Assembly: GCA_017654855.1 (NCBI GenBank)
Contig: CM030332.1
Span: 1,426,001 to 1,490,000, forward strand
Direction of reading: 5' to 3'
Length of the DNA: 64,000 nt
DNA from: Podospora anserina
Lineage: Eukaryota
Made by a program: the position numbers and the translations under genes. This document shows positions 1 to 64,000 of this stretch, in pieces. The notes below the pieces were generated by a model. That model saw nothing but the letters and a program-made list of their open reading frames with translations. It did no database searches and was not told the origin of the DNA. Each line of letters opens with the position of its first letter. The first letter of the stretch is position 1.

Positions 1-939
1 CCCCTCAATCCTTCACCACCCTTGGCTACCTACATTTGAGCCCCCTTAAATCAGTTTGGACCCCATAACCTCCCCACCCAAAAAGCACTACATTCATGTT
101 CCTCCAAATAAGCTATACCTGGAAATACTTACAAAAAGCAGACGTAATACCACACAAAATATTCCGCCACAGTCCACATCAAGCGAGCCACCCATGAATC
201 ACAAAATCCTTGCCATTAATGTATAGGCAAGAATAGGTCGGGTAATTACCACTCAATTTACGCAAGTAGACCGAAAAAGGTTTATTTGATCGTGCTGGTC
301 AAGATGATATGCTGGTGATAAGTAGTTTCACATGGCCCCTTGCCTCTGTCAAGAGCTGTTGTTGTCACTACAACATCCCCTACCTAGGTAGGTACGTAGG
401 TATTCATGTAACTCTCTGCATGCAAACAACAACAACCCCAAAAAAGCCAAATCAACTCTGGGTTCAAAAACCTGTGTGTAAATAAATATCTGCAAACAAG
501 TAGACTACTTTTTTTATCTACAACCCAGCCATTCGCTGAAACCCCATAAGAGAAAAACCAAATAATTCGAATAAAAAAACCCACGTATTCCAACAAGAAC
601 AACAAGGAGCTTGGAGCCCAGAAGCAAAAAAAAAAAAAACAACCAGCTACCTATCGTCCTCCCCCCTTTCTTATAAAATGTCTTGCCAAAGAATAATGAT
701 ACCAAGCACGACTCTTCGCTACTTTTATAAACCGTCCCCCTTCTTTTTGCCCAGCTAACCAACCTCTTTTGAAACACAGAATATTGGTATACACCCTCCC
801 CCCACACCCATGAAAACAATCATTAACAATTAACTATTGTCCCATGCTTTTCGATCCCACACTACTCATCACAACACCCTCCCCTCCAACAACACCCCCT
901 GCTGTTGCCGTCCCCATGTCCGTCCTCGAAGTCGCCTCT

Positions 940-3713
940 CTAAGACAACCCCAAAAACTTCCCGCTCTTCTTCTTCCCCAACCCAAACGTAAACCTCTCC
1001 ATCAAAGCCGGTTTGTGACCGTCCCTGTCCTTCGTTGGACTCCCCACAAACAACTCGGGCGGCGCCGTGTCCGACCGTGAGGGCCCAACCCCAGGAGAAG
1101 AAGAGGAAGAATGCCCGTTTTGTCCCGCAGTCCCATTGCTCCTAACACCATTCAGATGAGGCAAAGCCGGTACAGGAGGCAGCACAGCATCATGGCCACC
1201 ATTACTCGACGACTCCCCAGCAGCAGTACTAGCCCTGCTCTCCGTCTTGTCGCTCCTGTCACTCCTATCCGCTTTATCGGCATTGTTCTTGTCCTTCTCC
1301 TTGTCCTTGTCCCCACTCTTGAGAAACGCAAGACTCTTCCGTGTCATCGTCTTGCTGTTCCGACCTGCCCGGTTAAAGAACCCCGCTGGGGTGAACTTGT
1401 TGTTGCTGTCTTTCTCAACAGAGGCGCTGTCCACAGCAGCAAATGAGTCAGACCCGGTTGTTGTGGCGTCCTTCTTCCGGCGCTTTTCTTCCTCGTCTTC
1501 TGTTGTAGAATCGCGGGATTTGTCGAGCAGTCTCTCCTTGGCGGCGAGTTTAGCTGCCTCCTTTTCGGCTGCTTTTTCAGCTGCTTTCCGGGCCTTCTCA
1601 GCCTTTTCTTGCATCTTTTGCTCCTTTTTGATTTCCTCCTTTGACTTGGCCGGTACGGTTGCTGCCTCGTCGGCTTTGGTCATGACTGCTGATCCCGGTG
1701 GTGGGGCGGCGACTAAGGGGTGGCCATAGCCTTCTGGTCCGGCTGGTTGTTTTACTGGCGAGGCCAGTACAGACACTGGGCTTATACTGTCGAGCGGTGC
1801 CGACTTTGTCTGCTCCAACGTGGCCAGCGTCTCGTTTTCCTCCAGAGTTGGTAACGGTTGGGTGCTCAGTCTCGTCAGTGGTGGCGGGTGTGTGCCGTTG
1901 GTCTGTTCGGCCGTCATTGTGGTTGCTGCGAGATCTGCCGTTTCACTTGCTTCCCGCACTTGATCCAACCCTTCGGCATCCATCTCTTCCCGTACCTTCT
2001 CCCACGTGGTCTCTTGGTAAAACAATACATAGGCACATGCCATTCCTGGTTTGTCGCCGAAAAAGTTCTTGACAAAGTGCTTGTCCACCGGTTCAACCAT
2101 TTCGTCATCAAACAGAAGCCAACCCCGATCCTTGGTTTTGATAACCGACACATAGTGACCGTGATAAGCATTACCGCCGATGTGGATAACAACCGCGTAT
2201 AACTCATACAGCCGATCCTGGTCTTCGGCGTCGTCTGTAGTGTTGAACATACGGATATGATAAGGGTATACTATCCGGTGGAAGAGCTTCTGTAACCGGC
2301 TGTAGTCCTCTGTATACTTGAATCTTTTCAGATGCAATGCCAGCACCTTTGGTAACTTCTTGACCTTCATCCGCTTCTCAGCCTCTTGCAAGCCACCACA
2401 ATGGTCACAGTGGAACTTGTTACGTTCACACAGCATTTCCTCAGCGGAGAACTTCTGTAGGCATGACGTTACTGATGAGTGTTCCTCGAGATCAATCGAT
2501 AGATCCAGGAATGTCTCGTCTCGTTGCGAGGCTGCCTCGCAGGTTAAGCATCTGGTCTCGGATGTCAAAACGCCTTCAAATATGTCGTGCACCCACCCGG
2601 CCGCTGGAGTTCTTGAATCGATTGCGTTGCTGTTGTGTACTGATGCGGTGTCTGGTGAGGATAGTGGGCCGTCTTTGCCGCTCCCTTCTGCTTGCTCCAC
2701 CAGCATGCGCTTAGCGTTTGCCTCGACGTTGGCGATAACATCATTCAGGATTAGGCCATAAAATTCGTGGGCGTCCTGGTGCATAGAGTTTCGGAACATC
2801 TCATTGTCCCGCTTGAAAATTTCCAGAAACCGCTGGGGGCTTAAAACACCGGTACGGGACTGGCTCTCGATAAGGGCCGTGAATATATCCTTGAGGCCGG
2901 TGAATGTGCATTCCTGCATGCCGTATGTATCCGGGTTCTCCTGCGCAAGCTCCAGCACTGGACCCTTGATCATGGCCTGCTTCTTCTTATACTCGGGCGC
3001 ATCCGGCCTGTCCTCGGGACGCACAGGTGTGACGCCACCGGGCGCAAGCTGCCCGCCTCCCAACACCTGGCGCTGTTTTGCTTGCGCCGAGAGTGCTTTA
3101 CCCTTTGGGTCTTTTGGATTAGGCTGTACCGGTTCTCGTATTGTCACGTTAACCTTCTTGGATGCGCCGTTGAGGCCGTTGTTTGGGGGGAGTGAAGGAT
3201 AGTTGAGGACATTTTCTCGAAAAGGCTCGGAATAGTAGAGTGCCTGTAGTATTGAGTTGCAGTAGCTGTTGAACTGGAGGGTTAGTCGTTGTCTGCAGAA
3301 TCCCGTCTCCCAACCTGGGCATACCATGTGTTTCCAAACTACAACAAGTCACAGTTGTTAGCTTCACGACATGGATTTTTAACTCGTATGAAGCAGGCCT
3401 CACATTTTCCAACCCAAAGAACTTGTCACTTCCATCTGGCCTAATTGCTCCGGCATTCTGGAGAAGCCTTTCCACCGGGGTCAAGTCCAGCGCGGGATCA
3501 TCCTTTTCTTTGCCCTTTCCCTTTGACGATGTGGTGCTGTCAGACTTGGAGTTTGCCTAGGGCCAGTGTTAGTAACCTAGGTAGAAGACCACCGACATTG
3601 AGCATCGGGTTTCACGCAGCAGCGAGCCTAAACAAACACCCGCGCTCGGAACATTTAATCGCAGGTGTACATACAGTGCCGGCACCCTTAAGTTTCTGGA
3701 AGAACCCCGCCAT
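940..3713 (-). CDS. creB: Ubiquitin-specific protease, USP12/46 family (CreB / Ubp9-Ubp13-like); 4 exons
   Basis: Exons 3713-3675, 3556-3404, 3338-3325, 3265-940 join in frame via GT-AG introns. They rebuild the Cys box GLENFGNTCYCNS; QDAHEF and the His box [13 protein letters not shown]...WLLFDDE are present. Long K/E-rich C-terminal tail. Confidence 0.9.
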
Positions 3714-6700
3714 TGTGAGCGCCGAAAAATGCTAACCCGGCGGCGCGTCACTTGTCAGGCGGGGAGGGTCGGTCGTTATTCGACCGCCGCAGAGCCGTCG
3801 TCGTGAGGACGGGGCTGGTAGTAGGATCAACCGAATGTGTGTTGACGAGTCTGATATATGTAGGAGCTATGGAACGGACTAGAGCAAAGCTCGACGGGAA
3901 CGCTCGGAAGACGGATGGCGTATGCGCGTAGGGGTTGCGCAATGGCTTTGGAGTCGCAAGATCGGGTCAATGCCGCAGCGCGTTCTTGCTCGTGTGATCC
4001 GAATATGTGTATGCGGTATGCGGTATTCGATATGTTCCTCTTTGATCTCTCGCGTCTGGGTAGATTAAGGGTGGATACGGATACTCGGAAGAAAGATGCG
4101 CAGGATCAAGATGCTTGATGCAATCAACAAGGTAAGCTAGCTCTCGGCGCTGCGACCCTTGGACGGTGGCTTATCGATAATGACAATTGGGGCCAAAGAA
4201 GGGCTGAACTTTTGAAACATCCGTCGGACGGAGGTCTGGACAGCTAGGGTGTGGACAGAAGCCAGGAGCTACGGCAGAGGAGATGTCGAGAGAGGGAGCA
4301 GTGGACGTTGAGGCGCCTTGGGACATGCAGCTCAACCTGGATGGACAGGTTCCTGTATGTACTTTCCACCCTTACACTACAGTGGGATTATTGCCAAGTA
4401 CCCGACTGCAACCCAGAGGATCCGGTTCGATTCCAGAAGTAGTTGAGTGCTCGGCAGGGGTGGGGCCACAATGGAGCCCCTCCACAAACAGAGGTTCAAA
4501 GGTCCGCCGGGACTCCCCTCACTCACACCACTCCACAGCCTACATTTTCCACCTCTCAACGCTGCCGTCTTCGTCACGCTTTCACTTTCTGCCCAGGAAT
4601 TGTTGGGTCATCAACCACCCAGCTCTAGTAGGTGATGAGAGCGGCACTCCGCGGCAGATGGTGATCAACAACACAGTCGGCAGAATTACAAAGAACGCCA
4701 TAGCAATGCACCGTATGCACCTCGGGTAGTCTGTTGAGTGGTAACCGAGCTCAGCATCTTCCTGTTTCCGTCGTCTTGTCGAGTCTTCCGAGTCCCGGCA
4801 GCTCTGGGGTTCGTCAACGGTTTTTATGTAAAGTCTTGACGTCCGCCAATTCTAGCTGCCAACTCGAATGGAGCCTGCAAGCAGCTGGACTGCCGTTCTT
4901 CCTAGTGCCCGCCCTAGCGGATAAAGTGAGGTTTGCCACGATCCACTAAGGTACTGCCATGCTGAATATCCTCAAAATAGACTTCTCCTTCACACTTCTC
5001 ACCTCACACACTTACAAGACTGTTTACACTACAACAAGCTTTGTGGCGGCCATCGGTCGTAAGCCGAGTAATCTGTGCAACAGCTAGGCCATCAAAGCTT
5101 AGCTACCGGCGCATGACCACAATCAAGCGAACAAGAGACCCTCGACAAGATGCGCCCCTTCCTAGTGTCCTGAACCGACCTGCCGCCCTGCTTCTTTCAG
5201 ACGTTACATGCCCGACAGTGTGGTTGCAATATAGGTTGGCCACAGGCAAGTCGAAGCGCCAGAAGCTTCCCAGACCGGCTCCAGTGGGACGGAATCGAGT
5301 CCCTTGCTTGGTTACTATTCGTCCATAATATTCGGTGGGTTTTAAGGTCATGGATGCCACGCTGACCATCGCGTACAGAAAACGGGAGTGACGGTCAGTC
5401 CCCAGGAGAACGGGAGTGTGGGGTAGAATTTAAGAAATTGTGGCCTTCCAGACAGTTCGCTTGCGCCGCGTTGAGTTTACCCGTCCTTCTTCCTCAACGG
5501 CACGGGAGACGGAATCTCTCGCCCGGGGAACTCATTTCTCTTTATTTCCCTTGGCAATGGATTACCTTGACGATATCGGACCAGCTCTCGATTTGCCTGC
5601 TCATGGCGAGTCCAGAATATCTTTGACAATCGTTACTCTTCGACTGATGACGATTTGGCCCCCCCGCGCCCCTCTTGGACCCTTGGCCCTTAGATTCGCA
5701 ATGTAGGCCCGTCTTTGCGGAAGGGTCAACCAACGATTCCTCCCGCGTGGCCGCTTCTTCCTTGGCCCATCCCCTGATCTGTCTGAACCAGTGGGACATG
5801 CAGCTCGCATTAGCCCTACACACACTCTTTTTCCTCGTATGTCAACCTGTTGATCCTCACTGGTTGGAATCCCGTAGCTGAATTCGGCAGGCATATGGAG
5901 CCGACATAGGCCTCAGGCCACCGTCCTCACCACCTCCGCCCAGGAACACAAAACGGCCCCCCAAAAAGCTGCCGTATGACGAAACACTCACCCAACCCGC
6001 AGAGCTTGTTTTCTTTCTATTTATTGCGCGGGCTCTTACACTACCTTTGATGTTTGAAAAAGTACCGGGTAAATACCTCCATCCATCAAACACCCCCCTT
6101 CTCCCTTTGGTTCCACAACATATAGATCATTTTGCACACGTACACATCCTTTCTTGGTTTGTCTCACAGAAAGACTGATGACCGAGGAAGTCGCCGGGGT
6201 GTAGAGCAAAAATAATAAGGGTATGACCACCTGCAGAACAAACGCGAGCGGGCGCACAAATCCCGATGATGATGCATGGTTACGTCAAGGGGATGACGGC
6301 CTGTCACGTTTGATTGTAGAAGGACACCTCGTGATAGGTTTGTAGGTATCCGGGGGTTTGGTTCGGAAAGAAGAGGGCGTTAGTATTTGGGGAGTTGGTT
6401 GAATGTTGCAGAATGGGGTTGAATTACGAGAAAGGAAGAAGGTCTCTCAGACAGAGGGCCGGTGACAGCCGTGGCTCGCTTATGACTTCAGGTAGGCCTG
6501 ATAGCTATCTGAAAAGTGAAAGTAGTTGCCTCAGCATGGTCCAGAGCTCAGAATGATACAGCAGTGGCAGGCTGGAGTTGAACTGCCTACCGGGCATCTG
6601 GGTTCAGCCGCATAGCCTAGTCATAGGTAATTCAAGCGCATAGCTGTGTAGACATTCAACCCAGATTCAAGTATGCTTGCTGTAAATCACGCGTCCCACA

Positions 6701-6849
6701 AGAGACCACCACTTATCGTGACACTGAACCAATCCGTTGACAACAGCTTACAAGGAAACAAATTCAAAATAAATATCTATCCCCTTCAAGACCTCAAATA
6801 TCCAATTCGCATTCAACATTACTACAAAGTGTTACACGAAAAATCCTTG

Positions 6850-9494
6850 CTAAACCACAATCCCCGACCCCTCCGTCCCGGTCCTCTGCTCCTCCGTCTC
6901 CGTCTCATCCCCCTCATCGTCACTCATAACCCTGCTCTGTGCCTCCTGGTACTCATCCTGCGTCTCCTCCGCCTCCGTCTGCCGATCCTGTTCCTCCTCC
7001 TTCTGCTGCTCCTCACCGACGACATAAGCAGGCGCGCCCAGCTCCTCCTCCTGACCACCAACCCAGACCTTGTTGAGCTCCGTCTCAATCTCCTCCCGTC
7101 TCTTCTTCCACTTTTCCACCTGAGCCAACCTCTCCCTCAGATCGTGAAGCTCCTTCTCGACAGCCATCTTCTCGCGTTCGGTGCCGATGCGCTGGACCTC
7201 CCACTCGTCTCCGCGCTCGCCGAGGCCGAGGACAAGGTTGTAGGTGTGGTATTTCTTAAGCGAAGCGCGGGTGGAGATGGTAATGAGGGCTGGAAAAGGA
7301 CAAATGTTAGTTGTAGGTAGGGAAAACGGGGGAGAGAAAAAAAAAACTTACTGATACCCTTCTCCTTGCAAGTCTCATACAACAACCCCTCCACATCACT
7401 GCTCACCGCGCTCGTCCCCTCATCGATAAACGCATACTGCGGCTCGTGATAGAGCAACCTCGCAATCGCCAACCTCTGCTTCTCACCACCGCTCAACACA
7501 TCCTTCCACTCCTTCCTCGTGTCCCACCCCCCCTCTCGATCAGGCAAATACCCCAGCTTCGCCTGCTCAAGCGCCCTCTTGAGATCATACTCATTCTTCC
7601 TCTTCTCCCTCATGTCCGCCTCCCCGTCAGGATAAATAACCTGATCTCTCAGCGTCCCGATGCTCAGATACGGCCTCTGAGGCAAAAACATGATCCCATC
7701 CTCCCCGTTGTTCTTCGGCCTAGACACCAACCCCCGATAAACCGGCCACAACCCCGCAATCACCCTCGCAATAGCCGACTTTCCAATCCCGTTCGGCCCC
7801 GAAATCAGCAGGTGATCCCCCCGCCTCACAATCAAGCTCAAGCTCTCGAGCAACTCCTCACCGCCCTGAGGCCACAACCCGGGAGCCACAATCGGCACAT
7901 TCTCCAACCTCACCCCATCAAACCCCTTTTGGATGGTCCCCTGCACATCGCTCAGCGAGTACAGCTCGTTCTCCCTCCCGCGGACATAATACGCATTCGC
8001 GTGCGCCCTGTGCAGAGTAGAAATAAGCGTGTACACCCGACTGGTATACCCAGCCAGCTCGCTCAGATCCTTGATGCTGTACATCATCCTCCCGCCTGCA
8101 TCAGCCAGACTCAACATCAACCTCTTATTCGTAATAAAATCCTTCATCCTCTCCCTTTCCCTCCCTCCTTTAACCGCAGTCGCACCGGCAACCTCTGTCG
8201 CCCCCCCAAGCCCACCCCAAGCAGGCAGGAAAACAGGCAGTGACGACAAAAGGTAGCCATACGCACTCCAGCTGTACTTGAGAATGAAATCCTCCAAGAT
8301 GTTGTACCTAATCTTGAGCATGTAAATCCCCTCCATCCAATTCTTCAGACTCTTGAACTCTTTGTTCAAGAACGTCTTCTCCATCTCGGCACCGCCATAA
8401 AACGCCACCTCCTCCGCATTGGCGATCAACCTCGCGTGCAGGCTCCTAAAGTCACCCTCTTTCCTGCCCTCGACAGCCTTGAGCTTGCCAAAGGGGGGAG
8501 ACAACTTCCTGAGGATGGAGGCGGTAAGAAAGTAATTGCTCAACAAACCCGTCAACGCCAACGGGCCGAGCGAGCGGTAGAGTTGGTAGTTGAACACGCA
8601 GATGTCAACAAACGGTTTTCCAAGGGAAGAGTACAAGTTTGCGGCAGCGGCGCAGAACTGTGTGAGATCCTGGGTGATGAACTGATCTGCTCCCTGGCCG
8701 ACGCCTCCGTCGAGGTTGTGGAGCTTGTAGTAGTTTAGATTGTCGTTGAGGTACAGGTCGTGAATGTAACGGGTGAGACGGGTGCGGAAGGCGATCGAGA
8801 CCTTGGATTCGAGATATTTGATCATGGCGTTGGTGTAAGAGGCAAAGCCACCGAGACCGCACCACTTGGCTAGACCGAGGAGGAAGGCTTTCCCGTTTCC
8901 TGCCACGAGATCACGGACGATTTCACCGTCTAGGCGGGCGACTACCAGGGAGAGATAGGTGCGCAACATGAGGAAAGCGCCGTGGCTGACGAGGAGACCT
9001 GCTTCTTTGCTTGTCCAGCGGGGGATCATGATGCTCATGAGACTGAGAAACTGGTGGAGGAAGGCGAGGTTGAGACCCGGTTTGGTTTGTGCTGCCGGGA
9101 CGTGGCCATCTCCCAACCCAGATACCCTAGGTGGGTTAAGGAACAGTCTGCGATGGGCCTCAAAGGTGAGCGGCTTGGTACTCGAGATGACAACCTTGGA
9201 GGTGCCATCCTTGTAAGGAACATAAATGGTGCGAGAACCGTCCTTGTTGTGTAGCCAAGAGTTAGTTCGCACAAGTTTCCTCCCTGTCTCGCGCTCCTCA
9301 CGCTTGCGTTTCCACTTCCGACGGGTGCCCTCGCCAGCGAGGATGATGGAGGTGGCGAGAGCGAGGGTGCATAGCAGGCGCGTGGTTTTGGACGTGCTGC
9401 GCAGCTTTGTGCGGATGAGTTCGCCGTACTTTTCGACAAAGGTGGCAATGGCCTCCTCGGCGGCCGAGTGCCGGAGGGTTGACTGGACTGCCAT
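6850..9494 (-). CDS. PXA1: Peroxisomal half ABC transporter, ABCD/ALDP family (long-chain fatty acyl-CoA import)
   Basis: EAA-like motif NAEEVAFYGG, Walker A GPNGIGKS, signature LSGGEKQR, Walker B FIDEGTSAV. One intron 7351-7290 joins to the C-terminal ORF ending at 6850. ATG at 9494 (MAVQSTLR). PXA1 versus PXA2 assignment is less certain than the family. Confidence 0.9.
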
Positions 9495-9914
9495 GACCGT
9501 CGTCGTCGTCGTCTGTTGCACGCGACGAGATCCGAAAAAGGGAGGGGGGCGTGTAGTTTTGTTATTCCTCCCGAGCCTCCGGGCTCAAGCGCTCTATTCC
9601 ATTCGGACTCTTATATACCGTGTCGTTGTTTATTTGTGGTGTGGTGTAGCTAAGATAGTGGTTGGTAAGGAGGCGGAAACCGAGAGCCGTAGGTAGAGTT
9701 TTGGGGATAAAACGGCGGGTGGACGTGGCTTTGGTTTAAACTGTAAAAGAGACACTTGTGTTTGTTGTCGGGCGGTCGAGGTGCGTCGGTCCCGGAGTAA
9801 ACATCGGGTTAGCAAGCGTTGTGTTGAAGAGGATCGCTTAGAATTGGATGTCGTGTCTCTCTTGTTCTTTCGGTTATGGCTTGTTGGACGCATAAAGAAT
9901 GGCATGTGAATATC

Positions 9915-9920
9915 CCGAGG
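9915..9920. promoter_or_regulatory. Candidate FarA/FarB (CCGAGG/CCTCGG) fatty-acid response element
   Basis: CCGAGG about 420 bp upstream of the peroxisomal ABC transporter ATG. This hexamer is the known Far motif of peroxisomal and beta-oxidation genes in filamentous ascomycetes; a single hexamer may be chance. Confidence 0.35.
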
Positions 9921-12688
9921 TGTCGCTGCTCCAGCCACAGCATGCTGCGTGCTCAACGTCATCGCCCCCAGGAAGCAAGCCACTGTTCCTGGTCAGGTGC
10001 GCCCCCCAGGCGTGCTGCTTGGGGATCTAAGACCCGGGGACCTGCCCAATCCAGTGGGTTTTCCCCGCAATCCTCACTGAAAAGGGCGGGGCGTTTACCC
10101 ACATTTCGCACCGTGCATCAAGATCTTGTTCCGGGCTTTCGAAGAGTCTTCGATGTCTGGAGAGGCCTGTTCCAGGTTGTGGCAAGCACCGCTTCGGTCA
10201 ACCGATATATCAATCGCACAGCAACACAAATATCAGGTTTTTTATTTGAATAATTACTTCCAACTCCCCCATCTGTGTCGAGGCAGGCTCGAGTTTTCTG
10301 TGGGCTCAAGGTGGGAATGTACTGCATATGTGGAGAAAGTACTGAAGTCCCCCCGAGCTGTTCAAAGGCTGACAGATCGATCTGAAACGGTAGGTTTTTT
10401 TACTTTTTACATTTTCACATGGACTTGTCTGCTCTTCCTTGCCTGGGACTTGTGTCTATTTTTGCTCAAGGCTCTCGGGAGGCGCACAGCAAGTCTCGGG
10501 CACCCGTACGGGATGGCACGCCAGCTTCCATCCGGTTCGCCAATCCATTGCAGACCGGAAAGATGTGGTGCGGGGCAGCCAGGCCCGTGAGGCGGCCCTT
10601 CAAGATCCGGGTCCGAACTTTCTCTGTGACGACCCGGCAGTCAGGGACCAGACATCCATGACTGTCACTTCAGAAACAAGAGGCTCTCTGGGAAACCCCA
10701 GTGTCTCAATCTCAACAGCGACAAAGCAGAGGTGGTGACTGGCTGCGTGGTTGTTCTTCTGGTGCTGACCCGTCACCGTCCCGGGCGGTAACATGGCCAA
10801 TCACATCGGGCTTGGCCATGGCATCCTCCAACAGCCCAATGTTCTCCAGCATCCCCTGCCGAGGACCGGTCTCGAGCGGGTGCAGCTCCTTTTCCAGCAG
10901 TCCCCGGCCCAAGCAATGCGGACCGCTCGCACGCCATGACGGGCAAGACGGAGCAGTCGATGTCTTGCGGGGGTTTGCCTGCAGACTCCAGTTCGAGTGT
11001 GGAGAGAATGCATGTCTCCTGAGGTTCTGACACTGGAACAATTGGGCAATTGGGCGACTGGGCTCTCATGCAGTCACGGAGGGCTGCGACAAATGGCAAC
11101 GCATGCCCCCAATCAAGCTCAGCCCTGGCAATAAAACGACGCGCTCTGCCAGGTGGCTGCGTATTCGCCTCATCTTTTGATGGTTTTCAGAGAGAATGGT
11201 GTTGGATTACAGTCTCCAGTCTCGAAAGGCTTGGAGTGGAAAGGGGCAGAGGAGGGTCCATGATGCCGTGGAACCCTTGACCTATAAAATTGACCATAGC
11301 GATGCTGTTGAATGCCGGCGGTCTGCAGCTTGGGCTGCCAGTTGCATTGCCTTGCCATTGCTTGAGAAGCCAAGCGCATGTGTTGCTTCTTTTCCAATTC
11401 CTTTTCTTTGGTTCGCACATAGGTCTCCAAGAGCTGCAGTTCTGCACACGACACAACACAACAGCGGGAATCTCACAGCAAACACCAGACAGACAACCTT
11501 TCCATCTCAACACCCACTTTGCCCAGGGCCGGCCAGAAGTTGAACTTCTGTGGGCGGCGGGTCTGGGACGGATTTAAACTAAGCAGAAGTATTGATTGGG
11601 TAAAAGTACTTGGCTGCTGCTGGGCCGCGATGGGACGTGTTAGTAGAATGAATGCCCAGACGCCTTGAAACCAGCCAAATGGCAGCTGTTGGCTCTACGC
11701 GCCGCGGCAGGTACTATCGCCTGGTAATAGCACGCTATGTGCACCACGTAGCCGCAAAGTTACTGGGCTGGCTGGGTAATTTTCCCTGGGGGCAATCCGC
11801 TAATCCTGTCTTGTCCTCCTTGCTCCCCCATCGTTCTCTGCTGCTGCGCTGCACTCAAGCCATCCCAGAACCAGACCCATCACCTTTAAACTCCATCATC
11901 TCGCTTGTCCACCACCACCACGTCCCTCCTCAGCCGCTGATACGCCCATCCTCTTTTTTCCCCTTCCACCATCCCCAAGGCCATTGTCTGGTCTCCGGCG
12001 TGCGATTCTTCCATCTGCGGGCTCCCTTTTGGTCCGACAGCTTCCCTCCTCACCTTCGTCCCTTTTGCCTCGAAACTGCCAGTTCCTTTCGCTCGACAAG
12101 AAACACGCCCAGTCGTGTGCTCGGTCCCTTTCCCGATCGGCCTTGTCTGCGCGCCAATTTCCCGTCTGCACCGACCGTCACATCACGGTTCGCATCGTCC
12201 TTCTCGCGACTTTCTTTCTTAATAGCCGTATTCTTCACCGCAGAGCTTCGCGTGCTCCATTCGCACCAACCAGCAGCAACGGCTTCTTCGACAGTTATTA
12301 GGCAAAGGTGGTTCGGGACGAGCGAAGTGGCCTCGAAGGGCCATACTCCATTGAGATAGGGGTTGGGTCGTGTCGAGCGTTCCTTGGATCCGATCTTTGA
12401 ATCTTAAAGGTGGGTGGGTGATTACATGCGACCGCGTTTGGGGATCTTTTTGGCTTTGGGTGGCTGTGCGGTGATGGGGAGCTTTGGTGCTCGGCGGTCA
12501 ATTCGACTAGGTTGTTGACCTGCCTTGTCCCATTGCAGCGCCCAACAACACGCCAAACACGCCATCGCGCCCCGGAGCTCAGACCCGACACTGCACGGTC
12601 TCGAGTTGGCTGCAGTGAATTGAAGGGCCAGTGCTAACTACTGCAATGGATAGGTTCTAACTCGTCTTCATATATCTTACACACAAAA

Positions 12689-14298
12689 ATGGCTTGGGGC
12701 ACTGAAGAGAGGGTGCCAGCGGCCCCTGGGAGTTCCAAGGAGAAGGACACGCTATCAGCCGAGGATGGAAAGAAGGGTCGGGGTCTTTTGCCCGTGCCAT
12801 CACGGTCATCGTCTCAAAGAGCTTCACCGACGGCTACTGGCCTGAGCGGCGCAACTGCGAGCGACCCCAGAGATAGCATCGGCGGACATTCCAAGGAATC
12901 CAAAGGCAGTATGTTGGGCCAAAACCGCAATGGAAGCGCATCTAGTAACCGTTTAGGCATGGTAACAGGACCGACAGCCACTCCGGGACAGTCTGAGCCA
13001 AACTCTCCGGCAGCTCCCTCTCATAAAAAGAAGAAGGGCGGATTCTTGGCCATCTTTGGATGCTGTGGTGTTCCCGACAACGCCAATGGGCTGGAGGCTG
13101 AGGCCCCCCATCGTCTCGACAAGATCCCCGCTCGACCTGCCACAGCCAGCCGGCGAACAGCCACGCCATCGGGAGAGCAACCATCTGGGAGCAAGACGCA
13201 GCTGTCTGAGAAGGAGCCAGGTCAGCAAGCACAACAGTCGGCTGCGCAGCCCCAGAAGAACGGGAAGCGGATCTCTGGTGCTAGCACTCAGGATCAATCT
13301 ACAGTGGGTGATCGCGATGGCGAGTCGAAGCAGACGACGCTTGTCGGCGCAGGATCCGGCAACCCATCCATCTCGGTGGACCCCCCACACAGCGTTACGA
13401 GCGCCGACGAGACGATTCACGAGAATGCTTCTGAAAAGGATGCAGAAGGTGATGTTTCTATGCCCGACGCTGACAACTCAAGGCAACAGAACGCCCAGGG
13501 ATCCGTAAACAACGCGGACGAGCAGCTTCCCAAGGTTCCTCCACCGCCCCCAGGGCCTGTGCCGGCAGTGCCGAATGCGCCAACATCCACGTCAGTGGAA
13601 AACCCAGCTGTGTTTGCCTCTGAGCAGCAGCAGGAGAGATGGCTTCTGCCTCCCCAAAGGCCAGAGCACAAGGGCAGAAAATGCCTTGTTCTTGATCTGG
13701 ATGAGACGCTTGTCCACAGCTCGTTTAAGGTAAGACCTTGTGTCCCATGAACTACTGGTGGCAATATCCTAATGATCACCAGATCCTCAACCAAGCCGAC
13801 TTCACGATACCTGTCGAGATCGAGGGCAACTTCCATAACGTCTACGTAATCAAGCGACCGGGAGTCGACCAGTTCATGAAGAGGGTTGGCGAGCTCTACG
13901 AGGTTGTTGTCTTTACAGCCTCCGTGTCTAAGGTATGGATGGAGTTCCAGGTCACCGTTGAACGCTCGCATCTGACAAGAAAATAGTATGGCGACCCGCT
14001 ACTCGACCAGCTGGACATCCACAACGTCGTCCACCATCGCCTCTTCCGCGAGAGTTGCTACAATCACCAGGGCAACTACGTCAAGGACTTGTCGCAAGTT
14101 GGCCGTGACCTCAAGGACACCATCATCATTGACAACTCGCCGACTTCGTACATCTTTCACCCTCAACACGCCGTCCCGATTAGCAGTTGGTTCTCGGATG
14201 CCCACGATAACGAATTGCTGGATTTAATTCCAGTCCTCGAAGACCTTGCCACTCCCAACGTACGAGATGTCAGCCTGGTCCTCGATGTCACTCTTTAA
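12689..14298 (+). CDS. PSR1: Psr1/Psr2-type small CTD-like (NIF/FCP1, HAD) plasma-membrane phosphatase
   Basis: [15 protein letters not shown] (DxDxT), [19 protein letters not shown]. Introns ~13729-13782 and ~13933-13986; stop TAA at 14296-14298. Disordered N-terminus carrying a [15 protein letters not shown] motif. Confidence 0.92.
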
Positions 14299-15937
14299 GA
14301 CGAATTTTCCTTTTCATAGCCGATACCCTTTCATTCTACTACACGTTATTCCTCGGGCCAGCAAAAAAAAATGGCGTCGATACGCCGGTACTGTCTAATC
14401 TTCACAACAATTCAACGTGACGGGTTCACTGAGAAACCCGTCACGACCTTTCAGGGGCCTTGTTTAGACCGGCGAGGCAGAAACCGAACTTGGGGCAGAG
14501 AACCGAACCCTACTTGAAGCGTTTTACTTCGTTTTCTTGAGCTACACTTCTGGTCACAGGAGGAGGAGGCGGAAGTGGGTAGTCAAGTAGATGGTCTGGC
14601 TCTGTCTCCAAGTTTGCTATACAAAAATCGGGAACGCTTCTTTCTTGGGGTGGTGGAGTTTGTTGGTTATAAGTCCGGGTGACGGTTTTGACCCAGTGTT
14701 TTCTTTTCTCGCGTTTTTTTCTCTTTGTCTTTTTCGTTTTTTTCTCTCTCGCGGAGCGGGGTGGAGAGGGGAATCTGTTGCCGTTGTTGGGTTTAGCAGG
14801 CCAAGCTGGGAAATCAAAGGGAAGAGGGGGGAAGAGAAGAGACCAGCATTGTCAAATATCAAGCCTTTTTTTTGTTGTTTTTTCTTTCTTTTTTCTTTCT
14901 CGCTTTTGGTTTCTTTCTTATGTCAATTTTTCTAAAGAACACCACCACCACACACCAACCACACCAATCAATTGACTATACATAAACGAACTGAGATCAA
15001 GGGAGAGGGTGTGTTTTTGCTGCTCTGCTTCTTTTGTTTTTCACACAGTACACATCTCCAGCCCAGTTCCATATCACGCATACTACAACTATACCATCAT
15101 ACTTTAGTACCCTACTTGCTCCTCACTATATTCTGTAGTTGGGATCTGTTAATTCGTCTGATGTAGTTTTGGGTTTTGTCTTCTTGGGGGTTATTTGTTG
15201 CGCATTGTGCTCTTTTTGTTATTATACCTCCACTTGGGTAGCTCGGAGGACGGCTGGTGGGGAGGCATAGAGAGAGCCTCTAGAAAGAGAGGGAAGGTCA
15301 AGGGTCCCTGAGGGGATATATACTGATGAGCAGGACGTGGGGAGCTGGGCATTCTTGTAGGGATAGTGGTTATAAATGAATTTTGAGAAGAACATAGTTG
15401 GAACTGGCAGCCATGCTTTGCTCTTGTTGATTACTCACATTTCGATTCAGTGCGGTACACAACCTGAGATGATTCCAACTTGCGATCCAAGATCACCCAC
15501 ACCAGACACCCACTAGAACTGTATCAGTCAGACCATCTTTAATTCATCACTCTCTCATGTAAGAGCAACTTGAGGTTAAATCCACTGATTGACCTTGCAC
15601 TGGCCTGTGCGCCACTCCCCGCCAAGCCCCTGCAGTCCCCACGGTCCCCTGCACTCTTTCCAAACCGTGGCCTCAATTGACGCGCACGGGCCAGGCTGTA
15701 GCAATTAGGGGACAGATCGGGCGACGTGCTCGCTAGGACAGCTTGGTGCTGTTGCTTGCTGGCCAATTTCACCAACCGCGACGACTTTTGACTTTCTCTT
15801 TTTTCTTCGTCATCAACCACCACCACCACTACTCATCACCACAATCACCGTCGACGCCTTTTCTTTCGGCCTTTTCGACGTTTTCAATTGATTTCTACCA
15901 AGTTTAATCCCACACACCACACCACACCACACCAACA

Positions 15938-16449
15938 ATGGTACCTCCCTCCCCATCCCCCATCACCACCACCCCCAATGAAGATGATGACGATACTAAC
16001 AAGAAATAGTCCTCCCCCCGCGCCTCCTCCCCCTCCTCCCCCACAGGCGGCCCAGCAGGCGTCGCAACCGGCGCCCGCCCGTCTTCCCCCCCCCCTCCAG
16101 GAGGCGCCCGCACCGCCATCCGCCGCCGTGCTGCTGCCGACCAAAAGGAGAAGATCGCCAATGCCAGACCCAACAGCACCCGCGCTGCGGGCGCGGGAGG
16201 CTCGAGCAGCACCATGCTGAGGCTGTATACCGACGAGAGCCCCGGGCTCAAGGTTGATCCGGTTGTTGTGCTGGTGTTGAGCTTGGTGTTTATTTTTAGT
16301 GTGGTTGCTTTGCATAGTGAGTTTTTCCTTTTTTGTTCGTATGAGGGGTGGTGGAAGGGGGAGCTTGGACTGGTGTTTTGGATGTGGGATTTTGGCTGAC
16401 AACAAGGGGAATAGTTATCGCCAAGATTACGAGGAAATTCTCGAGCTAA
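15938..16449 (+). CDS. SBH1: Sec61 translocon beta subunit
   Basis: ATG-only first exon, intron, then SSPRASSP...[11 protein letters not shown]...[34 protein letters not shown], second intron, then [10 protein letters not shown]. Confidence 0.93.
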
Positions 16450-17439
16450 ATTCCTGACACCTCACTCGATGACGCCAACGATGATCTGAGGATACGAGAT
16501 GAAGAGGGACGGTGGATCTGGTGGCGGCTTGGGTATCATGAAGACAAAAGGCTCACGGAACAGGGACTCCAAGGGTGGTGTTTAGGAAGAGAAACATTTC
16601 TTAATCCATCATGAGGACTGAAAATCACTGGGCCAAAAAGGGTGGTGAACTTGGGGATGGTGGGTGACAATTTTGTTTTTGGCGGCGTTCACAACATACA
16701 TTACATATACCTAGGGAACGCGGGGAAGGGGAGGAAGAGAGAGATAATGGGTCGAACGGATGGTGAGATGGCCAAAAGGCATCTTGTTTTAGTCTTTTCG
16801 TGGATGTGTTTTTTTTCTTGTTTTTTTTTTGCAAATGTGTACAATGTAAATTTGTTTGTAAGTGGCTGAATGATGGACCTTGTTCTGTTGTGAATGCCAT
16901 TTAGATGATGTTGCTCTTCTTGGCTTGTGGACATGGTTGCTTGTGCTGGGAGATAAGCAGGTTCCATATGAGGCTATCGTTGGGAGAAGCCTCGGGACAG
17001 AATCAATAACGGTGATTATACAAAGGTATTTATGACGTCCACCAGGTAGAACCCTGAATCCAGAAGCTCACCATGTGATTAATCTGCTCCTCAAACTGGT
17101 CGAATAAATCTTGATCGCTTGAATTGTAAACCCTCGGGTATATATGACTATCTCTCTCTCCCTTTTCACGCCATTCTCCTCTGTTTCTATCCCTACAGCT
17201 CCCCGTTTCTTATACACATTCTTTCTTCATTGCTCCCCCCCCCCCACCACCACAGGTATTTGGTTGATACAAAAAGGAAACAAAACAGAGATACAAAATA
17301 TGTATCCAACCCGCCTTTAACCCCTTAAACACCATAAACCCAACCATCAATAAAACGCCATGAGATCACCTAACCCAAAACCAAAACGCCAAAACTGTGC
17401 ACCCAGGAGAAATTATTGACAAAATCACAAGCACCCTGC

Positions 17440-20400
17440 TCAGTTACTTCTAGCCCTCTTCTCCGCCTCAATCAACTCCCTCCTCATATCCCTAAACATA
17501 TCCTCAATCTCATACACCTCCTCCATCGACAGCTTCGCCGACCTCAGCGTGTCCAACCCCCCTCGAAACATCCTCATGATGGCCTTTGCCCGGTCCTCTT
17601 CTTCTTCCTTGCTGTCTTCCAAATGTCGTTCCCTTTCTTCCGCGCTCGCCTCCACAGTGGAGGCCGGGCTGGTTTCTTTTTTTCGTTGTTGTTGTTCACC
17701 AAGTTGCATTTCTTCTGCTGCTGGTGGGTGGGTGACAGAATTGGTGGGTTCCTCCTCCTCCTCTTCTTCATCGTCGTCATCAAGACGTTGACTAGCGCTA
17801 AAGGACTCGAGCGCAATCTGGGATTGAACCTCGTCGTCGTCGCTGGTGGGGGGGTCATGATGCAGGTGGTGGTGTTCCATGTCCATGGCTGCTCCGCTGT
17901 CGAGTTCGGGTGAGCCGAGGGCTGTCGTGTTTTCTACAAGAGGAGACACCGGAGGACTTGACAATTCAAGGGAGGAGCTGGGAATCTCCGACATGGACTG
18001 CTCATGCGGGTTTTCCTCGGCCTTCACCTCCGCAGGAGCAGCAACTTGCTGAGGTGCCTGTGTTCGCCGGGGTTGGCTGTCTGGGACCTCGTGCTCCTCC
18101 ACCGGCGGCGGCGTCTCGGTGAACTCGAGACGCGTTCTCTTGCTAGGATCCTGCGCTCTGGTAGATCCTCTTTTTCTCTTGCGCGGCCGGCCTCTTTGTG
18201 GTCCCGTTGGCTGCGAGCTAGGGATCGTTTCCAGCTCTGGTGATGCTGCCGAGCTTGACCTGGTGAGTCTTCTGGTGACTGGTGGTATTATAGGGATAGA
18301 TTTGCCGAGTTTCTTGGGGCTATCACCAACCACAATGCACTCCCGAGGGGCCGCCTTAGGCCCCGTGTAGTCGGGGGAGGCAGATGATTGGTGATACTCT
18401 TGCCTGTCCACTCGCGCATTGTCCAATTCAACCACCAATCGGAGCAGACTTCTCTCGTCGAGCTCGCTGACTTCGAACGAGGTGTTATCTGCATTGCTGC
18501 GTTGGCTCGTTGCCGGGGCAGTCGACTGAGCTGGCCCTGCGGACCGCCTTGCTCGGCTAAGGCTCGTCGGAAGAGGACCTGAGCGTGCGTCCACAAAAAC
18601 TTCATCCGATTTAGGCTCGGGATTTTGACGAGCAGGACCTTGCACGGCCTGGGGCGGTGTTGAGTGTCGTTCCTGCTCAGTCAGTCCCGGAAGCTGGGAC
18701 CCATTGGTAGAGTCAACGTCCATGTGATCACCATCCTCCCCTGGCAGCCGTGCCTCCTCCTTTTCTTCTCCAGCGACGGACTTTTGAGGAGAAAGGGCGG
18801 GAAGTGATACCACGGTGACAAAACCACTTTGACCCGATGGATCGGGGACAGCATGGCGGGAAGGAAGAGGTGACCCTGAGATTGGCGAGGAAGAGAACTG
18901 CCACTCCTCAAGCAAGCTGTGACTAGCAGACCTTGACCTTATCTCAGCAGCTAGCGGATTGCGTCTCGGTTCTGGAGGTGATGAAGGCGGATCAGTCATG
19001 TCGTGTCCCGGAATCATCAACGGCTGCCCTCGGCGTGGGGTCGGCGTTGACGAGACATACTCATCAAACCGAGCATCTGGCTGAGGGGTGGCCGCTTGGG
19101 GTGTTGTGATCTTCTCTGGAGCCCGAGATGTCCCTTCCTCGGTTGTTGTGGCATGTCTCCTTGACCTGCCTGGGCTCGACCTGATCTCAGGGAAAAGAGC
19201 AGCGTTCTCTTTCTGTCGTTCGCGCACTTCCTTCTGTCTTTCAGTCAATGCCTGTGACTCGAGTGCATTCATCTCCGTAGCGGCAGGGCCAATGGCTGCA
19301 AATTGGATCTGTGAATCATCGTGTCTAAGTTTTGGCGCTGCTTTCCGACGATTGGCAGCAGCCAGCTTTCTGACAGGTGATGTGTCGACACGGCGCTTGG
19401 TCGACGGGGTAAGCCGAGTAGACGCTGGTGATCTCGCTGGTGACGAGGTTGCCCGCGGAGTTCCGCGTCGGCTGCTAGATCGAGTGGACATCCTCGGCAG
19501 GCTGAAGTCCTCGGACGACTCAGTAAACAGCATTTGCTGCTGGCCTGCAAACTGGGAGCTGACAGTTTCGAGACCTGGCAAAACAATGGCGGTATGAAGT
19601 TGCATCTGGATGAGTGATGCTTTGAGGTCCTCTGGGTACTCCAGATGCCCAACCTTCTCAAACAGCGTATTCCACAAAGAAACGGCAGAGTTGACAATGG
19701 ACCGATGACTAGAAGCAAAAGACGCGCAGAAGAACCGCTCAAGAAAGTCGAGTTGCTGAGCTGGCTGCTCGATCTCAGTGATCAACGAGGCTAATTTATC
19801 CCAGAGGGTTTTGGTCTACTTATTGTTAGTAACATAGCAACAAAGTACCGGGGTGTGTGTACTCACTGCAGCAGAGACAGAAGCAGTCTGACTGCTAAGC
19901 TGTCGATTGCTGTCCTGAAGCCAGGGGATGATACCATCCTGGAGAGTGGCCAATGTTCTCAGGAACAACTGGCGATTGCACCTGTCAAAGAAGCCACCAA
20001 CTTCCTTGAGAAGATGGATAGTCGGATCGGTATCGGTGGTGTCAAATGTGGTATACCTGTTTACCAAAGCTTCGCTGGCAGCCTTGTAGAGGTTGTCAAA
20101 CGTGTCAAAAGAGGAAGAACGAGATCCAGCAAGAGCAGTACCCCAAAGACGCCGCCGGGCTGCATCTACAGCTTGCCGGTCCCGTGGCTGTGTTGCAACG
20201 GAGATGAGTTCAGCCACGCATCTCAGAGTATTCGGGAGCAACGCGCCTCCAGTTCCCCCGAGAGTGATCTGGTCCATCAAAGCCTTGGATAGGGGCTCAA
20301 CGATAACTATCGCTACTCCTGCATCTCCAGTCTCTTCCCGTACTCTTTCGAATAGCGCATAGAACAAAGACTCCCAAGGCTTCCAGGGGAGGCTCGGAGT

Positions 20401-22800
20401 CGACCTGATGCCGCGTTCGAGTACCTTGACAATGTCACGGTATTCATTGCCAACCGGAGTATCAGTCCCAGATCCTGTTGAGTGGTGACTGTGGTGTTGT
20501 GGATCGAGCCAAGGAGTGATCTGCTCAGCAACAAGCAGCCACGTTCCCCAAGGGCGAGGTGTCTCTTGGGGAATGGTTGCAAGGAGATCTTGTGCCAGGT
20601 CCATCTTTGCCTTGTCGGCCTTTGAGGCGAAGAAACGGGCAAAAATTTGACCAAGGAAATCCGCATAATCCTGATCGTCCAATACACCAGGTGGGAGTGT
20701 TGACAAGCTAGAGAAGAGCGTGTAGAGAGGGGCCTTCAAGGCCCCTTGAGCTTTGCTGGGCTTCTCGGTAAACGGCAATGACCCCAGAGAGTTGAACATA
20801 AGCTTCAAGTACGATTGTGCAGCGAGAAGGAACTCTGGTCCCTTCCCCTCGGGAACCCCCTGCTTCCACACGGTTTGCAAAATATTAAAAGATTCTGTAA
20901 CAAAGCTGGTGGTATCCTTTGATACCTTGATCTCCTTAGCCGCGGCAGAAGCAACAGTAACCACCAAAGTCTCCCAAAGCTTGTATGTCGTGGTGTTCGT
21001 TTGGGCGAGAGCAATGAAGTTTCGCTCAAGAATGTTTCCTACCAGAGGAAAGACCTTCCCAACACTGTGTCGGACCCATTTCGAATCAAGAGGCGGAAGT
21101 TCGCTCGGCTTCAGATGTGTATTGTCCTGAATGCGGTCTTCCTTCCATCTCCGCGGCGTCGTGCTGTCAAACAGTCCAGCGAGGATGGCAGTGGCTTGCT
21201 GAAGGTTGTCGGCGGCAGCTTCGGAGGCCGGGTCGAGAAGCTTCTCAACGATAGGCTTGACACTACAATCCCAGTATCGATCCAGAAGTGTTGTGCTGGT
21301 GTTCGGTTTGAACGTGTAGTACAGGAGATTGCAGATGGACCCAAACACTGCCTGCCGCAGCTCCTCGGTCATCTTTCCAGGACCTTTTCTCCCCAACTGC
21401 CCTGTCAGGGGCGTGACCAGCGTCGAGATGTTCTTGTTAAACGACCGATCGTCGGTTTGTACAAAGTAAACAAGACGGTTCCAGCCACGGTTGGCGGCGA
21501 TCTTGGTGGCAAAGTCGGTGCTGTTGAAACAGCCCTGAATGAGAAGAAGCCAGGAGCGCGAATGCTCCCACTTTTCTAGAGGAATGCGAAGCAGTAGTAG
21601 GACCGCACTCCAGATATCTGGAACCACTACAGAGTCTTGTTTCTCCTTGATCATAGCCTGGAGCCTCTCATAGTAGTACTGGATATACTTTTGGTCCCCA
21701 GAACTGGTATTGAAAATCTCAACAACTTTTCTCGATAACGCCTTGTCGTGTCCGATAGTAAAGGCCAGTTCGAGACCAAAAGAGATAGCCGATGATCGAA
21801 TTTCCTTCAGATTACTGAGCATATCGGTAAATAGATCCATCAGCCAGTCTGAATGAACTATCATGTATTGCCTCGATTGCTTGACCAGCTTCCGGTAAAT
21901 GAAGATGCGGGACAGGACGATGCTCTTGCCTGTAAGATATTCCTCGATCCGGCGCAATGATGCCACTATTCTCCCAACTCTTTCTGCCGTGATGACTTTT
22001 GCTGGGAAGTTTTGCACGGACAAAACCTGCATAAGACGGCGGGCGATATCCTTGGGAGTGTCAGGGTCCTCGAAGGACCGAATGCAGTGGTCGACAATGA
22101 AAATGCCAAAATCATTGCTTATGGACGAGGCTATCGCGGGAAAGTGAAGAAATGTGATGAGCATATTGAGGGCGTGGTTCACAAGTATCGAGTCCAGAGC
22201 AGATTCCGAGGTCCTAGAGACAATATCTCTCTGAATAAACTGCATGAAAAGCCCCATTTTCTCTTGCAACGCCACGCGGTCTGGTAGGTTATTCGATGTC
22301 TTGAGGGCCCGGGTCAACATCTCGTATGAATCCACCTTCGACTCGCGGTCGCCTCCGGCCAGTTGCTGGATTGTGGATTCGAGCATGGCGGCAAGGTTGA
22401 CTTTCGGGTTGGATGGATCGCAGGGGTTGCTGCTGGATGGGTCGAGAAGGTTTGGGGCGTGGTTTGTGATTTTAAGAATCGATTTGATGGGCTTGGACGC
22501 ACTTCGAGGGAGGGAAACCGGCGTAGGATGTTGTTTCACTGCACCCCCTTCCCCGTAGACAGGAGCCTCCTTATATTCGGTTTGGGCGGAGAACCCAACC
22601 TTCTTGCGGCGGCGCGAGGTCGAGTTCGTTGTGGTAGAGGAGCTTGGGGACTGATGGCCCGGTGGAGTGTGGACGGACTGGAGGGAGCCAAGAGTATGGT
22701 TGAATGGGACGGAAGGCTCATGGTGTGTTTCTCTCGGGGGAGTTGGGGGTCGTGGTGGCAGAATACTGAGGGCGGTAGATAGGATGGCAGGAGATGACAT
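17440..22800 (-). CDS. RIF1: Rif1 (Rap1-interacting factor 1), telomere length and replication timing regulator
   Basis: N-terminal RPPTPP, PP1-docking motifs KKVGF (RVxF) and KSILK, long HEAT-like helical region, LRHDDSQIQF motif and disordered C-terminus. One 51-nt intron 19866-19816 joins the 1074-aa and 781-aa ORFs. Confidence 0.85.
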
Positions 22801-22853
22801 GTTCGGCGGATCGAACTGTCGAGAGAGGCTCTGCGCCGAGAGCGATGGAGAGC

Positions 22854-22897
22854 AACCCAAAGACCCAGAAATCCAAAGACCCAGAAACCCAAAGACC
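22854..22897. repeat. Short tandem repeat, 16-nt unit AA(C/T)CCAAAGACCCAGA x ~2.75
   Basis: aacccaaagacccaga / aatccaaagacccaga / aacccaaagacc read directly; lies just upstream of the Rif1 ATG. Confidence 0.7.
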
Positions 22898-23125
22898 TGG
22901 CGACCCGTCACCTGAATACCGAAGACTGACAAAATGGCAGACACATTTAGAAAACAGAACTGGCGATGGCGGCGATGAAAAGGCGGCCCAGCAACAAAAA
23001 GACGGTAAGGAGCGTGATGTCGGCTTTGGTCGCACAGCAAATGTGTCTATGTGGTTGAGCCGCTGGAAGACCTTGGGCAATTAAGACTTTTAACGCGGTC
23101 GCGCCATGTCTCCCCTGGTCCTTGG

Positions 23126-23131
23126 ACGCGT
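23126..23131. promoter_or_regulatory. MCB-like element (ACGCGT) upstream of RIF1
   Basis: Perfect ACGCGT with further CGCG cores nearby (~23093-23104, 23136-23141), about 330 bp upstream of the Rif1 ATG. Confidence 0.45.
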
Positions 23132-23685
23132 CAGGTCGCGACTGCACTTTGTCAAAGGTGACAGCCCCACATTCAGCCCCCATCTTTTCTGGGGATGCAT
23201 CTCTCCAACAGGTACTTGTACCATGTAACAATTGAACTTGATGAAAAGATCATATATTCCACTGCGGGTTTCCACATTGCTGGAAATTAATTGCATCTGG
23301 TCTGGAGTCTCCATTCATCAATACCAAACTTGAACAAGGCCGGCTTGGAGGGTCTAGTCAGTGTTTTCCTAGCGACGGCTATGTATGTATCTATGTACCT
23401 TGTACTTGACAGTTGCCTTTGAAATAGCCCCACCCAGTTGTCGACGACGCTCTTTCACTTTCAGACCGCCAGTATGGGCATCTTGGGAATCGGTATAAAC
23501 CATTCATGAGTAAAGCTTGCTTCCACTTTCTTCCTATATTTTATTGCCGCATCTCAAGTTACACGCCAGCACAAATTCTCGTCAGCCAGGTCATTTTTTA
23601 AAGAGGGGTACCCAGCTTTTGGAGTGGTTCTTTATTGTTGCAACAACCCATCCTAGAATAAATCTCCAACTTTATCACAGTCGCT

Positions 23686-25228
23686 ATGGCACAATCTGCT
23701 TCTTTCGGAAGACTTACAGGGCCTGGTAAGGGAAACTCTGGGCTGCTACTTGATGAACGCAAAGGCTAAGACTCCGGTAGCTAAACTAGATGCTGTGAAG
23801 CAGCTTTTGGGGTCGTTGACAGAGGATCTTGAGACCAGCTCCCTAGCACCTCAACGTTGGTTTATCTTCCCAGCAGCTCTTGAGATTGCCTCTAACAAGT
23901 TTGAAATAGGACGAGAGTCGATCCTTGAGGAGCTGAAGATATATGGCCGGGACCCCAACTGTGCAGATCCTATCTTCACCAAGGAAGGCATCAAGACGCT
24001 AGTCAGACATGCTTTTGACAGTACGTCAGTCAACACCTCGCGCGGCGCCCTCAGGATACTTTGCAATACTCTTCTTCTTGAACCAGAGACGCGACAAAGA
24101 TTCGTCGACACTGGATATGCGGCCAAAGCAAGTGAGAAGCTGAAGGAGGATAACTCCGACGATGAGTTTCTTGTGGCTAGGCTGCTTCTTATCTCCACAT
24201 ACAACACCAATATCGATCTCCCCAAGCTCATTACACAGCATGGCCTGGCGGACTCCATAGCCAATCACCTCGCGAGGCATGCCAAACGACTTTCCTCGAC
24301 AAACAGATCGACCACTGCAAATCCTATGGATCCAATGGCCCTAGAAGAAACCCTCAAGCTTACCTTCAACGTCAGCCAATTCTCTCCTAATCACCTCGCC
24401 TCTTTCGAACCAGCAATTCCTCATATTATCACTATCCTGTGTAGTCTCGACCTACCTTCCCCCCACACCAAGACCCCTCTTGGGCCGCCGTTTGGACCCG
24501 CAGTCAACGCCGTCCTAAACCTGGACCTCTCAACCCCAACCGCGAAGGAGTACCTCTACCCCGACAGCTCACCGTCCAGCTTCTCGGACCGCCTCATTAA
24601 GCTCCTTTCGCTCTCTATCAAGGCCTACAAGAACCCAGATCTCGAGCAAATCGTCACTCCTCTGGTCTGCGCCCTCTCCCTGGTCTACGAGCATGCCCCG
24701 GCCTCCGTCAAGCAGTCCATTAAGTCTGCTCTCCTGCCAACAGAGAAAGATCGCGAAGACGCCCTCGGCAAGGCTGACACCTTGCAGGGCCACCTCTTGA
24801 AGAACTGGTCCAACCCCGAAGCCCCAGAGCTAGGCAAAGCGATTGCACACTTGTATTTTGACTTGTCGAATAGGGACCCGCACAAATTTGTCAAGAATGT
24901 TGGTTATGGATATGCTTCTGGTTTCTTGTTCCAGAACAACATCAGCTTCACCCCGGAGGAGCTCAACAAGGGCGGCGAGACTGAAGTGGAAGGCGAGGAT
25001 GGCGTGAGGGAGATCAAGAGGCCGATCAACCCCATCACTGGGCAGTTCTTGGATACAGAAAGGGTATCTGAGCTGCCAGAGATGACGGATGAGGAGAAGG
25101 AGAGGGAAGCGGAGAGGTTATTTGTTTTGTTTGAAAGGCTTAAGCAGACCGGCATCATCGATGTGCAGAATCCCGTGGAGCAGGCCATGCGGGAGGGACG
25201 GTTCGAGGAGCTCCCTGACGACAAATAG
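23686..25228 (+). CDS. RIC8: Ric8/synembryn G-alpha guanine nucleotide exchange factor and chaperone
   Basis: C-terminal motifs FVKNVGYGYASGFL, INPITGQ, EMTDEEKEREAERLFVLFERL. ATG at 23686; two short 5' introns (~23726-23780, 23856-23909). Confidence 0.92.
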
Positions 25229-25460
25229 TATGGGTGCTTTTGGAGTAGCTTGGCTGTGAAGAGGGGAACGGGGGATAGTTCAGGTGGCAAGCAACCTCAT
25301 CTCGGGATGATGGTTGTTGACGGCAACATTATCCAACAGCTGGCACTGGTTTCAGACATATCTGTTTATTCGTCGACGAACAGGAGCATTACCTAGGCAA
25401 CCACGATACCTGAAACCGAAGCTTATAAGATCCAGATTGGTCCCATGTAATAACAAAACA

Positions 25461-25602
25461 GGACGTATGGTCTAGTGGTTAAGACGTCTCGGCTGCAAAA
25501 TGTTCGTTGCCTTGAAACTGTTACAATGATATGACAGGTGAAAGGGTTCGAATGATACAATGCTCCCTGAGAAGGTCCCGGGTTCGAACCCCGATACGTT
25601 CA
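25461..25602 (+). tRNA. Intron-containing tRNA gene with atypical anticodon arm (identity ambiguous: Cys-GCA with 6-bp stem, or TGC with G32/C33)
   Basis: Acceptor stem GGACGTA/TACGTTC+A, D arm GTCT-AGTGGTTA-AGAC (A box), anticodon stem TCTCG(G)/(C)TGAGA, ~68-nt intron, variable loop AGGTC, T arm CCGGG-TTCGAAC-CCCGA (B box; one C.A mismatch). T-runs (TTTT, TTTTT) follow as a Pol III terminator. Confidence 0.75.
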
Positions 25603-25943
25603 GTTCCTTTTGGCTTTTTGGATAATCTGCCACATTTGCTCCTTGCACTCCGGCCCTTCCCTTCCGGCTGTGGTCAAGGAAGGAGTCCGGGCTTGGCACG
25701 ATAAAGTGGGTCTCCGGTCCCGAAGAGTGTGGAGCTCCTCCCTCGGGGAAACTGGTGATTTCATGACGTTGCACTTTTCCGTCGCGTTCAAATTACCTTC
25801 AACTTTCCAGCCCAACAGCTCTTTTTTTGACAGCTGCAGCTTGCGAAGATTACAACCCACTACTCTTCTCTTCTTACTACATACGGTCATTTCAGGCGAT
25901 AGTTTATTCATTGGTTTATTGTTTATTTCTTCAGTACAACCAA

Positions 25944-26889
25944 ATGGACGCCGTACGCACCGCCCTCCAACCGATAACCCACAACCTCCCTGCCCCGATT
26001 CGGGACCTGGGCGTCTCGATCATTGGGGGGAAATGCTACAAATCTCTGCTTCTCGATATTGACGTGGAGGACACCGAATGCCTCAAGTACGCGATTAGCA
26101 AGGGTCTCGGAATTGGCATTGTCGGCGCCTCAGCGATCGTCAAGGTGCCGCAAATTGTGAAGCTTGTCAAGTCCAAGTCCGCCTCGGGAGTCTCTTTCCT
26201 CGCCTACCTGCTCGAGACCTCGTCGTACCTGATCAGCTTGGCATACAATGTTCGGAACGGGTTCCCCTTCAGCACTTATGGCGAGACGGCCATGGTTCTC
26301 GCCCAGAACGTGCTCATCACAGTTTTGGTCCTGCACTACAGTGGAAAGGCCAGCATGGCGGGTCTGTTTGTTGCTGCTTTGGCGGCCAGCGCCGTCACGC
26401 TTTTCAACGAGCAGACCTTGGGCATGAAGGAGCTGGGTTGGTTGCAGGTTGGAGCTGGGGGCATGAGTGTGGCCAGCAAGATCCCCCAGATCGCGGCCAT
26501 TTGGAGCCAGGGAGGTACTGGGCAGCTCAGTGCCTTCACTGTAAGTTCATTCGGCGGTTGCAGTGTCAAGATGGGAGAACAATATGCTGACGGCGGTGAA
26601 TGAACAGGTCTTCAACTACCTCCTCGGCTCGCTCACCCGCATTTTTACCACAATTCAAGAGGTGGACGACAAGGTTATCCTCTACAGCTTCGTGGCTGGC
26701 TTTGCACTCAACTTGGTGTTGGCGCTCCAGATGGTGTACTACTGGAATGCGCCCTCGGCGAAGGCCCAGGGCAAGCGCAAGGAGGCCCTTCCCCCCAACA
26801 GCGCTCTCGCCCCTTCATACGCTGAAGTTGCGGCGACCTCGACGGCGAGACCTCGCAGCAAGGGCCCCACGACTCGCCGCCGTGGTTAG
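25944..26889 (+). CDS. MPDU1: Mannose-P-dolichol utilization defect 1 (MPDU1/Lec35) PQ-loop membrane protein
   Basis: SKGLGIGIVGASAIVKVPQI, FPFSTYGE, second PQ repeat SKIPQI, TGQLSAFT|VFNYLLGSLTRIFTT. Intron 26541-26608. Confidence 0.92.
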
Positions 26890-28150
26890 GAGCTGGATCC
26901 CTTTGTTCGAGAGTATCCAGCTCATAGATTTTTCATGAAACGCACTGCTGGATGCCTCGTCTTTTGTACCATTGTTGGGTTTTGCTTTTGGGCGGTCAAA
27001 TTCACCATCGCGGCTTCGTTTGGGTGACCTCATTTATTACCGGGCTTCTTCCAGCTATCGTGCTCCCTTTCAGGGTTTTTCAATGGTTTCTCTTGGTAGC
27101 CATTGGGTCTGTTCTTTGGGTGATGTGGGTTGCCGGAGCTGTTGTTCGGGCGATATGGTGTCCATATTCGCAGCGTTTCTTTGGTTTTCTGCTCCATTGG
27201 TTTTTCTTTTTATGTATGATAAGGGTTCTTTGACAGCGACACAGGGAAAATGGTCAAGTGACGGGCTCATATGAATGACATATCTTTTTACGAAACACCT
27301 CAGACCATGGTCCAATTTTTCGACATGGGGTCCGGGAGACTGCAGCGAGAAAAACGGCTTGTCACGGACTTCCGAGTCTATGTATTGGGCAGATGTTCCG
27401 GAAGAGCCCCGCGGCTCCGGTGAGCGGAGTGTCGTATGCAAGAGACGACAGAAGCAGATCACGAGAGATATCGAAAGTGGTTGGGGCATGAAAGTGTCTG
27501 TGGTCCAGACCTCATTCGGCTTCGGATTGGACCCCGATATTCCCCGCAGAGATTTGCATAGGCACACAATGCAAGCTGCAAAAATTATTGATCCTTGACT
27601 GGGTTCGCCATCAAAGATAAGGGACATGATCTGGGAAGTCCATGTTGCATCAGCAGCCGCCGAAAGGGTCTGATAGGGAACGACAATAGGGTTTCTGGGG
27701 TGGTGCATGATCAACGCCATGGAATTTGTTCAATGACTGCAGGTTTTCGGCTTGTTCCATCTTCTTTGTTGACCACCCTTTGGGACATGCCCACCACTCA
27801 TGGCCCTTCACCGCCGCCTTTTTACGAGAAAGTTTCACCATCAGCAACGATAACTTCTCTTGACCCCCTGGAAGGAGGAAAGGTAGCGAGCGGTCTGGCT
27901 CTTGAAGAAACTGTTGCCAGCAACGCCAAGGATCACACTACAGCGAAACCGCAGGTCCACTATCTCTCTTTCCCCCGTCCGAATGGTCTGCTGCATGGCA
28001 GCGGTCCCCCCGAGCTCCTTTTTTTTTTTTTTTTTTTGGGGGTGTGTGCTTGCGCATTGACAACTTGACAGGAGGTTTTTGGAATGCTTAGTACTGTGAA
28101 ATAAATTGGAGTGGGCGCCCCTTCCTGTGCTTTTCTCATCCCGTCTCTCG

Positions 28151-28471
28151 ATGGCGCAATATCGATAAGCTGTCCCACGATTGCGTCAAAGAAGAGCGGT
28201 TGCGTGATCTTGCGAGCAATCTGACCTGCCATCCACACACACTTTCCTGAGACGTTTATACCCCCCTTTCACGTTCTTCGTGGGGGGTTCTCTTTTCGTT
28301 TTCCCCCCTTCTTTTTTCTACGCTAGTTTGTGACATATTTCCCCCACGGGAACAAGAACAACGCCACCATCGACATTCACAGAAGTTATTGCCTATTTGG
28401 TCCACTTACACACGGTTGAAAGTTTCCTAACTTGATATTGGGCAAATTCTTGGCGAGGCTTTCTTACGCAA
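28151..28471. promoter_or_regulatory. Cluster of bZIP (CYS-3/MetR-like) sites upstream of choline sulfatase
   Basis: ATGGCGCAAT (28151-28160), ATTGCGTCAA (28180-28189), TTGCGAGCAAT (28210-28220) and TTACGCAAT (28463-28471) resemble the CYS-3 consensus ATGRYRYCAT or its half-sites. Confidence 0.45.
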
Positions 28472-28609
28472 TCCTAGAGGCCACCACATCTCTAGGGCTG
28501 AATTAGATACTTTGAGATACGTGGGAGGACCACAAGCAAACCCCCCAGAAGCAAGCTTATTCACACACCTTGACATCTTACTCGTCGAGAGAGACATAGA
28601 TACATCACC

Positions 28610-30622
28610 ATGTCACCCGATCTCAACTCCCTCCCCGGCGCTGACAGCACCCCATCACCAACACCACCACCACCAATCAACAGCACCCGCGGAACAACAG
28701 CTTCCAATAGCAACGGCCACTACTTTCCCAACGGCCACCATGATGGAGAAAAACGCCCCAACATCCTCTACGTCATGGCCGACCAGCTAGCCGCCCCTCT
28801 GCTCAAGATGTACAACCCCACCTCCCAAATCCTCACCCCCAACCTCGACGCCCTAGCTGCAAAATCAGTCCAGTTCGACTCAGCCTACTGCCCCTCCCCG
28901 TTATGCGGCCCCTCAAGAATGAGCATGATCACGGGGCAGCTCCCCATGAAGATAGGAGCGTTTGACAATGCCGCCCAGATATCAAGCGATATCCCGACTT
29001 ATGCCCACTACCTTCGGCTGAAGGGGTACCACACAGTTTTGGCGGGCAAGATGCATTTTGTCGGGGATCAGCTGCATGGGTACGAGACGAGGCTGACGAG
29101 CGATATTTATCCGGGGGATTTTGGGTGGGTGCCGAACTGGGAGGAGCCGGAGACGAGGCTGGAGTGGTATCATAACGCGAGCAGTGTACTGCAGGCGGGG
29201 AGCTGTGTGAGGAGTAATCAGCTGGATTATGATGAGGAGGTTATGTATAGGAGTAGGCAGTTTTTGTATGATTTTGTTAGGGAGGGGGAGGGGGGAAGGA
29301 GGCCGTTTGCTTTGACGGTGAGTTTAACCCTGCGCCACGTTCGTGTTTTTGTTTCGGGGAGGGGGGCGGGGTGTATGAGTGACCCCCACGGGACCCGGGA
29401 GGGTGGTTATGATGTGGTATGCATGATGCGCTGCACATGACTACTCGGCCAGTGGCTGTTGGGTCGCAGAGGGGAGGGGGGGGGGACAATATGGGGAAAC
29501 GACTGGTCATTCCAACTACACGGTGTGCTAACGTCCACTCTCAGGTCTCCCTCACCCACCCCCACGACCCCTACACCATCGAGCAAAAGTACTGGGACCT
29601 CTACGAAAACGTCGACATCGACCTCCCCCGCGTGACCATTCCCCAGGAAGACCAAGACCCCCACTCCAAACGCCTCCTCAAAGTCTGCGACCTGTGGGAC
29701 AATCCTTTCTCTGACGAGCAAATCAAGCGGGCCCGGAGGGCGTACTACGGCGCCGTCTCGTACGTCGACGACTGCCTCGGCCAGCTCCTCACCCTGCTCA
29801 AGCAGCTCAAGCTCGACGAGGACACGATTGTGATCTTTTCTGGCGACCACGGGGACATGCTCGGGGAGAGGGGGCTGTGGTACAAGATGTCGTATTTTGA
29901 GAGCTCGGTGCGTGTGCCGCTTCTGGTGAGCTACCCGAAGAGGTTCGAGCCGAGGAGGGTGAGTCAGAATGTGAGCACGTTGGATATTTTGCCTACGATG
30001 TGCGATTTGGTGGGGACGAAGCCGTGGGCGTTGTTGCCGATGGATGGGAGGAGTTTGCTGCCGCATCTGGAGGGGAGGGAGGGGGGGCATGATGAGGTTT
30101 TTGCGGAGTATACTGGGGAGGGGACGGTCAGGCCGCTGATGATGATCAGAAGGGGGAGGTGGAAGTATGTGACTTGCCCGGCGGATGGGAGTCAGTTGTT
30201 TGATTTGAGGGCGGATCCGCTCGAGTTGAGGGATTTGGTGAAGGAGGGGGTGGTGAGGACGGATGAAGAAACAAAAGAGGTTTTTGAGGCGTTTGAGAGG
30301 GAGGCGAGGGAGAAGTGGGATTTTGAGGGGATTACGAAGGAGGTGTTGCATAGTCAGAGGAAGAGGAGGTTGGTTTGGGGGGCGTTGACGAAGGGGAGGT
30401 TTGAGAGTTGGGATTACAATCCGATTGATGATGGGAGGGAGAAGTAAGTTCTTCTCTCTGGCGTGATGAGGATGTGTACTAATCTGTTGTGATAGGTATA
30501 TCCGGTCGCATATTCCTCTGGATGACCTCGAGAGGCGGGCGCGGTACCCGGCTGTGGATGAGTCCGGCCGGGAGACAGGATCGAGGATCGTGACTGATCA
30601 AGCTGGATCTCACGGGCAGTAA
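28610..30622 (+). CDS. Choline sulfatase (BetC-like, formylglycine-dependent sulfatase)
   Basis: RPNILYVMADQ, CxPxR motif LCGPSR, AGKMHFVG, SLTHPHDPY, GDHGDMLGERGLWYKM and the choline-sulfatase C-terminus YIRSHIPLDDLERRAR. Introns ~29318-29544 and ~30444-30495. Confidence 0.92.
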
Positions 30623-31284
30623 ACTCTGTCGACATGTGCTGGTGGCGCTTCAACTATTACGACGGTGATGAAGAGGATGTGGTTCAACCCGGTTTCTCAT
30701 AGCGAGTTTTGCTCTTGGGCGCACGATGGAGGTTCGAATGGTTAAGGTGGACGATATACGCGAAGGCATCTTGGGACATGTTTAATTTGGCGAGCGTGCT
30801 AGCATTACTCTTTGTCAGTTATGCTGATAAAAAATACAACCGATCATGCAATCTGCACTGGTAGACCGTATATGTATCAGCGTTGATGATGTTGAGAGCA
30901 ACCATTGAGAACCTTGATGAGCTAGCTGCCTGAAAATAAAGTAGGCTAGAGATCTGCGCTAGCCAAATAAGGAAGCGACAACCCGGGCCTGTGCTCAAGC
31001 TCCCCCGCGCGCGCGACAGAATCGCGAACTTAACCATCATCATCAATTGCGCTTCTCAACTTTTCCATATTTTGATCGCAACAACAAAATCCCGACTGTA
31101 GAAATCACCAACTCTCACCACCAATATCTAACCCTTCCCACATCCAAGTCCACCCCCACCTTACCAATCCGCACTCATCACCTTTGATCTCGCGCAAACA
31201 GCAGCGCGAAAGCGCAATACCCAACTTCCCGCGACAGCAACACTCATCCACTGACCACAACCACTTTTCCCTCAACCGCCAAAG

Positions 31285-32255
31285 ATGGCCTCCCTAAACC
31301 TCCTCCCCGAAGACCTCAAACACCTCGACCTCCTCCGCAACCGCTTCGCGACCCTATCTCTCAACCTCTCCAACGCCCACCGCAACATGGCGCTCACCTA
31401 CCCCCTCCCCTCCCAAGAATCCCTCCAGGCCTCAGCAGCAATAATCCACACCTCGCTGCTATCCCTCCAGTCGATCCTAACCGACAAGTCAGCCTTGTTC
31501 CACCGCATCGCTGTCCACCCGTCTACCAACTTCCCCGGGCGCACCCAGCTAGACTTTTTGTCATCGATGCTAAGAAAAAAACCGGAACCGGAGATCGAGA
31601 CGAAAATGGAGATGGGGATGCAGAGGGCGAGGGAGGTGGGGGTTGATGAGGCGGTGTTGGCAGAGATTGCTAGGCGGAACAAGAGACGGGAAGGGGGGGA
31701 TGATGAGGATTATGAGGAGGGGGGTGGTGGTGGGGGTGGGGATGGGGACGAGGGGGAGGATGAGGAGGCGAATAATGAGAAGTGGGCGGATTGCTGGTTT
31801 TTGTTTGATAGGGGGTTGAAGGAGTATATTAATGTGCAGGAGGGGAGGAGTTATACTGTGGAGGAGCAGGAGATGGGGGTTGAGAGGGTGAGGACGGGGT
31901 TGAGGAGGAATTTGTTGGAGGAGGAGGAGGAGGAGGAGGAGGAGAGTGATGATGAGGAAGAGGATGAAGATGAAGAAGAGGATGAGGATTTAGTTATGAT
32001 GGATGGGAGTGGTGGGGGGAGGGGAGGGGTGGGACAGCAGGGGGTTGTGCAGCAGGCGAGGTACGTGGTAGGCTTCATTGACATGTTTTTGGTTATTTTG
32101 CTAATCGGGTGGCCTCCAGTGGAAATACGGGTGTGCAGCCAGAGCACTTGTTTTGGTTGTATGCTAGGGGTAGGACAGATCTACCGCCGAGGATAGAGCT
32201 CGAGTCCAAGAGGGCGCCTGCGAAGGGGCAGGTGAAGAGACTTCCGCCTAGGTAG
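31285..32255 (+). CDS. MED8: Mediator complex subunit Med8
   Basis: LDLLRNR...PLPSQESLQASAAI...VHPSTNFPGRTQ...LRKKPEP pattern of fungal Med8 with acidic D/E tracts. Intron ~32061-32119; last exon ends LPPR*. Confidence 0.8.
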
Positions 32256-32823
32256 TGGGGTGTGTTTCTCTGCTCCTGGTTTTGGGAAAGGGGCGGCCGT
32301 TTATATATTCATCTAGCATAGCGGGGAATGGGACATGGTGTTTTGGCGACAGGTGCGTGGCTTTGATGGCTGATGGCTGTGGCTCTGAACGCCCCTTTTG
32401 ATCAGGAAGGTTTCTTCCTCCTGAGGTTAAGTCGGGTGTGGACTGGTCATGATAATCAAAGGAAAATACCCAACTTCGAAGTCATGCAATTGCTCTTCAA
32501 CAAGACTTTCAGTGCTTCGCAGGAGGATTGTCATGTCATAGAAGCAGTATGCAGAACTAATATATGGGAATATAATAATTTGCCTACCCAATGTAAGACA
32601 TACATACTATGCCGACTTTTGTGTTACCCCGCTTCCAACGGTTGCCTACCAGTTTCAGTTGCCCTGCTTCCAACAGTTGGTTGCCTACCAATCGCCCTAT
32701 TTGAGATGGCCAACCCGAAGCCCTATTCGAGGTGGCCAACCTGACGCTTGAAAGCGTGTGGTTCTTCACATTCTCTTTTTTTCTTTCTTTCTATTTCGCC
32801 AAGCCATACCCCCCTTCATCACC

Positions 32824-33785
32824 ATGACCTTCCACCTCTTGTCCCTGCCCCAAGAGATCCGGCCCGCGATCTACCTTCAAATACTATTCGTGAACCCCCT
32901 CACCTACCACAACGACGAATGTGCCTACCCGGGGAAACTAGCCTCGAAGCCGCCATCACCATGCATCTACGAGCCTGTAACACCCGATGAGAACGGGCAG
33001 CGACGACAGGGGGTGGTGGTCAAGACGTCATGGTGGTGGTGGTGGTCGTCGTCGTGACAAGTTGCCATTATTATTATCACCCTACCGACCGCACGGGTAT
33101 ATCCCTACTGCCTTTCTGCAGACTTGTCGACAGGTTTACACCGAGTGCCGGATGATGCCCTTTCGGGAAAACGAATTTGTTTTTGCGAGGTGTCACAGCT
33201 CGGGGGTTGGGCCAGGGCTGGAGTTGACGGGGAAGTTGTCGGGAGAGGACACACCAAAGCGGCCCAGTTCGCAAAAGTGATCATCTGGGCCCCCCGACCT
33301 AGGGATTTGAAGATGCCCCCGCAGCTTGAGCTTGGCTCAGAACCTTCTTGGCAGCTGGACAACTTGAGATACTTGCGCATGTTCACATATCAACAGGATC
33401 TCCTGGGTGCATCCTTGCCTTCTTTTCGGAGTCTTTGCGAGCGATTGCCTGGGCTTAGAGAGCTGAGGCTGCACATTAACCCTGACGAAGAGGGACCCGT
33501 GGGTCCAGTCTCGGATTGGTGGTGGGGAGAGGTGCTGGATGATAGTTTCACTGAAGAGCAGGCGCCGATACAGGCACGGAGATGGATGTGGGTTGATTGT
33601 GGACTCAGACAGCTGAAGGGGTTGAAATATCTTGAGATAGCGGTGGGTATGTATTCCACGCTGTCGGAAGCTGGGAGAAGCAAGTAGGTTACGCTGTTGG
33701 AGCAAAGATTGAATGATAAAAGGGAGGAGGCGCAGAAGGTGAAGGTTGCTCATGTCCCCCGTACCATCGGGTCCAGGTGGGTATG
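32824..33785 (+). pseudogene. Probably disrupted fungal hypothetical gene (LLSLPxEIR..IY N-terminus, LxTCRQVYxE core)
   Basis: Protein-like segments lie in alternating frames: MTFHLLSLPQEIRPAIYLQI (frame of 32824), YIPTAFLQTCRQVYTECRMMPFRENEFVF (+1 frame), WQLDNLRYLR...LPGLRELRLHI (original frame). An in-frame TAG at 33685-33687 is followed by more plausible coding sequence up to TGA ~33785. No frame-restoring intron found. Confidence 0.55.
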
Positions 33786-35017
33786 ATAGAATCAGATATA
33801 GTCATCTGTTGTACTCTTAAAATGTCAACACACATTACAGTATAAAAACCGACAAGGGCTGGCTGGGCTGCTTGGCAATATGACATATGCCAAGCCGGCA
33901 CACACGTTCGAAACATTCTCCGCTGCAGATCTCTGGAGCTTGTGCGTGTCCCAAGGCACAGCCTGCAACTTGGCAACAAACAACAACAAGCATGAGAATC
34001 GAACTGGCGAAGATGCTATCTTGCTCTGCTGGCCACGCTACTTCAGAGGAGAACGGCTCGCTGTTTTAAGAATTGTCTGACCCATCATGAAATCTTTTCA
34101 GCTGTCAGCGGCTAGAACCATCATTGGAGGCGTTTCCTCATGTGGCGTTTCCGAAATTGTTGCATGTTCAGCTCCCTGCATCTTCCTGTTGTTCTCCTGG
34201 GACCTGCAGTTCAGATCAAGCTTCACAGGCCGATCCGTTCCCCTCCTCTCCTGGAAGCCCCTGCATGTCCGACGGAGTCTTTTGGGCCGTCCTCTGAGAC
34301 CTGGGGGAGCTACACCGCCGGGTGAGGTGAGGCAATGGGTCGGTCGTACCTGCCTGCCTCTTCTGTTTTTTTTTCAGGGTTCAGTTACTAGGTGCTCGGT
34401 GAGACACAATACACCGACTTTGCTGCTTGCCCTCTCACAAGCGGCTTTCGCTTTTATTGTGTTTGCTGAAACTCATGCCGGAATAGGGCAACGCAACGAC
34501 GCGCGGATCAGCCAAGGGCCTGGAACATCTTTTCCAAGCTCGGTAATCTTGCCAACCCCTGATTCAGCAAGCCTCGAGCCTGGGAACGTCACTAACAACG
34601 GCTGCCATGAGACAATGGTCCCTGGAACTAGCGACGAATTAGCGTGACGGTCAATCGGTGCACCGCACCTTGTCATATCAAATCCCCAGGAAACCAAACG
34701 TTACCCACGCCTGACACCGCCACCCGCTCTCCTTCAAAACACACCTTGTCCTCGGAGCTCAGCTTGGAGCTCCCCCCTTCTTTCCTCGTCCTGGGCCTCA
34801 ACTTCGTACATACACACGCACACAAGCAGCCACCTTCCTGTGGCAGCCCTCTACCATCTGACTTTGTAGACTTTGACAGTCGCTTTGATACGGAATTTGC
34901 CACCAGTGTATATCATCACATCACTCATTCAGTTCAATCTTCACCTCACCATCAATACCGCTTGTTTTATTCCCATTTCCAACCTCAGGGCGGCGGCCCA
35001 AGCCTCTCATCACCAAG

Positions 35018-36517
35018 ATGTTATCACCGCCCACCGCCAGCCTCCCCAGGCTTTTCCTCCCTCGCCAAACCCTCTTCAAAATCCTCCTCGCCCTCCTCCC
35101 CTCCTTCCTCTCGGACCGCCTCTTCCCCGACCATAAACCAACTTACCGCGTCCATCCAACCTCGTACCTCGACGGCCTCCGCGGCATCGCCTCCATCATC
35201 GTCTTCTTCTGCCACTACACCGAAAACAACTTTTCGGCCCTGACGCCCTCCCACGGCCTCAACGTCGACCGCCCCTCGTCTTTTATTCAACTCCCCTACT
35301 TCCGCATCATCTTCTCCGGCAGACCAATGGTGCACATCTTTTTTGTCATTTCCGGCTTTGCCCTGTCGTACAAGCCCATCAAGGCTCTACACGCCCGAGA
35401 CCTGGACAAATGCTACACTGCCCTTGCGTCGTCCACGTTCCGTCGAGCGTTCAGGTTGTTTGGACCGTGCGTGGTGTCGACGTTTATGGTGCTTTGTCTC
35501 CGGCAGACGGGGTATCTGGGTCCGGCGCAGGAGACGCTGATGGAGGAGGTGTGGAAGTGGAAGGGGGCGGTGTTTCACCAGATTACTTGGGGGTGGGACT
35601 GGGATAGGGATTTGAAGCCGGCGTATGATATCCACTTGTGGACGATACCGATTGAGTTTGCGCATTCGATGTTGTTGTTTATGGTTGTGCTGATGCTCAG
35701 TCGGGTGAAGCTGCATGTGAGGATGGGGAGTGTGTTGGGTTTGATGGGGTACTGTTTGATGTGTGGGAAGTGGGCGGGGTTCGAGTTTTTGGCGGGTTTG
35801 TTTTTGGCCGAGGTTTTCGTGCTGAAGCAGGAGGGGAAGAAGCAAAAGGAGTGGGAGGGGGAGAGGGAGGGGACCAAAGAAGGGGGGATGGTGATGGGGC
35901 CGGGCATGTTGGTGAAGGGGTTGCAGGTGGTGATGATACTGGTGGGGTTGTTCATTGGGGGTTGGCCGAATAGGAGTGCGGATAAGACGCCGGGGATTAG
36001 CTGGTTTCTGGAGAGGACGCCGTTGCCGTTTGCGGAGATGGATCATTTGGCGCCGCAGAAGTTTTGGTTTGGGCTGAGCGCGGTGTGTACGGTGTGGGCG
36101 GTGGGGGAGCTGGATTTTCTGAGGAGGTTCTTTGAGGGGGGGCTGGCGCAGTATTGTGGGAGGATCAGTTATGCGATTTATATCATGCATGGACCGGTGA
36201 TGGATACCATCCAGGCGTCGATTCTGGGGCATGTTGATATCGCTGCGAGGGGGAAGCCAGGGGATGCGAATTTTAAGGAGGCGCTTCCTGCTGCGGGTGT
36301 AAAGGGGTTTTTCGGGGTGAAGACGCCAACTCAGATCACGTTGAGCTGGTTCTTTGGGATGTGGATGATTGGGCCATTTGTGTTTTGGGCGGCGGATGTG
36401 TTTTGGAGGGTGGTGGACAACCGGATTGTGGACTGGGGGAAGAGGTTGGAGAACTGGTGTCTGGATGAGGACACTGGGCCTAGCCCGAGGTCCCAGGGGT
36501 ATTCTGTTGCTGCGTGA
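35018..36517 (+). CDS. Acyltransferase-3 (OafA-like) polytopic membrane O-acyltransferase
   Basis: YLDGLRGIASIIVFFCHY, MVHIFFVISGFALS, RRAFRLF, HLWTIPIEF, GRISYAIYIMH; intronless, 499 aa. Confidence 0.88.
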   Translation: MLSPPTASLPRLFLPRQTLFKILLALLPSFLSDRLFPDHKPTYRVHPTSYLDGLRGIASIIVFFCHYTENNFSALTPSHGLNVDRPSSFIQLPYFRIIFSGRPMVHIFFVISGFALSYKPIKALHARDLDKCYTALASSTFRRAFRLFGPCVVSTFMVLCLRQTGYLGPAQETLMEEVWKWKGAVFHQITWGWDWDRDLKPAYDIHLWTIPIEFAHSMLLFMVVLMLSRVKLHVRMGSVLGLMGYCLMCGKWAGFEFLAGLFLAEVFVLKQEGKKQKEWEGEREGTKEGGMVMGPGMLVKGLQVVMILVGLFIGGWPNRSADKTPGISWFLERTPLPFAEMDHLAPQKFWFGLSAVCTVWAVGELDFLRRFFEGGLAQYCGRISYAIYIMHGPVMDTIQASILGHVDIAARGKPGDANFKEALPAAGVKGFFGVKTPTQITLSWFFGMWMIGPFVFWAADVFWRVVDNRIVDWGKRLENWCLDEDTGPSPRSQGYSVAA

Positions 36518-37533
36518 AGGCTTTGCAAATGTTTGGGACCAGGGTGAAAATATCATGGGAGGTGGGTGCTTTGATGGGTAATTATTAGCAGGCGGGGCGT
36601 TGTTGGGAGGAGTTGGACTGGCTGATGATTAATTTCTCTTATGTTCTTTTCCCGCTCTTTGCTAGATTGGCGGCTTAGTGTTCTATACCCAGACTTCGTT
36701 GTTCACAATACAGCTTTGCTTGTTTTATGGCTTTGGAGAGAAAGATGGAACAAGAGATGTTTGAGTTTTGGGATGAAAGGTCTCAACTGTTGGTGAATTT
36801 CTTCCAAAGCAAAAGAGCGAGTTGAGATCCGATATCATGTGACCACGCGATGCTGACCTGCGGTTGGGGGTGGTTGTCGACGCGGGGGGGAGGGGGAGGG
36901 GTGAGTCACGGTTGTGCAGGTTGGTCTTTATTAGTCAGGAAGGAGGTATGACTGCATTGGATATTGCCTGGGGCAGGTCAATGGGGATGATATAAACATG
37001 TCTGAGGGGCCTCAGGCTGTATTTTTTTTTACTTGAAATCTTTTGTTCTTGGTTCATCGGAATCAATCAATTGATGAGGTTGAGAAAGAACCAATTTAGA
37101 AAACTGAATACGACCCCTCACTTTGCTACAGTTCTTTATTCTTTCCTCCTCTCTCTCCGGTCTTCGGGCACGGCACACGCCATCAATTGAAGGATAGCCG
37201 TGGGAAACCGCTCTGATCCGAAGGGGCGTTGTGTTATTGGGATTGAGTGGATGAGATCTTGGGGTGTAGATTCAGCTTTTGACTTTTGGGTGTAGTAGGT
37301 AGTTGGAGAGGTAGGGTGTTTATATGGGATTTGTTTCCTGCTTTCATGTTCTGGTTTATTCCCTGTTTTTGGGTCACTTACACCTTTGTCACAGCCTCAC
37401 CACACGACCTTCTCACACAACCTTCTCCCAGCAACCCCACCATCTCAAATACCGCCATTGAACCATCACCCAAACCAATTAACTCACAATCCTCATACCA
37501 ACCAGTCAGTTCTCAACTCAACCCAAACCGAAA

Positions 37534-38293
37534 ATGAACGCCTCCTGCCAATGCGGCTCCATCCGCTTCAAAACCCCCCTCCCCAAACCCCTAGCCTTGT
37601 ATATCTGCCACTGGTATTTCCTCTCCCACCCTTCCCCCTTTTTTTTTTTTCTCTCTCTTGGTTTTCTAACATTAGCAAAACAGCATAGCCTGCCAAAGAC
37701 AAACCTCCTCCGCCTTTGGCGTTTCGGCCATCTTCCCCCGCTTCTCCCTCCCCGCCAACCTCATCCAACCACCGCCCTCCTCACCAACATCATCCTCGGT
37801 CTCGTCATCAGGGAGTCCGCCAGCTGGATGTGAAGGGAGCGGGAGTAACCTGCTATCAGTCTACTCACGCGCAACAACCAACGGGCAGACGCTGTACTGC
37901 TATTTTTGCAAGAGGTGCGGGACGAGGTTGGTGCATGATAGTCCTGTGAGTTTCCCTTTACCCCCAACAAAAAAAACATGATATGGGTTTTACGGTGCCT
38001 GCTACGAACGTGGCTGACAAACAATCAGAACAAAAACGTCGTCAGCGTCAAGGGGGGTTGCCTAGAGGGGTTGGATTGGAAGAGCGCGATTCACATTTGG
38101 TATGCCACCCTCCCTCGTAACATTCACAGTCGTAAGGGGCGGTATCTTAACGGGAAGATTGCCATCTAGGACAAAATCAGCCATGGTGCCAATCCCAGAA
38201 GGCGTGGAATCCCACAAGGAGGACTGCAAGGACCCGGAAGAGTATGGTGTTTGTCAGGAGGAGTTGGATCAGCCGCCGGGGGGGAGTTTGTGA
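37534..38293 (+). CDS. GFA / CENP-V / Mss4-like zinc-binding protein
   Basis: Spliced product MNASCQCG...YICHC(IA)CQRQTSSAF...YFCKRCGTRL...VSVKGGCL...HIWTKSA. Three GT-AG introns (~37613-37683, ~37945-38028, ~38100-38169). Confidence 0.85.
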
Positions 38294-38739
38294 GTGATTT
38301 CGTTGACAGCAATAATCGGAAGCTGGAAATATAGGTCAGGAAAAAAAAAGGGAATATGAATACACCACTCGGTTTCAAGGTGAGGTCAAAAAGAATACCA
38401 AAACTAAATGCCACGTCTGTTTAATACAACCCTGCAATGCTTCGTGCTCATGCTATGCTGCAATTATATGCCATGCTCACAGACAAAAAAAAATAAAAAA
38501 TGCTGACTTAACAAAACACACTCAGCACCCCGACCCAGCCCTGTCTGTCTCTTATATATCAGCCATCCCAATCCTCCAAGCTACATAAATGATCGTCATC
38601 CCACCGTTCATTAAAAAAAGAAGAAAAAGTCATCCCACCCTACCATCCCATCGCTATTTCCTGTAATCCGCAAATCACATCAGCAACAACACAATTCCCA
38701 AAACCACCCCAAATCCAAAGGAACAAACACGTTTACCCA

Positions 38740-40530
38740 TTACTGTGAACTCCCCCCATCCCCACTCCAAACCCCCTCCTTGCACAGCAGCGCCACCTTC
38801 TTGAAAAACCTCCGCCACTCTAGCGGGTCACCCTTCACCTTGACAAACCTAACCTCGTGCAGCATCACCTCCTGGCCCTCCTCGTCAGACATGCTCGTCA
38901 TCAGCCTGTACTTGTCCACCAGCACCTCCCCGTGCAGGCTCTGGTTTCTCCCGTCCACCGTCTTCACCTTTAGCGTCGCCACGTGGTCCGACTCCGGGTT
39001 AACACTACCACCGATTTGAGCCGGTTGCGGCACGTTGAGCTGGTGAAGCGCGTCGCTGAGCATCTGCACGAGCAGCACCGGCGGCACGTGCGAGAAGAAT
39101 CTTGTCAGCGAGTATGAGGGGATGATGTCCCTGAACTGGCGGGCGTGCTGGGTCAAGGACAATGGGATGCCTGGGATCTGCGAGAACTGGCTCATGGACG
39201 GGTCATCCGACAGAGCGGAGAGGGCGGCCAGGGCCAGGTTTCGATTGGGATGCCGGCTTGATGGCGGAGGAAGGATGGAAGCAGCATCGCGGGGAGCCAA
39301 CGGCTGCGTCGAGGAGATGATGGCGTGAGTACCCAGTGTTCGGAGGGTTGGCCGTTCCCAATCGAAGGCTGCATCTGTGATGGGAGTTTCGGGTTGGGTG
39401 GCTGGGAGTTTGGTAGTCCACGAGCTGGAGGGCTGGGAATCGAGGTCCATTGCTTCTGGTTGGGAAGCACGCTGGGAGGGGGTTGGCTCTGCGCTGAGAT
39501 CAATGCGTAGGGCGGCCAGCATTTTGGTGGCCAGAGCCAGAGGATCTGACACCTTGCCGTCGGCGGCGAGGAGGGGGTTGTGACGGGTGTACCATGGGTG
39601 CTGGCGAATTTGAGCAAAGCTAAATCGTCTCTGAGGTTCAATGTTCATCATGCCTCGGAGGAGGGATAATGTGTTGGGGGGAATCCTCTGCCATAGCTGA
39701 TCTGTACTCCGCCCATGCGTCCGTACGTACTCCTGAAACTCCCAACTTCCAGTTGTTGGCTCGTCCCATGGTGTGTTGCCCACCAAAAGCACAAACAAAA
39801 TGACGCCACAAGACCAGATGTCGACCAGATCCGCCGAGTATTTCTGCTGGTCAGGCGACCTCTTATCTGGCCTGGCACACTGCAGTACCTCGGGGGCGAT
39901 GTATGGGGGGCTACCGCACATGGTGGCCGTCTGCTTCCGTACTCCCTTGTACTCAAACATGGTCGACATGCCAAAGTCGGCAATCTTGAGGTTGCCTGTG
40001 TCTGACAAAAGAATGTTCTCGGGTTTGAGGTCCCGGTGGGCTACCCCCTTGGAGTGCATGAAGCTGACACCAGCGATTAGTTGCAAGAAGTACAGATGCG
40101 CAATGTCTTCCTGAACGCCGACATCCGCCTCGATCTTGTCAAAAAGATCACCTCCTTCGGCAAACTCCATGGCGATCCATCTCCAGACGGCATCTTCGCC
40201 AGTAGCGAACCACTCGATGATGTTGGGGTGCTGGCCGATGTGAGAGTGCAATGACACCTCCATGGCGATTTGCTTGGCTGATATCCGCCCATGCTTGACA
40301 GCGTAACCCTTGTGGATCAGCTTGACAGCAAAGACTGGTGTTGGTGCATCCAGAGGAATCGCCTTTTTGATGCTGGTTGATCAGAGTCAGCTGGTGGGGT
40401 CCTACCCTGGTGTAAGTGAGATGGGTGCGGGAAGAATAACTCACGATGCATATGCGCCCCTTCCTATCGTCTTGGAGATGATGCGGAAGGGCAAATCGTT
40501 TGGAAGCGGGTCTAATTGTGACTGTTGCAT
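38740..40530 (-). CDS. CHK1: DNA damage checkpoint kinase Chk1
   Basis: IGRGAYA, FAVK, HRDLKPENILL, DFG, CGSPPYIAPE and the C-terminal KA1-like motifs LTRFFS and KGDPLEWRRFFK. Intron 40444-40373. Confidence 0.93.
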
Positions 40531-40788
40531 TTTTGAGAGCTGTTTTTAGTTGATGTGATCCGAAACTGATGTCCAAAGTTATGGCGATGGAGGTGTCCCA
40601 GGCAGCATCGCGGGGTATCCCTTGAGCCAGAAGTGGTATTATTCAAAACAAAAGGCAGGGACGGGGGTATCAAAGAAAGAGTACAAAGATACAAGGCAAG
40701 TGAGGAAGGCTGAGTTCAATAACAAGCCGATAGTAAGCGGAAGTAAGTTGCACTTACCATTTTCTGAGTGCTGTTTGGATGAAATATG

Positions 40789-40810
40789 ACGCGTCTTATA
40801 AAGTTCGCGT
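40789..40810. promoter_or_regulatory. MCB-like elements in the CHK1/E2-C divergent promoter
   Basis: ACGCGT at 40789-40794 and TCGCGT at 40805-40810. Confidence 0.45.
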
Positions 40811-41312
40811 ACCCGTGTAAAGTGTATGTATCTTGATGCGCTCAAAGAGTGGAGTGGAGGGCAAAATGTTTTGTCTGGGCACAACAGCCAAAGGCACGCT
40901 CTGATTGGCTATGGCACAAGGGTTGCGCTGGGACCAGGCCGCTCTTGGCCGGCAGTGGTTGCTAGAGAGTCTCCAGCTTGTTACCTAGCGGGCTGGTGGG
41001 GGCAGGCAAAGTTGGGTCTTTCTTGTAAACATTCCTCTTGGGCTCTATGACCTTCAGACGCCGCTCCGCCAAAACTCACGAGGCGCCTTCCATCTCTTTC
41101 CTGAAAGCAAATACCAACCTCCTGCGCACCATTTGACATCATAAGCCCTCCAATTCCTACGAAGCTGACGCCCCCGCTGTTGCAGGTACGCAATCGACCT
41201 CTCTTCCAGACCAGCCTCTTCTGCATCGACCCGCTTAGGTATATTAACCTGGATCCTGTCGCAGCATACGCCAAAGACATTCTTTACTCTTACGCCCGTC
41301 TTTGTCGACATC

Positions 41313-41981
41313 ATGTCTTACATGGATGACACCCAGAACTCGGCCCCGGGAAGCCTACCAGCCAGCAAGGCCGCCACCGGTGCTGCTACAAGCAAGAAGG
41401 TCAACGAGAATGCGACGAAGAGGTGAGCGTCGCGTGGACGGTGTGGTGGAAGACTCATCATGGCTGACAACATGGGCCCGAAGACTGCAGAACGAGCTTA
41501 TGCAAATGATGACCTCACCTGCCCCTGGCATCTCCGCGTTCCCCTCGGCCGACGGCAACCTGCTCTTTTGGCGCGCTACCATTGAAGGTCCCGAAGACAC
41601 GCCATATGCTGGCCTCAACCTCAAGCTCAGCTTCGAGTTCCCTGCCAACTATCCATACACGCCACCCACCGTACTTTTTATCACACCCATTTACCACCCC
41701 AACGTCGACTTCTCCGGCCGCATCTGCCTCGACATTCTCAAGGACAAGTGGACGCCTGCCTACAACACTCAAACGGTGTTGCTGAGCTTGCAGTCTCTCT
41801 TGGGCGAACCAAACAAGTAAGACCATGTGTTCTGCCGATATCTGGCAAGGAAGTGTTTGAGATTGCTAACAGAAACAGCGCTTCCCCCCTCAACGGCGAG
41901 GCTGCCGAACTCTGGGACAAGGACCCAGCTCTTTTTAAGACCAAGGTCATGGACCGTCATAAGGATATTGAGGAGGACTGA
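41313..41981 (+). CDS. UBC11: Ubiquitin-conjugating enzyme E2-C (UbcH10/Ubc11 type)
   Basis: KRLQNELMQMM...PGISAFP, YHPNVDFSGRICLDILKDKW, SLLGEPN|NASPLNGEAAELW. N-terminal extension typical of E2-C; two introns. Confidence 0.9.
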
Positions 41982-42509
41982 ATAGACAAAACTAATCAAT
42001 GAGTTTACGACACACGCATCTGCATTTTCTTTTGCCTGGGGGAACGGAGTCATGACGGCGTGTTTGCTGTTTGTTGTCAAGGTGGAAATCAAAGGCGTAC
42101 TTGGTTCCTGAAGTTAAGGATTGCATTCCAGGGGGGGGGGGTTGGTACATGGATTTCTCGCATCGGCGCTGCCTGCTTGCAGAGTAACTCCTCAAGTACA
42201 TCGAGCATTGTTTTTTGCAACGGACATTGTCGTCCACGAGCGTATCACTTTGAGATATACACTCCAGCGTATCACTCTGAACAAAGGTTTCTTTCCCAAC
42301 GCAAGCTCCAGCTCCAGCTCCTTCACATGTCGTTTGGGTTGGTTTGGTGAATTGGTTTTTTGGTATCGGAGGTGCCGTTTTTACGAACCCATCTATTCGT
42401 AATAGGAAGCTAGAAGCCATGCGTAACTCCGTAAAATCCCAATGCCGCCCTGAACCCGAACCACGGCCCGTCCTCAATCCCACTTTTAATTGTTGCCGAC
42501 AACCAAAAT

Positions 42510-43092
42510 TTACTCCTCAACAACGACGGTGTGGAGGCCCTTGGGGTTCGTGACGTTGACGGCCTGGACGTAGCTGTAAAGCTTCTCCTTGGCGCCCTCC
42601 TCGTCGTTACGTTTCCGGGAGATGCGGACGCGGAGTCTGTAAGGAACGCCCTTGACACCCTGCTCCCAGACCTTCTTGTTCAGCTGGGGGTCGAGGCGGA
42701 CATCGGTGGTGCCCTGTAACATGACATCTCAAGTCAGCTTTTCTGTCCTATGCCACCACACACACTTATCATCCGGAATCTCGAGCTGGGAAGGGCGAGT
42801 GGTTTCGTGTGCCGTGAACGGGAAGTCGTCGGGATAGTGGGAAGGTTTCTGCGGTCGAACGTACCATGGCCTTGTAGGCAAACTCCTTGATCTCCTTGAT
42901 CGCCTTGGGAGCCCGCTTCTTGAAGGTCACGCCGTGGAGCTGTCCATCGAGTCAGCAATTCAATTCTTCCATCGACTATCGCCCTCGTTCGACTTGACAT
43001 ACGCGCTTGTGGAGGTGGATGGTGTACTCGCGAGCCACAACGTCGGCGATGGCCGAACGCTGGGTCTTTCCGGAGGGCTTGGTGGACGACAT
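42510..43092 (-). CDS. RPL31: 60S ribosomal protein L31 (eL31)
   Basis: MSSTKP...[55 protein letters not shown]...[12 protein letters not shown]. Two coding introns plus a 5'-UTR intron. Confidence 0.96.
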
Positions 43093-44020
43093 TCTGGTGG
43101 GAGGTGAGTTAGCCGCTGCACAGCGTCTCTGTTGGTTTCTGCAATAGCGAGCAGAAAATAAATCGAGTCGAATCGAGGGGGAAACTGCCAGCAATTACGT
43201 ACTTCGGAGACGTGGGATCTCTTGCACTCGGAATCGGGTTGAGTGGTGTCGTGAGGTCGCGGGCTTTTGCTGGGTTCAATAAACCTACCTCTGGGGAATT
43301 TTGCACCTGGTTTTTCCGCGAATTCTGTCTGGTGCGCCGACCACTGGGCTCAAGGCACTCGCGTAACTGCCCTAAAGTGGAATGGCGCCTGTGCTCTTCC
43401 AGCCCCACCTTCACCTTACACCGCCAAGGTTCTGGCGGTCGGTAGCCCACTGGCAGACAGCTGCCCAGGTGTCATCTCGGAATGGGCCAATCATGACTCC
43501 ACAGCCAATCTCAAAAGATGAATTGGCGCTGGAAGCTTGAGTGGAAACTCCTGCTCATCAGACTCTCATGCGTGCAGGGGCAGCCGTGCGCCTTGGAAGC
43601 TCTTCATGCCAACTCCTGCGCCCGCCTGTTCCAGGTCTCAACGACATTCCATCATCGCCAGTCTCTGCGCGACCCGACACTGTTCCCTGGTGCGCTGAGC
43701 GCACTTGTCACTCTTTTCGTACGCCCTCAGCAAATTCGTACTAATTTTCCGCACTACCTCATCGACCGACCCCAGCTACCCGGCGACACTTGAAAGTTAC
43801 CACTCTACCCGAGCAACATCCTCAGCGACCCTCCCTGAAAAGTCAATTTACGCGGTCACCTCAAAACCGAGCTCTTCCAACTCTCCAACGTCAATTCACG
43901 AATCACACCCCGAACTAGCGACGGCTTTCCCCAGGACCACGCAAAGCTCCGTTTGACGCTGCGATCATTCTTTTAATCATTTCCTGTCGACTTTATTAAC
44001 GGCAAAGTCGACTGGCGAAA

Positions 44021-45227
44021 ATGAACGACCCGATGGCATCAACACCCTCACCGGTGCCCGATTTGAATCGGAACCGACTACCCACCCTCTTCGAAGTCTT
44101 GAGTCGACGGACATTGCCCCCTGTCGATTTGTTCTCCTTTTATATTTATATGCGGGACCAGCAGCGCTCTGTCGACTATCTTGATTTCTGGTACGTCAAC
44201 TGGGGAGGGCGTTTGTAGCACGAGTATTGTTTGCTAACAAGGGATCGTAGGCTTGATGTCGCCCAGCACATGTCCCTGTGCCGCCACTATGTTCGGGAGC
44301 TGCGCCGATCAGTTTTGGTGGGTACCCCAGATTTGGACAAGACGTCCAAACGATCTTCGGCCATCTTGGAAGGCCTAGGTGACCTGAACCACTCGGCCGC
44401 TGGGCCGTCCATGTACGCGACGGAGAAGGAAAGAGATCAGGATGCTCAGATGTCAATGTTTTTGCGGGAAGATAGGAACCCCCACGATTCACCACACAGC
44501 AGCAATGGGAGACGCGCTCGGGCAAGCACCAACCTTAGCAGCACCCCTCGCGAACCTAATACCGACTCAAACTCTCCGGCTCACACAGTTGCCCGGCAAG
44601 ATATCAGAGCTTCCGCCGAGAAGATCCTCTACACTTTCCTTCTTCCCGGTGCGGAACGCGAGATAACGCTCCCGGGTTCAATTACCCAGGATGTTACGAC
44701 AGCAATCGAAGAGTTCGGGCGAGATGACCCAGAGGTTTTCGATGTGGCCAAGGACTACGTTTTCCAAGCGATGGAGCGAGATGCGTTCCCCGGCTTTCTT
44801 AGAATGAAGGCCCTTGGAAATCTTATCCCACCAACACTGATCATGAGACTCATCTTTGGCTTGGTCTCCATGTTTGGCGGTTTCTGGGCTGCGTTCATTT
44901 TGATATTCCTCAATAAGGACCGAATGACTCGCTGTTGGGTATGTATCACTCCTTTCTGCATGTACAGAGCTCAGCGCTAACACCCTTCAGCTCATCCTCC
45001 CCTTCACACTAGGCGTGTACTTTCTCGCCTCCTACCAATACTCACTCGACCCAGTCCTTGCCCTTCTCGGGTTCAGCGAGTACACCCCCTTCAACTTCTC
45101 CAGAATACGAGAACCATATGTCCGAAAGCTCCTCGCCCGACGAGCCATCATGGTACTCGCCGTGACATTGCTCGTCGATGCCGCGTTATGTGTGCTGTTT
45201 ATCCTGGTGCCCGGCAAACGACTCTGA
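44021..45227 (+). CDS. RAX1: Rax1, RGS-domain bud-site/polarity membrane protein
   Basis: NRLPTLFEVLSRRTLPPVDLFSFYIYMRDQQRSVDYLDFW, GRDDPEVFD, three C-terminal TM segments ending VPGKRL. Introns ~44191-44250 and ~44939-44990. Confidence 0.9.
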
Positions 45228-46589
45228 ACCCCGAGCGAGAAGAACGTTTCGGGAGTTTGACCAGGCTGGTTTCCATTCTCACTCTCGAAACCAAAGTACA
45301 CGCAAGAACAGCATAGCGTAGCATCTTCGAAACCACCTTAATCCCACGGCCGCCAAAGCAACTCTTACGAGATATATTCCGTCCTAGGGTAATGGATTTA
45401 ACGAGGCAGGAGCATTTTCTTTTTTTCTCGTATTTTTCGTCGTCTTTTTTTCTTTTTACTGGCTTTTCCCTTTTTTTATGACGAAGTTATGAGGTTCTGT
45501 AGCCAAACTAGGAAATACTAGTTTCAAAAATGGGTATTTTCTCCTCGGGATTGCTTTTTATTTTCTGATTTATGGAGGGGTATGGATGGTCACATCTGTA
45601 GTCTCTGTCGCTGTTGTTGTTGTTTTTCATTTCATCACATTCATTTCGCGTACCAGTTTTTTTTAGAGAGCAAATCATGTAACTTTTTACTATTAGGGCA
45701 ACAACAAATGGGGGGATGAAAGGTGGGTTGGGGGTGGAATGGAAGGGGGAAAGGTGTTTAAGAGTAGGGGGGTATTCGGCGCTGGGCTAAATTTCAGGTG
45801 TTCAGGATAGTGAAACTTTGCATGCTTTTTTTTATTTTTTTATTTTCTTTTCCATATCTTCCTTTGCTTTGTTGAGAAACGGGGGTTGGTGGTGGTTGTA
45901 ATGTACGATTTTTAGAGAGGGTGGGAGATCGGATAGTAGCTGAAGGAAAAAAGATTTGAATACAGGATTGCTTGGTGGTGATGAGATGTGACGGCCATGA
46001 GGCCCGACACAGGACGCCCATACCGCGGACGAGAAACAGAGATATCTGTTGCTCCGAGCCAAGGCCCTGATATCTATCTGATGGTGTCTTTCTCGCATTC
46101 TGCACCCCCTCCTCATGTTTCTGCTGCTTTTTCCTTCCCTCTTTCTCCTCTTAACTTTGAGTTCCTCTTGACCTTGCAGTTTGAGATTGTTTTCTTTTCA
46201 ATACTTTGCTAGGGTGAGTTGAGACACTTCTATATGCAATCCACACGCAAAGAACCTAAAAAACTTGCTTGTATTTCAGGGCTTACTTCGTAACCAGTCT
46301 GGTTCTCTTTACAACGGAATCTAAAGCTGATACGGAGCTACTCAGACCACGCATATCAACGTCACCGAACACCCCGGCGGCCATCCTTCTCCAAAACAGA
46401 AGACACATTGATTTGGTAGTATTGCTAGATCCACAGCATCAAAAATCTTCTGCAAGAATGCGTATTACTACGCTTCCCGAATTTACCCCCGACAAGGCTG
46501 CCGATTTATGCCCACCTACCCTGCCGTTTCGACAACCTCACAATAACCAACACTACCAACCCCAACCCCAATATGAACCCAGCTGTCCT

Positions 46590-47948
46590 CTACTGACCAG
46601 CCCCATCTCTCGCCGCCATATCCTTCAACGAGTTCTCTACCGCCTGAGCAATCATATCCCACTCCTCCGTATCCGTCATCGACACGTCGCCCGACCCTCC
46701 TCCGCTCAGCTGTAACCCGGCCGGTGAATATCGAGCGCCTCCTGCAGGGAATCCGCCGCCGAGATCTGGTTGCCCTGGCCCCGCTTGATCTTCTCGTTGT
46801 GGTGCCGAAGGAACTGTGCTGCTGCCGTCCGAGTCATCAGTCAGCATTCTCTTCAGAGAGTTGTTTGGATGATGATGATGAGAAGCAAATGTCTGGACGT
46901 TGTGCGGGTTGTAATTGCCGTAGGCAGTAGTAGAAGCGTCCTGGGCGGCGTACTGGGGGACAGCTTGAGAGTGGTAGTAGTTGTTCCCGGGGTTCCAGTT
47001 GAAAACTCCCCCAGCGCCACCACCGCCTCCAGCAGCCGGATAGCCATGCGGCTGTTGAGAGTCATGGAGAGACTTTTGTTTCTTGTGCTGCTGCCTGTTG
47101 CCGAGGTTTCCGCGACCATATCCAGATGTGTATCGGGGTGATGAGGAGAAGGAGGGGTAGAAACCTTTTTTGCTCTTGTCATTCTTGTTTCCAGTCTCCT
47201 GTTCCAGGAGCTTCTCTGTTGTCTCTTGCCAGGCCGCTTCTTGCGCGGCACGGCGGTCGGCGTCGGCGCGGAGCTGGTCCATTTGTGCCGAGAGGGAGCT
47301 CAGGGTGGTATCGCAACGATCAGCCCAGGCTTGGAGGCTGGAGAGGAGCCCGCCAATGGCGGTGGGGGCGACATCTCGGAGAGGAGCAACGCTGTTGATC
47401 TGGACGAGGGAAGCCTTGGGCTTGAGCTGGCCTTTTATGAGGTCGGCGTAGATGGAGCTGATCACAAGCTCCTCCAGAGATTGCCGGGTGGGCAGGTCGA
47501 GAGCTCTTTGGAGGGACGAGTAACTCAAGGCCGGCTCGGTCCCATGGCCGTTGTTTTGGTTGGCGAGTGTCAGAAGAGACAGCTGACGGAGCTTCAGTCT
47601 CTGGGCATCGTTCAACTCGGGAAGACCTGCGGTGGACTTGTACGTTTCGTAGGTGCCATAACTAAAGATCTGGAGGAGTGTGAGGTATGGGGCAAGCTCT
47701 GGATTCGAAGCAAGAGCTTGGATCTGAGGAGTCTGTAACAACTCGGTGAAGATGTATGTATTCGGGGCCGAAGTCGCGCGGGAGATGAGGTCGGCGGCAG
47801 CGCGCGGGGAGGTGGCCGACTTGGTGAGTGCCAAGAAGGGCTACACAATAGGTGAGCAGGGTGCGGGGTGGGATACCATCGATGTAATCATGCCTATGGC
47901 GATGACGAAACCTACCTCGAGGGCATTGAGAGCTTTTGCCTGTTCCAT
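46590..47948 (-). CDS. CSN7: COP9 signalosome subunit 7 (PCI domain) with long C-terminal extension
   Basis: MEQAKALNALE|PFLALTKSATSPRAAADLI...TYIFTELL...LLQIFSYGTY...KLRQLSLLTLA...LEELVISSIYADLIKGQL...PLRDV. Intron 47915-47841. Confidence 0.88.
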
Positions 47949-49803
47949 CTTGGAAACTGTCTGAAGAACTCCGAGATCCTGCTTCAACCTGTCAAATCAG
48001 AAACACAGTCGGAGGTGGTGTTACTTGGGAATTCGGGAAAACGTTCAACAGATGATTCCTAACTCTTGGGTGGTTGAGAGCTGGTGGTTGTAGCTGGAAG
48101 GCAGCCTTGCAGCTGCGAAGTCATGGTGGGGCTCAAACAGAGCTGTTGACAAACCTGGGGTAAGGCTGGGATTATGTTTGCGCTTGCCCCGCGCTGAACA
48201 AATGTGGCTTCCAGGTTGCACAACCACTGGCGTTTCGTGTTCCTGCATTACGAGCCCGCTCAGGATACGTAACCACGAATAACTCCGCAGAAACGCAACA
48301 GGAGACATGTACCAGTCGAGCCATTTTGCAATTGTTGTCGTGCCACTTCCATTGGGCTTCTAGAAGATGACCCACCGTTTTCTGACCTGAAGTTTAATGT
48401 GCAGGGGATTCCCACCGCAGGGTTTGACCTGCTACAAGCGGGAGAACGTCCGGATCGAAGCGGATCTTATCGACAAGAGCAAGGGTTCTCGTGTCCACAG
48501 CTTCTGAATCCGCGACGTTGCCGAGAAGAGCGAGAAGAGCGCACAGTGCGCCTTGTCGCTTGGGTCTTTCCCAGGAACCTCGTGCCGTCTCTCTTGTACC
48601 CGCATGTGCGTCAATATTCGACCGAACATCACGTACTAGAGACTGGCACAAGCTGCAGTTGATAAGACTATTGGATTTATTGCTTCCTACGGGGCGGGCG
48701 GTGGGTGTGACCATTCAGACCGCTCAAAATAGATTGCAAGAGGACTGCCGTCTTCGACACTGACCGAATGGTGGCCAAGTTTTAGACCCCGCGTCTGTAA
48801 CTGTTCTCGATCTGGCAGGTTCTTTCTGACTGTGTTGTGTCCCCCTGATCTTGAGAGGATGAAGAATCGCGTGAGCATGCCCGTATTTCGGCGTATTCAT
48901 CCACCAAGGCTTGACCAGCATTCAGCGGGATGGAAAAGTCACCCGTCCTCCCGGACGCAGTGGGTGTTCCTGGCGGCGCGGCACATCCATGCCCACCCAG
49001 GCTACGAAGATCGAGAAACGTGCTCATTGTCACAGCCCGCACCTGAGCGGCTGGACACAGTACCAACTCGAATCCGGAGACAGATCGTCAAACCTGCGGT
49101 GCCTGTTTTCAGCCCACCCTCCACGTGCAGGGGATCCCAATATATGCTGTGTTTCCGTGTTGCTTGCGTCCATTCTAGCCAGAAGTTTGTAATACTTTCA
49201 CTATAAAACAACCAATCTGGCCTCTGTGGCCTTGGAAACACTCGGCAGATATCGCTAGCAGCACTTACAAGAACTAAACGCAGTTAGTCGCATAGTGCGC
49301 CAAACACTGTATCACCATCCAACAGGGGCGTCCTTTGGGGACCACTGGGGGCCGTCAACGCTGACAAACTCGGATCCGACGCTGCCGCACTTTGCGATAT
49401 CTGGCACTTTGCCTTCCTTTAACGCGCTCCTCTCCATTCACCAATCCTTCCATCTCATTTACCTTTGCCGTCGGGTACCGTTTCGTTTTTTTGCCTTGCC
49501 TTTCTTGTACATAAGCAGCCCGCCCCATCTCCGCGAGGTGGCCTCGTTACCTATGCGTTATCTTTGAACGGTCAAAGCATTCGTTTCACATCCACACTAC
49601 TTTTCAAATGTTATAGCCTCCGAAGAAAACGAGTAAGACCGTGATCTCGGCGTCGCATTCGACCGGCCTGTTTCTCTCCAGAGTCGCAATCGATTTCCGA
49701 ACTTCACCCTGGCCACCGAGTAGTTTTGTGGAGGAGGGAGGACGAGCACCTATCAACCTATTCACTACTCCAGTATTACACGATATCGGGTGCCACCACT
49801 ACA

Positions 49804-52800
49804 ATGGCCCCTCCTCAATCACAGTCGCTATCAGCGCCCCCCGCGCACATGGCTACTACGACACTGAAGGTTGAGGGCATGACGTGAGTAGTCATAGCGG
49901 TCCAAAACCGTGGTGCTGTGCTGGTCTCTAACTGTCTCCGTAGCTGTGGCGCATGCACCTCAGCCGTTGAAGCGGGCTTCAAAGGTGTCGATGGAGTAGG
50001 AAATGTGTCGGTCAGTCTGGTCATGGAAAGAGCGGTGGTTATGCACGACCCCCAAAGAATATCCGCCGAACAAATACGAGAAATCATCGAAGACCGAGGA
50101 TTCGACGCCGAAGTACTATCTTCAGACCTCCCGTCGCCGGTTGCGCCGCGCAACTCGTTCGGCGTATTTCCTACGGACGATGGCCCGGCTATGATGGTCA
50201 CGACGGTCAAGATCGAAGGGATGACGTGCGGCGCTTGTACATCTGCGATCGAAGGCGGGTTCAAGGACGTCTCCGGGGTAAAACACTTTAGCATCTCGTT
50301 GCTGTCAGAAAGGGCAGTGATTGAGCATGACCCGGCGCTTTTGGCTGCTGATGCGATTTGCGGGATCATTGAGGACAGGGGGTTCGATGCCGAGGTGTTG
50401 GAAAGTACGGAAAAGCAACAAGAGGCGGATGCGCTGGTGGACTCGGGCAAAACAGCATCAACAGCCGCCACCACGACGGTTGCGATCGAGGGCATGACTT
50501 GCGGAGCGTGTACCTCGGCCGTGGAGGAAGGGTTCAAAAATCTGGACGGAATTCTGCGCTTCAACATCAGTCTGCTTGCGGAACGGGCAGTGATCACCCA
50601 CGACCCAATAAAAATTCCAGCGGACAAGATCGCCGAGATCATTGAAGACAGGGGGTTTGACACCAAGATTCTGTCAACGGTTTTCGAGTCTTCGGATTCA
50701 TCAAGTGGAGGCTCATCAACCGCCCAGCTCAAAATTTATGGGAACTTAGACGCTACGGCTGCTCAGGGGCTTGAGGAGAAGCTGTTGGCGCTGCCTGGCG
50801 TCAGCAGCGCAAAGCTTGCTCCGAGTTCATCTAGACTAACGGTTGTGCATAAGCCAAACGTCACAGGCTTGCGCGTGATCGTGGAAGCTGTCGAAAACAC
50901 GGGTTTCAACGCCCTGGTAGCTGACAACGACGACAACAATGCGCAGCTGGAATCACTCGCCAAGACCAAGGAGATCAACGAGTGGAGGCGCGATTTTAGG
51001 ATCTCTCTATCGTTTGCAATACCAGTGTTCATCATCAGCATGATTCTACCCATGTGTGGGCCCCTGGACTTTGGGTCTATCAGGCTCATCCCGGGTCTCT
51101 ATCTCGGCGACGTCATCTGCCTGGGTCTCACGGTGCCTGTTCAGTTTGGCATCGGCAAGCGATTCTACAAGTCAGCGTACAAGTCTATGAAGCATGGCTC
51201 ACCCACTATGGACGTGTTGGTCGTTCTGGGTACATCCTGCGCCTTCTTCTTTAGTGTCATGGCCATGTTGGTTTCGATCCTTATGCCTCCACACACTAGG
51301 CCAGCCACCATCTACGACACCAGTACCATGCTTATCACTTTCATCACACTTGGTCGCTTCCTGGAGAACCGCGCAAAGGGTCAGACTTCCAAGGCTCTGT
51401 CCCGGCTGATGTCGCTGGCCCCATCTATGGCCACCATTTACGCTGACCCCATCGCTGCGGAAAAGGCTGCTGAAGGGTGGAACAAGGAAACATCTGCTGG
51501 TGACGCAAACCAGCCCCTGGATGGTTCTGCCGCTGAAGAAAAGGTCATTCCTACTGAGCTTATTCAAGTGGGAGACATTGTCATTCTCCGACCTGGTGAC
51601 AAGATCCCCGCAGACGGTACCCTGGTCAGGGGTGAGACCTATGTTGACGAAAGCATGGTCACCGGCGAGGCGATGCCTGTGCAAAAGACCAAGGGCAGCA
51701 ACGTGATCGGTGGAACCGTCAACGGCCATGGGCGTGTCGATATTCGCGTCACCAGGGCCGGCCGTGACACCCAGCTCAGTCAAATCGTCAAGCTTGTCCA
51801 GGACGCGCAGACCAGCCGCGCTCCTATCCAGCGCTTGGCTGATCTCCTTGCTGGTTACTTCGTTCCTAGCATTCTGTTCCTTGGTCTCATGACGTTCCTC
51901 GTCTGGATGATCCTCAGCCATGTCTTGTCCCACCCGCCTCAAATCTTCCTGGAGGAGGCCAGCGGCGGCAAAATCATGGTCTGTGTCAAGCTCTGCATCT
52001 CGGTTATCGTCTTTGCCTGCCCTTGCGCCCTCGGCCTTGCCACTCCCACCGCCGTCATGGTCGGAACCGGCATTGGCGCTGAGAACGGCATTCTCGTTAA
52101 GGGCGGCGCGGCTCTCGAGACCACCACCAAGATTACCCAGGTTGTTCTTGACAAGACGGGTACACTTACCTACGGCAAGATGAGCGTGGCCAAGACGACC
52201 ATCGTCTCCGCATGGGAAAACAATCAATCCGTCCGCCGTCTCTGGTGGACCATTGTTGGTCTTGCCGAGATGGGCTCCGAGCACCCAGTTGGCAAAGCCG
52301 TCTTGGGCGCCTGCCGCACCGAACTCGGTCTCGGACCCGAGGGCACAATCGAGGGCAGCGTCGGCGACTTCACAGCAGCTGTTGGGAAGGGCATCAGCGC
52401 GCTCGTCGAGCCGGCCGTCGGTGGAGAAAGAAAACGGTATCAAGTCCTCGTGGGCAACGTGAAGTTCTTGAGAGAAAACAACGTTGATGTCCCCGAGTCG
52501 GCTGTTGAAGCCTCGGAGAAGATCAACACCGCAGCCAACTCTTCCTCTTCCTCCCCTTCCTCACCCGCCCCCGTCCGTAAAGCTCAAGCAGGCACAACCA
52601 ACATCTTCATCTCCATCAACGGCTCCTACTCTGGCCACTTGTGCCTTTCCGACACCATCAAGGAAAACGCCGCCGCCGCCATCGCAGTCCTCCACCGCAT
52701 GGGTGTCAAAACCGCCATGGTAACCGGCGACCAGCGCCCCACCGCCCTTGCTGTCGCAGCCGCGGTTGGGATCCCCCCCGCGGACGTCTACGCTGGCGTG

Positions 52801-53376
52801 TCACCCGATCAGAAGCAAGAAATCATCAGACAGATTCAGGATTCAGGGGAGGTGGTCGCCATGGTGGGAGACGGCATCAACGACTCGCCTGCTCTTGCCA
52901 CGGCGGACGTCGGCATCGCCATGGCTTCTGGTACGGACGTGGCGATGGAAGCGGCCGATGTGGTCCTCATGCGGCCCAACGACCTGATGGACATCCCTGC
53001 TGCTTTGCACCTTGCGAGAACGATCTTTAGGAGGATCAAGATGAACTTGTTGTGGGCGTGCATGTACAATGCTGTTGGGTTGCCGTTTGCGATGGGGTTG
53101 TTTTTGCCGCTGGGGTGGCATCTGCACCCTATGGCTGCGGGGGCGGCGATGGCGGGTAGTAGTGTCAGTGTGGTGGTTAGTTCGCTGTTTTTGAAGTTTT
53201 GGAAGCGGCCGAGGTGGATGGAGGAGGGTGGGCTCAAGCCGAAGGGGGTAGTGGAGAGGATGGGTGATGGGATTGTGAGTGGGATGGAGGGGTTGTTGGG
53301 GGTTTTCACGGGGAGGAAGGGGGCTAGAGGGGAGGGGTATGTGCCGTTGGATGATTTGGAGAATGGGGGGCGGTAA
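49804..53376 (+). CDS. CCC2: Copper-transporting P1B-type ATPase (Ccc2/ATP7-like)
   Basis: Three GMTCGAC HMA repeats plus one degenerate HMA; TGE, CPC, DKTGT, SEHP, GDGINDSP, YN and MxxSS motifs. One intron ~49884-49943. Confidence 0.95.
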
Positions 53377-54425
53377 GGTATGAGAGGGAAGGGTTGATGT
53401 TTGATAGGTACCTTACTGGGCATAAGGGAGGGGCGTTGGCATACCAGGAGGTTTAGTTTTCCTTGCTTCCCTGTGTTTTGTTCTGTTGTCCTTTGGTTTT
53501 GATAGTGAGAGGTAGAAATGTTGTTGTTGAATTCCCTTTTTTTTTCTTTTTTCTTTTTTTCGTGTTTATGGTATTTTGTTCATTTGCTTTGGTTTTAAGA
53601 CGTAGTGCCGTATTTATATACCCTCTTTTTGAACGTTGAGCAATGCTCGTCTGCGGTCGTGTCGTGTATTTGCCCGAATCGATGTTAAAGTATCGTTGTC
53701 TCGTTCGAGCAGTTGCGATAGTCTTCGAGAAAGGAACCAACCTATTTAAATAACATTAACGGGAGCGGTGACGGTAAAGAGTGATCCTTTCTCGGAAATA
53801 AACCAGAGGACAAGACTGCAAAACCAAGCACAGGAGCAACAGTGACAGGTGTGACGAGTTTTAAGAACGCGCAACCTGTTCAGATAGGAAAGACAACTGT
53901 GCCGACATCCCCACCCTCCCTGCAGTTCAGCATGCCTCGTGTGCAAAGGATTTGACACAGTGGCGTCTTTAGAGCTGGGTGGTGGGTATGGGGAAGTGGA
54001 ATGCGGTTATCTGTTGTTACGTCTGTGGCTGATGGCCTAACGACTCGACAGTAACCCGTGGGCAAGGCAAATATAGGAGAGAACTCCTGTCACTCAGAGG
54101 GCAACAGTAAAGATAGCTATCAGGGTATACGCACGAGATAAGGAGATATTATATGTAACAGTGATACATGCCAGCCATACACAAGCCCTAGCTAAACCGC
54201 TACCACATGACAACCGTCCGGAGAACTATTCTACGCAAAGATGGCTTTTTGTGTGTGCCTGATGAGCCAATATAAAAATGACCTCCATTGCAGGAACCGC
54301 GAGAAAGAAATAAAAATAACGACACGAAAGCGAAAAACAAACAGCAGCCAGATTCCCATTGCAAAACTAAACAACCTACCCACCCACCCTTTTACAAACT
54401 GTGAGACAATCCAACGCCATACCGA

Positions 54426-55367
54426 CTATGTCTTGGCAGATCTCCCCCTTCTCCCCGGCCGCCCAACGGGCTTTTTTGCCGGCGCAACCTTCTTCACGGC
54501 CTTCGCCTTGCCGCTGCCCTTAGCAGGGGCCGCCTTCTTTTCGGGTGCTGGCTTCTCCGCCTTCTCCTTCTTGGGCGCTGATACCTTGACGGCAGCATTC
54601 GCAGCCTTGGTCTTCTTTTGGCTCTTCTCAAACTCACGGACTAATTCTCCGGCTCCCTCGAGGTTAGACCTGGGCTCCCAGGTGTTTTCACTTTCGGGAT
54701 AGCCCTTCCACTTGACGAGGAACTTGTGAGCCTTGGTCTTGTCGTCGATTCCCGAATCACGGATGGCTTCGACTTCGTAAACCTCTTCAGAGGCGACGCC
54801 ATTAACAGATGTGTCCTTCTTGGGACGACCGCCCTTGTTCTTGGGCTTAGCGGTGGCCTTCTCCTTCTTCTCAGTAGAGGGCTGTGACAATATATACACG
54901 TAGGAGGCATTACTTACAGCGGGCCCCTTGGGACGACCACGAGTAGGCTTCTTAGCAGCCTTAAGTGAGAGTCGCGCACTGGCGGCCTTGCCTGCAGTAC
55001 GGGCAGGCCTTCCGGCACGACCACGCTTTGCCGCTGGTGTCGCTTCAACTTCAGCTTCAGCTTCAGGAGACGTCTCCTCGGCCTCGTCCTCGATCTCTTC
55101 AGCCTTGCGCTTGCGGCCTGTGCTGCGGCTGGCGCTCTTAGGACCCGCACTGTTCTTAGCAGATTTGGGCGTAGCAGAAGACTTGCCAACACTCTTGGTT
55201 GAACGAGGAGTCTTCGCAGCCGGTGTCGACTTGGCGGGCGTCTCGGAAAAAGTCCCAGTAGAGGATCTTAAAGGGCGGTACCGCTTTTTCGACGAGGAAG
55301 GCGCGAGTTCATCATCGAAGAGACCGGCACCCAAGCCCATATCGGCTTCTAAAAGGGCGGGCGGCAT
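54426..55367 (-). CDS. Chromodomain protein with AT-hook-like motifs and K/A/P-rich tails
   Basis: VYEVEAIRD...FLVKWKGYPESENTWEPRSNL chromodomain; RGRP/GRP motifs (TRGRPKG, GGRPKK, VGRPGRRGR). Start taken at caacATG 55367, but an upstream exon is possible. Probable short intron near 54917-54870. Confidence 0.75.
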   Translation of the reverse strand: MPPALLEADMGLGAGLFDDELAPSSSKKRYRPLRSSTGTFSETPAKSTPAAKTPRSTKSVGKSSATPKSAKNSAGPKSASRSTGRKRKAEEIEDEAEETSPEAEAEVEATPAAKRGRAGRPARTAGKAASARLSLKAAKKPTRGRPKGPAVSNASYVYILSQPSTEKKEKATAKPKNKGGRPKKDTSVNGVASEEVYEVEAIRDSGIDDKTKAHKFLVKWKGYPESENTWEPRSNLEGAGELVREFEKSQKKTKAANAAVKVSAPKKEKAEKPAPEKKAAPAKGSGKAKAVKKVAPAKKPVGRPGRRGRSAKT

Positions 55368-55683
55368 GTTGAACTGCTCGTTTATGATGAGATCCTCTTC
55401 TTCATGAAGGTTGACCACAGTCGGGCCAGCACCACCGGCGAAACCGAGAGCGATTGAGCTCTCTCTTGAGTATGAAGCCTCAACAGACCTGCAATGCGAG
55501 TTAATAATTGGGTCAAAATATAAAACAATTAAACATGAGACGGACAAGTGAGGGTGGGTGAGTGAGTGAGTGACGGGGTTTGGACCGCCAAATGAGCGAC
55601 TGGTGAAAGTAGTGAAAATTGCGTGGACTTGCCAAAGTCGCGTCGTGATTTGGGGTGAAAGAGAGGAGTGGCAGGGTTGTGGG

Positions 55684-55718
55684 TGCTTGTCGAGAGCTGC
55701 TTGTCGCGAGCTGCTTGT
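55684..55718. repeat. Tandem 14-nt repeat TGCTTGTCG(A/C)GAGC x 2.5
   Basis: tgcttgtcgagagc / tgcttgtcgcgagc / tgcttgt read directly; lies upstream of the chromodomain gene. Confidence 0.7.
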
Positions 55719-56514
55719 ACCAAAAACCCAGCGGGAAACTGAGGGAAGGCACAACACGACAAGGATTTGCAGGTGAGATGCCTGGTCACTTACTCTTGCA
55801 AGTCGCTTTGGATCAATTGGAGAGGAGCATCCTCCATGTAGTCATCCACGAACGGCATTGTGACAGCTGTCTAGTGATGGCTTATGGTGATGGGCTATTC
55901 TGCGCTTCGTCGCGACTTGGAAGACAGGCGGCCTTGGAAGTGAAAGTGAAAGTGAGCTCTAGACCAACCAGCGCGTCGCGAACAAAAAGGCGCTGTGAGA
56001 GGGTGTCAGTAAAATGAGCCAAAAATCATAAAAATCGCAGAAAAAATTCCAGATATGAATCATACCTCGTAGATGAAGAAAATTCAACGATTTCTTCGAC
56101 TTTTGCGATGCGGCGGCGTGTTGTATGTTCTGGAGAATGGTATGATGTAAACACGTTGTTTGGGGTTCGGGTAAGAGGTTGCAAAGTTCCCGGGTTGCGG
56201 TTGGCTTTGTTTGCCGTATTAGGTAAGGTTAATTAATTTCTTATTAGCAGCTGCCATGCCTACAAGGGCCAACAGTACTATTAGTGGGGTTTAGCATGCA
56301 ATGCTGTTAGTGCAGAGAACTTGAGCAATATTATCCGATTATCAATCGAAGCAAGAGAGCATCGACAGGCAAAGCAACGTCATTTTCTTAACTTGTGAGA
56401 GAGCCAGCAAAAGAATGTAAATTTGCAATCTCCCAGCCAACTTACAAAACAAGCAGCTATGTCTCGCTACAGTCGCTCTGCCTATCTTACAAACATTGGC
56501 ACCCCATCAGTTAT

Positions 56515-58804
56515 CTAATTCTTCTGCCTCCTCTTCGCCTCTTCACACACCAAGACCTCTCCCTTTCTCTTTTTCTTGCCTCCAAACTTCAGCTCCCACA
56601 TCTTTGCCTTCTCGGGCCAGATACGTTCAAACAAGGCCTCCACCTCCTCCCACTTCCCAACCTCATGTCCCGGCTCTATCGGTCCCTGATCCCCAAGCCA
56701 ATCCTTCTCAAGTCTTCCTGTAGGCCGTTCCACTCCGAGCACCTCGTAAAGCGACTCTACAGTCTTAGGAATATAAGGCTCTAGCATCCTCACCACCAAG
56801 TATACCAGATTGATCCCCACCTCCAAAACAGCCTGCCGCTCACATGTGTCCGTCAACATAACCCTGTTACTGACCAGGTCCAAAAGAGCAATGCCTCCAC
56901 AAGTTAACTCCAGAGTTGTCATCAAGCCACCCCTCAACTCCGAGTTTTTAAGCTGGGTAACGTACTGCACCAGTAGCTTGTGTACACCTCCTTTGAAGCG
57001 CTTAATCGTCTGTCCCACAGACGAAAGCAGTGGCCCATTGATATGATCGTGGCTGTGAGGCACCACACCGTTGAGGTCCGTGAGGACTTTGTGGACCAGT
57101 TTCCCGATCTTACCGACAAAAAGTTCATTGTGGACCTCGACCAGCCTGTCCCAGGTGAAATCCGTGTCTTCCATGCCCTCAGGGCGGGACTGGAGGAGGA
57201 AGAATCGAAAGACATCAGCAGAGAGGCCAGTTTGCTGAGCATTGTCGCCAAATACCCCCACCCCAAGGGATTTAGAGAATCTGCCGCCCTGGTAGGTGAG
57301 AAATCTTGTTGAAGCGATGTGGCGAGGAGCTGTGTAGGGAGGATCCAAGGGAAGTAGCGTGGCAGGAAACAAGATCCCATGGAAGAAGATGTTGTCTGCG
57401 CCGAGAAACTGGGATAGCCGAACGCCTACATCCGACTTGGGTGTGTTATCACCAGGTTTGTAGAAAGAGCTGTCATTGTCGTCGTGGCTTTTCATGGCGA
57501 TGGGTGTCGAAGGCCGCCACCACGCCCTCCAGCTTTCCCCTTCCATCCCACTTGCCGTGATGGAAATATATCCGAGCAACGCATCCCACCACGGATAGAA
57601 AACTTTTCCGTCGAACCCTGCCAACCGCCCGGGCACCGGTGTTCCCCAGTCCAGTCCATCCCTTGTTATACATATAGAAGAGTTCCCATTGATTTCCTTC
57701 GCGTTTACCAACCAATCCTCTCCTTGTTCCTTAGCCTGGTTCTCGAGCAACGGGCCATGATTGTCAAGTTTCAAAAACAAGTGCTTGCTCGGCCTTAGTG
57801 CTGGCCTTCCCCCGTGGATCTTACACTTCGGCTCAACCAACTCCGTAATGTCAAAAACCCAGTCACACTCCCCACACTGGTCACCTACCGCCCCCCCAGC
57901 CAAAGCTGTCAGCAACTCTGCATCTCAAGGTGAGCATCTCAAAAAAAAAAAAACGTACCTCTCGCCTCCTCGCTGCCACACTCCGGGCATGTCCCCTCCA
58001 CCAACCGATCAAACACAAACCCTTTACACTCCTCACACCAAAGCTGTTCCGAATCCCTGATCTCAATCAGCCCTTCTCCCCACAACTCTTTGAAGATGTC
58101 GTGTGTGATTTCCGTGTGCCGGTCATTCGTCGTCCGTCCAAAGATGTCGAAGCTGATATTGAACCACTCGTACACGTCCTTGTGGATCTTATGGTACTTG
58201 TCACACAACTCTTGGGGCGCAACGCCTTCCTCGCGTGCCCGGAGGGAGGTTGTAGTGCCGAACTCGTCCGTTCCTGTCCATTGCAACATTTATCATCAGC
58301 AGTTTGTCAGACGGTCGAGAGGGAAACAGGCAACACAACCAAATCCCCAGATGACATCCTAACCATCAACTCATTTTTGGCCTAAAATAAATAAATAAAT
58401 AAAAAAGGAACCGAGAAGCAGGCAAGACATTGAAAGAGGAAGATAAAAAACAAGACATTGCCAGTCCCACAGCCAAAGCCTGGACCAACCGTCCACTCCT
58501 CCGGCTTCCCAACCCGAGGAAAAGGGAAAAGATGATACCGTGAAAAAGGAGACCAACCAAAAATAAAGAGAAGATCCCAAAAACAAAAACAGATAAGCAA
58601 GAACAGAGATAACTCACCCCCCACAAAAAGCACATTCCCCCCCCGCCCCCTCCAAAACCTCGCAAACACATCCGCCGAGAGCACCGACCCGATAATATTC
58701 CCCAAGTGCGGGACATTGTTCACATAAGGAAGCGCCGAAGTGACCAAAATATTGCGCTCGCCCGGCTTGGGGAGCGGCAACACTTTCTCCTGTTTGGACA
58801 CCAT
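56515..58804 (-). CDS. Divergent methionyl-tRNA synthetase-like protein (cytosolic/eukaryotic-type MetRS homolog), ~623 aa
   Basis: Exons 58804-58618, 58273-57959, 57884-56515 join in frame (1872 nt). Motifs: [18 protein letters not shown] (HIGH), GTDE, FDIFGRT, zinc knuckles [44 protein letters not shown] (KMSKS). Confidence 0.85.
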
Positions 58805-59416
58805 TGTCTTTGAAAAAGACAAATTGCAATTGGTTCTTGATGAGAAAAAAAAAACAAAAAAAAATAAAAACAGACGGGATATCAAGTAGTTGAAGTGGCA
58901 GTAGTGGTGTGGTCTGTTGCCAATGTAGGTAAGTGACAGTTCCTTCGAGCTGGAGATGGGGTTTTATACACACCTATCAACACATACCTAGGCAACGCCC
59001 TCGAAAGAGAAAAAACCTGCATGACCCATCCCGAAAGTTCGAGACAAGGTCACACACACACACAATCGTGCAAACGCCCTCCATTCTCGTTTCATCTCGA
59101 ACCTCGCATTGTCAAATCACAGAACTTCTTTGATCCGTTTGCTCTACCCCCAAAACACCAATCAACCAGTTTTGCCATCATATCGGAGCCTGGGTAGGTA
59201 CACTTTGATACCCTTTCTTCATCAAAAATAGTTACTTCTTATATTCCCACGCTATGTGCAACGCTCAAGCCCATAAACCAACTGCTCCACGATTCCTCAT
59301 TAACACCTCCCGGAGGCCTTCATAACCGCTAGAGCATCCAGAAAAGCCTCCTATTCCTCCTCCTTCAACCCCACCAACTTATCCTCCAACCCCTGTATCT
59401 CATACTGAGCTGCAAT

Positions 59417-61288
59417 CTACTCTAGCTGAAGTCTGCCGACACTGATGGGCTGATACTTGTCCTCTCCCAAGGCGTCTTCCACCCGCTGCATCACCGCCAG
59501 AACCTTTTCTTCTTCCAGTCGGCGACCAATAACCTGCACGCCCACGGGCAGGCCATCCATCTTCTCGGCGTCGTAGTACTTGTAGGCCCCACGAGCAACA
59601 CCATTGAGCTTTCTGATGTTGAAGTCTTCTGGGAGGCCGTCAAGTTCGGCTTGGACCTTGGTTACGGGAAGGACGCCGGCTGAGTAATCGAGCTGGATAT
59701 AATGTTAGCCAGAGACATGGATAGGACAGCGTTCAAGTAGACTTGCCAAGTTGAACAAAAATGTATACCCACAGCTGCTGAAAGCATCCTTCATCGCATT
59801 CAGGGGCAGCGCAGGCGTTGCATTCGGAACCGAAACAATGACATCCAAACCCTGCTGATTCCACCACTCAAACCACTTGGCTCTGTACTCCTCTCTCCGA
59901 GCAACCAGCTTCCAGTTCTCAAAAGCCGACTGTGCTCTCCAATTCTCAACCAACCCAGCCCAAACATGATCTCTCCTGACATACTTCACCCAAAGGTAAT
60001 AGAACCATCTAAACGGGTTCCACCAACTCGCCAGTGATTTGATCTGAGCAGCTCCAGTATCCAGCCACTCCCCAGGTCGCCTAAAAGAGTCAAACATCTG
60101 CCCGCCATCCGCATTCAACACCAGTGAGGCAATCTTCAACCCCTCATACAGATCCGGCGGCGCGTGCTCCCCCTCCAACTCAACAATCTCGTGCCCCTGC
60201 GCCTTCAACGCATTCACAACCGTCTCCAACGCCCTCCGACAGGCAGGACTCGGATCAACAACCCCATCCGTCCACATCACCCCAACCTTCAACTTCTCCT
60301 TCTGCTCAAACCCCTTCTCCATCTCCCCCCTCCACGCAAGAGGGTGAACAGTCCCATCATACCTCCACGGCCCAAATTCAATCACCTCCCTAGTAAAATA
60401 CCTCAAATCCCCCAACGTCCTCGCCATAGGACTGTACACACTCGGCACCCCCTCCTGCCCAGGCATACTAGTCTTGATTCCCGCCTTAGGCCACCTCCCC
60501 GTCGAGCACCTCAACGCATAACAACCCGCCCAATGCGCCGGCAACCTCACGCTCCCCGCCACATCGCTCCCAACCCCAATCCTACTCCCCCCCATAGCCA
60601 ACAGCGCGCTCTCACCCCCCGTACTCCCCCCGGGACTATACCCTTTTTTAAACGGATTCTCCGCCCTCCCCCAAACATCATTCCCGCTCTCAAAACTCAA
60701 CAACGTAATCGGACAATTCGTCTTGACATGCGGCACAGCCCCCATATCCTTCAGCATCCTCACCATCGCCCCATCTTTGCCGTCGTCGTTCCCCACAAAC
60801 GAGCTGTACCCCACAGTCGTGTCATATCCCCCAACAATGATCGTATCCTTCAGCGACACCGGGATACCCGCCAACGACCCCTCTAGGTTCGGCAGCGGGT
60901 TCCCTCCCTTGTCTACTTCTGTTTTGGTGCGTGCAGCGTTGATCCACTGCTCCGCTGAAGAAAACATAATCTCCGTTAGGCAGTTGGTCTGAGAGTGCGC
61001 CCTTAGCGCAAGCTTTCCATACGCGCGGAGGATGCTCAGCGGATGGGTGGTGCCGTTTTGGACATTGGCGACCAGTGAATCGATCGGCGCGGAAAATATC
61101 TCCTTTTCGTCTGGGGTGACGGGTGATTTGTACTCTGCTGGGAGGGCGTCGATCCGTTGTTGGCGTTGGGCTTGCTTGAACTTGCTAATGGGGAGGTTGT
61201 TAATTCGAATTGTCAGAGGGTAGAGGTGGGAAGAAGGGAAAGAAGCTTACCAGTCCCGTTTGTGCTGAAAGTACTCGCTTAGAAACAT
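59417..61288 (-). CDS. Amidase-signature family enzyme (acetamidase/FAAH-like)
   Basis: GIPVSLKD, SPGGSTGGE, GSDVAGSVRLP (Ser-cisSer-Lys triad), YTFLFNL|LDYSAGVLPV, GLPVGVQVIG. Introns ~61250-61186 (GT-AG) and 59746-59693 (GC-AG). Confidence 0.9.
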
Positions 61289-62041
61289 GTTGGCGGTGGT
61301 GGTGTTGGAACCTTGATGAAGTTATACTCTGATGATGCTATACGTGTGGTGATAAGCCTGATGGATAAGCTGTGACGAACGATAGATGGTCCAATCGACT
61401 ACAATGCTCCAAGACAAAAGAAGAACCTGAAAAGTAAAGCAAACTCAAAACAAAGAGTGGTGAAAAGAGAAATTTATGTTCAAGAAGACTGCAGGAGAGA
61501 CATGGGGAAGAGCAGGTGACCTGGGAAGTAGCTGCCGTGTAAGTGATAAGATAACCGCTCGGCTGACGGATACCATTGGTGCGGAGTAAGGAGCGGCTTC
61601 CCCCTCACTCCCCCGCTGCCTGACCCCAACAAAGGACGGAAGTTGCTGGGTTGCTTGACCCGTAGGAAACCGCCCATCGTTAACCTTTAGAACAAACAAT
61701 TCAGGTACAGTATAGCTTGATACATTATATCGGACCAGCCGACCTAAATGTGCCCCTTCCAATCAGCAAGCCAGATCAAACTCGCATACGTACAACTCTA
61801 GCAGTTACATAAACATGTACCCGTTGTCGACAACGTGTGAGGAAACGAAAAGGACCTAACACCACCAAATGCAGACCAGCATGGCTGGGTCCATTAACTC
61901 CGAATAGATGGGGAGCCCAAAACCATTCCATAACAAAACTTGACCATCAATATCGCTTGCTTTTCTTAACCCGCAGTCCCAACGCCTACCCCAATCATAA
62001 CAAACAAACTACGCGGTTCGCCGGCGACGTTCCGGGACCAC

Positions 62042-64000
62042 CTAAGCCCTCGATCCTTCGCTGCCAGCACCGTTATTTGACTCTGTCGATGAGCCCACCA
62101 GTGTAGGCGCAATACGCCTTCGCTTATTCTGGTTGCCCAACGAGTCATCTGTCTCCGCTTCATTGGTATCCCGCTTGGTGCCTGTCGGCGGCGGGACAAA
62201 CGAGCTTCGGGGTGTTTCTGGGGGAGTGGTGATGGGAACTCCCGTCACCTTGCCAGAGTTCACCGCTGTCAGGCTGGGAACCTGACCAGCTATTAGCGGC
62301 GGGTTGTTCAACACCCCAGTCTGAGCACCAGACGTCTGAGTAATCACTGAAGACGCCGAGTTGGACCTTGCTGGTGACCCCGGCCTTGGGTTGACAAAAG
62401 ATGCGGCTGGTGGTGGAGATGGGGCTGTAAACGAGCTGGCAGAGTCGCGATGGCGATGCTGAGAGCCGTTTGGAAAAGGGGAAGGAGGTGCCAGCACCGA
62501 AGTGGGGGTTGGTACAGGCGTATTTTGGTTCGAGACAGCAGTGCCTTGGGGCTTTGGAGGCCCGAGTTCGCCCGTGTACACAGTACCAAGTTCACCCGGC
62601 AGGAACGACAATGTAGAGCAGAATCCATCCGAAGACGAGATCAGCAGCGTCAAACCATCACTTGACCTGGAAAAAATGTTAGTCTGAAACCATCTTGTTG
62701 ACGCTTCCGGATGAACCTACCAAGTCAAATCAGTAAATGTGGCGCAATGAAGGTTGCTCACGATACAGATCGGGGTGTGTTGTTGAGTATCGTACAACAG
62801 CACCGAATCCTGGGTAGCCACCGCATATATCATTCGATACGGCAATGCAAAGGCAGGCTTGGGTCCTGGTGTTTGCACGCCTGTCTCCAAACTCAGCACC
62901 CTGGAGTTGGACGTGACTGTTTCAACCAATGACGGCGGCGGAGGCGGCTCCATCTGTGAGGGTGCTGGGGAAGGTTTCGTGACAGCCTCGGGCAACGGCG
63001 GGATGGCATCTTCAGAAGAAGATGTGTCGATAGTAATATGCTTGGTAACAGGAGGTGACTGCCTCAGCGTATACACGACTGGTGAACATCTGACTGCGAC
63101 AGATGGCTTTTTGTGCCCTGGTAGATGTGCAATGGGAGGTTTGTTGATGCCTCCTCTGGTGTAAATGTACACGGTATTTGTCACCTCGAACGTGGGTTTC
63201 TGGCCCTCAACTTGGTGCTGGGTCTGATATTGCCCAGCAGGGGTGAGAAGAAGACTTCCGTCGGGAGTAAAAGTAAGTCGCCTGAAGAAGGAAGTCAGAG
63301 TCTCGTTTGCGTAGAGACTCGCGTTCTTCATCCCTAAGCTTGCGCCATGCATGTGCGGCTTTGGCGAAGCCTCTATCGGCATCACTGCCGGCAACGGCAT
63401 CGACGGCGCTGGTGAGACCGAGCGTCTCGAAGAGAACGATGACCTCCGGCTGTGACTAACAACACTTGGGGGGTTCATCGGGAGAGCCATTGAGGTGGGG
63501 GTCCCTGGAGCGGATGGAACAGGAGAGCCAATCGCCACTCCTGGCACATTGTCAAGAACTGACCGATACCCCAATTCAGGAGGGGCGGGACTGTGGGAAG
63601 AGATCCGCCGCGCCGGAAGATCAGCTTTGACGTGGCTTGCAATTTTTGATGGCTCTTTATCGTTGCAGCCTAGAGTATACTGCCCGTCCTTGGTCTTCAG
63701 CGAGTAAATATGCACGGCACGATCCGAGGATTGCGTGGCGATATACTCGTTCAACGGGTCCCATGCAACACCCTGGACATAGTGACTATGTTCGGCAATT
63801 TGTCGAACCAGCGTGCCTAGGAAAACATTAGCAAGGCGTGCACTTGAAAGCTCCTGAAGCACTACGCACCTGTTGCAGCGTTGTAGATTCGGGCAACGTT
63901 ATCCATACTTCCGATAATGAAGTAGGATGCATCCGGCGCCCAAGCCAAATCGAAAATCTCCGTCCCAGAAGACCTGCACATGTGTTTTCTCCGCCAAAAC
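62042..64000 (-). CDS. CAC2: Chromatin assembly factor 1 p60 subunit (Cac2/CHAF1B), WD40; 5' part lies beyond the window
   Basis: EIFDLAWAPD, HSHYVQGVAWDPLNEYIATQSSDR, FFRRLTFTPDGSLLLTPAG, FALPYRMIYAVAT, NLHCATFTDLTW|SSDG..L..SSSDGFCS and the C-terminal Asf1-binding B-domain KRRRIAPTLV. Confidence 0.92.

What the first reader, a model, noticed from the sequence alone, without database searches (positions are those of the whole stretch)
56515..58804. Intact but strongly diverged MetRS homolog: catalytic core kept, anticodon-binding residues apparently lost
Seen: three exons give an uninterrupted ~623-aa ORF with canonical splice sites, so this is not an obvious pseudogene. The HIGH motif (HLGN), KMSKS-like RFSKS, both zinc knuckles and Met-pocket residues (LPYVN Tyr, D of GTDE, W in [12 protein letters not shown]) are present. 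Established: cytosolic fungal MetRS normally reads DEYGTATE, FMGKDNVPFH, KFSKS, and in the anticodon domain NNxELLxNLGNFxNR (equivalent to E. coli Asn391/Arg395) plus a later GN helix. Seen here instead: [34 protein letters not shown] and GGIALL, plus a shortened segment before CITRD. Inference from by-eye alignment: this is a second, non-housekeeping copy that may still adenylate Met or an analog but no longer reads the CAU anticodon. It could be a tRNA-independent amide/adenylate-forming enzyme, an inhibitor-resistant or stress paralog, or an enzyme for a different tRNA.
Basis: partly seen in the sequence, partly recalled or inferred. Interest (0 to 1): 0.78.

Follow-up and report, generated by a model that had tools for sequence, protein, structure and literature searches.

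The report
Divergent methionyl-tRNA synthetase paralog in Podospora
This is an intact, transcribed extra copy of the enzyme that loads methionine onto tRNA; it keeps its chemistry but has lost the residues that normally read the methionine anticodon, so it is probably not the cell's everyday enzyme and its real job is unknown.

Summary
On the minus strand, three exons (58804-58618, 58273-57959, 57884-56515) with GT..AG introns give a 623-aa protein. It is identical to the public protein PODANS_1_4020 of Podospora anserina.

It passes the MetRS profiles and folds like MetRS. It keeps HIGH, GTDE, four zinc-knuckle Cys, the Met-pocket Trp/Tyr/His and the KMSKS lysine. The two helices that read the CAU anticodon have lost their near-universal residues: the E. 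coli N391 and R395 equivalents are K429 and K433. These positions differ among five genera.

Close relatives were found only in Podosporaceae, plus two odd kin in Aspergillus venezuelensis and a Xylariaceae strain. The clade sits on a long branch. An AU test rejects grouping it with the canonical Sordariales MetRS, so it is an old paralog.

Six Podospora species keep it intact. Substitutions avoid the catalytic core (5 of 293 sites against 29 of 330).

Contigs of four runs whose RNA label is a guess show intron 2 removed. Two also show an unproductive alternative splice inside intron 1.

I could not check that P. anserina has a canonical MetRS, because no genome is held. Function is inferred only: a methionine-activating accessory enzyme that does not discriminate the anticodon.

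The parts
58618..58804 (-). Exon 1 (codons 1-62 plus 1 nt). ATG at 58804. Holds LPYVN and the HIGH motif HLGN (58697-58708).
   Evidence: PF09334 50.4 bits. Separate contigs of runs guessed as RNA cover 58659-58836 and 58656-58923.
58274..58617 (-). Intron 1 of the public model (344 nt, GTGAGT..CAG, 42% GC).
   Evidence: The junction restores the invariant GTDE motif without a gap. The junction itself was not covered by contigs.
58274..58339 (-). Alternative 66-nt intron (GTTGTG..CAG) that uses the same acceptor. The upstream part of intron 1 (58340 to at least 58552) stays in the transcript and brings in-frame stops.
   Evidence: Joint 58273|58340 in 2 of 4 runs (X1, X5). Translation.
57959..58273 (-). 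Exon 2. Holds [10 protein letters not shown] and the first zinc knuckle CPEC (57978-57989).
   Evidence: PF09334 116.9 bits.
57885..57958 (-). Intron 2 (74 nt, GTACGT..TAG).
   Evidence: A joint that skips exactly these 74 nt appears in 4 of 4 runs from 4 studies.
56515..57884 (-). Exon 3 with stop codon (56515-56517). Holds the second zinc knuckle CGEC (57865-57876), [28 protein letters not shown], the anticodon-binding domain and the basic tail.
57424..57510 (-). Insertion specific to the paralogs (residues 293-321), predicted disordered.
   Evidence: Absent from all 40 canonical rows and from A. backusii. pLDDT below 50 for residues 297-319. 4 of 29 sites vary within the Podospora complex.
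57268..57282 (-). KMSKS-type loop RFSKS (residues 369-373). The other four genera read KFSKS. The Arg that follows in canonical enzymes is Leu in all paralogs.
57085..57132 (-). First anticodon-reading helix, [16 protein letters not shown] (residues 419-434). K429 stands at E. coli N391 and K433 at E. coli R395.
   Evidence: E. coli alignment. Columns. Role of N391/R395/W461 from Table 4 of PMC10535265.
56878..56907 (-). Second anticodon helix, [10 protein letters not shown] (residues 494-503). The canonical RGN Asn is lost. Indels follow where other lineages carry PW (E. coli W461) or fungal LDN.
56518..56580 (-). Short basic C-terminal tail GKKKRKGEV...AKRRQKN. It replaces the long Lys-rich tail of canonical Sordariomycete MetRS.
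   Evidence: Two basic clusters are present in 4 of 5 genera. Reading them as an NLS or as RNA-binding is inference only.

Best explanation
PODANS_1_4020 is an old, fast-evolving paralog of cytosolic methionyl-tRNA synthetase, found almost only in Podosporaceae. It is not the housekeeping enzyme.

Shown:
- It is intact in every species seen.
- It is transcribed and spliced.
- It folds as a complete MetRS.
- Its catalytic core is kept under purifying selection. That core comprises HIGH, the GTDE Asp, the CITRD Arg, Trp266, Tyr273, His336, Lys372 of the KMSKS loop and four zinc-knuckle Cys.
- The residues that canonical MetRS from bacteria to fungi use to read the CAU anticodon are replaced. The replacements vary from genus to genus.

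Inferred:
- The protein still binds methionine (or a very close analogue) and ATP and makes the aminoacyl-adenylate.
- It can no longer pick tRNA-Met by its anticodon.
- Any transfer to tRNA is therefore weak or blind to the anticodon, and its cellular role is accessory.

My split of the mechanism given this reading: about 35% relaxed-specificity tRNA methionylation, about 30% a tRNA-independent use of Met-AMP, and the rest unknown.
For: Family membership. TIGR00398 scores 400-434 bits in 5 of 5 paralogs, above the cut-off of 336 (canonical 553-624). PF09334 scores 365-425 bits. The AF2 model has pLDDT 84 and pTM 0.87. Its best fold match is human MetRS 5goy, TM 0.79/0.82.

Catalytic residues. 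Of 191 columns that are at least 90% conserved in 40 canonical MetRS, 135 are kept in all 5 paralog genera. These include all the motif residues listed above.

Anticodon residues. 9 of the 25 lost or variable conserved columns lie in the two anticodon helices. The N391 position reads K/Y/K/R/S and the R395 position reads K/R/K/S/R in the five genera. PF19303 scores 25-36 bits against 60-70 in canonical enzymes.

Constraint. All six Podospora species have 623 aa without breaks. Of 34 variable sites, 5 fall in the 293 core positions and 29 in the 330 others, Fisher p = 7e-5.

Paralogy.
- Only five 90% clusters score above 400 bits. The next hit scores 257 bits.
- In the exhaustive search the best non-self representative scores 460 bits at 44% identity.
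- In the careful tree the paralog clade has 100/100 support and a stem of 0.94. It lies outside canonical Saccharomycotina plus Pezizomycotina.
- An AU test rejects a clade with canonical Sordariales MetRS (delta lnL 77, p about 1e-103).
- The paralogs lack marks that the sampled canonical Sordariomycete rows share (RSITRD, LNYEN.KFSKS), and the CPKPGCGY insert of the two Sordariales rows.

Expression. The intron-2 joint appears in 4 of 4 runs.
Against: No biochemical datum exists, so adenylation and tRNA use are inferred from sequence alone.

A canonical MetRS in P. anserina itself was not shown. No genome is held, and no Podosporaceae canonical sequence was among the 120 hits listed.

The whole protein evolves fast. 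Five genera of one family are about 76% identical in the core, which is about what canonical MetRS shows across all Ascomycota. Constraint is therefore weak overall.

Several near-universal residues close to the active site are changed in all paralogs: K330 to A or P in GKDN, R374 to L after KFSKS, Y67 to F and V265 to P. These could impair or alter catalysis.

In 2 of 4 runs the contig that carries exons 2-3 continues through an alternative donor into intron 1, which brings in-frame stops.

The AU groups were named after a first tree had been seen, and long branches are in play.
Confidence: 0.6

Rival explanations
1. Dedicated promiscuous MetRS. It binds tRNAs through general basic contacts and puts methionine on non-Met tRNAs. 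That would be a genetically separate version of the mismethionylation that canonical MetRS performs under oxidative stress.
For: The catalytic core is intact while the anticodon determinants are lost. The anticodon-domain fold is kept with high pLDDT. The altered helix stays rich in K, R and H in 5 of 5 genera, and a basic tail is kept in 4 of 5. Mismethionylation by MetRS is documented in yeast and mammals (PMC3488245 and PMC4179492, search listing and start of abstract only; PMC7373986, passage).
Against: There is no direct evidence of tRNA binding. R374L and K330A are fixed near the active site. Residues on the helix are not conserved, which a selected RNA-binding surface would usually be. 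Bacterial MetRS-like domains keep the same helical domain without using tRNA (9l8v).
Confidence: 0.15
2. tRNA-independent adenylating enzyme. Met-AMP (or the adenylate of an analogue such as homocysteine) is passed to a small-molecule or protein acceptor, as in bacterial hydrazine synthetases or other synthetase paralogs.
For: MetRS-like domains that work without tRNA exist. Hydrazine synthetases combine cupin and MetRS-like domains (PMC12376268, abstract start). The PyrN C-terminal domain (9l8v) matches the model at TM 0.72/0.83. Thirteen canonical residues are fixed to a new residue in all paralogs, several beside the active site.
Against: No cupin domain is present in the protein. The nine neighbouring ORFs scanned are a FAAH-like amidase, a chromodomain protein, a Cu-ATPase, CSN7, CAF1B in two pieces, an RGS protein, a kinase and an E2, so there are no cluster hallmarks. 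The Met-pocket Trp, Tyr and His are unchanged. Identity to PyrN is only 18%.
Confidence: 0.12
3. Slowly decaying or functionless duplicate. It is still open by chance or under only residual constraint.
For: Evolution is very fast compared with canonical MetRS. Anticodon residues and loop lengths drift between genera. An unproductive splice form appears in 2 of 4 runs. In the Podospora complex the KMSKS loop reads RFSKS.
Against: The frame is intact in 6 of 6 Podospora species and in 4 other genera. All catalytic motifs are invariant across the five genera. Substitutions avoid the core (5 of 293 against 29 of 330, p = 7e-5). GC3 is 64%, like the neighbours, against 42-49% GC in the introns.
Confidence: 0.1
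4. Inhibitor-resistant or stress back-up MetRS that still charges tRNA-Met, like the second synthetase copies that protect antibiotic producers (recalled, from no call).
For: It is an extra copy with altered residues around the active site.
Against: A working back-up must recognise tRNA-Met, yet the anticodon determinants are lost and not conserved. No biosynthetic genes lie nearby.
Confidence: 0.05
5. It is the only cytosolic MetRS of Podosporaceae and has simply diverged.
For: Public records call it 'putative cytoplasmic methionyl-tRNA synthetase' (P. comata and T. verruculosa). No canonical Podosporaceae sequence was seen here.
Against: The AU test rejects orthology with canonical Sordariales MetRS. 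An essential enzyme would not let its tRNA-reading residues drift between sister genera. Canonical MetRS is 78-94% identical among the Sordariales seen.
Confidence: 0.03

Closest known systems
Canonical eukaryotic cytosolic MetRS (yeast MES1, human MARS1; structures 5goy and 5gl7)
   Same: Same fold over the full length (TM 0.79/0.82). Same catalytic motifs and zinc knuckles. It passes TIGR00398 and PF09334. It has no N-terminal GST-like domain, like the canonical MetRS of Sordariomycetes.
   Different: The anticodon-reading Asn and Arg and the RGN Asn are lost and vary. It carries a disordered 29-residue insertion. The Lys-rich C-terminal tail is reduced to a short basic tail. It evolves far faster and branches outside the canonical ascomycete clade.
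MetRS-like domains of bacterial hydrazine synthetases (cupin plus MetRS-like; e.g. the PyrN C-terminal domain, 9l8v)
   Same: A MetRS fold, including the helical C-terminal domain, used as an amino-acid adenylating module without tRNA (PMC12376268, abstract start; Foldseek rank 15).
   Different: Those are bacterial, fused to a cupin domain, sit in biosynthetic clusters and activate Glu, Gly, Thr and other amino acids. This protein is of eukaryotic type, has no cupin, sits in no cluster, keeps the Met pocket, and is 18% identical.
Synthetase paralogs with non-translational roles (YadB/Glu-Q-RS, HisZ)
   Same: Duplicated synthetase cores that no longer act as the housekeeping enzyme (PMC7373986, passage).
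   Different: That YadB lacks the anticodon-binding domain and that HisZ has lost catalysis is recalled, from no call. Here the domain and the catalytic residues are both present, and only the reading residues are gone.
Mismethionylation by canonical MetRS under oxidative stress
   Same: Methionine placed on tRNAs irrespective of the CAU anticodon is a known and possibly adaptive activity of MetRS (PMC3488245 and PMC4179492, listing and abstract start).
   Different: There the housekeeping enzyme is modulated. Here a separate gene would carry a built-in loss of discrimination, which is untested.
Odd MetRS-like proteins P0037 (Aspergillus venezuelensis) and P0108 (Xylariaceae sp. FL0255)
   Same: They group with the Podosporaceae clade (100/97). 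They share LTY before the KMSKS loop. P0108 also shares YPW, the LVG..GRF..S form of the anticodon helix and FPATL.
   Different: Both public models look incomplete: P0108 lacks the N-terminus and P0037 lacks GTDE and CITRD. P0037 still has the canonical Asn and Arg. The grouping could partly be long-branch attraction.

Membership tests
Class I methionyl-tRNA synthetase (PF09334 / TIGR00398) | Profile score above the curated cut-off. | tested here: met
   P0502 scores 370.6 bits on PF09334 (cut-off 20.1) and 403.7 bits on TIGR00398 (cut-off 336.35). It scores 408 bits on NF001100, whose cut-off is 587; the canonical Sordariomycete rows also fall just short of that (574-577).
Class I methionyl-tRNA synthetase (PF09334 / TIGR00398) | Rossmann-fold signature motifs HIGH and KMSKS. 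| tested here: met
   HLGN (residues 33-36) and RFSKS (369-373), read KFSKS in the other four genera.
Class I methionyl-tRNA synthetase (PF09334 / TIGR00398) | Zinc-knuckle Cys pairs in the connective peptide. | tested here: met
   C158, C161, C171 and C174 are invariant in all 49 rows of alignment A1.
Class I methionyl-tRNA synthetase (PF09334 / TIGR00398) | Methionine-pocket residues (E. coli W253, Y260, H301; their roles are recalled and partly stated in PMC7373986). | tested here: met
   W266, Y273 and H336 align to E. coli W253, Y260 and H301 and are invariant in A1.
Class I methionyl-tRNA synthetase (PF09334 / TIGR00398) | Helical anticodon-binding domain (PF19303). | tested here: met
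   25.2 bits against a cut-off of 23.5, which is marginal (canonical 60-70). The helices are modelled with pLDDT above 90.
Class I methionyl-tRNA synthetase (PF09334 / TIGR00398) | Base-specific anticodon readers (E. coli N391, R395, W461; Table 4 of PMC10535265). | tested here: not met
   N391 is K429 and R395 is K433. Across the five genera these read K/Y/K/R/S and K/R/K/S/R. The W461 region carries indels. The sampled canonical fungal rows themselves read LDN or MNN there, not PW.
Class I methionyl-tRNA synthetase (PF09334 / TIGR00398) | Charges tRNA-Met with methionine. | not testable with these tools
   This needs ATP-PPi exchange and aminoacylation assays.
Housekeeping cytosolic MetRS orthologs of Sordariales | Branches with the canonical Sordariales sequences and shares the marks of their lineage (the RSITRD form of canonical Sordariomycetes, the CPKPGCGY insert of Sordariales). 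| tested here: not met
   The AU test rejects the clade (delta lnL 77, p about 1e-103). The marks are absent.
Hydrazine-synthetase MetRS-like domain | Fused or adjacent cupin domain in a biosynthetic cluster. | tested here: not met
   Pfam finds only PF09334, PF19303 and a weak PF00133. The neighbours have no cupin.
Pseudogene or decaying duplicate | Frameshifts or stops, and substitutions spread evenly. | tested here: not met
   The frame is open in 6 Podospora species and 4 other genera. Substitutions avoid the core, p = 7e-5. dN/dS was not computed because no ortholog DNA was available.

The most novel reading that the evidence does not exclude
An anticodon-blind methionyl-tRNA synthetase encoded by its own gene. 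It would deliberately put methionine on non-Met tRNAs, or on another acceptor. That would give a filamentous fungus long used to study ageing and oxidative stress a hard-wired, separately regulated route to methionine mistranslation. The unproductive splice form would act as its off-switch.
Probability: 0.12. Interest if true: 0.85.

Novelty: new variant of a known kind. Interest (0 to 1): 0.5.

Why it matters
Synthetase paralogs that keep their chemistry but drop tRNA recognition have repeatedly turned out to be new enzymes. Examples are Glu-Q-RS and the MetRS-like hydrazine synthetases.

I know of no described eukaryotic cytosolic MetRS paralog of this kind. My paper searches found nothing on this gene.

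Public records label it simply 'methionine--tRNA ligase' or 'putative cytoplasmic methionyl-tRNA synthetase'. That label probably misleads anyone counting translation genes in Podospora.

P. anserina is easy to manipulate genetically, so a deletion and a few enzyme assays would settle the question. They would tell whether this is a relaxed-specificity synthetase, a new Met-adenylate-using enzyme or a gene on its way out.

Tried and rejected
- Own-genome search for other MetRS genes: no genome is held for this window.
- The look-up of sequencing runs: no RNA holder listed. All run kinds are guesses.
- Intron 1 as annotated: no contig of the four runs covers the 58618|58273 junction. Exon-1 contigs stop at 58656 and 58659, next to a G-run. 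This is no evidence either way.
- Search for P. anserina's canonical MetRS.
  - Querying an unnamed Pezizomycete-like MetRS (P0006) and then Thyridium MetRS (P0339) brought seven canonical Sordariales clusters (P0394, P0412, P0414, P0416, P0426, P0437, P0490). None was a named Podosporaceae member among the 120 of 7985 hits listed.
  - A local BLAST of P0412 against all 513 fetched proteins found no unnamed candidate.
  - Naming ten top representatives gave Smittium, Capsaspora, Neoconidiobolus and a mite, but no Pezizomycotina.
- Self-resistance or gene-cluster reading: the nine neighbouring ORFs have housekeeping-type Pfam domains. The adjacent amidase is like fatty-acid amide hydrolase, not GatA-like.
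- Recent transfer or RIP: GC is 53%, GC3 is 64% and the dinucleotide indices match the seven neighbouring ORFs.
- Promoter words (TGASTCA, TTASTAA, STRE) in 58805-59704: one STRE only, which is not informative.
- Rfam on 55800-59800: 0 matches.
- tRNA genes in the window: 0.
- Papers:
  - 'Podospora' with 'methionyl-tRNA synthetase': 0.
  - 'Pa_1_4020': 3 papers, all on other subjects, two of them on Pseudomonas.
  - 'methionyl-tRNA synthetase', 'second copy' and 'fungi': 0.
  - 'aminoacyl-tRNA synthetase', 'paralog' and 'Pezizomycotina': 4 papers. I read passages of one (PMC7373986); by listing and abstract start none is about MetRS paralogs.
- Supplementary tables of Podospora expression papers were not consulted (closed). 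They may hold expression values for this gene.
- First splice guess (634 aa): rejected in favour of the acceptor that restores ARGDQC.
- One frame slip: corrected.
Full report
**What is there.**
The finding lies on the minus strand. Exon 1 (58804-58618), exon 2 (58273-57959) and exon 3 (57884-56515 with the stop) are joined over two GT..AG introns of 344 and 74 nt. They give 623 aa. A nearer acceptor for intron 2 gives 634 aa but breaks the ARGDQC zinc-knuckle motif, so I rejected it. The 623-aa product is identical at every residue to the public protein PODANS_1_4020 of Podospora anserina S mat+ (P0502). Each exon alone matches Pfam PF09334 (162, 117 and 50 bits).

**Is it a MetRS?**
By profile and by fold, yes.
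- The whole protein scores 370.6 bits on PF09334 and 403.7 bits on TIGR00398, whose cut-off is 336.35. Three canonical fungal enzymes score 553-624 bits.
- An AlphaFold2 model built on a 49-row alignment has mean pLDDT 84.1 and pTM 0.87. Only residues 1-5, 297-319 and 611-619 fall below 50.
- Its best structural matches are human cytosolic MetRS (5goy, TM 0.79/0.82, 40% identity), then archaeal and bacterial MetRS.
- By sequence, the N-terminal 285 residues match human MetRS with 322 bits and the C-terminal 285 with only 104 bits.

**What is kept and what is lost.**
I aligned the protein with its relatives and 40 canonical MetRS from fungi, animals, protists, an archaeon and a bacterium. Among those 40, 191 columns are at least 90% conserved. 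The five paralog genera treat these columns as follows:

| Fate in the five paralog genera | Columns |
|---|---|
| Kept in all five | 135 |
| Fixed to a different residue | 13 |
| Lost or variable | 25 |
| Partly kept | 18 |

The kept columns include [12 protein letters not shown], the GTDE Asp, the four zinc-knuckle Cys, the CITRD Arg, and Trp266, Tyr273 and His336. The last three align to E. coli W253, Y260 and H301. The KFSKS Lys372 is also kept. The roles of these residues are recalled from the MetRS literature. One review passage I read says the methionine methyl group is held by Trp and Tyr (PMC7373986).

Nine of the 25 lost columns lie in two short helices of the anticodon-binding domain.
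- In the canonical motif NNxELLANLGNFVNR, the Asn and Arg that correspond to E. coli N391 and R395 read K429 and K433 here. In the five genera they read K/Y/K/R/S and K/R/K/S/R.
- N391, R395 and W461 are listed as the base-specific readers of the tRNA-Met anticodon in Table 4 of PMC10535265 (passage seen).
- The Asn of the canonical RGN helix is lost in three of five genera. The following stretch has different indels in each genus.
- The sampled canonical fungal MetRS rows do not have the Trp of E. coli W461 either. They read LDN or MNN there.
- The Pfam anticodon-domain score falls to 25-36 bits in the five paralogs, against 60-70 in canonical enzymes.

The new residues are not conserved among close genera. 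I therefore read this as loss or relaxation of anticodon reading, not as a switch to another defined anticodon.

**Who has it, and where does it come from.**
- With exon 3 as query, five 90% clusters stand out: the Podospora complex (97%), Cercophora samala (68%), Triangularia setosa (62%), Apiosordaria backusii (47%) and T. verruculosa (44%). The score then drops from 403 to 257 bits, to ordinary MetRS of yeasts and others.
- An exhaustive HMMER search of 1.84 billion representatives found no other 50% cluster of the family. The best non-self hit has 460 bits and 44% identity.
- Ten of the top representatives that I looked up include Smittium, Capsaspora, Neoconidiobolus and a mite.
- A careful maximum-likelihood tree (40 rows, 590 columns) unites the five genera (100/100) on a stem of 0.94 changes per site. 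It joins them with two odd MetRS-like proteins of Aspergillus venezuelensis and a Xylariaceae strain (100/97).
- The tree places this group outside the canonical clade of Saccharomycotina plus Pezizomycotina (95/87).
- An AU test rejects a clade of the paralogs with canonical Sordariales MetRS (delta lnL 77, p about 1e-103).
- It does not reject an origin within Pezizomycotina (delta lnL 8.4, p = 0.24).
- Caveats: I named these groups after seeing a first tree, and long branches are involved.
- Independent of the tree, the paralogs lack the marks that the sampled canonical Sordariomycete rows share (RSITRD, LNYEN.KFSKS) and the CPKPGCGY insert of the Sordariales rows.
- Base composition, GC3 and RIP indices are like those of the neighbouring genes.

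The gene is thus an old resident paralog with patchy retention. It is not a recent duplicate, and it is not the fast-evolving ortholog of the housekeeping gene.

**Is it under selection.**
All six named Podospora species carry a 623-aa open version. They differ from the window at 7 to 16 residues. The 34 variable sites are unevenly spread:

| Region | Variable sites | Positions |
|---|---|---|
| Three catalytic-core segments | 5 | 293 |
| All other positions | 29 | 330 |
| Anticodon domain (within 'other') | 11 | 147 |
| Paralog-specific insertion (within 'other') | 4 | 29 |
| C-terminus (within 'other') | 8 | 63 |

The core-against-rest contrast gives Fisher p = 7e-5. Two of the changes, K429R and H432R in P. 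pseudocomata, sit on the anticodon helix itself.

Across the five genera the core is about 76% identical and the anticodon domain about 45%. Canonical MetRS shows about 75% and 58% across all Ascomycota. So the protein as a whole evolves roughly as fast within one family as the housekeeping enzyme does within a phylum. The catalytic core is nevertheless clearly protected. I could not compute dN/dS because no ortholog DNA was available.

**Expression.**
No run is on record as RNA. Contigs of four runs from four studies, whose kind the tool guesses as RNA, all carry the exon 2-exon 3 junction with exactly the 74-nt intron removed (4 of 4). That is what spliced mRNA gives. The contigs reach about 60-130 nt past the stop codon.

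The annotated exon 1-exon 2 junction is not covered by any contig. In two runs the contig goes from exon 2 through an alternative donor (joint 58273|58340, 66 nt removed, GT..AG). It then continues in intron 1 to 58430 and 58552. This form has in-frame stops before exon 2 and no in-frame ATG before Met282, so it is unproductive.

Contigs cannot give proportions. The productive junction is supported only by homology: it restores the invariant GTDE motif without a gap.

**Surroundings.**
Neighbouring ORFs encode a fatty-acid-amide-hydrolase-like amidase (59705-61246, same strand, directly upstream), a chromodomain protein, a copper P-type ATPase, CSN7, a CAF1B-type WD40 protein, an RGS protein, a kinase and a ubiquitin E2. 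I found no cupin, no PKS or NRPS, no transporter pair, no tRNA gene and no Rfam match. A biosynthetic-cluster or self-resistance reading has no support.

**What could not be settled.**
I could not test it directly.
- No genome is held.
- My two follow-up searches brought canonical MetRS of seven Sordariales clusters, but none of a named Podosporaceae species among the 120 hits listed each time.
- The indirect case against 'only copy' is the AU test, the drift of the tRNA-reading residues between sister genera, and the high conservation of the canonical enzyme in the order (78-94% identity).
- I put 'only copy' at about 3%.

**Mechanism.**
- Shown: a complete MetRS fold with an intact, selected catalytic core and degenerate, unselected anticodon readers.
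- Inferred: it still forms methionyl-adenylate, and it cannot select tRNA-Met by the anticodon. In the bacterial systems the anticodon is the main identity element (recalled).
- Open: whether it transfers methionine to tRNAs without discrimination, hands the adenylate to another acceptor, or does little.
- The helix that lost Asn and Arg stays rich in Lys, Arg and His, and a short basic tail is kept in four of five genera. These features fit unspecific RNA binding, but equally a nuclear localisation signal.
- Bacterial hydrazine synthetases show that a MetRS-like domain can keep the helical domain and work without tRNA (rank 15; PMC12376268, abstract start).
- Changes fixed in all paralogs next to the active site may matter for catalysis or for binding the tRNA 3' end. 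These are K330A/P in GKDN, R374L after KFSKS, Y67F and V265P.

**Novelty and verdict.**
The gene is in public databases under a plain MetRS name. My searches found no paper on it or on a fungal MetRS paralog. Synthetase paralogs with altered tRNA use are a known kind, and this is a new variant of it: of eukaryotic cytosolic MetRS type, full-length, catalytically equipped and without the usual anticodon readers. Interest is moderate (0.5). The sequence case is clean and the organism is tractable, but function is unknown, and an accessory gene under weak constraint remains a sober possibility.

Noticed in passing
window 58274-58617 (intron 1), joint 58273|58340: An alternative 5' splice site inside the 344-nt intron is used in contigs of 2 of 4 runs. 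It leaves at least 213 nt of intron in the transcript, with in-frame stops. This could be regulated unproductive splicing or just inefficient removal of a long, AT-rich intron.
   Followed up: partly
window 59705-61246 (-): Directly upstream on the same strand lies a 513-aa ORF of the amidase-signature family (PF01425, 235 bits). Its closest solved relatives are fatty-acid amide hydrolases (200 bits). I did not check whether it travels with the MetRS paralog in other species.
   Followed up: partly
window 56066 (loose ends in runs X4 and X10): Contigs covering 56066-56120 continue leftwards with letters that do not fit the local DNA. The loose 30 letters read like part of the ORF at 55882-56025 (-). 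This suggests an intron in the 5' part of the neighbouring chromodomain gene, with one splice site at about 56066.
   Followed up: no
window 58635-58655 (-), codons for RGRGG: A G-rich run in exon 1 lies where both exon-1 contigs stop (58656 and 58659). It is probably an assembly break and not a transcript end.
   Followed up: no
P0412 and P0394 (canonical Sordariales MetRS rows; P0416, P0490, P0495 and P0496): Canonical MetRS of the Sordariales seen carries a two-residue insert in the first zinc knuckle (CPKPGCGY instead of CPKCxY). Thyridium and the other classes sampled lack it.
   Followed up: no
alignment A1, region of E. coli W461: The sampled canonical MetRS rows of Dikarya and zoopagomycete fungi read LDN or MNN where animals, Dictyostelium, the archaeon and the bacterium read PW. 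Fungal enzymes therefore lack the Trp that stacks on C34 in bacteria.
   Followed up: no
P0037 (Aspergillus venezuelensis) and P0108 (Xylariaceae sp. FL0255): Two further odd MetRS-like proteins group with the Podosporaceae paralogs. Both public models look incomplete. P0108 already has the Asn-to-Arg and Arg-to-Ser changes seen in A. backusii. This hints at a wider, patchy paralog family in Pezizomycotina.
   Followed up: partly
window 57972-57974 (-), residue 163: P. anserina has Ser163 where the other five Podospora species have Cys (CPECGC against CPECGS). The position lies between the two zinc-knuckle Cys pairs and is not one of the four invariant Cys.
   Followed up: no
window 56518-56580 (-), residues 603-623: The C-terminal tail has two basic clusters (KKKRK ... 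KRRQK), conserved in 4 of 5 genera. It looks like a bipartite nuclear localisation signal, but it could be the remnant of the Lys-rich tRNA-binding tail of canonical fungal MetRS.
   Followed up: no
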